The position numbers and the translations under genes were made by a program. From Cetorhinus maximus (lineage: Eukaryota), in assembly GCF_964194155.1 (NCBI RefSeq), contig NC_135893.1:16988001-17052000 (forward strand): a DNA stretch of 64,000 nt, written 5' to 3'. Below, in pieces: positions 1 through 64,000 of the stretch (positions within the stretch are counted from its first letter, which is position 1; each line of letters opens with the position of its first letter). A model generated the notes under the pieces. That model searched no databases. It worked only from the letters and a program-made list of their open reading frames with translations, and was not told the DNA's origin.

Positions 1-284
1 AGCAAGTATTATGCACGAAACATAGGTTGCACTTACCAGTTAGTTTAACTGTGGTATGAGGCTAAATTCCAGGCAATGAGATAGAGAGGTGAGAGAAAGG
101 GTGAGTTACCTGGCAGTAAATAATACATTTATAATATTACACAATCCTCCACCAGTTGCCTCAGCACCTCCACCCAATTCTTCATCCACTATTTCAAAAA
201 TGATGCATTCAGGTTTTAAAAACATTATTTTAATCAAATAATAAATTGCTGGAAAATGTATCAACTCATACAGCTGCTCCACCA

Positions 285-1857
285 ATTGGTATGACCCACC
301 TCCTGCGCCCTCAATCCTATTACCATTAAATTGCTGACCACCCAACTTCCCCTACTAGTCCCCTTGTTAGCCAATATTGGTTCTCTCCCGGTGTTGTCCC
401 TCTCTCTTTTAAATCTGCTGTCATAGCCTCTCTCCTCAAAAGACAACCCTTGTTCCTACTGTTCTTGCAAGCCTCTGCCTCATCTGTAATCTCCCTTTCT
501 TCTCCAAAGACCTTGAACTTGTGAATCACTGTCCGAATGCATTCCTATTTTTCCTGAAATTAAAAGTTTGAATCCCTCTAATCAGGTTTCCATCCCTGCT
601 ACAGTAGTGAAACAGCTCCTGTTAAAGTCATAAATGGCATTCTATGTGACTGTGTCAAAGGTAAACTTTCCCTCGCCATCCTTCTTGACCTGTCCGCAGC
701 CTTTGACATGGTTGATCATACCATCCTCCCCCAACACCTCTCTACAGTTGTCAGGCTGATCTCACCTGGTTCCATTCTTATCTATCTAATCAGTGCCAGA
801 GTAGCACTTGAAATGGCTGCACTTCCCACTCCCACACCATTACCTCTGGTGTTCCCAAGGACCTATCCTTGGCCCCTTCCTATTTCTCATCTACATGCTG
901 CTCCTCAGTGACATCATCTGAAAGCATCGTTTTTTTTACGTCTGCTGACAACACCCAGATCTACCTCACTGCCACCTTTCTTGACTCCTCCACTGTTGCT
1001 AAATTATTGGACTGCTTATCCAACACCCAGTATTGGATAAGCAAACCTTTCCTCCAATTAAATATTGGGAATACTGAAGCTATTGGTCACTGCTCCAAAC
1101 TTCAGTCCCCAGCTAATTATTCCATCCCTCTCGCTGACAACAGAGACTAAGCCTGTCTATTTGCAATATAAATGTCTTTATCTGACCAAAGGTTGAGCTT
1201 CCAACCACATAGTGCCATCACTAACATTGTCTATTTTCACCCTGCCTGACTTTGACCCTGTCCCAGATCATCTGCTGCTGGGACCCTCTATCATGCCTTT
1301 ATTACCTTTAGACTTGACTATTGCAATGCTCTCCTGGCTAGTCTCCCACATTCTACCCTTCATAAACTTGAGGTCATCCAAAACTAAGCTCTTACGTCTT
1401 AACTTACACTAATTCCCCAGCACCCCTGTGCTCGCTGACTTACATTGGCTCCCGATCCAACATCTTGATCTTAAAATTCTCATCCTTGTTTCCAAATCCC
1501 TCCATGGCATTGCCCTCCCCTATCTCCATCATCTCATCCTCCCCTACAACCCTCTGCGATATCTGCGCTCATCTAATGCTGGCCTCTTGAGCGTCCCCAA
1601 TTTTAATTGTTCCTCTATTGGTGCCTGTGCCTTCAGCTAGCTAGAGCCTAAGCTCTCACTCTATCTCTTGCGTCTCTACCTCACTTTTCACCTTTAAGAC
1701 ACTCCTTAAAACCTGCGTCTTTGACCAAGCTTTTGGTAATGTGACCTAATATCTCCATATATGGCTCAGTGTTGTATTTTGTTTTATAATGCTGTTGTGA
1801 AGCACCTTGGGACATTTTATTCTGCTAAAGGTGCTAAATAAATGTAAGTTGCTGTTG
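285..1857 (+). mobile_element. 5'-truncated, decayed L2-clade LINE (RT region plus 3' tail)
   Basis: Translates to RT motifs LDLSAAFDMVDH (~683-720), GVPQG-like (~848) and xADNTQIY (~940), then LHWLPI (~1440). Ends in the L2-type tail 'gtgaagcaccttgggacatttt...aaaggtgctaaataaatgtaagttgctgttg'. Many frameshifts. Confidence 0.85.
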
Positions 1858-3599
1858 AATGTGGTTGAATTCCATTCCTGAAGACCAAGGCCACATGGCT
1901 TGTCTTGAATCAGGTTTGATCTCTCTTTGTGTGAAGAATGATTTTTTGATATCATTCCTACATTCAAACCTGTTGTTTTCGATTATTATAGTGAACCTCT
2001 TTGTAAATTTTCTCTGCACTGGCCCCAGCACATCAGTAGCTCCCTGTTGCCTCAGTGACCTGCACTTCATAGAGGAGTCGAGGTGTGGTCTGAGGAGCTG
2101 ACTTATTGCTGACCTCTGACATGAAAGCCTGAACCGCTGAAATCCAGCCATTTCTGGTATGGCAAGTGAAATTGAGCAGGGCCCCTCAGTCAAAGCTCTG
2201 CACCAGAATGGGTCACCTCCATCTCTGTCATGGTTTCCCTCCCATGGCCTCTCTATGGCCCCGATCAATCTGCAGTGGTGGGGGTGGGGAGGAAAGGGCT
2301 GGCACAATTCCCAAACACAGTTTCAATCAGGAAGAATGTTTACATTGAAATTGCAGTTTCTGAGCAGTTAATGCTACTTTCTAAGTATTCCATCGATGGA
2401 AACAATACCAGCTGCCAGCACAGTGATGCTTAATGTCTGGCTGGTGGCTGGATTGAGCTCCACATGCATCAGGGTCTTCCACTTCATGTCCTGCCTCCAT
2501 TATTGCATTGCAGATAGAGGTTCTGAACTCCTCCAACTATACCATTGTCAGCACCATGAAAGAGAGAGTCTCCACTGTTTGCCTGTGAGACCAATCCTCC
2601 TGAATCATTGTTGCCTGGTCTTGGAATCCTCTTACTATTTCAACTCCAGGGGCAGACATCTCCTCAAACTGGAGCCCAACTGCTTCTCTTCACTGCTGTT
2701 CTGGGATCCACCCAGTAATATCAGCACTGTGTCAGCAACACTGCCTCCCTAAGTGGGTGTATTTCAGCTGCTGTTTGAGTGAACAAAATGCCAAGGCAGA
2801 ATTGGTGATTCAGATACAGAAAGGGTTCTTCTGGAGATGGTCAGATGCTTCTTTCTTTCAGTATTCACTACGTTTAAGGGATGTAAAGGATAACTAACTT
2901 ATACACTGTGCTGCTTATCACTTTCAGTGTTACTCTGCACCTCCTCTGAGAGAGCTGACTGCTGCCACTGTGATTCCCACAAAACCTTGGCCCACACCCA
3001 GGGTGGTAATTTTTGAACTGTCGATGACCTTTCATCAGAATAAATAAACAAATAACTTACATTTATACTGCATGTTATTCACAGGACACTCCAAAGTGTT
3101 TCACATAATACAAATTATTTGCAAGTACAGTCACTGTTGTTATGTAGGCAAACAGTTCACCCAATATCATGTACAACTAAGCACCATGGAACAGGGAGTC
3201 CTCAGCTTCAGTCCTTCGCTTGTGCTGAGATACCTGGCCTCAGTTACATCTGAACTCAAAGCCAATGGATTGGGGAAAATAAAACAAAAATCAACCAGGA
3301 TTCCTGCTCCTAAATCTTTATCAAAACATCTAGAAATGCATGTACATTTATATAAAGCCTTTCACAACCTCAGGATTTACAGCCAATGAAATACTTTTGA
3401 AGTGTAGTCTCAAATATCCCACGTAGATAATATCCCATGCCATGACTCAAGGAAGAGTAGGGGAATCCTCCATCATTCATCCAACATTCCTCCTTCAGTC
3501 AGTGCTGTCTGTGGAATCAGGATGTGCTGTTTACATACATTCTAGGATTTGTAACATTTTACCACTTCAAAATTAATTGGCTGTCAAGTGGTTCAGTGT

Positions 3600-5216
3600 G
3601 TCTGGAAGTTGTTCAAAGACTCTTGCTTCTTCCAATGTCACTAGCACAGGTATGGGTACCCACATGTACCCTAGTTATGCCTGCCTTTTGCGATGTATGT
3701 AGAACATTCCTTGTTCCAGCCCTACTAATCCCCCTCCTGCAACTCTTTTTGCAGTACATCAGTGCTGCTTCCTGCTCTCGTCCAGAACAGGAAAAATTCA
3801 TCAATTTTCCTTCCAGTTCCACCCCTCTCTCACCTTCCCATGGTCCATCTCCAACACTTCTCTTCCTTGACTTCTCTCTCTCCATTTCTGGTGATAGACT
3901 ACCAATATTCATTACAAGCCCACTGACTTCCACAACTACCTTGACTACAACTCCTCACACCCTGCTTCCTGTAAGGACACCATCCCATTCTCCCAGTTTC
4001 TCTGCCTCCGTTGCATCTGTTCTGATGAATACTACCTTCCACAACGGCACTTCTGATATGTCTTCCTTTTTCCACAGCTGAGGAATGCCCCCCCCACACC
4101 CCCACCATGGTTGACAAGGCCCTCAACCGTGTCCGACCCATTTCCCGCAATTCTGCCCTCACCCCTTCCCCTCCCTCCCAAAATCATGAAAGGGCTCCCC
4201 TTGTCTTCACTTTCCACCCCACCAGCCTCCACTTTCAAAGGATAGTCCTCTGCCATTTCCACCAACTCCAGCATGATGCCACCACCAAACACATCTTTCC
4301 CTCTCCTCCCAGAATTCCGAAGGGACCATTTGCTCTGTGACACCCTGGTCCACTCCTCCATCACTCCCAGCACCTCTTCTCCTTCCCACAGCACCTTCCC
4401 ATGCAATCACAGGTGGTGTGTAACACCTTCCATCTCTTCCTCCTTCACCATCCAAGGCCCCAAACACTCCTTTCGGGTGAAGCAGTGATTCGCTTGTACC
4501 TTTTGCAATTTAGTCTACTGTATTCGCTGCTCACAATGCGGTTTCCTGTACATTGGGGAGACTAAACACAGACTGGGTGACTGCTTTGCAGAACACCTTC
4601 ACTCAGTCTGCAAGCATGACCCTGACCTTCCTGTCGCTTGCCCTTTCAATTCATCATCTTACTCTCACGCTTACATCTCTGTTCTCAGCCTGCTGCAATG
4701 TTCCGGTGAAGGCCAATGCAAACTGGAGGAACAGCAGCTCATCTTTCGATTGGACACTTTACAGCCTTTTGGACTCAACATTGAGTTCAACAACTTCAGA
4801 CCATGAACTCTGTCTTCCATTTTGAATTTTTCCCCTTAGTGCTAATCTGCACCTTGTTCTCATTTTGTTTTAAGACAGTGCTGACCCTTTTTCTGCTATT
4901 AACACCTATTCTGGACCAAAGCTTTAGTCTTTAATACTATCATTACCAATCCCTTTGTCTTGTGTTCCATGACATCTTTGCCATTTAATCTCTTCTGCCC
5001 TCCAACCTATCCCTGACCTTCTATTCTGCTCCACCCGCCCCTCCCCCCTTAATGCAACAGCATTAAAACTCATCACATTTCTACCTCTCTCTAGTTCCGA
5101 AGAAGAGTCATATTGGGCTCGACGCGTTAAGTCTGTTTCTCTTTCCACAGATGCTGAGTTTTTCCAGCATTTTCTGTTTTTATTTCCAATCTCCAGCATC
5201 CACAGTATTTCGCTTT
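3600..5216 (+). mobile_element. Decayed Penelope-like retroelement (RT fragment, GIY-YIG endonuclease, 3' terminal repeat with degenerate hammerhead motif)
   Basis: MGTHMYPSYACL-like RT motif at ~3651. VYCIRCSQCGFLYIGETKHRLGDCFAEHL (GIY-YIG) at ~4513-4600. Terminal 'agttccgaagaagagtcatattgggctcgacgcgttaa...cacagatgctgagtttttccagcattttctg' at ~5093-5200. Confidence 0.85.
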
Positions 5217-5412
5217 TACATCAGCTACTCTATTCTCGCTTTCTGATGCTAACACACCCGCAGGACATTTTCTGCTTTAATTTCATATCTGATCCTCAGC
5301 ATACTGATAGAGCTGTGTCTATTTGAATGATAAACATCTAATGAGGTTAATTTTATTTAAGGCAAAATAAGATTCAGTCCTAATGATCTCTTATGTGAAA
5401 GAAAAGTGATCG

Positions 5413-5469
5413 AGCGCCATCTGGTGTTCCATTTGACATCTGCAGCAAGATAACAGCACCCTCCAGTGG
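5413..5469 (-). promoter_or_regulatory. Pair of CTCF-like motifs
   Basis: The minus strand reads CACCAGATGGCGCT (5413-5426) and CCACTGGAGGGTGCTG (5454-5469), both close to the CTCF core CCASYAGRKGGCRS. Confidence 0.5.
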
Positions 5470-6029
5470 AAAATAGCCAAAACTGAGTTGATTCCTCAAA
5501 TGTTATTTCCCTGATTCATAGTTACACTGAGCCATTTCATCAATAGAAAAACACAACTAGAATCATACATTTTCATTTTGATTTGAATATTTCACTAGTA
5601 CTGGACACAGGCTGGCTGCAGTGATTGAAGATTTAATCACAGATCTGCCACTAAATAAATCATAGAATCATACAGTGCAGGCCATTCTGCCCAGTGTGCC
5701 TGTGGCAGCTCTTTGAAAGAGTTATCCAATTGGTCCCACTCTGCATTCTCCTTCCACACAGCCCATAAAAGTGGAATGGGTTTTGATTCCCTCTGCAATC
5801 ACTGACTCTGCCTGCCCCTTCCATGGAGCGCATTGTAGTTCATCCTGATACTGCTCTCACCTGACCACCAACCATGTGGGTTTTCCGGCAGGGGTCTTTC
5901 TCTAATCAGGGAGCAGTTCTATCTTTTAGCAAACCTAACTGCTGCCAAACCAAGATTAGTGAGCTGGGCACAAGTCAGGGATTATACCAGTGCTGGTCTA
6001 AGGTACATTTGGAGAACGCAGGGGATTTA

Positions 6030-6290
6030 CGAGGGAACTTCAGCTATGCGGAGTGGCTAGAGAAGCTGGGACTGTTCTCCTCAGAAAAAGTTTGAGGAGA
6101 TATTTAATAAAGGTTCAAAATTATGAGGCACCTTGATAGAGTAAATAAGGAGAAACTGTTTCCACTGGGCAAAAGAAGTGGGAAGTTGAGGACATATTCA
6201 TGTTGTGATCTGGAATGCACTGCCTGAAAGGGTGATGGAAACAGATTCAACAGTAACTTTCAAAAGAGAATTGGATAAATGTTTGAAAAG
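6030..6290 (+). mobile_element. CR1 LINE 3' fragment
   Basis: Encodes SYAEWLEKLGLFS and IWNALPE, both typical of the CR1 ORF2 C-terminus. Confidence 0.75.
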
Positions 6291-7147
6291 GCAGCCCACT
6301 TGATTTCATCCACCCACCCAGACACTTGACCATCTCCCATTAACAGCTGCTTCTGGAGTCTGGGGTGCCATGAAGATGGACCTCAATGGCAGTAACCAAG
6401 GAAGAGTTTGGGGGGAGGGGGGTGTGTGGAACTGATGGCGGTGGGAGACCATGTGATAAAACCTCTAGGAATCTGTCGAGTTGGCAACCTTGTCCACATC
6501 TCCTTCCTCTAGCCCCATTCTATTGGGAAGAGATCTATAACTTCAAGCTGAAAGCATAAGCAAGTGATTGAGCTATGCCAGGAGATTAACAATAGCAGCC
6601 TCAAAGTCCTCATGATATTTGTTCAGTTTTATTTTCTTTTCTACTTTTCTCCCCTTGTGTCCTGAAGGTGTCAGCTCAAGCTAGGAGCAATCTCTCTGGT
6701 AACTTTCCCCATTAGCCTAGACATTGAATACCAGCACACTATTCAATCACGCAGGTTCTGATGGTCACCTATTTTCAAGCACAAGTCACTAGATAGTGAT
6801 ATGGAATTGCATCCCCCCACCACCACAGTGCTTAGGCTAATGGTAGCGCCCGTGGTAGTGGAGGTGACTGCCTCCCGAAGCTGAGATCAGCCTAGATAAG
6901 GAATGGAACCTGCAACCCACTGGTCTCTCCAGCACAAGGTCACAGCACACACTGCATTTATTCACTGATGTAGTAGCTTAATTTGTTCAATTCATTTTAA
7001 CTGTTTTCTTTGTTAATTACCATTTTTATATGCATCTTTTTGTAATTAGGGCGTGTGATATTTAGTGTCAGGAAATGAAAGAGTTTCTCATTTTGTACAT
7101 CCAGTGTCAGGGTTGACATGAAATACTCCCAGATTAGGTACAGCGCA

Positions 7148-7230
7148 GGTTAAATACAGAGTGAAGCTCCCAGTACACTGGGTAAATGCAGAGTAAAGCT
7201 CCCAGTACACTGGGTAAATACAGAGTGCAG
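7148..7230. repeat. Short tandem repeat, ~31-bp unit, ~2.6 copies
   Basis: 'ggtaaatacagagtgaagctcccagtacactg' is repeated with a few substitutions. Confidence 0.75.
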
Positions 7231-7532
7231 CTTCTGGCAGGCTACCCCAATTGTACCAGTCTGACATGTTTCATATAAGAGCCATCCTTGTGGCCTCTCT
7301 CAGTAAATGCATCAGCTTAGTGTGATCTCGTCTGGAGTCGGGGCAGTTTCGTGCTGTAGACTGCTGTCCAAGGGGAATTGGTTGGAGGCTGCAGGAATCT
7401 TAGAGCCTGCAGTCAGAGGAGTCTTTCAGCCTATTAATCTGGGCTGGATTTGAATTCAGGTCCCAGAGACAGAAGGCCAGTATTTAGCCCACAGGCCTGT
7501 CAGCAGCATATATAAGGACAATATAGAGAGAT

Positions 7533-7538
7533 TTTATT
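7533..7538 (-). terminator. Candidate THAP3 polyadenylation signal (AATAAA)
   Basis: The first canonical AATAAA I found on the minus strand downstream of the THAP3 stop, ~770 nt away. Confidence 0.35.
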
Positions 7539-8305
7539 CTTCATAAGGTTCCATCAGAATGGCACTAGACAGCATCCGAATCGTGTTCCAACACGACTGA
7601 TACCAGCGACAGTACAGTAGATAGCAATTAAAAAACACAGGCCCAACTAAACTGCCTGGGATCTGTACCTCGAACTGATGTACAATGTACAGATTTCCTT
7701 ACTCCTAGCAGTTACTACCCAAGGGGTTTGCTGCTTTACATTAACAGCACAGGATCTTGTAGAAGGAATTAAACTGGCAGATATTACAGAAGAGCAGCAA
7801 AGGAATTCACAGTCTGGGCATCAAGGCATCTCACATATAAGAAAGTAAATCTGATTTCTGGGCACGCAAGCAGGGCATAATTTGAACATCAGGGCTTCTT
7901 ATTGACGTGCAACGTGGTCCAAAAGGTCAGAGACTTGTGATCCCAAGCTGGCTGTCATCATGGGTCTCTCCCTGACTTATGACGGCCTGCCACACTCCAC
8001 GGCTAGAATTCCTTTCCACTCAGTTGCTGAGAAGTTCCCTGGGATCAGGAGGACAGCACGGCAGGTTATAATCATGGAGGGGAGAGACTAGTCGTGGTGT
8101 GACCAGCTTGATTTACATCCCGGCCATCATTTCTGGATTAAGAATGACTGTCTGTACTTCTGTCTTTAAACTGTTCAAGCTTCATTTGTTGCAGTCTTTT
8201 TGCACCAGCAAGTTGACACTGCTAGTTTTACCTTGTGGACCTCATGGAGACTCTGCAAGTTGTCCCCTCACTCACCACCTCATTGTCCTCCAAACAATCA
8301 GTGAT

Positions 8306-8626
8306 TTAGTTCATACAGCGCTGTAGCTGGGTTATGCCTGCGAGGTTCAGTCCGCTGGCTGTCAACAAACTCTTGGCTCTCAGATCCTCCAGCTCGTCCT
8401 TAACCGCTTGCCACTTCTTCATCATCCTCCTCATCTCCTCCTGCTTCACCTTCAGCCGTTTCCTCAGCTTCTCGTTTTTCTCCAGGGCAGAAAACAGCCT
8501 CTTCTTCATCATGCCCAGGTTTGTGGCAGCATAAGTGTGGTCAGCACTGCCCTCGGAGGGAGCACCTTTCTCTGGGGTTGCCTGCAGCGGGTTCTCCTGT
8601 CCTGCACTTGACGAGGGCAGGGGCAC
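8306..8626 (-). CDS. THAP3: THAP domain-containing protein 3, last coding exon (HCF-1-binding motif DHTY and coiled coil)
   Basis: Acceptor ttctgttccctcag|GTG, phase 0. Encodes DHTY ([D/E]HxY motif) followed by the coiled coil KKRLFSALEKNEKLRKRLK. Stop at 8306-8308. Confidence 0.9.
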   Translation of the reverse strand: MPLPSSSAGQENPLQATPEKGAPSEGSADHTYAATNLGMMKKRLFSALEKNEKLRKRLKVKQEEMRRMMKKWQAVKDELEDLRAKSLLTASGLNLAGITQLQRCMN

Positions 8627-9159
8627 CTGAGGGAACAGAAATCTGAGACTGAGTTAACGAAATAAAAGCTCATCACCGGGGCAAACACACAGGACCACAT
8701 GCTTATCCCCGCAGCTATGGGTGACCAACTCACATCCTTGCAGATGCACATGGCCATATGCTCCCCTGGAGTCGTGTGTGACCACTTTCCCTCTGCAGAG
8801 ATGCGTGGTCATTTTCCCCCTAATGATTGAGATTACATTGTGTCAGTAATGTGGGAGCACCCAAGCCTGTGTTCTCCTGGGCTGCATTGGGATCATGGAA
8901 TGTTGAGGGTCAATGATAAAGTTTACATCGCATTACATTAATTTGCATATACAGTTCCCATCACTTCAGCTGCCTGTGTTGGGTTAAAAGCACTAATCAT
9001 TAACCAAACACATCATTATCAACTTCAAAGTTGCCGTTTTTAGCGTATTAAACGCACCGTTTATTTTCAGGGGAAAACAGTCGTGTTTACTCACTAGTTT
9101 GCACCCTGTTAGGGTGCACTTAATGCCAAAGAAAAAGATATCAGTAAAATGTAAACAAC

Positions 9160-9290
9160 ACCTTGTGAAGAAAGATCATTAACCTGAAACCTTAACACTG
9201 TTTTTTTCTCTTCACAGATGCTGCCAGACCTGCTGAATGTTTCCAGCATTTTCTATTGTTTCAGGTTTCCAGCATCCGCAATATTACATT
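9160..9290 (+). mobile_element. Short Penelope-terminal-repeat-derived insert with degenerate hammerhead motif
   Basis: 'tgtgaagaaagatcattaacctgaaaccttaac...cacagatgctgccagacctgctgaatgtttccagcatt' is homologous to 5093-5216. Confidence 0.7.
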
Positions 9291-9639
9291 TTAGGTTTCC
9301 AATGATGTTCAATTATCTTTTGAGTATTTAAGGCCTTTGAATCCCCACTAAGCGATGTGGGCGTTAGAGTCTATACTAAGCAATGACTGCAGGACAGAGT
9401 GCAGCTAGAAACAACAATGCCTTTGCATTCTTGGAATCAGTATTTAAATCCAGTCCAGCCACATGGAATGAAAGGTTCCTCTCTCTGGCTGTTAAGAGAA
9501 ATTAGTTTCAAAGCCTTAAACCATCTCAGTGGGTAGGAATTCAAAAGGCATATTTGACACAATTCCTACTTTAACTCAGCAGCTTCACTCAGTGGATTGC
9601 TGAGGATATATAATATAGGACCAGCTAAAATCACATGAA

Positions 9640-9815
9640 TAGCATAGATGGATTTAAGGGGAAGATAAATAAGATGAAAATAATAGAAGGATATGCCGAC
9701 TGGGTGAGATGGAGAGAGGTTGGAGGAGAGTCGTGTGGAGCATAAACACTTGTGTGGACCAGTCGGGCTGAATCCCCCTGTTTCTGTACTGTGAATACTG
9801 TATAATTCTATGTAA
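9640..9815 (+). mobile_element. CR1 3' UTR fragment
   Basis: 'gatggatttaaggggaagataaataag...cctgtttctgtactgtgaatactgtataattctatg' is a CR1-type 3' end. Confidence 0.6.
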
Positions 9816-10249
9816 CAGTGGAAAAAGAACACCACAAAGGACGAACTTACACGTTATAAATTAGAGTACCGTAGTAATGTGACCAGCCACTGCATATCAC
9901 AGGCAAATCGTGTTCACATGAATACACCCACTATAAGCAGTGCCAGGTGGAACAGAATTTATCCACCAATGAGATGACAGCTAAAAACAGCCCACAATAT
10001 TCAAACAGTCAAACTAATGGGAAAGAATTTTAAGTGTAAACAGAGCGGAGCTGCCTGAGTTTGTGGCTGCAGCTGTGCCCAGCACAAGGATGAATGACAG
10101 CAATCCACACTTTCGGATCACCCTCCCTCCCCATGTGGCCTTTGCCTGGAATCTCCCTCATAGGCACAGCTGGTATAACTAGTTCGCTGCATGGGGAATC
10201 CTCAGCAGGAATCCATGGTGTGGCACCCATGAGTTCAAACAAGTAAAGG

Positions 10250-10670
10250 AAGGCTTGCATTTAAATAGCTCCTTTCATGTCCACCGATGTCCCAAAGCAC
10301 TTTACAAGTGTAACCACTGCTGCAATGTTGGAAGCGTGGCAGCCAATTTGTGCACAGCAAGCTCCCACAAACACCATTGTGATAGTAACCAGAATATTTC
10401 CTTTTAATGAGGGATAATTATTGGTCAGGATGGTGGAGCGAACTCCTGTGCTCTTGTCTGAAATAAGACCATAAGCGCTTTTACATCCACCTGGGAAGGC
10501 ACCTCATCCAAGAGTCAGCATCTCTGACAGTGCAGCTCTCTCTCTCTCTCCCCCACCGCCCCCCACCCGCCCTGTACACTGCTGGACAATCAGCATAGAT
10601 CATAAAGTCTTTGGACTGGGACTTAAATTCACGACTTTCTGGCTCAAAGGTGTGCGAGTACTACCACCTC
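10250..10670 (-). mobile_element. Deu-domain SINE (SacSINE1/AmnSINE1-like)
   Basis: Family core 'gtggcagccaatttgtgcacagcaagctcccacaaac...tgacagtgcagc' with an L2-type tail. Many homologous copies in the window. Confidence 0.75.
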
Positions 10671-10798
10671 TGCAGCATTTCCCCCCCCACCAACCCGAGT
10701 CAAATCTGAGTATTGCTTCCCCACCTGGATGAGTATTCGACTCCTCAGAGCGTCAAAACACTCTGAGTTGAAATGCTCCAACTAAACCAAATACCTAC

Positions 10799-10879
10799 CG
10801 TCTCGACTTTTTCCTCAGTTACTTCAGGATTTGTCACATCGGTAGCCATTTTCAACTTTTTCCTTGCCCGATGCCTCTG
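10799..10879 (-). CDS. THAP3: THAP3 probable coding exon 3 (QRHRARKKLKMATDVTNPEVTEEKVET)
   Basis: 81-nt open phase 0/0 exon between acceptor ttgttatttcag and donor gtaggt. It keeps the frame between exons 2 and 4. The sequence is too diverged to confirm by recalled homology. Confidence 0.65.
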
Positions 10880-11524
10880 CTGAAATAACAAACAAGATCA
10901 CACCTTGGACCATAGTTTTAGAACAGGGGAGAAAGAGTGAAAGATCTTTATTCAAAATCTCATAGAAGTAACGATTGACTCAGGTATGGATTCCACAGGC
11001 ACCATCAATCTTCAGGCACCCTGCAAAAAAACACATTCTTCACTGGAGAATCTCTAATGTGAGTTTAGGTGGGCTGTTTGACTTTGGCAGCATCACGTCA
11101 CCACTCCCCCAGGAGTCTATCCACATGCAATACACTTACAAAAGGTCACTGAAGAGCGATCAAGAGTGAGAACCCCAGAAAGATGCAACCATTCCACGGC
11201 ACATTGAGATATTCAAATGGCAAAATCTCTCATTCTAGTTGTCAGCAATAGGATTGAGCACTACAGGCTACACAGCAGAGAATGCAGAGTCCAGCTCCCC
11301 TCTGTTCTATTGCCTCAGCCCCCAGCCTTAGTGGAGTGCTTACTTCTGCACACCTGCCATCCTACAGCCTCGCAATGGGCCTCCTGGGACTAGGTTGAAA
11401 AGCCCAACCTTTGCAGCCAGTGTAAGCTCTCGCCTCGGTTTAGATTATAACCAGGTCCCAGCGGTGAAAGGCCAGCATTTACTCCCCTGCGCCACCCAGT
11501 CCCTCCACACTCTTCTCTACTTCA

Positions 11525-11795
11525 ACAACAACTTGAACGTATGCAATGCCTTTGATGCGTTAAAACATCCCAGGGCACTCATGGGAAAATTATCAAACAA
11601 GGTTTGGGACCGAGTCTTATAGGTGATATCAGGAGAGACGGTGAGGTAGGTTTTAAGATTATCTTAAAGGAAGAGAGAGAGTTGGGGAGGCAGACAGCTT
11701 TAGAGTGTGATTCTGGAGCTTCGATTCCGGGCAGCTGAAGGTTTGGTCGCCAATGGTTGAGCAATTAAAATTGGGGCTGTGCAAGAGGCCAGAAC
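11525..11795 (-). mobile_element. L2 LINE 3' fragment
   Basis: Reverse-complement similarity to 1590-1857. Confidence 0.7.
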
Positions 11796-11811
11796 TACAT
11801 GCATACTATAC

Positions 11812-12004
11812 CTTCACAATCTCTGAGTAGCGGAAAACTGTGGGTACAGCATTATGCTTCAGATTCTTTCGGTTGCCCCAAGTGTTGAAACACTCTGGTT
11901 TGAAATGCTCTGAACAAATGACTGTGTGTTGGTTGGGTTTGAACTCTGCTCTTCCGACATTGTTCATCCACTGTGTTAATAGGTCTGGCTTGCTGAAGGG
12001 AAAC
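11812..12004 (-). CDS. THAP3: THAP3 coding exon 2 (THAP zinc-finger core)
   Basis: FPFSKPDLLTQWMNNVGRAEFKPNQHTVICSEHFKPECFNTWGNRKNLKHNAVPTVF closely matches vertebrate THAP3, including CSEHF and the AVPTVF box. AG/GT boundaries, 193 nt. Confidence 0.95.
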
Positions 12005-13492
12005 CTGAGCAACAGTGAAAGAGCATCAAGGAAAGAAACAGTCCAATGTTAAACAGCAAATCTCACCCCCTCCCGCCATGAACCTAGTTATGCCCTTCTC
12101 AAGTGCATTTAGGGATGGGCAATAAATGCTGGCCCAGCCAGCGACGCTCACATCCCATGAATGAATTTTTAAAATGTTTTGGACTCTGTGTTATCCCCCA
12201 GATTCCCTCTTCCCTCCCAACCATCGATCCACACTTAGCCACTGTCCCTGCCACTATCAGGCTCCTGTGAAAAACCCTAGAAATTTTGCTATGTTAAAAT
12301 CGCAAGTTGTTGTCTAGTCTCACAGCCTCAGTATGTTGTATAGCCACTGCATTAGATATATTTTTATCATTTCCTGGGGCGTCTCTCATATATTAATTAT
12401 TTATATAACTCATTACCAACTCTCAGGATCTACAGTAATCATTATTGTGGGTCCCTGGCTACTGACCTGTGGAAGTTTAACTCCGACTTGATAGTTTGCA
12501 AATTAATTAATTATATCAGTGACTGTTCACTCTCACTACATATGTTATTAATATTCTACAATCCAGGCTGACTGACCTATGGAAGCTCGGCTCCTTGTCT
12601 CTGATGTGTTATAATCTTTTAAAAATAATTAATTGATTAATTATTTATTTACATAAAACGGCTGATCATTCTCAGTATCGAAACTAATGATGCTGATCCT
12701 ATTGGTTACCTGCAACAGGTGAACTACCCATTCTGTTGGTAGCTATATGGTAATTTTACCCGTTAATTCATTGAATCATACACAATAAGAGGCCATTGGA
12801 CCCATCGTGGCTATGCCAGTTCTTTGAAAAAGTTATCCAATTAGTCCCACTCCCTTGCTCTTTCCCAATGCCCTACAAATTTGCCCTCATTAAGTATATA
12901 TTCAATTTCTTTTGAAAATTCCAATTGAATCTGCTTCCAAACCCCTTTCAGGGCATGTATGTCAGATCATTATAACATTCTGCATAAAAAATTCATTATA
13001 TAAAATGACCTCACTCTCAATATATACAACATTTGATTATTAATATTCAGGACTACTGGCTGATTTACCAGTGACATGTGAACTACTTGTTCTTGATGTG
13101 CTGCTGATGATTTATACCATTACTTTAACACATTAATTGATTAATTCTTTATATAAAATTACTGTATTTTGTCTATATATAAAATGACTATTCAGCATTT
13201 ATTTTGATTATTCACATTCTAAGCCCCTACCTGATTTACCTGGGACAGGTGAGCTCCTAATTCCTGATGTCTTGGTATTATAACAGCGTTTTTACACATT
13301 GATAGTAAAAAATTACCAGTATATACCTACACTTTGATTATTATGATTCTGGGTCCCTGTCTGATTTACCTATGATAGATGAGTTATTTGTCTCTGATAT
13401 TCTGTTGGTAGTTATGATATACATCTATACACATTAATTAATTATTGACATAAAATAATTGTTCACTCTCAGTACATGCATATTACAGTATT

Positions 13493-13724
13493 ATAAAAGT
13501 AAAATACTGCAGGTGCTGCAGATCTGAATGAAAACATGAAGTGCTGGAAAATCTCAGCAGGTCTGGCAGCATCTGTAGAGAGAGAAACAGAGTTAACCTT
13601 TTGAGTCCAATATGACTTCTTTGGAACAGTTCTGAAGAAGAGTAATACTGGACTCGAAACGTTAACTCTGTCAGATGCTGCCAGACCTGCTGTGATTTTC
13701 AAGCACTTGCTGTTTTCATTTTAA
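13493..13724. mobile_element. Palindromic Penelope-derived short element with hammerhead motifs and an 11-bp TSD
   Basis: Inverted arms 'tgctggaaaatctcagcaggtctggcagcatctg' / 'cagatgctgccagacctgctgtgattttcaagca'. Flanking direct repeat attacagtatt at 13482-13492 and 13725-13735. Confidence 0.85.
13628..13667 (+). ncRNA. Minimal type I hammerhead ribozyme motif
   Basis: Stem I AGTT(13628-31)/AACT(13664-67). Core CTGAAGA(13632-38) plus an extra A. Stem II GAGT/ACTC. GAAA(13656-59). Palindromic loopless stem III ACGT. Predicted cleavage after GUU (13663). Confidence 0.65.
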
Positions 13725-13931
13725 ATTACAGTATTGATGTTCTGGGTCCCTGTCTGATTTACCTGTGACAGGTGAGTTACTTGTCCCTGATGTGCTGTTG
13801 GTAGTTATGACAGTATCTGTACACATTAATTATTTATATAAAATGAATTTATATAAGATGCCCTCATTATTTTATAAAATGACTGTTCACTCTCAGTATA
13901 TATTGATATTCTGAGGCCCTAGCTGATTTAC

Positions 13932-14005
13932 CTGTGGAAGGTGAGCTCCTTGTTTTTGCTGCTGTACCTGTTGGTACAGTTATAGGCAGCACACGACTTG
14001 GGCAT
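13932..14005 (-). CDS. THAP3: THAP3 coding exon 1 (MPKSCAAYNCTNRYSSKNKELTFHR)
   Basis: ATG at 14005. Matches the THAP3 N-terminus MPKSCAA..C.NRYSS....LTFHR. Donor CAG|gtaaat, phase 2, compatible with exon 2. Confidence 0.95.
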
Positions 14006-14400
14006 GACCCAGCCCCGCTTCTGCCCCCCACAATAATGGCGGCCTAGCGGCAACACCCGGCCCACCGCGACCCCTCACAACAAAATGGCGCCGTTGCTTG
14101 GCGGCACAGCCAACACATCCGACCCCCCGAAAATATATATCAGGATGGCGGAGTTAAAAGTCCAAACTGCTCCCGGACGAGCTCCTCGCGCGTTTAACTT
14201 ACGGAAGCGGATTTAATTAATTATATATAAATATAAAAAAAAAATCTCGGAGGCGCGAGCCCTTTTACCGCAAACGCTGCTGGGATTTTTTTCCGCGGGG
14301 GAGGGCAAGGGGAGGAATGTGCTCAATGACGCATTTGTACGTAAGGAGGGCGGAGTCTCGGGCATGCGTGATGACGTCACAGACAGCGCCGCAGGTGGCC
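14006..14400 (-). promoter_or_regulatory. THAP3: THAP3 5' UTR and CpG-rich promoter
   Basis: CpG-dense. YY1-like ATGGCG motifs at ~14034, 14082 and 14144. ETS-like CGGAAG at ~14202. GC box GGGCGG at 14348-14353. Perfect CRE TGACGTCA at 14372-14379. Confidence 0.75.
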
Positions 14401-14559
14401 CATGGGTTATTGCTCGATTGTTGCTGGGGCAAGAGTGGGATGGGCAAAAGTGTATTTTCTTGGAAGATTTTCTTTTTCTGTTGATTGATTTCTCTCATCA
14501 GCCCTTGTCTCCATGGCTGGGTTTCTCTATCAATTGTGTATGCATTTTTTCCCTCCTTG

Positions 14560-15050
14560 AAGCCAACTCCATGCAAGCATTCAGGCAAAACTCCTGCAAA
14601 ATCCATTTCAACGGATTGGATTGGACACTGTCGAAAAATTTTCCCTGACCAGGCCCGTTTTTTCATCTCTCAAATGGCCAACGTATCAGGGGAGGACCAA
14701 TAAAGCATTGCAAAGACATTCTGAAGCTCTCCTTGAAGCGTGGCAGCATGGACGTTAGTGACTGGGAGGAGCTTGCTACCAATTGTTCAAAATGACGACA
14801 ACGTGTCCATCAGGCTGTATCACGCTTTGAGTCACAGCCCCTTAGTGACGAGGCAAAGTGGCGGCAGAGAAGGAAAGAAAAGGAAGCGAATCCTGCACTC
14901 TGGATCCCACTAACTCATGGTATGTCCTGCCCAATGTGCCCAAAGTTCTGTGGGTTTAGAATCGGCCTGTCCAGTCACATGAAGGCACATGGCAGAGATT
15001 CGTGGCCCTGAGTAGACGTCATCCTCGAATCAAGGGACAGCCCGAGGATG
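14560..15050 (+). mobile_element. RTE-clade LINE 3' fragment
   Basis: Translates to GQR..GG....KDILKLSLKRGSMDVSDWEELA and a terminal C2H2-like CPMCPKFCGFRIGLSSHMKAH, typical of RTE-type ORF ends. Confidence 0.65.
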
Positions 15051-15144
15051 AAATTATTTCCTACTCACCATGCAGTCTAGAAAACTCCATTGAGACCAAA
15101 CACAGGTTGGATGATCACTTTGACAGAGGTCTAAATTTATTCAT

Positions 15145-15450
15145 ACCGCAAGTGTAACCAAGCTTCCCATTTTAATTCTCTGCCCCGCACCCAATCTGAC
15201 CTCTGCATCCTTGGCATCCTACATGTTCCAATGAAGCGCAATGGAAGTTCAAAGAACAATACCTCATCTTTCGATTAAGCACTTTACAATCTTTTGGACT
15301 CATTACTGAATTCTACAATTTCAGATGGTAGCCATTGCTAACCTTTCTCAGGTCTAACAATAGTTCATCCACCTTAAATCTCAACTCTGCTTCTCCCCCA
15401 ACCAATGCTGTCTGTCCTGCTGAGAACTTCCAGCTTTTTATTTCTTTGTT
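15145..15450 (+). mobile_element. Penelope-like element 3' fragment
   Basis: Homologous to 4605-4800 ('ctcatctttcgattaagcactttaca...ggactca'), followed by a degenerate terminal repeat. Confidence 0.7.
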
Positions 15451-15754
15451 CTGGGTTTCTCTATTGCTCCCTTAGTTCCACTTCTACTTTTCACCAACTG
15501 TAACTCATCGAGAATCTGTTTACCTGGACTTTGGTCACCCCAGGCTGTCACTGGCTTCCTCTGTCACAACAATTTCAAGATCTTTATCCTCATCTTTAAA
15601 TATCTGCATAGATTTGACCCAACCTTCCTCCTTCAACCTTACTTGACACCACCCACAGCCCTAGTTCTACATGTTTCTTATGCCCTTTGCTCTTTCTGAC
15701 GCTATGCCTCCACCCTCTGGTCGTCCCTACCGGTTTCCAAAAGAAAGAACAAAT

Positions 15755-16135
15755 TTGCATTTAAATAGCATCTTTCACGTCTTCAGGACATTGCAAGTGG
15801 CACTAATTTACTTCTTGATGTACAAGCACCATATTATTGGTGACCAATTACTGTACAGCAAGGCTCTACATACTGCAATGAGATAAAGGAATAATCTGAT
15901 GGTGTATATTGAAGAATAAATGGTGGTCAGGAGACCAGGGAGAACTCCCTTGCTCTGCTATATTAAAATGCTTTAATGTCCACCAGAACCAACAGATTGT
16001 ACCTCAGTTAAAAGTTTCATTCAAATGACAGCATCTCGAACAATGCAGCACTCCACCTGCATTAGGGTATCAGCCTAGATTATCTGCTGAAATGGCCCTT
16101 GAACCCATAATGTTCTGTCTTAGGTGAGAGTCCTA
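15755..16135 (-). mobile_element. Deu-domain SINE, old copy
   Basis: Homologous to 10250-10670 and 20100-20550. Confidence 0.65.
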
Positions 16136-16573
16136 TAAAATGAGCTGAACAAAGAACAGTCTGCTACTTTTTCCTTCAATCATTTTATCAGCCCTACCAC
16201 CAATTGCATTCTATCTGTTCCTTTCTAATGGTGCTATTTATTCTCTGCTGTATGGAGCATTCTGGCCACTCTACAAATCAGGCTATGGATGTTGAGCTAT
16301 TTGATCACTGGGGTCATTAACAGGGTAGCAACATAAACCATTCAAATTATTCAGACATGACCATGCAGCTTATGAAAATATCACAGTGCTGCAGCAGTTG
16401 GGGCTGACGAAGTCTATCTTTATTCTACAACTAACTGTTCCATACCTGACCTGGATTCTTGATGGGAAATGTAATGGGGACTTCTCTCTTTATTAACCCA
16501 ACGTGCACGTTTTCCATGTCTTTTGTGTCCTTCGTATGGTGCAGAAGATAAGGGGGAAATAAGTTATGACGGG

Positions 16574-16613
16574 TTTATTATTTAAAATACCAATAGTTAA
16601 ATCTTTATTTACA
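16574..16613 (-). terminator. PHF13: PHF13 candidate polyadenylation signals with overlapping Pumilio element
   Basis: AATAAA on the minus strand at 16604-16609 and 16574-16579. TGTAAATA at 16606-16613. Implies a ~3.2-kb repeat-poor 3' UTR. Confidence 0.55.
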
Positions 16614-18999
16614 AAATAACTTCCGATATACATGTACAAAGTTTCACAGAAACAAGGTTTTCTTTGTTCCACTCTAACGATTCTTCCAAGGAGACAGTCC
16701 AACATTCCCGGCAACATCACTGGATATAGTTTCAGAGTCAGACTTGTTACATGTCCATGATAATCTCGTACAGATATTCCCATCAGGAGCAAGAGCAACA
16801 CCAGTGCTTGAAATATCACAATGCTGCTTTGTCAAATAAAATTCACCCTCATTTTCAATAAAATAAGTTAAAGGAAGTAAAAGTCAAGAGACAGGCATTC
16901 CTCATAAGAATATGGTAGACAGAGTGTGTTTTCAGCATGTAATGTGGACCGGATTACACCAATGCTTTAATTATTATTTTTCGTACAATGAATATCTAGG
17001 GCCTTTTGGAGTTTAGGTTGACTGATGCTGGCTAAGGATTTTCTCCTCTTCTAAAGGGGCTGGCTCTCCAGTTCCACAAGGAATTCACTTCACTTCACTT
17101 GCTGGTCCCACCAGCTGTTCTTTACACACATGTCTTGAAAAGTATGTGTCAACCAGCTAATTCACTGTGGTTAGCAAGTTGAGCCAGATTCTGTCCTCAC
17201 TCAGTGTCTATATGTTCCCAGCAGGAATCATAGGATATTGATCAAGAGTGGGAAACTTGGCTGATTTCTGATGGTAACTTTACATTCAAGCTGGACTGTT
17301 GTACAAGGACCACCTGTCTTTCTCCCTTCTCCCCTCCATCCATATAGAAAGCAAAGTTTGAAGGGGTACTCTTTATCGACAAGAGGGAGATCACCATTTC
17401 ACATACTCTTGGCAGAGGGAAAATAGGAAAAAAATCATTCCTCAACAGCAATATTAAATTTCTATTATTTTAATGTGGGTGACTGAGGAAGCCAATTAGC
17501 TCCTTGCGTTTGATGGTGGTGATGGTTGATTGTCAGACATCTTTTAAGTGCTCACTATGTCTCTAGCCTATCACCTCCTAAAGCCATTGGTTACAGGAGA
17601 AGGGAAAATAAATCATACTGCTGTTTTGGGGTAACCTGGAACATTGGTTAAAGGGAAAAAAGAATAATTTCGGAGGGGAAAGGGAGAGGGGAAGGGAGTG
17701 GCAAGGGAGGCAAGTGGAAGGCTTCTTATTCCACGTACTGGCCCCCCCACCTGTTCTCCAATCATGAGGAAGAGCACTGTGCACTTTGATTCATTCCAAT
17801 AAAATCAATGGAGTCAATTCTTGAGTTCTTTCCTGTTATTGGAACCATCAAGTTGAGGAGACCCAACTTGGCAAATATTTGTGGGCTAAGACATTTGAGA
17901 GTAAAAATACACGAGCAATATTTTTATGGCAATATATATTTTACAATATACAATGACGGAAGGTTGAACAAGGATACCTCCTCATCTTCCACACCACCCC
18001 CTTCCCTGCACCCCCCTCACAACCTGTTTTTAAGGAAGGGTCAAAATGGTGAAGACTCTAGATTAACGATGCACAAAACAGTAGGGTCTGCATCAATTTA
18101 AATGCTCAGTTACAAATTGTGACTGAGCCATACAGATGACCCACAGAAATGAAGCCACATCGCCACTGAACATTTAACCCACCGCAAAAGAGGTCTGTTG
18201 AATGAGTGTGCCAACATCTTGGGTACCATAATCACATTCCTTACTGTCAATGTGTTCACAATATCTTCATGCGTCATGAGGTGCAGAGTAAGCAATAGAA
18301 GTGGGCAGAGGGGACGATGATGATCTCCTTCTCCCTTCACCCAACTCTTCAGTTCAGGTTTTCAGATACTGTCCTGAACTTATTGCACATGGTGCCAAGT
18401 TTGGACCAAAAAGACTTGAAGTAACGGATAGGAATTTTTTTCTCCCCAAAGAGTCTGGATTACTGCCTTTTTAACAGAATTCTCTGTCCAGACCTTTTAA
18501 CAATTGATACAATGTTCAGTTTGTCATCTCCTCCCCTTGCAGCTCATAAAACAACTGTTCAGATGCATAGAAGTGGATGAGAGTTCATTAATTGATCGTT
18601 TAAAAGCCACAGTCCTGACACTTAAGGATTTTCTTTCCTCCTTCTCACTGCAGTACTAAGTTTGGTTTTCAATACTGAATTTCAGGCATAAAAATTGTAA
18701 AGGCCTCCTCAAGAGAAATATCCCCCCCACCGCAAAAAAAATTGTAAATATAAATTGTTTGCCTATTCCAAACCTTTTAATAGCAACAGTCAAACCCAAT
18801 GAATTAACCGGGAATGTTATCACACTTCCAACATAGGATTTTAACCCTTTTGTCAACTAGCTTCCTGTAGCTTCTGGAAAGAATATTTGGACTTGCTTGG
18901 GTTTTGATTGGTGTGATGTTTAAAGAAAAGGGCTGAGGGAGCAAAAGGCATTGGTTACTCTCATTTCGACCAAAGTAAATATTGTCATGTTAAAACTGA

Positions 19000-19190
19000 A
19001 AATATTGGCAATCTAAAATAAAATCAGGAAATGCTGGAAATACACAGCAGGTTAGTCAGCACATGTAAGCAGAGAAGATAGGTGTGTGCACCCTTAGTCA
19101 GAACTCATGAAATATTAATTTACTTTTACCGACTCTCAGATGTTGACAGAACGGTGGTGTATTTCCAGCATTATCTGGTTTTATTGCACA
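19000..19190. mobile_element. Old palindromic Penelope-derived short element in the PHF13 3' UTR
   Basis: Inverted arms 'aataaaatcaggaaatgctggaaatacacagc' / 'ggtggtgtatttccagcattatctggttttatt'. Confidence 0.65.
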
Positions 19191-19825
19191 TTATTAAATT
19201 CCAGGCCATTAGGTATAGATTATCTATTTTTTCCTTCACATTTCTTTTGATAATGTTAATGCTTGAATCCTTTTTCTATTGCACAGGGCCCTGTTTGTCT
19301 GCTTGCAGCTCCTTTAGCAGCAAGCATTATAGGGATTGCACAAAAAGTGAGGGGTTCCAGACATGGCTATTACTGTCATCCTTGGAGACCTTGGTGGATT
19401 AAGGCCTTTTAGATGCAAGGGGTGAGGAGTAAGAGCCAAAGGAAAGGAGAGAGGGGAAAGAAAATGCAGTTTATAGTAGTCAGCAAGTTCGCCCCCCCCT
19501 ACACCACCCCCCACATCAGCCCCAGGCCCCTAATCTCCCTTGTGCTGGTTTAGCCAGGGTGTGAGAACAGAAAGATGGAATGATGGACTTAACCTGTCAC
19601 GATCTCTTGGACTCTGACCTGGACGCTGTAAGGGCAAAGGGAGAGACAGAGTCAAAAAGCAGGCATCTCCTGTGCAAATGGATGGAACTCTCCAACAAGT
19701 GCATCATCAAACCATTTTGTTTTAAATGCATTTTTTTTTTTGTTGCCCCCCATTGCCATTTGAAAGTTCTCCTTTCTTTCCCCAGAACAAAACAAAACCA
19801 AGAAAGAAAGAAAGACTTGGACACC

Positions 19826-20052
19826 TCAGTCGAGGAAGTGTTTTCTGCAGCCGGTTCGAGACCGGTTCGATCGCCGAATGTCGTATTTGGAGTCTCGACA
19901 CCTTTGGCAGACGTACACCTCTGGGACATTGGACTTGCGGATTTTGGCACAGGACAGGTGGATCCAGGTACCACACTCATTGCATTCAATCATCGGCCGA
20001 CCGGCAAACGGCTTCATGCAGTAACATGTCACCAGGTCCCAGGAATCATCAT
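19826..20052 (-). CDS. PHF13: PHD finger protein 13, last coding exon (PHD finger)
   Basis: [68 protein letters not shown]...FLD* is nearly identical to vertebrate PHF13. Phase-1 acceptor. TGA at 19826-19828. Confidence 0.96.
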
Positions 20053-20099
20053 CTGTTCCAGGAGGAAGGTCCAAAGGTTAATCACAAATCAGATCAACA

Positions 20100-20555
20100 G
20101 TAATTTGCATTTATGTAGCACCTTTCATAAGCTCAGCATGTCCCAAAGTGCTTTCCATCCAATGGAGTACTTTCAGAGAGTAATCGTTGTTGTAACGTAG
20201 GAAAAGAAGTAGCTAATTTGTGCACAGTAAGATCCCACGAAGAGCAATGTGACAATGACCAGATAACCTCTTTTAGTGATGTTGGTTGATGGATAAATAT
20301 TGGCCAGGACACTGAGGAGAACTCCCCAATCTCCTTTGAAAGAGGGACCTTGGAATATTTTATGTCCATCTGAGAGGGCCGATGGAACCTTGGTTTAATG
20401 GTTCATTCAAACAAGGGCATCTTTAATGGTGCAGCACTCCCTCAATACTTCAATGGGAATGTCAGCCTGGACTTTGTGCTCAGGTATGTGGAGTGAGACT
20501 TGAACCCATAATCTTTCGGGCTCAGTGGCAAGAGTGCCAACCACTGAGCCATGGC
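20100..20555 (-). mobile_element. Deu-domain SINE, near full length
   Basis: tRNA-like head on the minus strand (GGCTCAGTGG...GGGTTCAAGTC), Deu core and L2-type tail. Confidence 0.8.
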
Positions 20556-20959
20556 TGTGGGCTCACATATGATGAATGACCATTTGGACAAGGTACTGGA
20601 GGGTGGCCAGAAGTTGTACCAAGCAGAAGCCGGACTTCAGGAGATTTTCAAGTTTTATAAGGAAGCTGGTGGTTTGAGAGATGCAAAATGCATTTACAAT
20701 CAAATAACAGACAGAACATGTGAACAAGGTAGAGCCTGGTGCTCTTCTGCAGTGTCAATAGGGGTCCCAAGCTTCATTTTAAAATTGTTAATTAACTAGT
20801 GTCCAAAGACATCAACATTTCTCAGTCCCTAGTTCAAAAGACCACCCCTTGTTTGATCATTCAGCCAATCTGTTATCTTCCTGAGCAAGATTGGCACGTC
20901 TCTGCTGTGGAGTTCTGCTCAATCCAGTTCCAAAAGAGCAGAACTAAGGTCACATCAAG

Positions 20960-21340
20960 AGAAAGAGAAGACATAGGAACAGTGGGACGCCATTCAGCCC
21001 CTCAAACATGTTCAGCCATATAATTAGACCTTTGTTATCCTTAATATCCTCGCCCAACAGAAACTGTTGATCTCAGGTTGGAAATTTTCAATTGATCCCA
21101 GGCCCTTTGAGGGGGTCAGTGTTCCAGATTTGCACTACCCTTTAAGTGAAAATGTGTTTCCTGATATCATCCCTGAAAGGCCGTGTTCTAATCTGGAGGT
21201 TATGCCCTTGTTCTGAACTCCCTCACCAGAGGAAATAGGGTAAATAACGAGAAACTATCAAATCTAATAATCATCATAAACACTTCAACTAAATCATCCT
21301 TAATCTTTGAAACTCAAGGGAATACAAGCTTAGTCCATGA
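20960..21340 (-). mobile_element. CR1 3' fragment
   Basis: 'gaagacataggaacagtgggacgccattcagcccctc...caagggaatacaagc' is the reverse complement of a CR1 3' end. Confidence 0.7.
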
Positions 21341-21365
21341 AACATTTTGGATTTCTCAATCTATA

Positions 21366-22141
21366 ATACAGTTGAAATCCCTTCAACATTAGGAAGCTAG
21401 AAAGGACCCCTGCATAGTCATCGATAGTCAGTGAAGAATTAGCTTAACCTACAAATGCAGGTACTGAGTCAGACAAATCATGAAGGTCCCAGTACCCTTA
21501 TTGCTGTTGAGTTTGCTGATCTCAACTTTAGGGACAGTTAAAATTGGCCTCGGTATCCTTGGTCGAGGGAGGGGAAACCAAGCAAACACCCCCTATGGAA
21601 AGTGGGTATAAAATTAACAATGGTATAAAAGGCTCGATGTGATTCCCCACATAGTATGGTGGCACTCACCATTGAGACTCACATGAAGAAACAGCGATGG
21701 ACAGGATTTATTGGAGGGTGCCTGGGAGCAATGGAATCAAACCCCAACAACAGTCAGCACTTCATGAGCAAGAGGAGGAGGGTATAGTTTTGGAAATGTT
21801 GGAATACAAAGCTGTATTTATCCTTAAATATTACAAGAGTAATTATTTAATTCACTGTGAGTTGTACACTAAGAAGCAGGGGTTAATATGAGGTCAGTGC
21901 TGTAGACAGCAGTTTATCCTTTGCATGTGATTGTAGAGTGTTTGACACAGGGAGATTGACCTGAGCCCAAGACCATGGTGATCAGGCACGAGTGCAGATT
22001 AGTGAGTACTGTCACCAGGATTTCAATTAATTGTAGGTGTGTGATATTTCCATACAATTAAAATCCCTTCAACATTAGGAAGCTAGAAAGCACCCCCACG
22101 TAGCTGTCTAGTCAGTGAAGAATTAGCTTAGCCTACAAATG
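21366..22141. repeat. Two dispersed direct copies of a ~90-bp element (21366-21457 and 22052-22141)
   Basis: Both copies share 'aaatcccttcaacattaggaagctagaaag' and 'tagtcagtgaagaattagctta.cctacaaatg'. Differences fall mainly in the central part. Confidence 0.9.
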
Positions 22142-22724
22142 AAATATGAAAAATAGAATCATAGACTCAAGATGCTAGGGCCAAGTCCTGGAGATCACCA
22201 GCCCCTCGGACAGTCCTGGAGACTATTCTCTTCCACTAATACTTGCGGTTACATAGATGTTGCTAGTTACATATATGTTGCTAGTAATGGTGGTTATCAT
22301 TCATCGCTAGTTCTGGCAGTTAGAATCTGCTATTAGTCCTGGTGCTTACAGTCTGACACTAGTACTACTGCTAGATTTGATGGTTACAGGTCTGTCAGTA
22401 GTACCACCTGAATGGACCTGTCTCTACTCCTGTCCATTACAGCCAGCCAGCTGTCATGCTCATTACAATCTGTCATTAGTGTTGATAATTACAGGTCTAT
22501 CATTAGTGACAGCCCTTTTGCTGTCTCAGCTGAGAACAGTTAGCCCTACACAGGCCACAGATCAAACCTGGGACTTTTCTTACCATACAACTCAGTTCCA
22601 CATTGGAAAGAGGATTTAACAACTGAGATACAGGGGAGCTCACATTGAGTCTGCATTACAGACGCACATCCAAGTACAGCATTTTGTGGCTGACAATTGT
22701 TTGGCATTCCAAATGCTTACTTAC

Positions 22725-23385
22725 CAGAATCCACCATGATGTCCTCATCATTCCCAGTTGTGTCCACATCCCTGAACACAACCTGCTTTCCCTGACGGAA
22801 AACGGTCCTCTGTCGCTCCACTTTCTCACATTTTATCGTCTCATTCATCACATCTGTCGCAGTGGCCGGCAGAAAAGAACTGTCCTGGCCGGTGCTTGAA
22901 GAGTCCTTGAGGGGCTCCTGGGTGGATGGCTGCTGGGCAAGGTGTGCTGGAGTGAGGGGCTCTGGGGTGAGCAGCTGCTGGGCGAGAGGTTCCTGGGTGA
23001 GAGGCTCCAGGGAAATAGATGCTGTTGCCGCATCCTCTGCTTCATGGTCAGTAGAGTCTGGATTGGTCTCTGCAGCTGGGTTAGGCGGCTCCTGCTTGAC
23101 CGTCTCCTCAAGCCGAGGTTCTTCTATCCTCGGGCCGCCCTCCTTTGCCCTCAGCTCACGCCTCCTCTTCACCTTGTCGGGCTTCCTGCGGTTGAAGGGG
23201 GGCAGCATGAAGCCGCCCGATTTGTGATGTTTCAGAAATGAGTACGGTTTGGCCCGTTTGAAGCCAGTGAAAGTTTTCCTGCCTTTATTTGCGTCAGGGA
23301 CAGAAAGCGGGAGGTCCCAGGGTTCACTCTCTGCAGTGCTGCCTGTGCTGTTGGGAGGGCTGGAGCTCGTCCGCAGAGGCACCTC
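22725..23385 (-). CDS. PHF13: PHF13 coding exon 3
   Basis: EVPLRTSSSPPNSTGST...KRAKP...RTVFRQGKQVVFRDVDTTGNDEDIMVDS. Boundaries tttttcag| and |gtaagt, 661 nt. Confidence 0.93.
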
Positions 23386-23544
23386 CTGAAAAAGGATAAA
23401 GACAACAGGTCAGCAAACAGCTGTACAGTTTCACCTCACATCATGTCGGAGAATAATGGAATCAGCTGAGGTTCAAAGGCTAGCATTCTTGCCTCTGAGT
23501 CATACAAGAGATTTAACCCCATAATCTAAATTGATATTCTAGGG

Positions 23545-24150
23545 CACACAAACAAACACACGAATTAGGAGCAGGAGTCGGTCTCTCGGTCCCACGAGCC
23601 TGCTCTGCCATTCAATAAGATAACCCCACATTCCTGCCTACTGTAATAATCTTTCATCCCCTTGCTTATCGAGAATCTATCTACCTCTGCCTTAAAAATA
23701 TCCATAGACTCTACCTCCAGCATCTTTGGATGAGAGTTCCAAAGACTCATGAACCCCAGAGAAAATTCTTTTCCTCATCTGTCTTAAATGGGCAACCCCT
23801 TATTTTTAAAGAGTGACCCCCTAACTCTAGGGCAGTACCGAGGGGGTGCGGCACTCTCAGAAGTGCTATCTTTTGGATGTGACGCGGCTCCATCTGCCAC
23901 CTCACATGGAAATAAAAGATCCCATTACATAATTTCAAAGAGGAGCAGGGAAGTTCTCCCTGGCATTCTGGACTAATATTTATCCCTTGACTAACAGTAC
24001 TAAAAAAAAAAATACTGATCATTAATGAATTGCTTGTGGAACCTAGCTGTGCAGAAATTGGCTGCCACATTTCCTACATTACAGTATTGGCTGTCAAGTG
24101 CTTTGGAGCATCCAGAGGCCATGAAAGGCGCTATAGAAATGTAAATCTTT
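23545..24150. mobile_element. CR1 3' fragment (minus, ~23545-23830) abutting a Deu-domain SINE (plus, ~23830-24150)
   Basis: SLWNS.P...E.ESMDIFKAEVDRF on the minus strand. SINE core 'gcagaaattggctgccacatttcctacattaca...tgaaaggcgctatagaaatgtaa' on the plus strand. Confidence 0.75.
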
Positions 24151-25129
24151 CCCCTTTTTTTGAACATATCTGCCCGATGCTCTACAGAGTCTTAGCCAGC
24201 GGGTGGCTGCTCACAGCTGGCAAAATTCATGAAAATTAGCACCACATTTCAGAACTTCCGGATGCAGCTTAGATTCACAAAGTCAAACACAACAATTGTT
24301 TGGCCAAAAATCCCTGGTTTTCTTTGGGAATTGGCACATTCCAAGCAACATGCTCAGAATGCCACAACATCAACAGGAAAACAGAGAGTCTTATCCATAA
24401 ACGGGATTGAAATAAGAAACAGATTACACTCAACTATTCGCTCAGCGTGTGCAAGTAGGGGGAGGGGTGGGGCAGGTCTCCAATTTGAGCCCATGAGCTG
24501 ACTAAAGAGAAATTGCTACTGTTTTGTGAACAGAAATCTTAACGCTCTTTTTTGTGACATTATTGCAATGCATGTCTAGAAACTGGAGGGGCGAGGGGGC
24601 GGAGGAGGTAGTAAGTTTGTACAACAAATTCAGAGGCAATGATGCTCTTTTTAAAAGCCCTCCATCCTCCCCCAGTTGGATATTGTTGCAGAGATGTCGC
24701 CTCTGGGTGTTTCTGATGCTGACGGTGGCAGCTTCTGCCTGACCCGCTTCATTTTCACCTGGCAACAATCACAGAACCCTCTCCCCACCTCTCACTCCAC
24801 ATCATCGGTCCCTTACGCACCATGTGCAAAGCTTCAATCTTTTTCTAGCCTGTAACAAAAATCATACGCGTTTTGTTACAATTCATTGTTCGCGGGTTTA
24901 AGGATACTGACGAGGACACATAAAAGGGAAAGCACACAGCAGTGCTTCTCATCCCTTTTTCAGCCCCCTTTCCTCTCCAGTGGGCACAGAATCATTCTGG
25001 GGTACATGTTTGTAGATACCAGCTTCTCTCTGGTATCTCAATCAAGCGGCCCTGTCATCAGGCAGTGAGTGACAAACAACTGAATGGGTTTTCAGCCAAG
25101 CTCAGTTTGCCCTCATCTGAACTGCATAC

Positions 25130-25470
25130 GAACATACAATTTAGGTGCAGTAGTAGGCCATTTTGCCCCTCAAGCCTGATCTGTCATTTGATAAGATCAT
25201 GGCTGATCTGATTGTGGCCTCTACTTTCCTGTTTACCACCCCTTATACCCTTTCACTCCTTTGTCAGTCATGAATCTATCTAACTCAGCCTTAAAAATAT
25301 TCAATGACCCTGCCTCCACTTCCCTCCAGGGAAGAGAGTTCCGCAGACTAACGACCCTTGGAGAAAAAAAATTCTCATCTTCATTTTAAAAATAAGGTGT
25401 CTCCTGTTTAAGTTGTGTCCCCCAGGTCTAGTCTGTCCCATAAGGGGAAACCTCCATTCAGCATCTACAG
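25130..25470 (-). mobile_element. CR1 3' fragment
   Basis: 'catacgaacatacaatttagg...gatcatggctgatctg...gccttaaaaatattcaatgacc' is the reverse complement of a CR1 3' end. Confidence 0.75.
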
Positions 25471-26018
25471 TTACCCCCTGGTGATCAGGAGCAGGAACCC
25501 TAGCTAAATTCTGCCCTCCCTAGATGCACTGAGGCCAACTGTTCTGCCCTGATCGCCATCCCAGCTGAGGTCAGCTAATTCAGCTCAGGTAATAAAACCA
25601 TGCAGTACAGAAGGAGACATTTGACCTCTAGTACCTGTACTGTCTCTTTGAACAAGCTATCCCATTAGTCTGACTCTGCTGACACTTTGCCCATAGCCTC
25701 AGTATTTCCTCCCCCAAATATTCATCCATTTCCTTTTAGAAAATTATTATAGAATTTGCATCCACCACCCTTTCAAGGCATTGCATTCCAGATCACCAGT
25801 CAAACCTGGAACTTTCCAGGCCAGTTAATAATTGGATTAAATGCACTGAGCCATTGGTTGGAGCCTTTCACCATTATTGGAATTGAAATTGATGACACTA
25901 TCCACATTACCAGTGTGTCTTTACCAACAATCTGAGCAGGAAGAACTTTTACTTTGTTAAATCACAAAGGGACAGAGAATAAAAGATTGGGGTTTGAAAC
26001 AGGAACAGTTCAACTCAC

Positions 26019-26120
26019 TTCTTGGGGGTAGGGAATGTACCCAGCATAAACCAAGACAAAAGTACAGAACTTGTTAAAATCTTCTACCGTCCTGCACCTC
26101 TTATCTGTTGGAGTGTAATC
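26019..26120 (-). CDS. PHF13: PHF13 coding exon 2
   Basis: [34 protein letters not shown] is the conserved PHF13/PHF23 N-terminal block. Boundaries ctctccccag| and |gtgagt, 102 nt. Confidence 0.95.
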
Positions 26121-28367
26121 CTGGGGAGAGTGGAGAGAGAGAGACAAGGTTAGAAATAAATCTATGCAATCAGTACTGACACACTAACAGATCACACCCT
26201 GGCTCTGCACTGGTAATCATGTATGTTAACATGGTTAAATGTTTCCATTTGTTTTCTTCCTTTATCACTAATATCTCAAACCTTCAACATCGAAACAAAG
26301 TCTTGTTCAAAATCAGCCACAGCCATTATCTAGTGGTAAAGTAGTGGTTTACAGGGATAGTGCGACTGAGGGAGAGGTACAATTCTTGCTTTGTGTCATC
26401 CCCAGTGATATTTAAAAGTGGGTGAAGTTTTCATGCTATTGTCAGCTAAGTAACGCTGGGATACAGTATTGGTGGGTACAAGTCTGTCACTGGATGTGAA
26501 CGGAAGACGCTCGCTCCTGTGTGTGAAGCTGATTTACTATGTTAATGGTGCTATATAAATGCAAGTTGTTGCCGCCTAACAGTGGATCCAGCTCGTGGAT
26601 CTGCCACTGATAGTGAGACAGCAACTGAGGCAGAGATTCATGATATTTTTTCCCCTTTTAACCATTGACACTACAGATCACAGGTGGCAAGAACATGTTT
26701 ATAGTCACAGCACTTAACTGGAATAATATGCATGCATGTTACTTTGTATGGCTTAAGTTTTGCAAAGATCTGGGCAACATCTTTCATCAACATCTTATAA
26801 AAAAACTAATTAGACAATCATTTTTTTGTCATTGGTGCTCACAAAACGATACTGAACAAAAAGTGATTGTGTACGAAAAGGTAACTCACGGTGTAATTAA
26901 TTTGTACACGAGGCACACAACAGCCTAGCTGCCTGAACCTCTCTCTGCCCCCCTGATTTTTCCTGACACTACTTGGGACCTGCTCCCCCCCAGCCACCCA
27001 CCCCGCGAGCCCGATTAAACTTCAGGCACCCAGTCTCCAGAATTATTGTACTCCATCCTGTCACAGTATCACATTCTCTCCCCTCGGGTGTCTAATAAAC
27101 TGCCTCACAATAATGTTAAAATGACGGGAATGGGATTAATGCTGGGGATCTCGGGGTGGGGGGAGGGAGGAGGGGTACAGGTTCAAGTCTGACGGTATGG
27201 AACAGTTGACCTCTGCCGTCTAAACCCCCATAGGTTCAGCCATGAACCAGGTTAACCAGCTCCCAATCCCTTCCAGTGAAATCGTTCATTTCGTCCATTT
27301 GAAAAATGTCACCAATTTTCGATACAGCTCAGTCTCGACAATCAGTATAGTTCCACAGATCAAAAGCCAGGACCCGCTGTGGCAGCCGACCATCCCGATG
27401 ATATACATTTCAAATCTTAACGCTTGCCCAAGGTTGACCGGCTTGCTGTTAAACGTTCAGTTTTATATCTCTCACAGGGAATCCACAAGCCAACAGGAGG
27501 GGGGTCCCTCTACCCATAATACAACATCTCCGAGTGACTGTACAAATACACCATTTAACAAAGGGTCTGATTCATTCGTGTACATTTCATACAATTTACC
27601 ACCAGGTAAACCTTTTCATTTGACCATAAATTAAGAGGCCGCCTCGGGGGACACATCCGAGTGGAGGAAGGTTTTTAAAATGTGGTTGTTTTTTTAAAAA
27701 AAAGTAGGAAGCTTCTGGATTAGTAAAATCCAGGCGTGGGATCAGAGTCCTGGACTGGGCTGGTGGGGGTTGGGGTGTGTGTGTGTGTGTGTGTAGAAGG
27801 GAGGTCACATGCAGGACGATTAACTAGGAAAATGAAATTATTATTTGAGAAAGGAGGGAAGGACAGAAAAAGGGACGGGTCAGAGGCAAGATGGCGAATA
27901 TTCATCATTAAAAAAAAAACACACACACACACCGGGATTGGCGATCTCGGGGGGGACAGACAGGCAGCAGACACTTGGAGGGGAGGGAATTTACAAAAAA
28001 AAGGACAGCACTGATTTAAAAGGGAAATGTCCCCCTCCCGCGACAATAAATCCCTAACTTCAGCTGGAACCATATAGCAAGGCGGCGAGAGACAGATTTA
28101 TACAAAGCTATCCGCTCCCAATTAATAAAAGAGGGGGGGTGGGGGGGTTTGAAAAATATATACATGCTAAATTGACAAGATGGCGCAACGTAACTGTACT
28201 ATAATCAGAAACCTGTGGGTATGACATCGATCCGACTGAAGACCTGAAATCGATCATCATTCTAAAAGAGAGATTTCTTACAAGAAATCAAACATTAAAT
28301 CCCAGCTCCGGGCAGATCCCACAACCTCTGCCGTTCACGTCTTCAAAAATTAATGTTATAGAATTAC

Positions 28368-28403
28368 CTCCGAGTCGAAAGTTGAAGGCGATGCAGAATC
28401 CAT
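28368..28403 (-). CDS. PHF13: PHF13 coding exon 1 (MDSASPSTFDSE)
   Basis: ATG at 28403, donor GAG|gtaatt, phase 0. Resembles the PHF13 start MDS......F..E. Confidence 0.8.
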
Positions 28404-28449
28404 GTCTGTAATGAAAAAAGAAAATTAATTAGAGTTTTCCCTCTCCCGA

Positions 28450-28620
28450 GGAGGTGGGGGGTTGGGGGGTGGAGGGGGGTTGGGGGGGGGTGGGGGGGGG
28501 GGGGTTAGGGGGGTGGAGGGGGGGGTTAGGGGGGTGTGGGGTTGGGGGGGGTGGGGGGGGGGGTTAGGGGGGTGTGGGGTTGGGGGGGTGGGGGGGTGGG
28601 GGGGTGGAGGGGGGATTTGG
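28450..28620 (+). repeat. G-rich low-complexity minisatellite with G-quadruplex potential
   Basis: About 170 bp of G4-G14 runs separated by t, tt, tta, tgt or a. Contains three GGGTTAGGG. Confidence 0.9.
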
Positions 28621-31600
28621 GAGAGAGAGAAAACGCCGAGAGGGCTAAGCTGGAGCAGTTGAGGGTGTCGGGACAAATCGCCATGGAGAATAAGGGGACA
28701 GGTCAAACTTAAAAGTTACCCGAATGCCCCCCATCCTCCCTTCTCCCCTGTTCTTTCCCCCCCCCCTCTCCGCCCGGGTAAATGTATAAAGATCGCCTCG
28801 ATGTGAAATGGGAATGGAATTGGTTTGGGAGCTTTTTATGTTTATTTCGCAAGGCTGATCGTTTACAACCAGAAGCAACGGGGTGGGGGGAGGAAGAGAG
28901 AGAAACCTCCCGATTTAAACATAAGGGGAGGGGAGGGGAGGAGGGGGGAAAAAAAGTGTTTCCAGACGATTGAAATAATAAACTGGCGACTGATACTCCG
29001 CATCGATATTGCCATCGCTCCCTGGATCCCAGAAATTAACACGCAAGGCGCCGAACCCGCCTCAGATTAACCTAAAAGGACAGAATTCCCCCCAAATAAA
29101 ACCTACGCCTGCTAAGTCTGTCTGCGATTTATCCGAATTAAAAGCTCCTCCGAGGGCAGACGAAGAAAGTTACGAATCGTTTAGACGTAGCATTTAAAAG
29201 GAAGAGAGAGGAGAGAGAGAGAGAGAGAAAAGCAGGGATCCGGAGCCCACCTTGGAAAGAATCTCTGGTGACACGATTTGTCATTTTGAATAAAAGGTTC
29301 TCCCACATTCGAGGCTTGACTGTAACGGTATTCCTCCAGATTTTAATCGGTTTCCAGAAAGAAAATAATAATTAAAAATAAATTGATACCTTTTCCCCCC
29401 CGCCGAATGATACAATGTAACAAAATCCTGATGTCAACCCTTAATCTTCATGTAAATGAGGTTCCTTCCATCAACCTCGCAGCCTGGGGGGGAGGGGGTG
29501 TGTGGAGGGAGGGAGGGAGGGAGAGCACGCCAATTAATCTTCTTAACACCGTAATTTTAAAAAAAAACAAAACAACTTTCCTATCACACACACTAATGAT
29601 TAATCAGTATTTTTTGTTGCCATTTTGTAAACGTTTGTTATTGCCTGGCTAATGGTTTTAGTTCAATCTCAAGTGTCTCTCCCCCCTACCTCTCCCTCTG
29701 AGTGTGTTGCTGTCCAACCCAACCCCCTGAAATAGTTGCAAGCAGGAATTTGCAAGAAGTTTTTTTTTTACCCTTATCTCCAAATTCACTCCTGAAGTGC
29801 ACGGAGGGAGATGGGGAGCTCGCACGGGCGGCTGTTGTGAGTAGATTCCCGGTGAGTGCAGCTGATTCTGCTGCTAGTTTATTTATTTATTTATTATTTT
29901 TTTTGTGTGTGTTTCCTTTCTCCGGACCCTCCCTCTTATTTTCAAGGGCCGGTTGGGGTGGGGAGTGGAGACAGATCCCAGACAGCGTCAGGAAATGGAC
30001 CCGTGTCAGTTCCACCGTCTCTTCAGTCTTCTCCCAACCAACCGACCCCACACATTCCCCCTCCAGCCTTGTAGCGGAAGGTTAATCGGGGAATTTTGTG
30101 TCTTCCTACTGCATGGTCCCTCCCCTTCTTATTTTAAAAAAAACACGGGCTCTTTCTAGGCGTTGTATTTATTTTTCTAAAGGAATCGGGAGTCGAGCCT
30201 TTCGCAGCGACAAAAGGTTTTCAATGGGTGTAGCTGGGGTCGTTGTCTCCAGCCCCTTTTTATTGTGTATCTACGATTTGCACGTGTCGGGGAGTCTGGG
30301 AGTGGGAATTTCAGCCTCTATGGGGCCCACGTCACCAGTTTTCACTCTCACTCACTCTCTCTCTCTCTCTGCCTTATTCACTCCCGCACACGAATGGGGA
30401 ACTATTTTTGGCTTTTAATTAACCAGATCTTTATGAAAGTAGACACCTTTGTGGTTAAACGCTACAGCGCTCTGTGCGATTTGTTCATAACCGTGTGAGG
30501 CATAAAATATTTTCCAGTTTAAATTAATGGTACAAAATAATGATTGTTTTTCACAATCGTTTTCATCAATATTCGACAGTTACATGGGATTTTGGCGGGT
30601 TTATATATAGAATAACGGAAACCCAGCACTCAGTAGTGGAATCTAGTCGAAGCGTTCAGTGTGTATGTTTAGAATAAGTGATACCCGGAGTGTGAGTTTA
30701 TAAGGCTGAGATTTAATCGACGGGTTCAGGTAGGTTTATATACATCAACCACTTTTAAGTAAGTGATTAGACCGTTGAAAATTTTCTTTACACGGACGCT
30801 TGTTGGAACAAGGAATGCTTTTGAGTTTTTTTTGAGGCAGACATAATTGAAGCGCCTTGAGATATTTTCTCTCCTTTTTTAAAATACTAAATTAATGCAA
30901 GGTCTCGTCGTTAATGGATAACAAGAGAAATGTATGATGTCGAGGAAGATTCAGGGTTTGAAAGTGGGATTAGTTAGAATCAATTTGGATTGCTAAAGTG
31001 GAAAACCAGCCCAGACAACAGGCTGAGTGGCCTCTTGGCCAGTAACCTTTTATGGTTTAATTGTGGTTGTTCTTCATCTCACTTCATGGGTTTATTCCTG
31101 AGTCATTTATTTTGAAGATGATTCTTCCATTTTTGCATTGAGGGCTTTCACCTGTTATATATTTTAACTTGTGTGATGACCTAGTTAGGGACTGGTTAAC
31201 ATTTATTAAAGACATCTGAACAACCAATTAACTGACATAACTACATCCCAAGATTAAAATGTTAAACAAAATAAACTTTATTGTATATATTTAAAAAAAA
31301 TAACAAAGTAAGTACTACTAACAACACTATAGCTTATAAAGGTGTAGGTCTGGCTTTATCTCTTGGCTTCCAAGGAGCTACAAACTACATAGTCTCTTAG
31401 CTGCTTTTCCAAACATCAACCAATTTTGCCTGCTGGCTATGCTCTACATGAATTCAGAGATTACTCAAACCAAAGAACCCTACTAAGATCCACCCATCTC
31501 CATGGCAATGTGACAAAGCTTATGACTTAATAACACTTAATATGACTTGTTCCCAGGCAGAAATGCAAATTAAACTATCTTTTAATTCCAAAACTTTTCT

Positions 31601-33350
31601 TAATTCTGGGAAACCACAAGAATAACTTACCCTTTACTGGAATAACTGCAAATGTCATGTCTCCAATTCTTTAGCTAAATAAGCTCATCTGCTGACCTGT
31701 TTATGATCTTGCCTTTCTTGCTGTTGACCTCTTAAATCAACATGGCCCAGCCTTTTAAGCGTAATAAACTCCAAGCTTATTTGAATTGTGTTTACTTCAG
31801 GGTTGCTTTTACTCATTTCTCAATCAGATAACTTTTAATTTTAGTAATTAAAATTTTAACTGTAGAAAATGGGTTATGTTCTAAAACAGGAATTATGAAC
31901 TAGATATTTGCAACATGAAGTAATCTTTCAGTGCAAATATTATGTAATTTAAATCTTTCACAGGTCTGTTTTTGGAATGGTTGTCATTCAGTGTCTAATG
32001 TAAACCTGTCACTTCAGGGTATGTAATTTAAAGCAACAGAATCACTCATTTTGGAGTCTACAGAGAAACTTTTGTAGCAACAGAAAAACTGGAGCCACAA
32101 TACCTGCAGTCTCTTAATTCATATGTGGACAAACTCACCCAATGTTAACAAAGTTTAATCATCTGTAGTTTTAAAGAAGCACATACTTGTATTTTAGCAA
32201 CAGAATATTGTGTTTTGCAAGAACATCCCTCTTTGCAATAATATAAAAACGGTCAGAAAGCCAGTCATTTATCAGGAATTTTAAAGGTTACAAGTGTCCT
32301 CTACATTTCTCTGATTGGTGAGGATGGCGCCTGTCACTAATCTAAATCAAATTAACAAAAAGTGCTCCCTTTTTTTTCAAGGAACACCAATAATAAAATC
32401 AAATTTTTAAATTTAAAAAACAAAGGAAACTTATCAAGTTAAATCATAATGTTATTTGGTGTTCACCACAATTCGGCCCCATCAATCAATGAAGGTTTCG
32501 ACTGTACCAGCAGACACTGCCTGCTCCCTCTCCTGGGATGCCTGGGTGTGGACATAGCTGTAGAAAAGAGGTAGGCAGTGACGAGTGTCCTCTAAGAGGT
32601 CAATAGGTAGCTACAATTCCCTGGATTTGACTTTCCAATAATAGAATAGGCTAGGTCTCCACCAGGCATCTGACATCCCTGTGAGCAATGCCACAGGAGA
32701 TAAGCCAATATACTATGTGTTTAATGATCTACCTTGAGCTGTATCTACATGCGCACACTCTTCCTGCAACAAGGAGCTAATGACTGCATTGTCTGAGTGG
32801 TGACGTAGCGCAGTCGCTGCTCCCAGTCAGTCTATTAGTACAGGCGTAAAAAGAAATGCTACAAATGGTAATACCTGGACACCCGAAAGCAGAAAAACCT
32901 GTTTCTTGTTAAATCTGGGGAGCGAAACCTCAGTGAGTACGTTTGCAATTCTGAGCTTGGTCCTTGTGCCCCTCTCATTCCAAAGATGGTTCCTCACAGA
33001 TGGTGTGTGTTATGCAAATCAGAGGAGATGAGCTGTTATTAATTTTATAATGATGGACCCACACTGAACTCTTCAGTCAATCAGAATGCAATCAGTTTTT
33101 TAATTCTGTTTATTTTCTCTTGGGTTAGTGACCTTCACCATTGGTTGCTTAATGAAAAGTGCAAGCTGTCAGTTTCGCTGATGGCAAGGTGGGTAATTGC
33201 ATCTTGGGGATTTGGTACTGAGCGATATTACATTAGTTTAAGAAACAACCCAATCACCACCACTTCAAATCCCTTGCATCCCGGGCAACGCTTTTCTGGT
33301 CTTGTCAATAACACCCAAATCCCCAGAATTAATTTGTTTTAAAAAGACCA

Positions 33351-34032
33351 GGGCCGGGATTTCATGGAGCCCACTGGAGCAGGCAAGGTGGTGGGTGGCC
33401 CCACGCAATCGGGGGAGGCCTTGTAGCCCTTTCCTGCCAGTGGGAAAACAGCCCGTTTAGTCAGTTAATGGGAATTTGCCCAATGCAGCGAATCTGCCCA
33501 CTGGCTAATTAGGTTCATTATTGAGCCACTTAAAGGCCATTACCCCTGAGTCCACCAGGACCTATTGGTGGCTCAGGGATTCTCTCAAACACATGTGGTG
33601 CCTTCAGAAAGCTACCCAACAAACCCTGTTGGCTTGGCCAGCAGCCTCCCGGGGTGGGGTGGGTGGCAGTGGGGGTCTTTTTTTAAAGGCACTTAGCGCC
33701 CAATCAAGGGACCCGACGTGGGGGAGAAGGGAGAGGGGTGGCTGCTGAGAGCCACCCCAACCCTTGCATTCAACCCCCTCCCTGCGACACCCATCCGTCA
33801 ACACTCGCCTGTCTCCAGATATCCAGCGACGGTCCCTGGTGAAGGCGTTTTTTAGCCGGCAGGCTCTTGGGGGCGATATTTCTGCCCTACTGGGGACTTA
33901 ATTCTGTTGGTGGCTCGATCTGTCCATTTAAGTGCCTGATTGCACTTTAGTACCAGCAGGCAGCCCTTGGAGAGGTGACATGGGTTTCCCACTGGTGGGC
34001 TGAACCCGTATCACCTACACTAAATTCCACCC
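33351..34032. mobile_element. Possible non-autonomous DNA transposon (MITE-like)
   Basis: GC-rich block bounded by imperfect inverted ends gggccgggattt ... aaattccaccc. No coding capacity and no clear TSD. Confidence 0.35.
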
Positions 34033-34224
34033 AGAAGATTCTAGGTTTGGCACTGTTTAAGTGGGTTGGGGGTTGGGTGGTGGTGTGAGCTGAAAAATCA
34101 GTCATTTCTGCATCTCCTGACTACCATATGACTCTCTGGGAGGGGCACTGCTGGGCATTGGGTGAGGTCAGGATTATTGGCTGTGATGCCACTTGTAGCC
34201 AAGTAGCCAGCCAACACAACCACA

Positions 34225-34455
34225 ACTTGGATTTGTATAATGCCTTTAACCAAGTAAAACATCTCGAGCCAATTCAAGGAATGATTGTCAAATAAAATTT
34301 GACACCGAGTCACATAAGGAGATATTAGGATAGGTGACCAACAGCCAGAGAAGTAGGCTGTTTTAAAAGTAGAGTGTTTTACAGGAGAATGGGGCTGAAA
34401 GGGTTAGGAAGGAATTTGAGAGCTTGTGGCCCAGGCAGCTAAAGGCACAGTGCTG
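34225..34455 (-). mobile_element. L2 LINE 3' fragment
   Basis: Reverse-complement similarity to 1620-1857. Confidence 0.7.
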
Positions 34456-37063
34456 AGGTGATGAAAATCTCTCTGCCTGGGCTGAAATTGCTGTATGACC
34501 ACTTTGCAAATCTGAGTGTATGTATTTCTTGGCAATGTCAGGTGGAAAAGAGAGAACATAGGGATGGGGAAAAAAACTCCAGCAACTCCTTGCCACTATT
34601 ATGATGGTGCCGAGCAACGCAGTATCCAATGAGGTTATGATGCTAGACCAAGGATCAGTTAGACAGGGTTTTAATTTCCAATTGTCATGAGTAACTGAGT
34701 TATTCCATTGTGTGATCTATCATTTAATCCTGTACCTGGTGTCCAACACACATCTGACTGGCACAGATGTAAAACCATTTTTTACAAAAAATATTCTGCT
34801 GCCTGAAATTTATAAGGAACTGCAAATTGACCTTGTCACACCATAATGCCAATGATTTCCTGTACATGCCTTGTTGGAATTGGCCTCAGAGACAGAGCAA
34901 GTTAACAACTGCAGCCCAGACTACATATAAGCTACATCATGGGGATCAGTTAGTCCTATGTAAAACACATTTGGTATAATACTCTATATCAAATAACACA
35001 CTTGTGTTCATCTGCCTGTTTATCTGGGTATATCTATCCACGTGCATGTGTTACTGTGTATATCTGTGTGTATTACTCTGTGTATCTATCGGGTGGGCAT
35101 GTTATTGCATATGCTTTTAACACTGGGTTATGATTTCAGTGATTGGTCCTCCTCTTTCACCTTACTCGGTGAGTGTAAGTAGAGCTGTTCCATCATGGTG
35201 TGTGGGCATTAGCTGAGCCTGATCTTGTCCTCACCTGAAGTATACAAACACTTTCCAGCTGGGGTCACTGCATAGTGAGCAGGAGCCCTTACTGATTTAC
35301 CCCTTTGTAACCCAGGAGTGCTGAACTATCTCAAACTGAGATTAGCTAACTGAACATAGACTGGGACCTTCTTTCTCTGTTTGGCACACTTACTACCTGA
35401 ATCAGATGAGTCTCAGAAAAAGCCTCTTGCAAAAAAAACCTACAGGGAGTGAATAAGAAACTTGTGCATTGGTTTTAAAGTCTACCTTTTGTCAGTTTAT
35501 TTTGCCTCATTTGTACATGTGGAAATGCAATAACAACTTGAATTTCTGTAACACCTTTTAATGCAGTTAAAAGCCCCAAGGGGCTTCACAGGAATGTTAT
35601 TGATGCAGAGTTAAGTGCTGATATGATGTGTGTTGCAGCATCAGCTTTGAAGAGTATAAATCGCATCTGTCAGGGACACTGGATGTAAGAAGCTGTCATT
35701 TCCTCATGTCCTGTATAGGCTGAGTGCTTGGATTACCCTGTGCAGACTAGTGCTGCGTTTTTGCTTTACAATGGTTGTCTGAGTAAACCTAACAGCAAGG
35801 GCTGTTCTCAGTCCGAAACTTTGTAAATCACAATTCTTGTTTGAAATGGTTGTGCATTTGCAGTCATTTCCCTTTTGTGCTGATGCTCTTTCCTGAAATC
35901 TTTCCCAAGGATCCCTGCACTAGAACATACCACAAGGCAGGCCTTATGTTGCTTGGGAAACTATTTTTTAATATTGGGAAACTTAGGTCAAGGCTGAAGG
36001 CCCAGAACTGCACCAAGTTGGGAAAGGAGGGGAGATAAATTGAGTAGTGACTGTGATGCCAAGCTTGGATCTTTAAAGCTTATGGATTGTAAGAGGAATG
36101 AAGACTGGGTGAAGTGAGGAGCTCTGCAGTTCCAAAGTCACAGGAAACAATAATTTGGGGAAGAAGAGAGTGTGAGGTGCCCTGAGTTTAATATAGCAAG
36201 GATGCAGGGAAGTGGGTGTAGGATGAGGTATAAGGAAATTAAGAAGAGGAATCAGAGGGTCATTGCCCATAAAAGAATTGTGGAGTTGGAGAGAAGGGTT
36301 TAAGCTTCACACTGAGGCCAGCCAAGTCTGTGACTGACACCATGTGGCGCAGTGAATTCTCTGTCTGGGATTATGGACCAGTCTCCTAGCAATAGGCTAT
36401 GATCTTTTGAGTTTTTTGTGTGCTGGTATTCAGAGCCCTTTTGTAAGTTTGTTATTAATGGAGGGGCATGGGCTGATTGAGTTGGGGAGGAGGACTGTTA
36501 TTTTGCGATTGAAAGTTTGGGGTTAATGACCATTTAACTAGTGTCTTCTATTGACTCAGAGAATGGAAATGATATTCATACAAATCAAGCCACATTATCC
36601 CTATCAGATGCTGCTAACTTCCAACCACCAGAACACAGCCTGGTGCAGCAGCACCCACACAACATGTCTTAAGTAGGAAATAAATATTTCAAGGGGTCAA
36701 GTTTCTGTATGATTTCTTCTCAGATAACATTCTGGGCAGAATGAAATAAAGATTGTGGAGTAATGAGCATAAATGAGTTACACGTTTTAAATGAGTATCC
36801 AAGATATTTCACATTGGTTCAAAAGTCCATCCATCTCCCCAAAACTGTCCACATCCCATTTTGAATGGTGAGTTTCCATCTATTGAGCCCAGATTCTCAG
36901 CTGCATAGACACCCATGATAACATGAATCCTGTGTTTAATTACATGTACCAGCCTGACCTGTTATGTTTCTGTTTCTGCTGCTGTTGCTGTTAGCCAAAT
37001 TTAAACTAAGTTTGAAGAACTAAATTTCATCAATTACAGCAGAGCAGGATGCACCTGTATCAA

Positions 37064-37202
37064 GATAAAAACAGAGTACTGCAGATGCTGAAAATCTAAG
37101 ACAAAAACAGAAAACGCTGGAAAAACTCAGCAGGTCTAACAGCATCTGTGGAGAAAAAAAAAACAGTTAACATTTCGAGTCTATATGACTCTTCTTCAAA
37201 GC
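37064..37202 (-). mobile_element. Short Penelope-derived hammerhead-bearing insert with a 14-bp TSD
   Basis: Minus strand TTGAAGAAGAGTCATATAGACTCGAAATGTTAAC. Flanks tgcacctgtatcaa (37050-37063) and tgcacctgtaacaa (37203-37216). Confidence 0.8.
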
Positions 37203-38184
37203 TGCACCTGTAACAATTCGGTTTACTGTTGGTCACAGGTATTGCTTAGTAAGGGCAGATTAAAGCAGTCAGTTCAAGCCAATTTAAGAAGAGCATTAAA
37301 TCAGTCAGTTGAAGAATGGCTCATTTCCCGGCAATCCTACTCCCTTGTGATGTTGGAGTATTGCAATGTTTCTGTCATGAATTGATTGCGATCGATTATG
37401 CTGCTTGGTTGCGCTGAATCACGGGAGGTTTTACACTGGGGTTTAGGCTAATGAGACTGCATGGAAATTTCAGCAAAACTTCATGCAGCAGCAGTACAAT
37501 GTTCTGTGCATTCTGTTGATTCCACCATTGGCATCTATGCCCACATTTGTACTACAATTAATTACTTTTTGGAACATGGTGGCTTGTATAGATAAACGTT
37601 GGTTCTGTGCCAATACATCCCCACCAACAGCAATAATGCCTAATCTGTTGTCATGGTGATTGAGGGAGAAATGTGGCCAAGACACTGGGGAAAAGACTGT
37701 TCTTTGAACAGCCTGGGGATCTTGAGCATCCATGTCAAAAAGCAGATGAAGGTTGCTGTTTAATGCCTCAGCACCTCTGCAATACTGAGGAGTGCCAAGT
37801 TGAAGTTGTCAATGGGCTGGTGGGGATGAGTTTATCGAACCCTATGACCTGCTGACCCAGAGGTGGAAGTGTTAACCATTGAGACAAGCTGACACCAGCC
37901 CTGTTATAAAGACAGAAACTGCTGGGAGCATGCACAGGATCAGTAATGGAAAAAACAAGTTGTGACATTTGTGACAAGTATGTACCCTTCGCGGATACTG
38001 ACTGTGTGTATTTCTGGCATTTGCAGCTTGTCCTCTTTTATTTGATATTTCTGTCTTCATGCCACATACATTCTCACTGTATCAATTATGATATAACCAA
38101 CTGCTAGGAGATGCATTAAGAGTTGGGAATGGGGATGTTTAACATTGTATTTTCCTTAGTGTCACATCTGAAATCAGGAATTGT

Positions 38185-38560
38185 GGTGATATGGTAGTGT
38201 TGTGGTTATGTTACTGGACTAGTAAACCAGAGTCTTGAACTAATAATTAAGGGCATGTGAATTAAAATCCTACCATGGCAGTTTGAGAAATTGAATTCCG
38301 TTTTTAACATCTGGAAATAAAACCATTGGTCTCAGTAAAAGTGACACTGAGCTGCCAGATTCTCTCTCATCCTCAATTGGTTCACTAATGTTCTTTATGA
38401 AAGCTGCCATCTTTACCCGCTCTGCTTGTATGTGACTTCAGTCTCTGAAGTGGCCTAGTACTCAATTATATCAAACCTTCCAGTAAAACTAGGGATGGGC
38501 AATAAATACAGACCTTGCTATCTATGCTCACATCCCGAGAATGAATTAAAAAAAAAAAAA
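38185..38560 (+). mobile_element. tRNA-derived SINE with LINE-like tail and poly(A)
   Basis: Degenerate A/B-box head. The tail 'ctagggatgggcaataaat...catcccgagaatgaattaaaaaaaaaaaa' is also seen at ~12110-12175. Confidence 0.65.
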
Positions 38561-39329
38561 TTCTGGAATATAATGCGTGTTTGCCACTTGGGGTGCAATG
38601 CATATGGTGCATTTGTATAGAACACAGTGAAATGGACAAGTCTCACATGCCCAAACCAGAGATGTTATCTTGTGTAGAAGGCTCATGTGATCATTTTTGC
38701 TGGGCACCAGCTAGCTGCGATCTGTCAGACCCAGTTTGTCCACTTACAATGGCTCTTGCATATAATGGATAATTCAGTAAAAGAGTTTTTGACCCTACAT
38801 CAACTAGAGCAAGTTAGAAGCCAACTAACAATATGGATTCAACATGGATCAGCCCAGGCACTTTGTGTTTTATGCAACTCTCTCTCTCTCCTCCAATAAT
38901 GTGTTTCCAATTGCATCTCTCTGTCCACAGGTAATTTCCTACAGTTAGTTTTAGATATCACCCCTTCTGCAGAAAGAGTTTTATAGCCTTGAAAGGGGAT
39001 GAATAAGGAGAATCCTCGTAGATGCACATGAACTAAAGAACGCTGCAGAAAGTGAAGATGTGGGACACTGTGACAACACAAGGAGACTAGCTAGTCAGAG
39101 ACAAATGGAGAACTGATGTTCTCCACTTAAAGCTGCTAAGACTGAAAATATAAAAACAGGGGTTCCTTGGTCTGCACTTGAGTGCAGCTTTGCAGAGTGT
39201 CAAGCTGGGAGTTTGGTGAGAGAGGTGCTCTGTTTTCTACCTTTTTCAGCCCTTACTTCGGTACAAGAGAAGAAGCTGATTTCTAAGTAATTGGTAAGGT
39301 ATTCTACTTCTAATTGTAATAAGTTTTTA

Positions 39330-41335
39330 AAGTTACAGTATGGCAGGTCAGCTTGGCTGAGTAGAATGTACATCCTGCGGTATGTGGGAAGTCATGGGCG
39401 CACCATGTGTCCCAGGCAAACACATTTGCAGAAGTGTCACCGGTTGCAGAAGCTTGAGCTCTGGGTTTCAGAACTCGAGCAGCGGCTGGTGTCATTGTGG
39501 TGCATCCATGAGGTAGAGAACCATATGGATAGCATGTTTAGGGAGGTGGTCACACCACAGGTTAGGAACTTGCAGGCAGAGGAGGAATGGGTAACTGCCA
39601 GGCAATCTAAGAGAACCAAGCAGGTAGTGCAGGAGTACCTTGAGTCTAGCTTGCTTGCTAATTGGTTTTCTATTTTGGATACTGGTGAAGATGATGGTTC
39701 CTCGAGAGAGTGCAGCCAGATCCAAGTCCGTGGCACCACGGATGGCTCAGCTGCACAAGAGGGGAGGAAAAAGAGTGGAAGAGCAATACTGATGGGGGAT
39801 TCAATAGTCAGGGGATCAGACGGGTGTTTTGTGGCTGTAATTATGACTCCAGGATGGTGTGTTGCCTCCCTGGTGCGAGGGTCAAGGATGTCATGGAGCA
39901 ACTGCAGGACATCCTTCTGGAGGAGGGTAAACAGCCAGAGCTCCTGTTTTACACCTCACTTATGTGATAATTTAAACATCGCAGTCTAATCGTCTCTAGT
40001 TTAATTAAATTAGCCACCCACCACACACAAGCCTGCTTTAAAATATCCCACCATATTATTAGAAAAAATATGATAGTTTCTTGACAATAGTCAACATGGA
40101 TTTATGAATGAAAAATCGTGTTTGACCAACCTTTTTGGAGTTTTTGAGGATGTTATTAACAGAATTGATAAAGGGGTATTAGACATAGTGTACTTGGATT
40201 TTCAGAAGGCTTTTGATAAAGTCCCCCACAGGAGGTTGGTTAGCAAAATTAAAGCACATGGAACAGGAGGTAATATACTGGCATGGATTAATTATTGATT
40301 AACAGGCAGAAAACAGAGAATAGGAATAAACGGGTCATTCTCATGGTGGCAGGCTGTGACAAATGGGGTACCACAAGGATCAGTGCTTGGACTCCAGCTG
40401 TTCACAATATATATCAATGATTTGGATATGGGCACCTAATGTAACATTTCCAAGCTCACGGATGACACATAGCTAGGTGGGAATGCGTGTTGTAAGGAAG
40501 ATGCAAAGTGGCTTCAAGTGGATTTGGACAGACTTAGTGAGTGGGCAAGAACAGCGCAGATGGAATATGTGGAAAAATATGAAATTATCCATTTTGGTAG
40601 GACGAACATAGTATTGAAATAGTGAGAGATGTACAAAGAGACTGGGTGTCCTTGTCAATAAGTCATTGCAAGCTAACATGCAGGTGCAGCAAGTAATTAG
40701 GAAGACTAATGGTATGTTGGCTTTTATCGCAAGAGGATTTGAGTACAGGAGTACAGAAAAGTCTTGCTTCAATTATATAAAACCTTGGTTAGACTGCACC
40801 TTGAGTACTGTGTGCAGTTTTGGTCCCCTTACATTAGGAAGGATATTATTGCCATAGAGGGAGTGCAATGAAGGGTCACCAGACTTGTTCTCAGGATGGT
40901 GGGACTGTCCTATGAAGAGAGATTGGGGAAACTGGGCAGTATTCTGTAGAATTTCGAAGAATGAGAAGTGATCTCATTGAAACCTACAAAATACTTTAAG
41001 GGATAGACAGGGTAGATGCAGATAAGATGTTTCCCCTGGTTGAGGAGTCTAGAACCAGGGGAGACTATTTCAAAATAAGGGGGAAGCCTTTTAGGATTGA
41101 GATGAGAATATTTTTTACTCGGAGGTTTGTGAATCTTTGGAATCCTCTACCTCACAGCTATGGAAGCTCCGTCATTGAGTATGTTTAAAGCAGAAATGTG
41201 ACAGATTTCTAAATACCAATGCAAAGGGATATGGGGATAGTGTGGGAAAAGACAAAGAAGTGGATGATCGGCCATGATCATATTGAATGGTGGAGCAGGT
41301 TTGATGGGCTGAATGGCCCACTCCTGCTCCTATGT
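39330..41335 (+). mobile_element. Decayed CR1 LINE (ORF1 esterase fragment plus RT to 3' end)
   Basis: ORF1 zinc-finger/leucine-zipper region and AILMGDSIVRG...CCLPGARVKDV (SGNH-like). RT motifs QHGF...SCLTNL, YLDFQKAFDKVPH and [11 protein letters not shown]1 3' UTR. The endonuclease region is missing. Confidence 0.9.
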
Positions 41336-41663
41336 CACCAAAGGCAAAAGCACTGGAATCATTTACAAAATAAAGAACTTGCCTTTCATGACCTCAGGAT
41401 GTCCTAAAGTGCTTTGCAGCCAATTTGTGCACAGCAAGGTCCCAAAAACAATAAGTAGTTTGATGTTGGGAGATTTTATGGTCTTTCTGGATGAGCTAGA
41501 CTGGATTGAATAGCATTCCGCTCTGTATTATCTTGTAAACATGTGACTGGCTTTTTGTAAACACAGAAGAAATTCTGTTGTAGTTTAAGCCATTGCTGTA
41601 GTGCCGGAATATGCCACTGAGGCACTATAATAGTTATATATAGATGATAGTGAAAGACGCCTG

Positions 41664-41766
41664 CCAATAGATGGCGCTGTACAGCAGTGCTTAGTGCCAC
41701 CAAGCGGTTAGAATGCAGTACTACAACATTTGTCGGCGCTGTTAATCTGTTGCGCCGCCTAGCGAC
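41664..41766. promoter_or_regulatory. Cluster of three CTCF-like motifs
   Basis: Plus CCAATAGATGGCGCTG (41664-41679). Minus CCGCTTGGTGGCACT (41693-41707). Minus TCGCTAGGCGGCGCA (41751-41765). Local CpG retention. Confidence 0.5.
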
Positions 41767-41797
41767 AGGAATTTGCATGGCAACCATAATATTTCAG

Positions 41798-41995
41798 GAA
41801 TAAAAACAAAAAGCTAAGAGCTACTGCGGATGCTGGAAATCCAAAACAAAAACAAAATTACCTGGAAAAACTCAGCAGGTCTGGCAGCATCGGCGGAGAA
41901 GAAAAGAGCTGACGTTTCGAGTCCTCATGACCCTTCAACAGAACTGAAGTATAGTTAGGAGAGAGGTGAAATATAAGCTGGTTTAAGGTGGGGGG
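41798..41995 (-). mobile_element. Penelope terminal-repeat fragment with variant hammerhead motif
   Basis: Minus strand AGTT CTGTTGA A GGGTC ATGAG GACTC GAAAC GTC AGCT, followed by the family tail GATGCTGCCAGACCTGCTGAGTTTTTCCAG. Confidence 0.8.
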
Positions 41996-43029
41996 CGGGG
42001 TACTTTCTGCCGACCTGGAACAAAAGCAACATTATGTGGGACAAGTGAGGATATTTTCACTTTTTTGTACTTGTGCTATTTATGTAAACTAGCTTGGAAA
42101 CGATGGAGACTGCTTGCAATTATTTATATAGCACCTTTAACATTGTCCCAAGGCACTTTACAAAAACGCTATTGGATATTGGGACAGGTGCCAAAAGTTT
42201 GGACAAAGAGGGAAGTTCTAAGGAGAGGAAAGAGTTATAGGGAGGGAATTCCAGAGCTTGGGACCTAGGCAGATGAAACTATGGCTGCCAATGGTGGAGC
42301 AATTAAAATCAGATGCAAAATGACCAGTTGCCTGAAATAACTTTTCACTTTGTTTTGTTCCCTTTCTGTTGTTAGGCTCCCTTCATAAAGAACCCTCAAT
42401 GCCCATTGTACTATTGTTTTAATATGCTAGTCAACTCACAGCATTTTTGTGGCATTTATTTCACTAGGATACATAAGGAGTCAAGGTTGGAACTGTCACT
42501 TGGAATTACACTACATTTCCACCTGCCTAGTTCAGCAGCTAACAAATGTTGCATGTGTGGAATATTTTGTATTTTTTTTTGTTCCCTTCAGACCTGAAGG
42601 CACTGACATACCAGGGTTACCTCAGCCCTCCACTACTTCATTGCAACAGTGACTGCAGTTCACAAGTACATCTTTGACTGTAAATGCTTTAGGATGTCCT
42701 GAGGATCTGAAGAGTGCAATATAAATGCCGTTTGTTTATTTTTGCCAGCAAGTGTTGGTAGATTATTTGAGGTCTTCACAGGTGAGTCCCACCATGTCCT
42801 CTGCTAAAGTTGGGTCACTGAACAATGATCGAGAGGGAACCCTGGATGACTGATTTAATTCCACCCCTAACAAAGCACAGAAGCATTCAGACCAATTGTA
42901 GCATCCCAACTGCTGAGCAGGGAAACATGGGTTAACTCAGCACCAACCAACAGCCAAATAAAGATCTCCTGGTCTGTGCAACTCTACTACATACAAGTTG
43001 ATGTAATTACCCACTGAAGTCCTAGTCAG

Positions 43030-43300
43030 ATCCCTTCATGGCCTTTCCCCTCCCTATCATTGTAACCTCAAACAACCCTCTGTGCTCCTCCAATTCTGGC
43101 CTCTTCCAGACCCCTGATTTTAATTGCTCCATCAATTGGTGCCTTCAGTTGCCTGGGTCCTGAGCTCCAGAATTGCCTCCTTAAAGCTGTCTGCCTCTCT
43201 CCTTTTAAGGCTCTCCTTAAAACCTACCTCTTAGATTAATGCTTTGGTCACCTGTCCTAATATCTCCTTATGTGGCTTGGTGTCAAATTTGTACTTGTAC
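43030..43300 (+). mobile_element. L2 LINE 3' fragment
   Basis: Directly similar to 1495-1790. Confidence 0.75.
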
Positions 43301-44599
43301 AACTCGCTTCTTAAAGCTTAATAAGTTGCTGTTCCTGTGAGTGGGTCCTGTGGCATGTTGTTAGGTTTGATTTTAGCCCTGAGTGTTAGAGAAAAACTAA
43401 GCACTTTTAATCACTATGAAACCACATTCCTGGTGACACCACAATGACTCATAGCTGAGGTCTGTGTAAGATCTGAATAAGTTCAAAAACCATTTTGAAA
43501 GTGGGACAAAAGTTGCCAGCTTGTTTAATGTAGGATCCGAGTTTCAGATTTGACAAAATGACAAATTTGTTGTACTCTTCCTGCCATTTTCTCCTTTACT
43601 CCCTGAAAATCTTGACGTTTTGCTCAAGTATGGTTCCATGGTACCAGTCACCATTTAGCCCCTCGCACAAGAGATCATTCATCATGTCCAAGTCTAAGCT
43701 ATTTGACTGTGGGGACAGACCATTCCCTACAAATCTGATCTTATCCTCAACCATTGCCCCCAAGGGCACTGGATAGTGATTAGATGCAGTAACTCTGGCT
43801 GAAGTTTTAAGTTTACTTTCCATGGCTGACTGGTGCTGAGGCCAGTTGTATTAGCCCTCCCACCCAGTGTTAGCCTGATCCAGATCAGCAAATTTGGTAC
43901 AGAACAGGGATCAAAACTTGAATGGTCTAACAAGTAGGGATCAGAGCTACAACACTGAAGGGCTATTGTTTCATAATGTTAATAAACAAAATAAATTAAC
44001 AAAATAATTTGTTGGCCCAGAAGTTCTGCTTTGTGATGAAATAGCAAAAGGCTTGTGTCTACTATTATTGCAACGTTTCATTTCCAAACTATTCTCTTTT
44101 TTTGAGCTGTGCATCTCTTCCCTTGTCTTGAGATCTGCTGCCACCTTGCAGTTGATCACTTTCTGTCCCTGGTAGGGAAGTATCAGGTCGACATTTACCT
44201 AACTCTGCAACCTAGCTGAGATTGGAAACTCATAGAATAGGAGAAACCAACAAAATGTTTCTGGGCATCTGTTAAAGAATAAAATTAATTAGATATTTCA
44301 TATTGTGTGCCAATGGTCCAATATTTCACCTGCTGTTGCTGATAAATTTGTACAATTTTCATGGCTAGATTGTGGAGTGTAATTCTGAGCACCTCCATAG
44401 TAAAATGGACATTGACAGCAGAGAGAACGTGCAGACTGGCAGAGTGTATAATGAGCAAGCACGAAGACTGAACTCATCACTCAGTGCAGTTAGAGTGTGA
44501 ACTTGGAAATTTGATGAATGAAGGAATTTAGTGCAGTGAGGGATGAAGGGAAAAATGATGAAGTGGTTGGGTATTTCGATCATTTATCTTTCAAAACTC

Positions 44600-47500
44600 A
44601 TGCAATTTCAGTTATTGTAAGGTTTCATTAGTAGTTATAAGGTTTACTAGCAGTAGTAAAGTTCATTGGGACTTATAGGTTTTTATAATAAATTAATTAA
44701 GAAAATTATTATAATGGATGGCAGGGCAGGTGATGTGTTGTGACTGCAGAAAGTGGGATTTCCTGGTCACTAATGTGCTTTGGCTCCGAGCTATTGAGCT
44801 GGAGGCCAAGCTGCAGACACTGCAATGCATCAGGGAGGGGGAAAAGTTACCTGGACACTTTATTCCACAAGGTGGTCACACCCCTTAGGTTAGGGTGTTC
44901 TGATTTGGTCAGTAGTCACAGACAGAAGGATGTGACTGCTAGTGAAGCAGGTCAGGGGATTGAGAAGCTAGAAGCGGAGGAGCCCTCAGCCATTGCAATT
45001 TTCCAATAGGTTTGAGGTTCTTGCAGCTTGTGGGGACAAAACACGGGCGCTGTAGGATGTATGAGCAAACTGACCATAGCGCTGTGATACAGGAAGTGGG
45101 GGGAGTTAATAGAAATGTAGTGGTAGTAGGTAACAGTATAGTCAGGGGGATTGACACAGTTTTCTGCAGCTGAGAGTGAGAGTCTAGACAGCTGTGTTGC
45201 CTGCCCATTGCCAAGGTTCGGGACTCGTGAATGGGCCTAAAACTTGTAAAACTGAGTTAAAGGCTCTGCAGCTCAACGCGCGCAGTATTCGTAGCAAAAT
45301 GGATGAATTGTTAGCATAGATAGAAATAAATTTGTATGACCTGATAGCCAACACAGAGACATGGTTGCAGGGTGACCAGGGCTGAGACCTGAATATCGAA
45401 GGGTATTTGACATTTCAAAAAGAGAAAGCTGGGAAAAGGTGGTGGAGTAGCTCTGTTAATTAAGGACATCGTTAGTACAGTAGTAAGGGATGACCTTAGC
45501 TCGAAAAAGCAAGATGTAAAATCAGTTTGAGTAGAGATAAGAAATAGGAAAGGTGAAAGGTAACTTGTGGGAGTAGTTTATAGGCCCCTAAAAGTAGTTA
45601 TACTGTAGGACAGAGTATACAGGAAGAAATAAATGAGGTGTGTATGAAAGGTGCCGCAATAATCTTGGGTGATTTTAATCTACATATAGATTGGACGAAT
45701 CAGATTGGCAAAGGTAGCCTGGAAAATTAGTTCATAGAGAGTATGCAGGACAGTTTCTTAGAACTGTACATTCTAGGGCCAAACAGGAAGCAGGCTATTC
45801 TGGATCTGGTAATGAGCAATGAGACAGGATTAATCAATAACCACATAGTAAAGGAGCGTTTAGGTGACAGTGATCATAATATGATAGAATTTCATGTTCG
45901 GTTTGGGGGGTGGTGGGTCTAAGACTAGTGTTTTAAACCCAAATAAAGATAATTGAGGATATGAAAGCAAAGCTAGCTAAAGTGAACTAGGAAACTAGGT
46001 TAAAAGGTAGGACAGTAGTGATGCAGTGGCAGACTTTTAAAGAGATATTTAATAACTCTCAGCAAAGATTTATCCCAGTACAAAGGACTCTTTGAGAAGG
46101 ATGCATCATCCATGGCTGAACAAAGAAGTTAAGGATTGTGTCACATTGAAACAATGTATAAATCCGCAAAGGTTAGTGATATGTCAAATAAATGATTGGT
46201 CAGATTTTAAGCACCAGCAAAGAATGACTAAAAAAAAATTATAAAGAGGGAGAAAGTTGAGCATGAGAGAAAGCTAGCTAGTAATATAAAATATTAAGAG
46301 TATGTTCAAGTATTTAAATAGGAAAAGAGTAACTAAAGTTAGTGTTTGTCCTATAGAGAGAGAAAGAGAGAGAGTCTGGGGAATTGATATTGGAAAACAA
46401 GGGGATGGTGGAGGCGTTGAACGGGTATTTTGTGTTTGTCCTGTTGAACGGGTATTTTGTGTTTGTCCTGTTGAACGGGTATTTTGTGTTTGTCCTGTTG
46501 AACGGGTATTTTGTGTTTGTCCTGTTGAACGGGTATTTTGTGTTTGTCCTGTTGAACGGGTATTTTGTGTTTGTCCTGTTGAACGGGTATTTTGTGTTTG
46601 TCCTGTTGAACGGGTATTTTGTGTTTGTCCTGTTGAACGGGTATTTTGTGTTTGTCCTGTTGAACGGGTATTTTGTGTTTGTCCTGTTGAACGGGTATTT
46701 TGTGTTTGTCCTGTTGAACGGGTATTTTGTGTTTGTCCTGTTGAACGGGTATTTTGTGTTTGTCCTGTTGAACGGGTATTTTGTGTTTGTCCTGTTGAAC
46801 GGGTATTTTGTGTTTGTCCTGTTGAACGGGTATTTTGTGTTTGTCCTGTTGAACGGGTATTTTGTGTTTGTCCTGTTGAACGGGTATTTTGTGTTTGTCC
46901 TGTTGAACGGGTATTTTGTGTTTGTCCTGTTGAACGGGTATTTTGTGTTTGTCCTGTTGAACGGGTATTTTGTGTTTGTCTTCATTGTAGAAGACTTGGA
47001 AAACTTCCCAAAGATACTTGAAAATCAAGAGGTGACCGGGAAGGAGGAACTTAAAATAATCACCATCGGTAGGGAAAAGGTGCGTGGAAAATTATTAGAC
47101 CTAAAGGTTGACTAGTCCCCAGGAGCAGATGGCTTGCACGATGTCTTAAACGTGGCTGCAGAGATGGTGGATGCGTTGGTTATAATCTTCCAAAATTCCT
47201 TAGATTCTGGAAGGGTCCCAGTGGATTGGAAAATAGTTAAATGTAACACCTTTATTCAAGGGAGGGGGCCAGAAAGCAGGAAACTACAAGCCAGTTAGCC
47301 TAACATCTGTCATAGGAAAATTGCTAGAATCCATTATTAAGGAGGTTATAGCAGGATATTTAGAAAATCATAATGTGATTAGGTAGAGCCAACGGGGCTT
47401 TTGTGAAAGGGAAATGTTTAAATAATTTATTAGAGTTTTTTGAGGAAGTAACAAGCAAGGTGGATAAAGGGGAACCGGTAGATGTGGTGTACTTGGATTT

Positions 47501-48650
47501 CCAGAAGGCTTTTGATAAGGTACCACATCAAAGGTTACTACACAAGATAAGAGCATATAGTGTGGGGGGTAACATATTAGCATGGAGAAGCAGAAAGTAG
47601 AAATAAATGGGTGTTTTTGGATTGGCAAGCTATAAGTAGTGGATTGCCACAGGGATCAGTGCTGGGGCTTCAACTATTTACAATCTACATCAATGATTTA
47701 GATGAAGGGACTGAATGTATGGCAGCTAAATTTGCTGATGACAACAAGATGGGTAGGAAAGTAAGTTGTCAAGAGGTAGATAATCTGCAAAAGGTTATAG
47801 ATAGGTCAAATGAGTGGGCAAAAATTTGGCAAATGGAGTATAATTTGAGAAAATATGAACTTGACCACTTTGGCAGAATAGAAAAGCAGCATATTATTTA
47901 AATGGGGAAAGATTGCAGAACTCTTGTGGTACAGAGGGATCTGACTGTCCTGGTACATGAATCACTAAAAGTTAGTATGCAGGTACAGCAAGTGATTCGG
48001 AAGGTAAATGGAATGTTGGCATTTCTTGCAAGGGGAATGGAATACAAAAGTAGGGAAGTTTTACTGGAGCTGTACAGGGCCTTAGTGAGACCACCATCTG
48101 GAATACTGCATACAGTTTTGGTCTCCATTTTTGAAAAAAATATATATTTATGTTAGAAGCAGTTCAGAGAACGTTCACTCGACTCATCAAGGGCTTATCC
48201 TACGAAGGAAGGTTGAACAGGGTGGGCCTTTATAGATTGAAATTTCAAAGAATGAGAGGTGATCTTATTGAAACATATATAAGATCCAGAAGGGACTTGA
48301 TGGGGTAGATACTGCGAAGATGTTTCCACTTGTGGTGGAGGCCAGAACTAGGAGACACAGTTTAAGAATAAGAGGTCTCCCTTTTAAGACTGAGAAGAGA
48401 AGAATTTTCTCTGAGGGTTATTAGTATGGGGAATTCTCTTCTCCAGAAAGCATTGGAGGCTGTGTCATTGAATTTATTCAAGGCAGAGTTGGAGATGTTT
48501 GACAGATGAAGGAATCGAGAGTTATGGTGGGCTGACAGGAAAGTGCAACTGAGAACCACAAACAGATCAGCCATGATCTTTTATTGATTGGCGGAGCAAG
48601 CTCGGAAGGCCGAATGGCCAACTCCTGATCCTGAGTCCTACGTTCCCTAT
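44600..48650 (+). mobile_element. Near-full-length decayed CR1 LINE (ORF1, APE endonuclease, RT)
   Basis: ORF1 remnant VVVGNSIVRG. Endonuclease motifs LQLNARSI, TETWLQ, GDFN and SDHN. RT motifs YLDFQKAFDKVPH, PQGSVLG and FADD. CR1 3' UTR. Numerous stops and frameshifts. Confidence 0.92.
46414..46980. repeat. Minisatellite, 21 x 27 bp (ctgttgaacgggtattttgtgtttgtc)
   Basis: Directly visible: 567 bp = 21 units. All look identical except the first two bases of unit 1. Confidence 0.97.
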
Positions 48651-49424
48651 GGTGATGCCAGTCCTAGGGTTGGGAAACTATAGTGATGAGGACAGACATA
48701 CAAGACCAAGGTTATTTCCACTGGAAAAGTGGAGGTAAAGAGGTGATTTAATGGAGGCGTTCATAATTCCAGAAGGGTTTTGATAGGGTTGTACTATTAT
48801 CTTTGGTTGGGGAGTGAGTGATAATTTAAAATCGATACTTTAAGGGAATGGGCAGAAAAGTTAGGAAAATATTCTTTTATACAAAACGTAGGTTGCATTG
48901 CCAAAGAACACAGATGAAGTAGTGACCATTGTATCTTTAAGAAAAAATTGGGTTTGGTGTAGAGAATGATTTAGAGCCATGGGGGAAGAGATCTGTTGGG
49001 TTGAATAGCCTCAGCCTGTGCTGTAAATTTCTACACTTCCGTGGTGATAACCTAGCTCTGTGGTAACACATTTCTGGCTTAGAATGTTTTTTATTCATGC
49101 CCCACTCCAAGGCTTGAACACATTTATCTGATAAACACTCTGGAGCAGTACTGAGGGAGTGCTGCATGGTGGGAAATGCAGTCATTTGGGATGAACTTTT
49201 AAACCAAGGCCCTGCCTTCCTGTTCTGGTAGGCTTCAAAAGATCATGTGACTCTATTCAAATCCTCCTGGCATCCTGGTCTCAAGCAAGGAAGGTGGAGA
49301 GGAAAGAGGTGACATCCACTTGTACAGTGACTCTGTAATGCTGAGCTGCCTATGCTGGTGCTTGCACTGCAAGTGTTTGTCGCCCTTTGCTCAGTCTTCA
49401 ATGAGACTACAATTAATGTAGAAA

Positions 49425-50410
49425 AGAAAGATTTGCTTTTATATGCTACTGTTCTTTACCTCGGGATGTCAAAAGTGCTTTACAGGAAGTGAAACTGCTG
49501 TCGTAATGTGTAAAACCCAGCAACCAAATTATATACAAAAAGATCCCACAAGCAGCAATGTGATAATGACTAGAAAATTTGTTTTGGTAATGTTGGTTGA
49601 CAGATAAATATTAGCCAGGACACTTTTTATTCTTTCATGGCAAGGCCAGCAATTGTTGCTCCATCCCTCACTGCCCTTGAGAAGGTGGTGGTGAGTCACC
49701 TTCCTGAAGTGCTGCAGTCCATGTGGTGCAGGTACACTCTCAGTGCTGTTAGGAAGGGAGTTCCAGGAATTTGACCCATTGACAGTGAAGGAATGGCAAT
49801 ATAGCTCCAAGTCAGGATGGTGAGTGGCTTGGAGGAGAATTTGCAGGTGCTGGTGTTCCCATGTATCTGTTGCCCTTGTCCTTCTAGTGGTAGAGGCTGT
49901 GGGTTTGGAAGCTGCTGTTGAAGAAAGCTTGACGAGTTGTTGCAATGCATCTTATAGTATACACTGCTGCCACTGAGTTGGTGGTAGAGGGAGTAAGTGT
50001 TTTGAGGCAGTGGACAGGGTTGTTGATCAAACAGGCTTTTTTTGTGTTGGAGCAAATGGACAGTATTCCATTACACAAAAAACAGAAAATGCTGGAAAAA
50101 CTCAGCAGGTCTAACAGCATCTGTGAAGAGAAAGACAGTTAACGTTTTGAGTCCGTATGGCCCCTCTTCAGAGTATTCCATCACACTCCTGGCTTGTGCC
50201 TTGTAGACAATGGACAGGCTTTGGGGACTTTGGAGGTGAGTTACTCAATGCAGAGTTCCCAACCCCTGACCGGCTCTTGCCATGGGATGTTTTACATTCA
50301 CTCTTTCATGTCTTTCAGATGAAAGACCTCCTACAGTGCTGCACTCCCTGGGTCCTGTCAGCCTAGATTATGGTGCTGGAGTGCCTGGAGTGGGACTGGA
50401 ATCCACTCTG
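49425..50410 (-). mobile_element. Nested cluster: Deu SINE interrupted by a LINE 3' fragment, itself interrupted by a hammerhead-bearing Penelope-derived insert (50077-50171)
   Basis: SINE halves at ~49425-49622 and ~50290-50410. LINE fragment at ~49625-50285, homologous to 53395-53705. The innermost insert is flanked by agtattccattacac / agtattccatcacac. Confidence 0.75.
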
Positions 50411-50851
50411 ATGTTGACAGTGTGAGCCCAGGGTAACGCTTTTTATCAAAAAGGGAAAAAAGAGTTACGTAGATTTTACAGGACAGGAAGCGGCCATTCG
50501 GTCCAACAGGTATGTGCTGGTGTTTATAGTCCATAGAAGTGTCCTCTTTCCATGATCGGGAAGGGGAAGGGCATGAGCTTGTGCTGTGTGATTTTTGTCT
50601 GCTGACTGAGCTGGGAGTATTGGGTTGTTGAGAGGCTGCAGCCAGCCAAGTTTTAATCCATTGAACGTAAATGTCAGGATGATTTGCAGGCTGCAGCTGG
50701 CTCAGCTGCTGGTAAATATAACCTGCCGGATGACTGGGTCTCCGTTATAAAACTGCTGGAGTGCCCACTCACGCCTGTAATAATCTCTCTCTCACTCTCT
50801 CTGATTGCAGATGGTTTGATTCCCCTCCACCCACCCCCCCCGGTCAGAAGG

Positions 50852-51878
50852 ATGGACAGGCCTAACATGCTGACCCAAGCCTCGGTGTTGCCTTTCTCCG
50901 ACCCCAATCACGCCCTCAACATCCTGCAGGGCATCAACGAGTTGCGGGTGGAGGGCAAGTTCTTCGACATGACCCTGTCGGCGGACGGCCAGGATTTTCG
51001 GTGTCACCGGACGGTGCTGGCGGCCGCCAGCCACTATTTCAAGGCCATGTTCGCGGGCCGGCTGAAGGAGAGCTACGCCGAGCGGGTGGAGCTGCACGGG
51101 GTGAAGGCCGACGTCCTGGGCCTGCTGCTGGACTTCTCCTACACCGGCCAGGTGACCGTCACCCAGGGCAACGTGGAGCCCCTGGCCCGGGCCGCCGACC
51201 TCTTCCAGTTCCACTCGGTCAAGGAGGCCTGCTGCGCCTACCTGGAGCGGCAGCTGGACGTGGCCAACTGCCTGGAGATCCAGGAGTTCGCCGAGGCCTA
51301 CGCCTGCCGGGGCCTGGCCGAGAACGCCAAGCGCTTCATCCTGCGCCACATCGTCGAGCTGTCCGAGGAGAAGGAGTTCGAGGCCCTGCCCCAGCGCCGG
51401 CTGCTCGAGTACCTGTCCGACGACCGGCTGCACGTCGACAAGGAGGAGGCGGCCTACCAGCTGGCCCTCCGCTGGGTCAAGGCCGACCCCAAGCGCCGGC
51501 TCCGCTTCTGGCCCGAGCTCTTCGAGCACGTCCGCCTGCCCTTCATCCGCCGCTTCTACCTGCTGGCCTACGTGGAGAGCGACCCGCTCGTCTACTACTC
51601 CCCCCGCTGCCTCCAGCTCATCCACCAGGCCCGGGCCTTCCAGTCCTCCGAGTACGACCGCCACGACTACCCGTGCGAGAGGATGCGGGCCCGGCCCTCC
51701 ACCGGCCTGGCCGAGATTCTGGTGGTGGTGGGCGGCTGCGACAAGGACTGCGACGAGCTGGTCACCGTCGATTGCTTCAACCCGCAGAGCGGCCAGTGGC
51801 GATACCTGGCCGAGTTCCCCGACCACCTGGCCGGAGGCTACAGCATCACCGCCTTCGGCAACGACATCTACGTGACCG
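50852..51878 (+). CDS. KLHL21: Kelch-like protein 21, coding exon 1 (BTB, BACK, first kelch repeat)
   Basis: MDRP...[11 protein letters not shown]...[16 protein letters not shown]...[52 protein letters not shown] matches KLHL21. Donor ACCG|gtaaga, phase 1. Confidence 0.95.
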
Positions 51879-52359
51879 GTAAGAGGGTTTATACCGGAGG
51901 GGGGGGAAGGTTTACATCGGGGCCGGGGCCCGCTCCCAAGAGACTCTCGGCTGGTGAAGTACTTTAGTCTGGTCCCTGTTGCCGTGGTAACGGGACTAGG
52001 CCCAATCCGCCCTCCTCCCATTCAATTAGACATGGTGGGTGTGTATCTCAAACCACCAGCCTTTGATCCCAAGACCCTCCACACCCTGAACCGAACAAAA
52101 ATCCACCTCGGATAACCGTCCAGCAGAGAAGGAGGCCGTTCAGCCCATTGCGGCTGTGCCATCACTTTAAAAGGAGCTATTCTAAATTACTCTTCCGCCC
52201 CCCCCCCCCCCCCCCCCCCATATCTTGAAGGCTTCAGTGGATGCTCAGGAGTGAAATGGTGAAACGAGTTTCAGATTTCTATTAGCCCTTGTGTGCAAAA
52301 TTGCTTCCTGATTTTATTGCTGTAATTAGCTCTTTAATTTTAAGATTGTGCCCCCTTCA

Positions 52360-52790
52360 GATGAGGGACTTGAGTTGTGTGGACTAGAGAAGCTGGGTTC
52401 TACCCCTTGGCGAGGAGAAGATTAAGGAGAGATTTAATAGAGGTGTTAAACATTATGAAGGGTTTTGATCGAGTAAATAAGGAGAAACTATTTCCATTGG
52501 CAGGAGGGTCAGTGACCAGGGAACACAGATTTAAGATAGTTGACAAAACGGCAAAAGGAAATGAGAATTTTTTTTCATACACCAAGTTACGATGATCTGG
52601 GTTGCGCTGCCTGAAAGGGTGTTGTAAGTAGATTCAGTAGTAACTTTCAAAGGGGAATTGTATAAATACTTGAAGGGAAGGAGTTTACAGAGCTGTGGGG
52701 ACAATAAAGCAGGGTAGCGGGACAAATTTGATAGATCTTGGAAAAAGCCTGAGTTAGGCCCAAAGTTGCCCTCTGCTGTAGGATTTTAAG
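52360..52790 (+). mobile_element. CR1 3' fragment
   Basis: RRRLRRDLIEVLNIMKGFDRVNKEKLFPL is typical of the CR1 ORF2 end. Confidence 0.8.
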
Positions 52791-53389
52791 GTTGTCCTGG
52801 ATTCTGCCACTAGAGGAAATCGTTTGTCCCTATCTACCCTATTGAATCTCTTGATCATCCTAAACATCTCAATTAGATCACTTCTCATTCAAGAGTATAC
52901 AAAACAAAGGAGGACTCCCCTGCCCTTTTTATAAAATGATGTGGAAACTCTTCGAGGGCAGACAGGACTCAATTTAATGTCTCATCTGAAAGACAGCATT
53001 TCCAACAGTCCCTCAGTACTGGCATTGGAGTGTCTGCCTGGAGTGTGTGTTCAGGTCCTTGGAGGGGGCTTGAACCCGCAACCTTCTGACTCCAAAGTGA
53101 AAGTACTACCCACTGAGCCACAGCTGACACTTGAGTCAATCAGCTGAAAAACATCTAACAGGATAGGTCTACAAATGCTAGGAAATTTACATGTTTAAAG
53201 CACTCTAGTCCATTAGTATATAGGCCAAGATCAATAGTTTGCACTTGCAATTTGTTTGCAAAGCAAAGTTACCACTATTAATTCAATTTTTCATGCAAAA
53301 CTAAAAGTTAGGCATTATACAAAAGGTGTTCTTAGAACACTTTGCTCTATTGGCTTGAAAGACACCCCAGATTACTTCCATTTTTTCTA

Positions 53390-53705
53390 TTCACTTTACG
53401 GGATGTGGGTTTCGCTGGCTAGGTCAGCATTTGTTGCCCATCTCTAATTGCCCTTGAGAAGGTGGTGGTGAGCTGCCGCCTAGAACTGCTGAAGTCCATT
53501 TGGTGTAGGTACACCCATAGTGCTGTTAGGGAGGGAGTTCCAGGAATTTGACCCAGCGACAGTGAAGGAATAGTGATATACTACCAAGTCAGGATGGTGA
53601 GTGGCTTGGAGGGGAACTTCCAGGTGGTGGCGTTCCCATGTATTTGCTGCCCTTGTCCTTCTGAATGGTAGCGGTCATGGGTTTGGAAGGTGCTGTTTAA
53701 GGAAT
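53390..53705 (-). mobile_element. LINE 3' fragment (partner of the 38185 SINE tail)
   Basis: Homologous to 49625-49925. Its end (reverse complement 'gatgggcaacaaatgctg...catccc') matches the SINE tail. Confidence 0.7.
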
Positions 53706-55604
53706 GTCGGCTGTCGCTTCAGTTTGATACAATTTCTTTGACTTATAAGACCATAAGACATAGGAGCAGAAATTAGGCCATTCGGCCCATCGAGTCTGCC
53801 CCGCCATTCAATCATGGCTGATAAGTTTCTCAACCCCTTTCTCCCGCCTTCTCCCCGTAACCTTTGATCCCCTTACCAATCAAGAACCTTAGAAGACTTA
53901 AACAGATACTTGTGTCTAAACTTCACAGACCAGATGAAATGAACACAACTGTGAACACCAAGCATTTGAAATAAAAATAAAAACTGCTGTAGGCATTTTT
54001 AAAATTAAGGGTAAGAACGTGGGTGTCACAGAAATGTATTGCCCATTCCCGGCCCAAGACAGTTATATTGCTCGTCCTGAGAGAGAGCTTTAGCTTCACA
54101 ACCACACACGGTCAAAACTAAATCCTGTGTTGGTTTCCATTCAGTTGTTACATGGAGACAACCTCAAGGTGATCTTGTTTGTTTTAAAATCTTCTAGGGG
54201 GACAGCTCACTCAGCGTAGGTGGTGAACTGATTGGACTTCAACATTTAAAATGTTTTTTCTGGTATATGGGATAGTTAGGTAGAACTCTGAACATAGGTT
54301 TTAAGTACACCATGCAGTGTGCAGCCAACAGTATAACTGTAGAACGGCTCTGGGGCAGTATTGGACCTGTCCCAGTTTTTGGTCTTGATTCATAGAACCT
54401 TGAGGTTGCTGAAGACCCAGGCACATGGCGACATTGATGGGAAATGCTGCCCTACTATTTCTGTCCTTACTGTCTCAGTGCTCACTCTACATATAGATCA
54501 CGTCAACATGAGCTGGCCATGTGGTTATTTTTACTGTGTGAAATCCTTGTTGAGAATTTATTTTTAACTGGCAGCTACTAGTGAGGCAGCATGTAAATGC
54601 TATTTTCAAGGAGTAAAAATTTCTCCATGATTGTGATTGTGCTGGGGTTTAGTGGGCTATGAACCCCACGTCTGGTACTGCTTTCAGCCCTGGCTCCTGA
54701 GGACGCTATGTTCTGCTGAGGAGCTAAATGCCTGCCGTGTATTTGTGTATGGACTTGTCCACTCAGGGCTTGGGATGCAGCTCCGCACCAGTAAACAGAT
54801 CCTGCGTGGAGGATTGCTGCTCCCTGAGGAGTGAGGGGAATGTTGGAGGCTGAACCTGTTGTGTTGCTGGAGTCTGACAGAGTAGTACACCCAGCCCTGA
54901 ATAGGTCCCAGGTTTGTGCTGAGTTGGCTGGTCTCAGCCAGAGTTCCTGCTGCTAATTGTCTTTCAGACCTGATGTCAACAGTGTTCTGCATTTCATAAA
55001 CAAGATCACAGAGGTAGAGGGTAAATAGGGAAATGATCAATCTTTATAAAAGGCAATGACTAGGTCACTAGCAGCACTGATTACAGGGAGTCACTTAAAA
55101 GATGAGAGCTTTGATGCCAGAGATGATGAACCATGGTTGTGAGGAGAAACCGGAGATACTGGGGTACTCCATTGAAGCAGAAAAAGCCAAAACATTTAAA
55201 AGGTTTTTAAAATTGAGTAGTTTTATAGAGTGAACAGGGAAGGACTACTTCTAACTGGGGGAATCAGTGATTAGGGTCATCAATTTATAATTGTTTCTCA
55301 GAGAGAGGATAGAATTCAGGAAAAGTTTCTTTACACAGAAGGGCAATTGGACAATGAACTGCTTTGCTCCAGGGAGTGCTGGAGGCAGAGACCATTGCAT
55401 TTTTTTTTTAAGGAGAAAATTGGATTAATATTTGAAGCAAGGGAAGATATGGGGAGAGTGGGATGGAGTTTGGATTTCTCCAGCCAGCACAGACATGATG
55501 GGTAAAATGGCCTCTTTCTGGGCTGTAAATTATGGAGAGTGTTAGTTTGACCATTGAGCTTGGCAGCGATGCTGCCACAGTCAGATGGCCCACCTCGGCC
55601 CATC

Positions 55605-56020
55605 AAAGACTTACATTTTTATAGCACCTTTCACGACCTCAGGATGTCCCAAAGGACTTTACAGCCAATGAAGTACTTTTTGAAATTAGTAATTTTCTAA
55701 TGTAGGAAATTTGCACACAGCAAGATCCCACAAACAGCAATGTGATAATGACGAGATAATCTGTTTTAGTGCTGTTAATTGAGGGATAAATATTGCCACA
55801 GTACCAGAGATAGCTCCCCTGCTGTTCCTCAAAACAGTTCCATGGGGTCTTTAACACCCACCTGAGAGGGTATGCAGGGCCTTGGTTTAAAATCTCATCC
55901 GAAGGGCGGCACCTCCAATAGTGCAGCACTCCATTACTGGCACTGGGAGCGTCAGACTATAAGCCTGTGGAGTGAGACTTGAGCCCACAACCTTCTGACT
56001 CCAAGGTGAGAGTGCTACCC
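55605..56020 (-). mobile_element. Deu-domain SINE, near full length
   Basis: Well-preserved family core and tail, homologous to 20100-20555. Confidence 0.8.
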
Positions 56021-56038
56021 TGGCATAAAGAACGGCCA

Positions 56039-56253
56039 ACAGAAAATGCTGGAAAAACTCAGCAGGTCTGACAGCATCTGTGGAGATGCATTAACGTTTT
56101 GAGTCTGTATGACTCTTCTTCAGAGCTCATGCAGTCATACAGACTCAACGTTAACTCCACTTCTCTCTCCACAGATGCTGTCAGACCTGCTGAGTTTTTC
56201 CAGCATTTTCTGTTTGTATTTCAGATTTCCAGCATCCGCACTATTTTGCTTTT
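56039..56253. mobile_element. Palindromic Penelope-derived short element with a 14-bp imperfect TSD
   Basis: Perfect inverted arms acagaaaatgctggaaaaactcagcaggtctgacagcatctgtggaga / tctccacagatgctgtcagacctgctgagtttttccagcattttctgt. Flanks ataaagaacggcca and atgaagaatggcca. Confidence 0.85.
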
Positions 56254-56331
56254 ATGAAGAATGGCCAGCCACCTGGTCATGGGAAGGAAAGGATCAGTCA
56301 GTGAGTGTTGTGTCTGTTTTTTGTCTAACAG

Positions 56332-56737
56332 GTGGTTCTGATGGGACATCGCTGTACGACTGTGTGTGGCGTTACAATTCCAGCGTGAACGAATGGACTG
56401 AGGTTTCGCCCATGCTGCAAGCCCGGGAATACCATAGCTCCGTGGTACTCAAAGGCCACATCTACATTATCGCCCATGACAGCCTGGAGCGCTACGATCA
56501 CAGTATCGACAGCTGGGAGGCCCTGCAACCTATGCCCTTCCCCATGGAGAACTGCTCGAGTACAGCCTGCCGGGGCAAACTCTATGCTATTGGCACTCTC
56601 GCTGGCAAAGAGTCGATGGCCATTCAGTGCTACAACCCTGAGACTGACTCCTGGAGTGTCGTGGTTTGCGGCTCATTGCCTCCATGGTCGTTTGTGCCAA
56701 AGACGGTGACTCTCAATGGACTGATCTACTTTGTGCG
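56332..56737 (+). CDS. KLHL21: KLHL21 coding exon 2 (kelch repeats)
   Basis: [36 protein letters not shown]...[21 protein letters not shown]. Boundaries ctaacag| and |gtgagt, 406 nt. Confidence 0.95.
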
Positions 56738-57739
56738 GTGAGTTTAAATGGGTTGCACTGTGTGGTATAAAGAGCTGGCTGTAAATAAAGGCGGTGTCCA
56801 TAAACAGGAGCGCCATAAACCTTTGGGAGTGAGGCTTACCCTGTACTCCTGTTGTTGCTCCACAACCATGTGCCATCTACACATCTGGACCTCGCCTTGG
56901 TCTCCGTGCATCATAAGTGAGTTTCAGGCCAAGAAACTCTGCTGGCATCACAACCTGATCCTATTTGTCTGCCAGCTCCATGTATACGTGCACTTCCCTT
57001 TCTCTTCTGTCCACATGCACGCATACACAGACATGCACTGTTCAGCTTCCCTTCCCTTGATAGTTTCACAGATATACATGGATGTGACTAGATTCACTCC
57101 TGATTAAGGAGACTGGTGTGTCTACTCTTAGATGACTCAAAGTCATTATAGATTCCCCGTTTCAGTGGGAGGCACAGGTATGATGGGCCAAATGACCTCC
57201 TGACTCTGATGTGTGGACGCTAATTTGATTTCACAGGGTATGTGATGTGGAATAGACATCCAGTTGTTTTCAGTATTCAACAGATCGCTTTCAAATGGCT
57301 GAGCCACGTCATAAATCAAGAGCTTCCAGCAACCCTCCCATGGAAGATGGTTGTGACATTTACATCAGTGACTCATCCACTTGCATCATTCCAGCTGTCT
57401 ATTCCACTTCCCTCCCCGTGCCCAATTCTAGCAACAGTCTTCCAGAATTTTCTGAAGTAGTCTTTGAACACCATTTGCTCTGGTGATGAAACTACAGCCC
57501 ATGATCCTTGAGGCCTACAACCTTGGCCAAGAAATTCTATTGTATTTGCATCTCTCTCTTTATCAACTAATTTGTTTAAATGTAATTGGCCTGGAGGTTT
57601 GGGAACAGCTGGGGCAATCTTGGAATTGCTTCCTCATTGATGTAAAGAAAGGACTTGCATTTGTATAGCACCTTTCAAGGCCCAGGGACATCTCAAAGCA
57701 TTTACAGCCAATTAATAATTTAAAGTATAGCCAATTTTA

Positions 57740-58050
57740 TAATCATAGAACAGTACAGCATAGAAGGAGGCCATTCAGCCCATTATACCTGCCCTGGTTC
57801 TTTTGAAGTGCAATCCAGCTGGTTCCACTCCCCCACTCATGCCCCATATCCCTGTAAATTTTTCTAGTATTTATCCAATTCCTTTTTTTGCAGGTTCTTA
57901 TTGAATCAGTATCCACCACCACTATATCAGTGCTTTCCAAATCCTGACCACTCGCTGCATGAAGAAGTTTTTTACTTCTTCTCTCACCTACCTTAAATCT
58001 ATTCCCTCTGGTTATCAAGTCTTCAGCCATTGGAAATAGTTTCCCATTAT
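57740..58050 (-). mobile_element. CR1 3' fragment
   Basis: 'atcatagaacagtacagcatagaaggaggccattcagccc...' is a CR1-type 3' end. Similar copies lie at ~5660, 12775, 25600 and 58550. Confidence 0.75.
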
Positions 58051-59589
58051 TTACTCATTGCTAGGAATTGTTGACTAAATTCTAACTCTGAATGCCAAGG
58101 TCTGTTGGTATCAGCAATGTGACATGCCTGGGAGTTAAACGGTAACAGGGATTCAAACGTTATCTGTGACCTGTGTCTATTCTGTTCACCCAAATGACCC
58201 AATGAAGACATGAATCTTGGACACAGCAGGATGATCAATGGTGAAGCTCAATCTGTGCTTCCTGTTACCTGCTCCCCCCCCGACCCCATTATTGTCCCAG
58301 ATGAGATCAGCTAACATAGTCATGAATCAAAGTGGAACCTGGGCTAGGGGCTGTGAAGCCTGGAATATAAAACCGTTTCATATTGGAACAACTCTGACTG
58401 AGTGACACAGGGTGCCTGGTTTCCATTGATCAGACTGGGTTTGTGGACTTCAATGTTTGGTGGAATTTTTGTCTGCAGTCAAATGGCCCTTGATCCTCTC
58501 AGTTACCCGTTTCTTTTTAACGTATAACAGCTGTGCCTGTTTCATGGAATCATGCAGCACGGAATCATGCAGCACAGAAGGAGACCATTCAGCTCATCAT
58601 TCTGAAATCAGTTCTTTGAAAGAGCTATCCAATTAGTCCCACTCCCTTGCTCTTTCCCCATTGCCCTGCACATTTTTCCTTTTCAAATATTTGGCTAGTT
58701 CCCCTTTTTGAAAGTTTACTATTGAATCTGCTTCCGCTGCCCTTTCAAGCAGTACATTCCTGATTGTCACAACTTATGTTTTTAAAAAGCGTCTCCTTGT
58801 CGCCGCTCCTCTCTGTTAAATGTGGAAGGGAGCAGGAGCTGCCACACCACCTGCTGCTGTCAGACACTGACTGAATAAACAAGTGGACCCAAATTACATA
58901 GGGACAGGGGAGTTTGTTTTCAGACGTCAGCAACAACTGTTACCTAATCATGTTGTTTGCTGCGTAAATTCTGATTCATTTACTTTATTTGCCTGCTTTC
59001 TCCCACTCTCCTGAAGGTGATGACTCTGTGCTTGGTTTCGATTTCACAAGTGCCGGTACCTTACCCAAATATCCACTGCCTGGGTGTGAGCCCAAACACT
59101 TGAGTGTCCATGGGCAATTGGATCACAGGAGGGCTGTATAGCCAAGCCTGAACCTGACATCCACGCACAGACTGGGGTAGGAGGTGCCTTAGGAATGGGG
59201 ACCCTGTGTTTTCCAACTCCTCGCCCTCTCAAAATAAGGGTGTCAAGGTCAATTGTAGCATCATTAACACCACTTAGGCAGGATTGACTAACTTAGAACT
59301 GTACTGACCAAGCTGAAGAGGAGAGGAGATGCACTTTAAGTGGTAGGGTGAAGGTCATTTTAAACTATTCCAAAATTACCATTTCACTGATCTCATCAAC
59401 TCCCAAAAACCATTTGTGAAGACATTGTATTTCTACTGCTGCTGACAGAGTTTGATTTTTAATTTCCTTACCCGTGTTTAACCTTCTGTAGGTGACACTG
59501 AATCTTGAGTGTGAATAATTTTTTTAATAAATTGCATCTAGCATTTTAGTTTTGGTGCCACAGAATCGTGTGCATTTTTGGTGATGCTG

Positions 59590-60175
59590 CGAATAATAAC
59601 ACCAAAACAGATTATCTGATCAGTTATCTCATTGCTGTTTGCGGGAACTTGCTGTGTGCAAACTGGCTGCTGCATTTCCCAACATTACAACAGTGACTAC
59701 ACTTCAAAATGACTCCATTGGCTTCAAAGCAATTTGGGGTGTCCCAAGGCTGTGAAAGATTCTATATAAATGCAAGCCATCCCCCCCACCACCGGGAATA
59801 GGACAAAATACCAGTAAGGTATAAAAATGGACCCTGAATGGTCTTGACAAAGTGGACGTGGAAAGGATGTTTCCTCTTATGGGTGAGCCCAGAACTATGG
59901 GGAACTGTTTTAAAATTAGGGATTGCCTTTTTAGGACCGAGACGAGGAGAATTTTTTTCTGAGGGTTGTGCGACTTTGAAACACTCTGCCTCAGATGACG
60001 GTGATTGAATGTTTTTAAGGCAGAGGTAGATAGATTCTTGTTAGGCAAGGGAATCATAGGTTATGGGAGGTAGATGGGAACGTGGAATTTCAAACACTCC
60101 GATCAGCCATGATTTTAACGAATGGCAGAGCAGGCTCGAGGGGCCGAATGGTTGTCTTCTCCTATTTTGTATGTT
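59590..60175 (+). mobile_element. Deu SINE 3' half (~59590-59775) followed by a CR1 3' fragment (~59820-60175)
   Basis: SINE core and tail 'gtgcaaactggctgctgcatttccc...gaaagattctatataaatgcaag', then CR1 'GLDKVDVERMFPL' and its 3' UTR. Confidence 0.75.
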
Positions 60176-60307
60176 CATATTGAAGAGTTTTATGTGGAGT
60201 GTCTGTATGTGGATACACATATTTGTCAAGGTATTATGCCCCTGGTTATATACTGATAGCATTTGGGCTGATTGTTAAACCCTAGTCTTTTTCCCTTCTC
60301 TCCACAG

Positions 60308-60380
60308 GGATGATTCTTCAGAGGTCGATGTGTATAACCCAATAAAGAATGAATGGGACAAAATCCCGCCCATGAATCAG
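60308..60380 (+). CDS. KLHL21: KLHL21 coding exon 3
   Basis: (R)[24 protein letters not shown]. Boundaries ctccacag| and |gtacga, 73 nt, phases fit. Confidence 0.93.
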
Positions 60381-60743
60381 GTACGAGAGTGGTGGGTGTG
60401 GGTGAGTGGTACAGTAAAGGGATTGTGACCAGCTGCAGTAAAATCAGACAAACCTTTGCGTTAGTTTTGGAATGAAGTGGTAGCTGGGCGGGGTGGGAGG
60501 GGAGAATGGGGGTAAGGTGGAGTGAAGGGGCTGGGATGTAGACCTGGGAGGAGGTGGTCGAGGTAGGGAGGGACAAGAGTATTGGAGGGATTTGAAAACC
60601 GCGATGAGTATTTTTTAAAAAATCACTGCTTGAATGGTTGAGGTGTTTTGGTTCCGTATCCCCCTCCTCCCAGTCTCTTGAGCAGTTTAGGATATTTCCT
60701 TGTGCTGATTGTGTATGTCAATCTTGTTTTTTCTACACTGCAG

Positions 60744-61049
60744 GTCCACGTTGGGGGCAGTGTTGCGGCTCTCGGGGGGAAGTTGGTTGTCTCCGGCGGC
60801 TACGATAACACGTTTGAACTATCTGACATAATCGAAAGCTACAATTTTCAGACTGGCATCTGGAGCATTGTGGGGCGACTCCCACAGCCCACTTTCTGGC
60901 ATGGGACTGTCAGTATCTTCCGGCAGTTCATGCCCACTGCCCGGGTTACCTTCGAAGGGACCATGAACGACAATCATAACAATGAAATAAATGTCCTGAA
61001 TCTGGCCCGATATCGAAGACACCTTCACAATGAGAACCTCCGCCTATAG
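60744..61049 (+). CDS. KLHL21: KLHL21 last coding exon
   Basis: [33 protein letters not shown]...[21 protein letters not shown]...*. Acceptor ctgcag|, TAG at 61047-61049. Total CDS 1812 nt. Confidence 0.95.
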
Positions 61050-61434
61050 CACTGACCAGATTGGAGTGAAGGCTGAAACCTGGACAGTGAAACCTGCTCA
61101 GATTTTCACCAAAACCAGCTGGTTTCTAACAGCTCACCATCTAATTGTGAATTGCACATGTCAACTGGACAATGGTCTTTCCCAGTTTATTTTTTTAAAA
61201 CTTGTCCTTGTTGGACCATAAGCAGTTAACTGCTCCCAGTTAGATTGGGTTCTGACTAAAATTGCTGATGTTGGCAGGGTTCCGCCCATCACTACCTGCC
61301 TCTTGCTATTGGCTGCTGGCTGTGTTTAATCTGGCAGGTTTCACTGTATCTGTTGACCGATTCTGCTGAGTGAGGAGATATGACAGCTTTGTCTCCTCCC
61401 TTGGACATATGCTTGTTACAAAGCATTGGTTAAG

Positions 61435-61720
61435 AAAGAAAGACTTGCCTTTATATAGCGCCTTTATATAGCGCCTGATCGCATCGCAAAAACTCTTCAC
61501 TTGCAATTAATTTACTTTTGAAGTGCAACGATGTAAGATAATGAGGCAACCATTCTGTGCACAGCAAGAACGTATGAACAGCAACGCACTTGATGTGGTT
61601 TTAGTTGTAGTTTGAGGGGAGAATATTGTGGAGGACGGGACCACAGAACTCCCTGTCCTTCAAGTAGTCTACAGGATCTTGATGGTCTATCTGCACAGGC
61701 AGACAGAACCTTAGTTTAGC
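61435..61720 (-). mobile_element. Deu-domain SINE fragment in the KLHL21 3' UTR
   Basis: Homologous to 55605-55900. Confidence 0.65.
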
Positions 61721-63276
61721 ACTCAACTATTTTGAACTTTGTATTTTGTTCCAGCCCCATGAAGTCCACTATATTTTTACTGTTTTTACGTTTTCTATGA
61801 GTGCATTGGAATAGAATGAAGAACCAGGTGAACATGCTGTGTGCTGTTTCCTGGCTTTTAATGAAGACACATAATATAATCCAGTGTTTAATGTTTACGC
61901 GAAGGAGAAGTGAAGCGAGTTCCAGTTGGAAGCTCTGCTAACTCCAAACAGCTTTCCAAAAGCTCTTTGAAGGTACTGACTGCTGCATTTTGTTAAGGCT
62001 GGATCTGATCCGATTTAAAATCTCCCAACACCAAGTGAGCAAATCTGTGCAGCGGAGAACAGCTTGTTTGGAATGTCGAATTGGGGTCTTGCTGCCTTGG
62101 AGATGGCAATTTGGTACTGGTGCACTTTAATCCTGTGGGATATCTTTTAATTCACCTCAAATTGCTGCCCTGTCACTGACCCCACCCTCCTCAGCTTGTC
62201 ATCCACAGTATTTTGCCCTCGTGTTTAAAAAAGAACTCTGGTTTGGAAGGACAGAATCTGCTGGGGAGTTCCTGTGTCCCAGTAATGCTGCCTGCTAAAA
62301 GCTTGTTCCAGAACAGCTCATCTACCTTCTCCATTACTTGAGTAGGCAAAAGGGATGGGGTATATATTTAGTTTTATATATATATATTTCTATTTATAGA
62401 GCAGTAGAGATAATGCAATTAAATATTCCAGAGTCACTAATTCAGAATTGGCCACCAAATAGAAAGACATGGCTGTTCGTTTGTAGTTCTTTTGGAATCT
62501 GGAAGTAAATGTTCCCAGTGTCTGTTTGAGGTAACTTGAACAGAACGTGAAACAAATGATGTAATTATTTGCTGCTGACAATATTCGGAGTCCAATTGTA
62601 TGAAATATTTTGTCAGGAACACATGTTAAATGTGTAGTAGGAGTTTTGGCTATTTCTCTCTTTACCTTTCACCCTTTTCTGTCCAGAAAACACTGCCTCT
62701 CACTGGGGTACAGATTGCAGCAGTGATTGCCTCCCTCATCCAACTCGACCATTCCTCATGTGAGTGTTGGCAGGTTATTTGATCACAGCCAGGGCTGGTG
62801 CTGTCCTCCTCGCCCAGTAAATACAATTGGGAGCAGGAGCCCCTCCTTGGTTTTTTTTTCTCTCTCCTCTTTAGTCCAGCGCACTGATGCCAATTCCAAC
62901 ACCCCCACTGCTCTGTGGCTAAGTTAAGCTTAGTACAGACCTAGGGTGGAACCAGTACTTTTGTTGATCTGTAGAGCTCAACTCAATTTGGATAAACTTT
63001 CAGTTGCTGGAGGAGGAGTGGTTCATTTTTTAAAAAATTATCTGAATCAGATTTTGAACTCTTTGAATCTAGAAAAGAACACCTTGAAAGAGAAAATTGA
63101 TACAATTATTTTCCAAGTTGGGGCAAGTAGTTTTCTTTCAGATTCTGTGAATTTCAAACACTTCCTGCTTTTATCTCTAGTTTTAATGTGTGTCTTTTTA
63201 TTTTAAGTGTTGTGGCTTATTGTACACACACAACTGTAGTTTACATTGAGAAGTTGTACAACACAAATTCCACTAA

Positions 63277-63282
63277 AATAAA
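63277..63282 (+). terminator. KLHL21: KLHL21 candidate polyadenylation signal
   Basis: AATAAA with upstream TGTA elements and a downstream GT-rich tract (ttgatttgtttttgg). Implies a ~2.25-kb 3' UTR. Confidence 0.6.
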
Positions 63283-64000
63283 ATGCGTTTACTCAAGGAT
63301 TTAGCTTGATTTGTTTTGGTCAAAGTAGTTTATTGCAGACTTAATATCAAGTCTTTGTCACTTTAATGCAGTCATGGGATAAAATTTTCCTTCCTGACTG
63401 TGAATGTGAAACAAACATGAAGAGGCCCAACACCATTCCCATCGAGATAAATACTTGCATTTACGGAGTGCTGTGAGGAACCTGTTTTTGGAAAATTTGA
63501 ATTGAATTTTGGACGTTCTTCCTCCTGAGTTTTTTAAAAGTTTGCAATATTAATTCGGGGCTGTGAACATGCTATTCTCCAAGAAACCATGGGTCAAGGT
63601 CGATGTCCAGTGGGGAACACCTGGAAAGGGAAGAGATACTTTTGTATATCTAAGTTACCAAAGAACTGCTGTTGCCAGGCTAAAAGACCGTTGCTAATTG
63701 GTTTAAAAACACCTGGCCTGAGACGAATATTCTTTGATCATCTTAGCCTTTAAAACTCTGTCAGAGGGAGTATGTGGGTGTGTGCCTTAGAAACAAGCTG
63801 CAAGGAAAAGACGCACTTTCCCACTCTCTGCCCCACCTTTTTGTGTTAAACCTTCCTCAGAAACGTCTCAACAGGATAACTTAGGTTTTTTTTTTGAAAG
63901 TCTGTTTCACCAACAAATCCGTCTGAAAGAACTTCAAGACCTATTGTGACCAGAATTCTGTTAGATGACAATGTTGAGATCTCTTTGAATTTTATCCTTT

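What the first reader, a model, noticed from the sequence alone, without database searches (positions are those of the whole stretch)
13628..13667. Apparently intact minimal hammerhead ribozyme inside THAP3 intron 1
All conserved core nucleotides are present (CUGAAGA, GAAA, GUH = GUU). Stem I is AGUU/AACU and stem II is GAGU/ACUC. Stem III is a loopless palindrome (ACGU), which in Penelope-type minimal hammerheads implies activity as a dimer. An extra A between A9 and G10.1 is known to be tolerated in natural hammerheads. It lies on the plus strand, antisense to THAP3, about 270 bp from exon 1.
Basis: partly seen in the sequence, partly recalled or inferred. Interest (0 to 1): 0.7.

Follow-up and report, generated by a model that had tools for sequence, protein, structure and literature searches.

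The report
Decayed Penelope hammerhead in shark intron
The small self-cutting-RNA motif is really in the sequence, but it is one of more than 11,000 look-alike leftovers of a known kind of jumping gene in this genome, lies on the strand opposite the host gene, and is predicted to be locked inside a long hairpin, so it likely cuts nothing.

Summary
The motif is there as described and is not chance (0 hits in 300 simulated windows). It is not a feature of the host gene. It is the minimal hammerhead at the end (pLTR) of a Penelope-like retrotransposon: 11,262 genomic sites match a strict version of the motif, and longer copies carry an RT plus GIY-YIG ORF. This copy is a 232-bp head-to-head stub (13493-13724) with an 11-bp target-site duplication and a one-sided tail. 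It is likely inert. It is antisense to the spliced THAP transcript. The inverted arm penalises the ribozyme fold by about 30 kcal/mol. No dimer partner lies in the window. Both arms have decayed about 12%, like their paralogues. The canonical CUGA probably arose by CpG decay of a CCGA source (subfamily sample: CA 35, TG 33, CG 20 of 100). The probable orthologue in a related species has G5U. Family-level side results: an abundant subfamily carries A6U, and stub 5' ends pile up at a predicted TATA/Inr start. The scan has noted this kind of element many times on other DNA (155 findings, at least 23 genomes; unchecked notes). Ordinary; interest low.

The parts
13482..13492 (+). Left copy of the 11-bp target-site duplication
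   Evidence: Longest word shared by the two flanks, 11 nt
13493..13627 (-). Inverted pLTR arm of a Penelope-like element, carrying the ~35-nt optional tail at its outer end
   Evidence: Self-alignment; alignment of 24 copies; family 3' ends fall in two classes, +95 to +103 and +126 to +139
13591..13627 (-). Broken hammerhead copy on the THAP sense strand (CCAA at core 3-6, 2-nt deletion at stem II, G12A, C15.2G)
   Evidence: Read directly from the sequence
13628..13724 (+). Forward pLTR arm, 5'-truncated at the first base of stem I, with no tail and an 11-nt deletion after 13671
   Evidence: same sequence flanks RT + GIY-YIG ORFs in L073-L077
13628..13667 (+). Minimal type-I hammerhead motif (the finding); predicted cut between 13663 and 13664
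13725..13735 (+). Right copy of the 11-bp target-site duplication
12005..13931 (-). Intron 1 of the THAP-domain gene (THAP3 by recall) that hosts the insertion
   Evidence: Joint 12002/13930 in contigs of runs X4, X1, X8; Pfam THAP on exon 2
13932..14230 (-). Exon 1 of the THAP gene (ATG at 14005); 5' end at least 14230

Best explanation
The motif is the minimal hammerhead carried in the pseudo-LTR of a very abundant Penelope-like retrotransposon, and this copy is a 232-bp head-to-head stub insertion that is likely dead and neutrally decaying. Shown: element boundaries, target-site duplication, inverted arm with one-sided tail, parent ORF with RT and GIY-YIG similarity, antisense orientation, copy number, equal decay of both arms. 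Inferred mechanism: the element's RT/endonuclease nicked this intron and primed at the tail sites about 100-135 nt downstream of the hammerhead. It copied an uncut RNA back to the first base of stem I, likely the RNA's 5' end because a TATA-like box and an initiator-like motif sit there in longer copies. A second, inverted copy was made in the same event. Inferred inactivity: the THAP pre-mRNA carries only the reverse complement and the broken twin. A plus-strand transcript would make the inverted arm first and trap the core in a 200-nt hairpin. The motif also needs a second copy to form helix III. The source element probably read CCGA, so the textbook CUGA here likely came from deamination of a methylated CpG rather than from selection.
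For: Copy number: 5,644 + 5,618 strict pattern matches against 0 + 0 for the control; 26,216 exact matches to a 21-mer of the arm. Parent: 14 of 30 strict-match loci run more than 40 nt into a shared upstream body that translates to RT-thumb and GIY-YIG-like peptides. All 5 long-ORF loci fetched (756-926 aa) have the arm next to the ORF. Pfam RVT_1 hits 2 of 3 ORFs (E 1e-4, 2e-4) and GIY-YIG 1 of 3 (E 3e-3). Architecture matches the inverted pLTR + one-sided tail + TSD described in PMC3846280 and PMC8557442 (passages). Fold: element -126.8 kcal/mol; forcing the hammerhead costs 30.5; with only 28 upstream nt it costs 17.2; with the forward arm alone 3.2. Decay: right arm 11 of 95 and left arm 13 of 103 columns differ from the majority of 29 paralogues, whose median is about 12%; 1 of 29 paralogues keeps the strict core; 1 of 30 copies picked by tail alone does. 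CpG origin: with core positions 4-5 left open, the first 100 of 842 matches read CA 35, TG 33, CG 20, other 12 (counted by hand; CA vs TG p=0.90). The sister arm reads CA, and 6 of 8 hairpins readable on both arms (of 23) are discordant, 3 of them TG/CA. Related species: contigs bridge both junctions, so the insertion is shared. An 80-nt contig over 13585-13664 with 4 differences has G>T at 13634, which is G5; the closest of 137 fetched loci differs at 10 and the junction 24-mer occurs only twice in this genome. In the anole PLE, ribozyme mutants did not affect insertion and cleavage needed the PLE protein (PMC11167929).
Against: No cleavage assay and no stranded reads were available, so inactivity is predicted, not shown. 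The Pfam hits on the parent ORF are below the curated cut-offs; 0 of 5 shorter fragments hit and the PDB search found nothing, so the Penelope call also leans on architecture and on motifs read by eye. The isolated 40-mer does fold as a hammerhead, and an RNA starting at 13628 would pay only about 3 kcal/mol. The related-species G5U rests on one unanchored 80-nt contig (depth 8.8) and could be a paralogue, an allele or an error. The 100-match samples come from the start of contigs C1-C2 only. 2 of 8 hairpins are TG/TG, so some source elements may have had the canonical core.
Confidence: 0.88

Rival explanations
1. The copy is cleavage-competent and is cut occasionally, without host function: a short plus-strand RNA starting at or near 13628 pairs with another family RNA through ACGU, or is folded by the PLE protein.
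For: All core letters and both stems are present. Without the inverted arm the fold penalty is only 3.2 kcal/mol. Family RNAs are common in RNA-type contigs of related organisms. Protein-assisted cleavage is shown for the anole PLE (PMC11167929).
Against: The TATA-like upstream sequence found in longer copies is replaced here by the inverted arm. Unconstrained cofolding of two 40-mers does not give the dimer hammerhead. A Schistosoma minimal motif showed no monomer activity and only low dimer activity (PMC4209133).
Confidence: 0.07
2. The hairpin is a self-propagating non-autonomous unit (MITE-like or retrozyme-like) copied as a whole.
For: Many copies share the two-armed form: at least 23 distinct hairpins among the best hits. 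The same junction type recurs in another subfamily (L111/L112).
Against: Junctions vary from copy to copy. The window's junction 24-mer has only 2 genomic matches, and the second continues differently. Only 5 of 30 and 7 of 30 sampled motifs have an adjacent inverted arm. There is no head-to-tail tandem arrangement.
Confidence: 0.04
3. A domesticated antisense ribozyme that cuts plus-strand read-through RNA before it reaches the THAP promoter, and so regulates the gene.
For: The core is intact, it lies 265 nt from exon 1, and the insertion is shared with a related species.
Against: Hairpin sequestration, neutral-level decay, probable CpG origin of U4 and probable G5U in the orthologue. About 0.18 such motifs are expected per window by copy number alone.
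Confidence: 0.02

Closest known systems
Minimal type-I hammerheads (min-HHR) in the pLTRs of metazoan Penelope-like elements (Cervera and De la Pena 2014, PMC4209133; parts 1-2 of 4 read)
   Same: Core letters, unpaired base between 9 and 10.1, G10.1-C11.1 pair, palindromic 15.2-16.2 with no loop 3, 4-bp helix I, thousands of dispersed single copies from truncated PLEs, pairs on opposite strands.
   Different: Helix II is 4 bp, against 7-8 in the Schistosoma families. The parts read name no cartilaginous fish, and the supplements were not seen. The U4C and A6U subfamily cores are not mentioned in the parts read.
Complex insertions of endonuclease-positive PLEs: inverted 5'-truncated pLTR, one-sided 30-40-bp tail, TSD (PMC3846280 and PMC8557442, passages; PMC8969392, passages)
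   Same: Head-to-head arms, tail on one arm only, 11-bp TSD (8-10 bp in the Adineta examples).
   Different: Here both arms are cut back to about 100-135 bp and no ORF remains.
Poseidon element of Anolis carolinensis, PAc (PMC11167929; parts 1-2 of 4 read)
   Same: Hammerhead about 100 nt upstream of two 3' end classes that define the tail; insertion apparently from uncut RNA.
   Different: In PAc the ORF starts at stem II; I did not establish the start codon or clade of this family (one search was inconclusive).
Non-LTR retrozymes (bioRxiv 10.64898/2026.07.22.740005; part 1 of 5 and passages read)
   Same: Non-coding, PLE-pLTR-derived, type-I hammerhead.
   Different: Retrozymes are head-to-tail tandems with a hammerhead in each unit; this is a head-to-head pair with one broken arm.
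Conserved intronic hammerheads of amniotes, RECK and C10orf118 (PMC3088659, passages)
   Same: A hammerhead motif inside a vertebrate intron.
   Different: Those are conserved across species and self-cleave in vitro. This one is a high-copy repeat, antisense, lacks a monomer helix III and shows no sign of constraint.

Membership tests
Metazoan PLE minimal hammerhead | Core CUGANGA, GAAA, NUH | tested here: met
   H17 = U
Metazoan PLE minimal hammerhead | Extra base between 9 and 10.1, and a G10.1-C11.1 pair | tested here: met
   A13639; G13640-C13655
Metazoan PLE minimal hammerhead | Palindromic 15.2-16.2 with little or no loop 3 | tested here: met
   ACGU at 13659-62
Metazoan PLE minimal hammerhead | Lies in the pLTR of an RT + GIY-YIG element | tested here: met
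   Same arm flanks long ORFs in L073-L077; Pfam RVT_1 and GIY-YIG hits, below curated cut-offs
Metazoan PLE minimal hammerhead | Self-cleaves as a dimer or with protein help | not testable with these tools
   No assay; folding predicts sequestration in context
Endonuclease-positive PLE insertion unit | Adjacent inverted 5'-truncated pLTR | tested here: met
Endonuclease-positive PLE insertion unit | 30-40-bp tail on one end only | tested here: met
   Left arm ends in the long class, right arm in the short class; family 3' ends bimodal over 90 loci
Endonuclease-positive PLE insertion unit | Target-site duplication | tested here: met
   11 bp
Penelope/Poseidon versus Neptune or other clade | RT phylogeny and RT-EN linker motif | not tested
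Non-LTR retrozyme | At least two head-to-tail units, each with a complete hammerhead | tested here: not met
   One intact motif in 64 kb; the partner is inverted and broken
Non-LTR retrozyme | Circular RNA product | not testable with these tools
   Only contigs were available
Domesticated intronic hammerhead (RECK / C10orf118 type) | Core conserved at the orthologous site across species | tested here: inconclusive
   Probable orthologue has G5U, on one unanchored contig; arm decay equals paralogue decay
Domesticated intronic hammerhead (RECK / C10orf118 type) | Present in the host pre-mRNA and able to fold as a monomer (feature recalled) | tested here: not met
   Antisense to the spliced transcript; no monomer helix III; sequestered

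The most novel reading that the evidence does not exclude
At family level, this Penelope lineage amplified repeatedly with non-canonical ribozyme cores (an older U4C wave that made this copy, and an abundant A6U wave: 59 of the first 100 of 15,904 matches, and all 4 long-ORF loci whose cores were printed). Its 100-135-bp stubs are run-off, strong-stop-like cDNAs that end at a TATA/Inr transcription start placed on the first base of hammerhead stem I. The motif would then be kept mainly as the 5' end and promoter region of an RNA that is copied uncut, and some 'perfect' genomic hammerheads are CpG-decay accidents.
Probability: 0.4. Interest if true: 0.4.

Novelty: new member of a known kind. 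Interest (0 to 1): 0.13.

Why it matters
As a locus it matters little: it is a fossil retrotransposon end, and any scan of this genome will meet an intact-looking copy in roughly one 64-kb window in six. The practical lesson is that an intact hammerhead core in such a genome is not evidence of function, and can even be created by CpG decay of a variant core. The family-level observations (variant cores in successful subfamilies, stub ends at a predicted transcription start) bear on the open question of why Penelope elements keep hammerheads and how they are copied, and they are testable. Unchecked notes of this scan report them too.

Tried and rejected
Rfam: no hammerhead model matched; the mir-3923 hit (33.8 bits against a cut-off of 94) only reflects the long hairpin and is rejected as a miRNA call. 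Sequencing runs: no RNA holder was listed for this organism and all runs were contigs, so strand, starts and cut ends could not be examined; this is no evidence on expression. Source of plus-strand read-through: 0 of 57 plus-strand frames in 1-9000 hit Pfam, so no convergent gene was found by this weak test. Idea that stubs are spliced-in host exons joined at an AG just before the core: where a TSD of 8 nt or more was found (6 of 51 short copies, against 2 of 51 in the control) it lies within 0-6 nt of the motif's 5' edge, which leaves no room for a transduced exon, but the signal is thin and a splice-site explanation is not excluded. Start codon of the parent ORF: inconclusive. Naming the THAP paralogue and the PLE clade through the protein atlas was not possible. 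Two lines (dinucleotides at 11.1-12 and 15.2-16.2) had wrong offsets and were discarded. Lunse et al. (dimer cleavage) and Ambros and Flores (U4C) were not held and are cited only through PMC6765202, PMC9608096 and PMC3088659. No passage on the rate of GUU sites was found, so I make no claim on it. Searches for a paper describing this shark family listed none; one search was swamped by hammerhead-shark papers, so absence from print is not established.

Full report
1. Observation. It is the only hit of a minimal type-I descriptor on either strand of the window, and 300 simulated windows gave none. Alone it folds into stems I and II, weakly (-3.7 kcal/mol; 147 of 200 shuffles fold at least as well). 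Rfam has no match at gathering thresholds and no hammerhead model at E<=10. RNA-type contigs of runs X4, X1 and X8 (three organisms, three studies; 'RNA' is the tool's guess) all skip 12003-13929 with CT..AC ends, which places an intron at 12005-13931 on the minus strand. The motif is therefore antisense and 265 nt from exon 1. Exon 2 encodes a THAP domain. The names THAP3 and 'shark' are recalled or inferred, not tested.

2. The motif sits in a repeat. Self-alignment shows a ~200-nt inverted repeat centred on 13628 that folds at -126.9 kcal/mol, z -14.7. The flanks share an 11-nt word at 13482 and 13725, a target-site duplication around a 232-bp insert. About eight more stubs of the family lie in the window. 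In the genome, a DNA search gave 4,554 first-look candidates, 40 scored. A strict hammerhead pattern that this copy satisfies matched 11,262 times against 0 for the control, or 0.18 per 64 kb. A 21-mer of the arm matched 26,216 times.

3. The parent is a Penelope-like element. Of 30 strict-match loci, 14 continue more than 40 nt into a shared upstream body whose frames resemble an RT thumb and a GIY-YIG nuclease (read by eye). A search with one such frame gave 81,492 candidates, 150 scored. Five loci chosen for long open frames hold ORFs of 756-926 aa, each with the arm downstream and three of them with a direct copy upstream too. [quoted passage not shown] The 3' ends of 90 loci fall mainly in two groups about 35 nt apart, the optional PLE tail. 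The window insert has the tail on its inverted arm only. This is the inverted-pLTR, one-sided-tail, TSD structure described in PMC3846280 and PMC8557442 (passages), and the hammerhead is the min-HHR of PMC4209133 (parts 1-2 of 4).

4. This copy is likely inert. The THAP pre-mRNA carries the reverse complement of the motif plus the left-arm twin, which is broken at G5, G12, C15.2 and stem II. On the plus strand the inverted arm would be made first: forcing the hammerhead fold costs 5.9 kcal/mol from 13620, 17.2 from 13600 and 30.5 for the whole insert, with stem probabilities near zero; only an RNA starting at 13628 gets by with 3.2. No second intact motif lies in the window. Published minimal motifs showed no monomer activity and low dimer activity; the anole motif cleaved only with its protein, and ribozyme mutants did not affect insertion (PMC11167929, parts 1-2 of 4).

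5. No sign of selection. The right arm differs from the majority of 29 subfamily copies at 11 of 95 columns and the broken left arm at 13 of 103; the paralogue median is about 12% (one of 30 loci was dropped as the second arm of another). One of those 29, and 1 of 30 copies chosen by tail alone, keeps a strict core, so intact survivors are a minority, but there are thousands of them. With core positions 4-5 left open in the window's 8-nt-loop subfamily, the first 100 of 842 matches read CA 35, TG 33, CG 20, TA 4, AG 4, AA 2, CT 1, GG 1 (hand count). Equal CA and TG (p 0.90) with CG surviving is the pattern of a decaying CpG; from a TG source, CA would need two changes. The two arms of this insertion read TG and CA, and 6 of 8 hairpins readable on both arms (of 23) are discordant. 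So the source most likely read CCGA, and U4 here is likely secondary. U4C is a known natural variant, slower in vitro but enough for a viroid (PMC3088659 and PMC9608096, passages). In run X15 (organism B) contigs 12838-13556 and 13642-14300 bridge the two junctions, so the insertion predates the split. An 80-nt contig over the central junction has 4 differences, including G>T at G5. It is probably the orthologue, since the nearest of 137 fetched loci differs at 10 positions and the junction 24-mer occurs twice in this genome, but it is a single contig not tied to unique flank.

6. Family-level side results. With core positions 4-7 open, the first 100 of 15,904 matches were UGUU 59, canonical 32 (UGAA 18, UGAU 14), UGGU 5, other 4 (hand count). 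The four long-ORF loci whose cores were printed all carry A6U. A6C is known to slow cleavage in magnesium (PMC7151607, passages); A6U was not found there. In the 30 tail-picked copies, 9 run past the 200-nt ruler and 16 of the other 21 end within -7 to +7 of C3; two of the 16 look like other subfamilies that do not align to the ruler and two are arms of one insertion, so the true count is lower. Only one copy begins near the predicted cut. In 34 body-bearing copies picked by eye, 24 have a TATA-like word 26-31 nt upstream of stem I, and the first base of stem I lies in an initiator-like context (consensus recalled). A putative TATA plus initiator is described in a rotifer pLTR, whereas Drosophila Penelope has a TATA-less internal promoter and an intron ending at helix I. 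I infer a transcription start at the first base of stem I and run-off cDNAs as the source of stubs; a 3' splice site at the same place is the rival.

7. Earlier notes. I reached the readings in sections 3-6 before the word look-ups (notes). The scan lists 155 findings in at least 23 genomes with these words and 46 in this genome, including the promoter reading, the A6U reading and, in another genome, a decay origin of a canonical core. They are unchecked AI notes and are not used as support.

8. Verdict. Observation confirmed; interpretation partly supported. A new member of a known kind, most likely a fossil. Supplements of PMC4209133 (motif tables) and of the retrozyme preprint were not seen and may already list chondrichthyan motifs; the preprint reports retrozymes in the one chondrichthyan it sampled. 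Interest 0.13.

Noticed in passing
window 12500-13960, minus strand: Intron 1 contains decayed duplications of the exon 1/intron 1 junction, each with a copy of the 5' splice site (13762, 13369, 13239, 12576). The Penelope stub landed inside one of these units. The spliced contigs seen use only the 13931 donor.
   Followed up: partly
window 13592-13573, minus strand: The inverted arm keeps a pyrimidine tract ending in CAG on the THAP sense strand, a possible cryptic splice acceptor; the forward arm lost the same tract by an 11-nt deletion. No listed contig joint used it.
   Followed up: partly
window 13493-13724, minus strand: On the THAP sense strand the insert also folds into a long hairpin (-121.8 kcal/mol), a possible A-to-I editing or Dicer substrate (inference).
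   Followed up: no
window 5093-5218, 9192-9285, 15383-15434, 19010-19076, 37065-37204, 41822-41946, 50079-50172, 56038-56255: Eight further stubs of the same or related Penelope ends; none passes the hammerhead descriptor.
   Followed up: partly
L073-L076 (G000 C7, C31, C18, C2183): Long-ORF copies carry an A6U hammerhead core in their pLTRs; 59 of the first 100 pattern matches do too.
   Followed up: partly
L031-L060, L080-L139: 5' ends of short copies pile up at the first bases of stem I, about 29 nt downstream of a TATA-like word in longer copies.
   Followed up: partly
window 19826-20077, minus strand: PHD-finger exon (Pfam PHD_5, E 1.7e-8) of the upstream gene, PHF13 by recall.
   Followed up: no
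window 12094-12174: A second, different high-copy repeat end lies in the same intron (very high contig depth).
   Followed up: no
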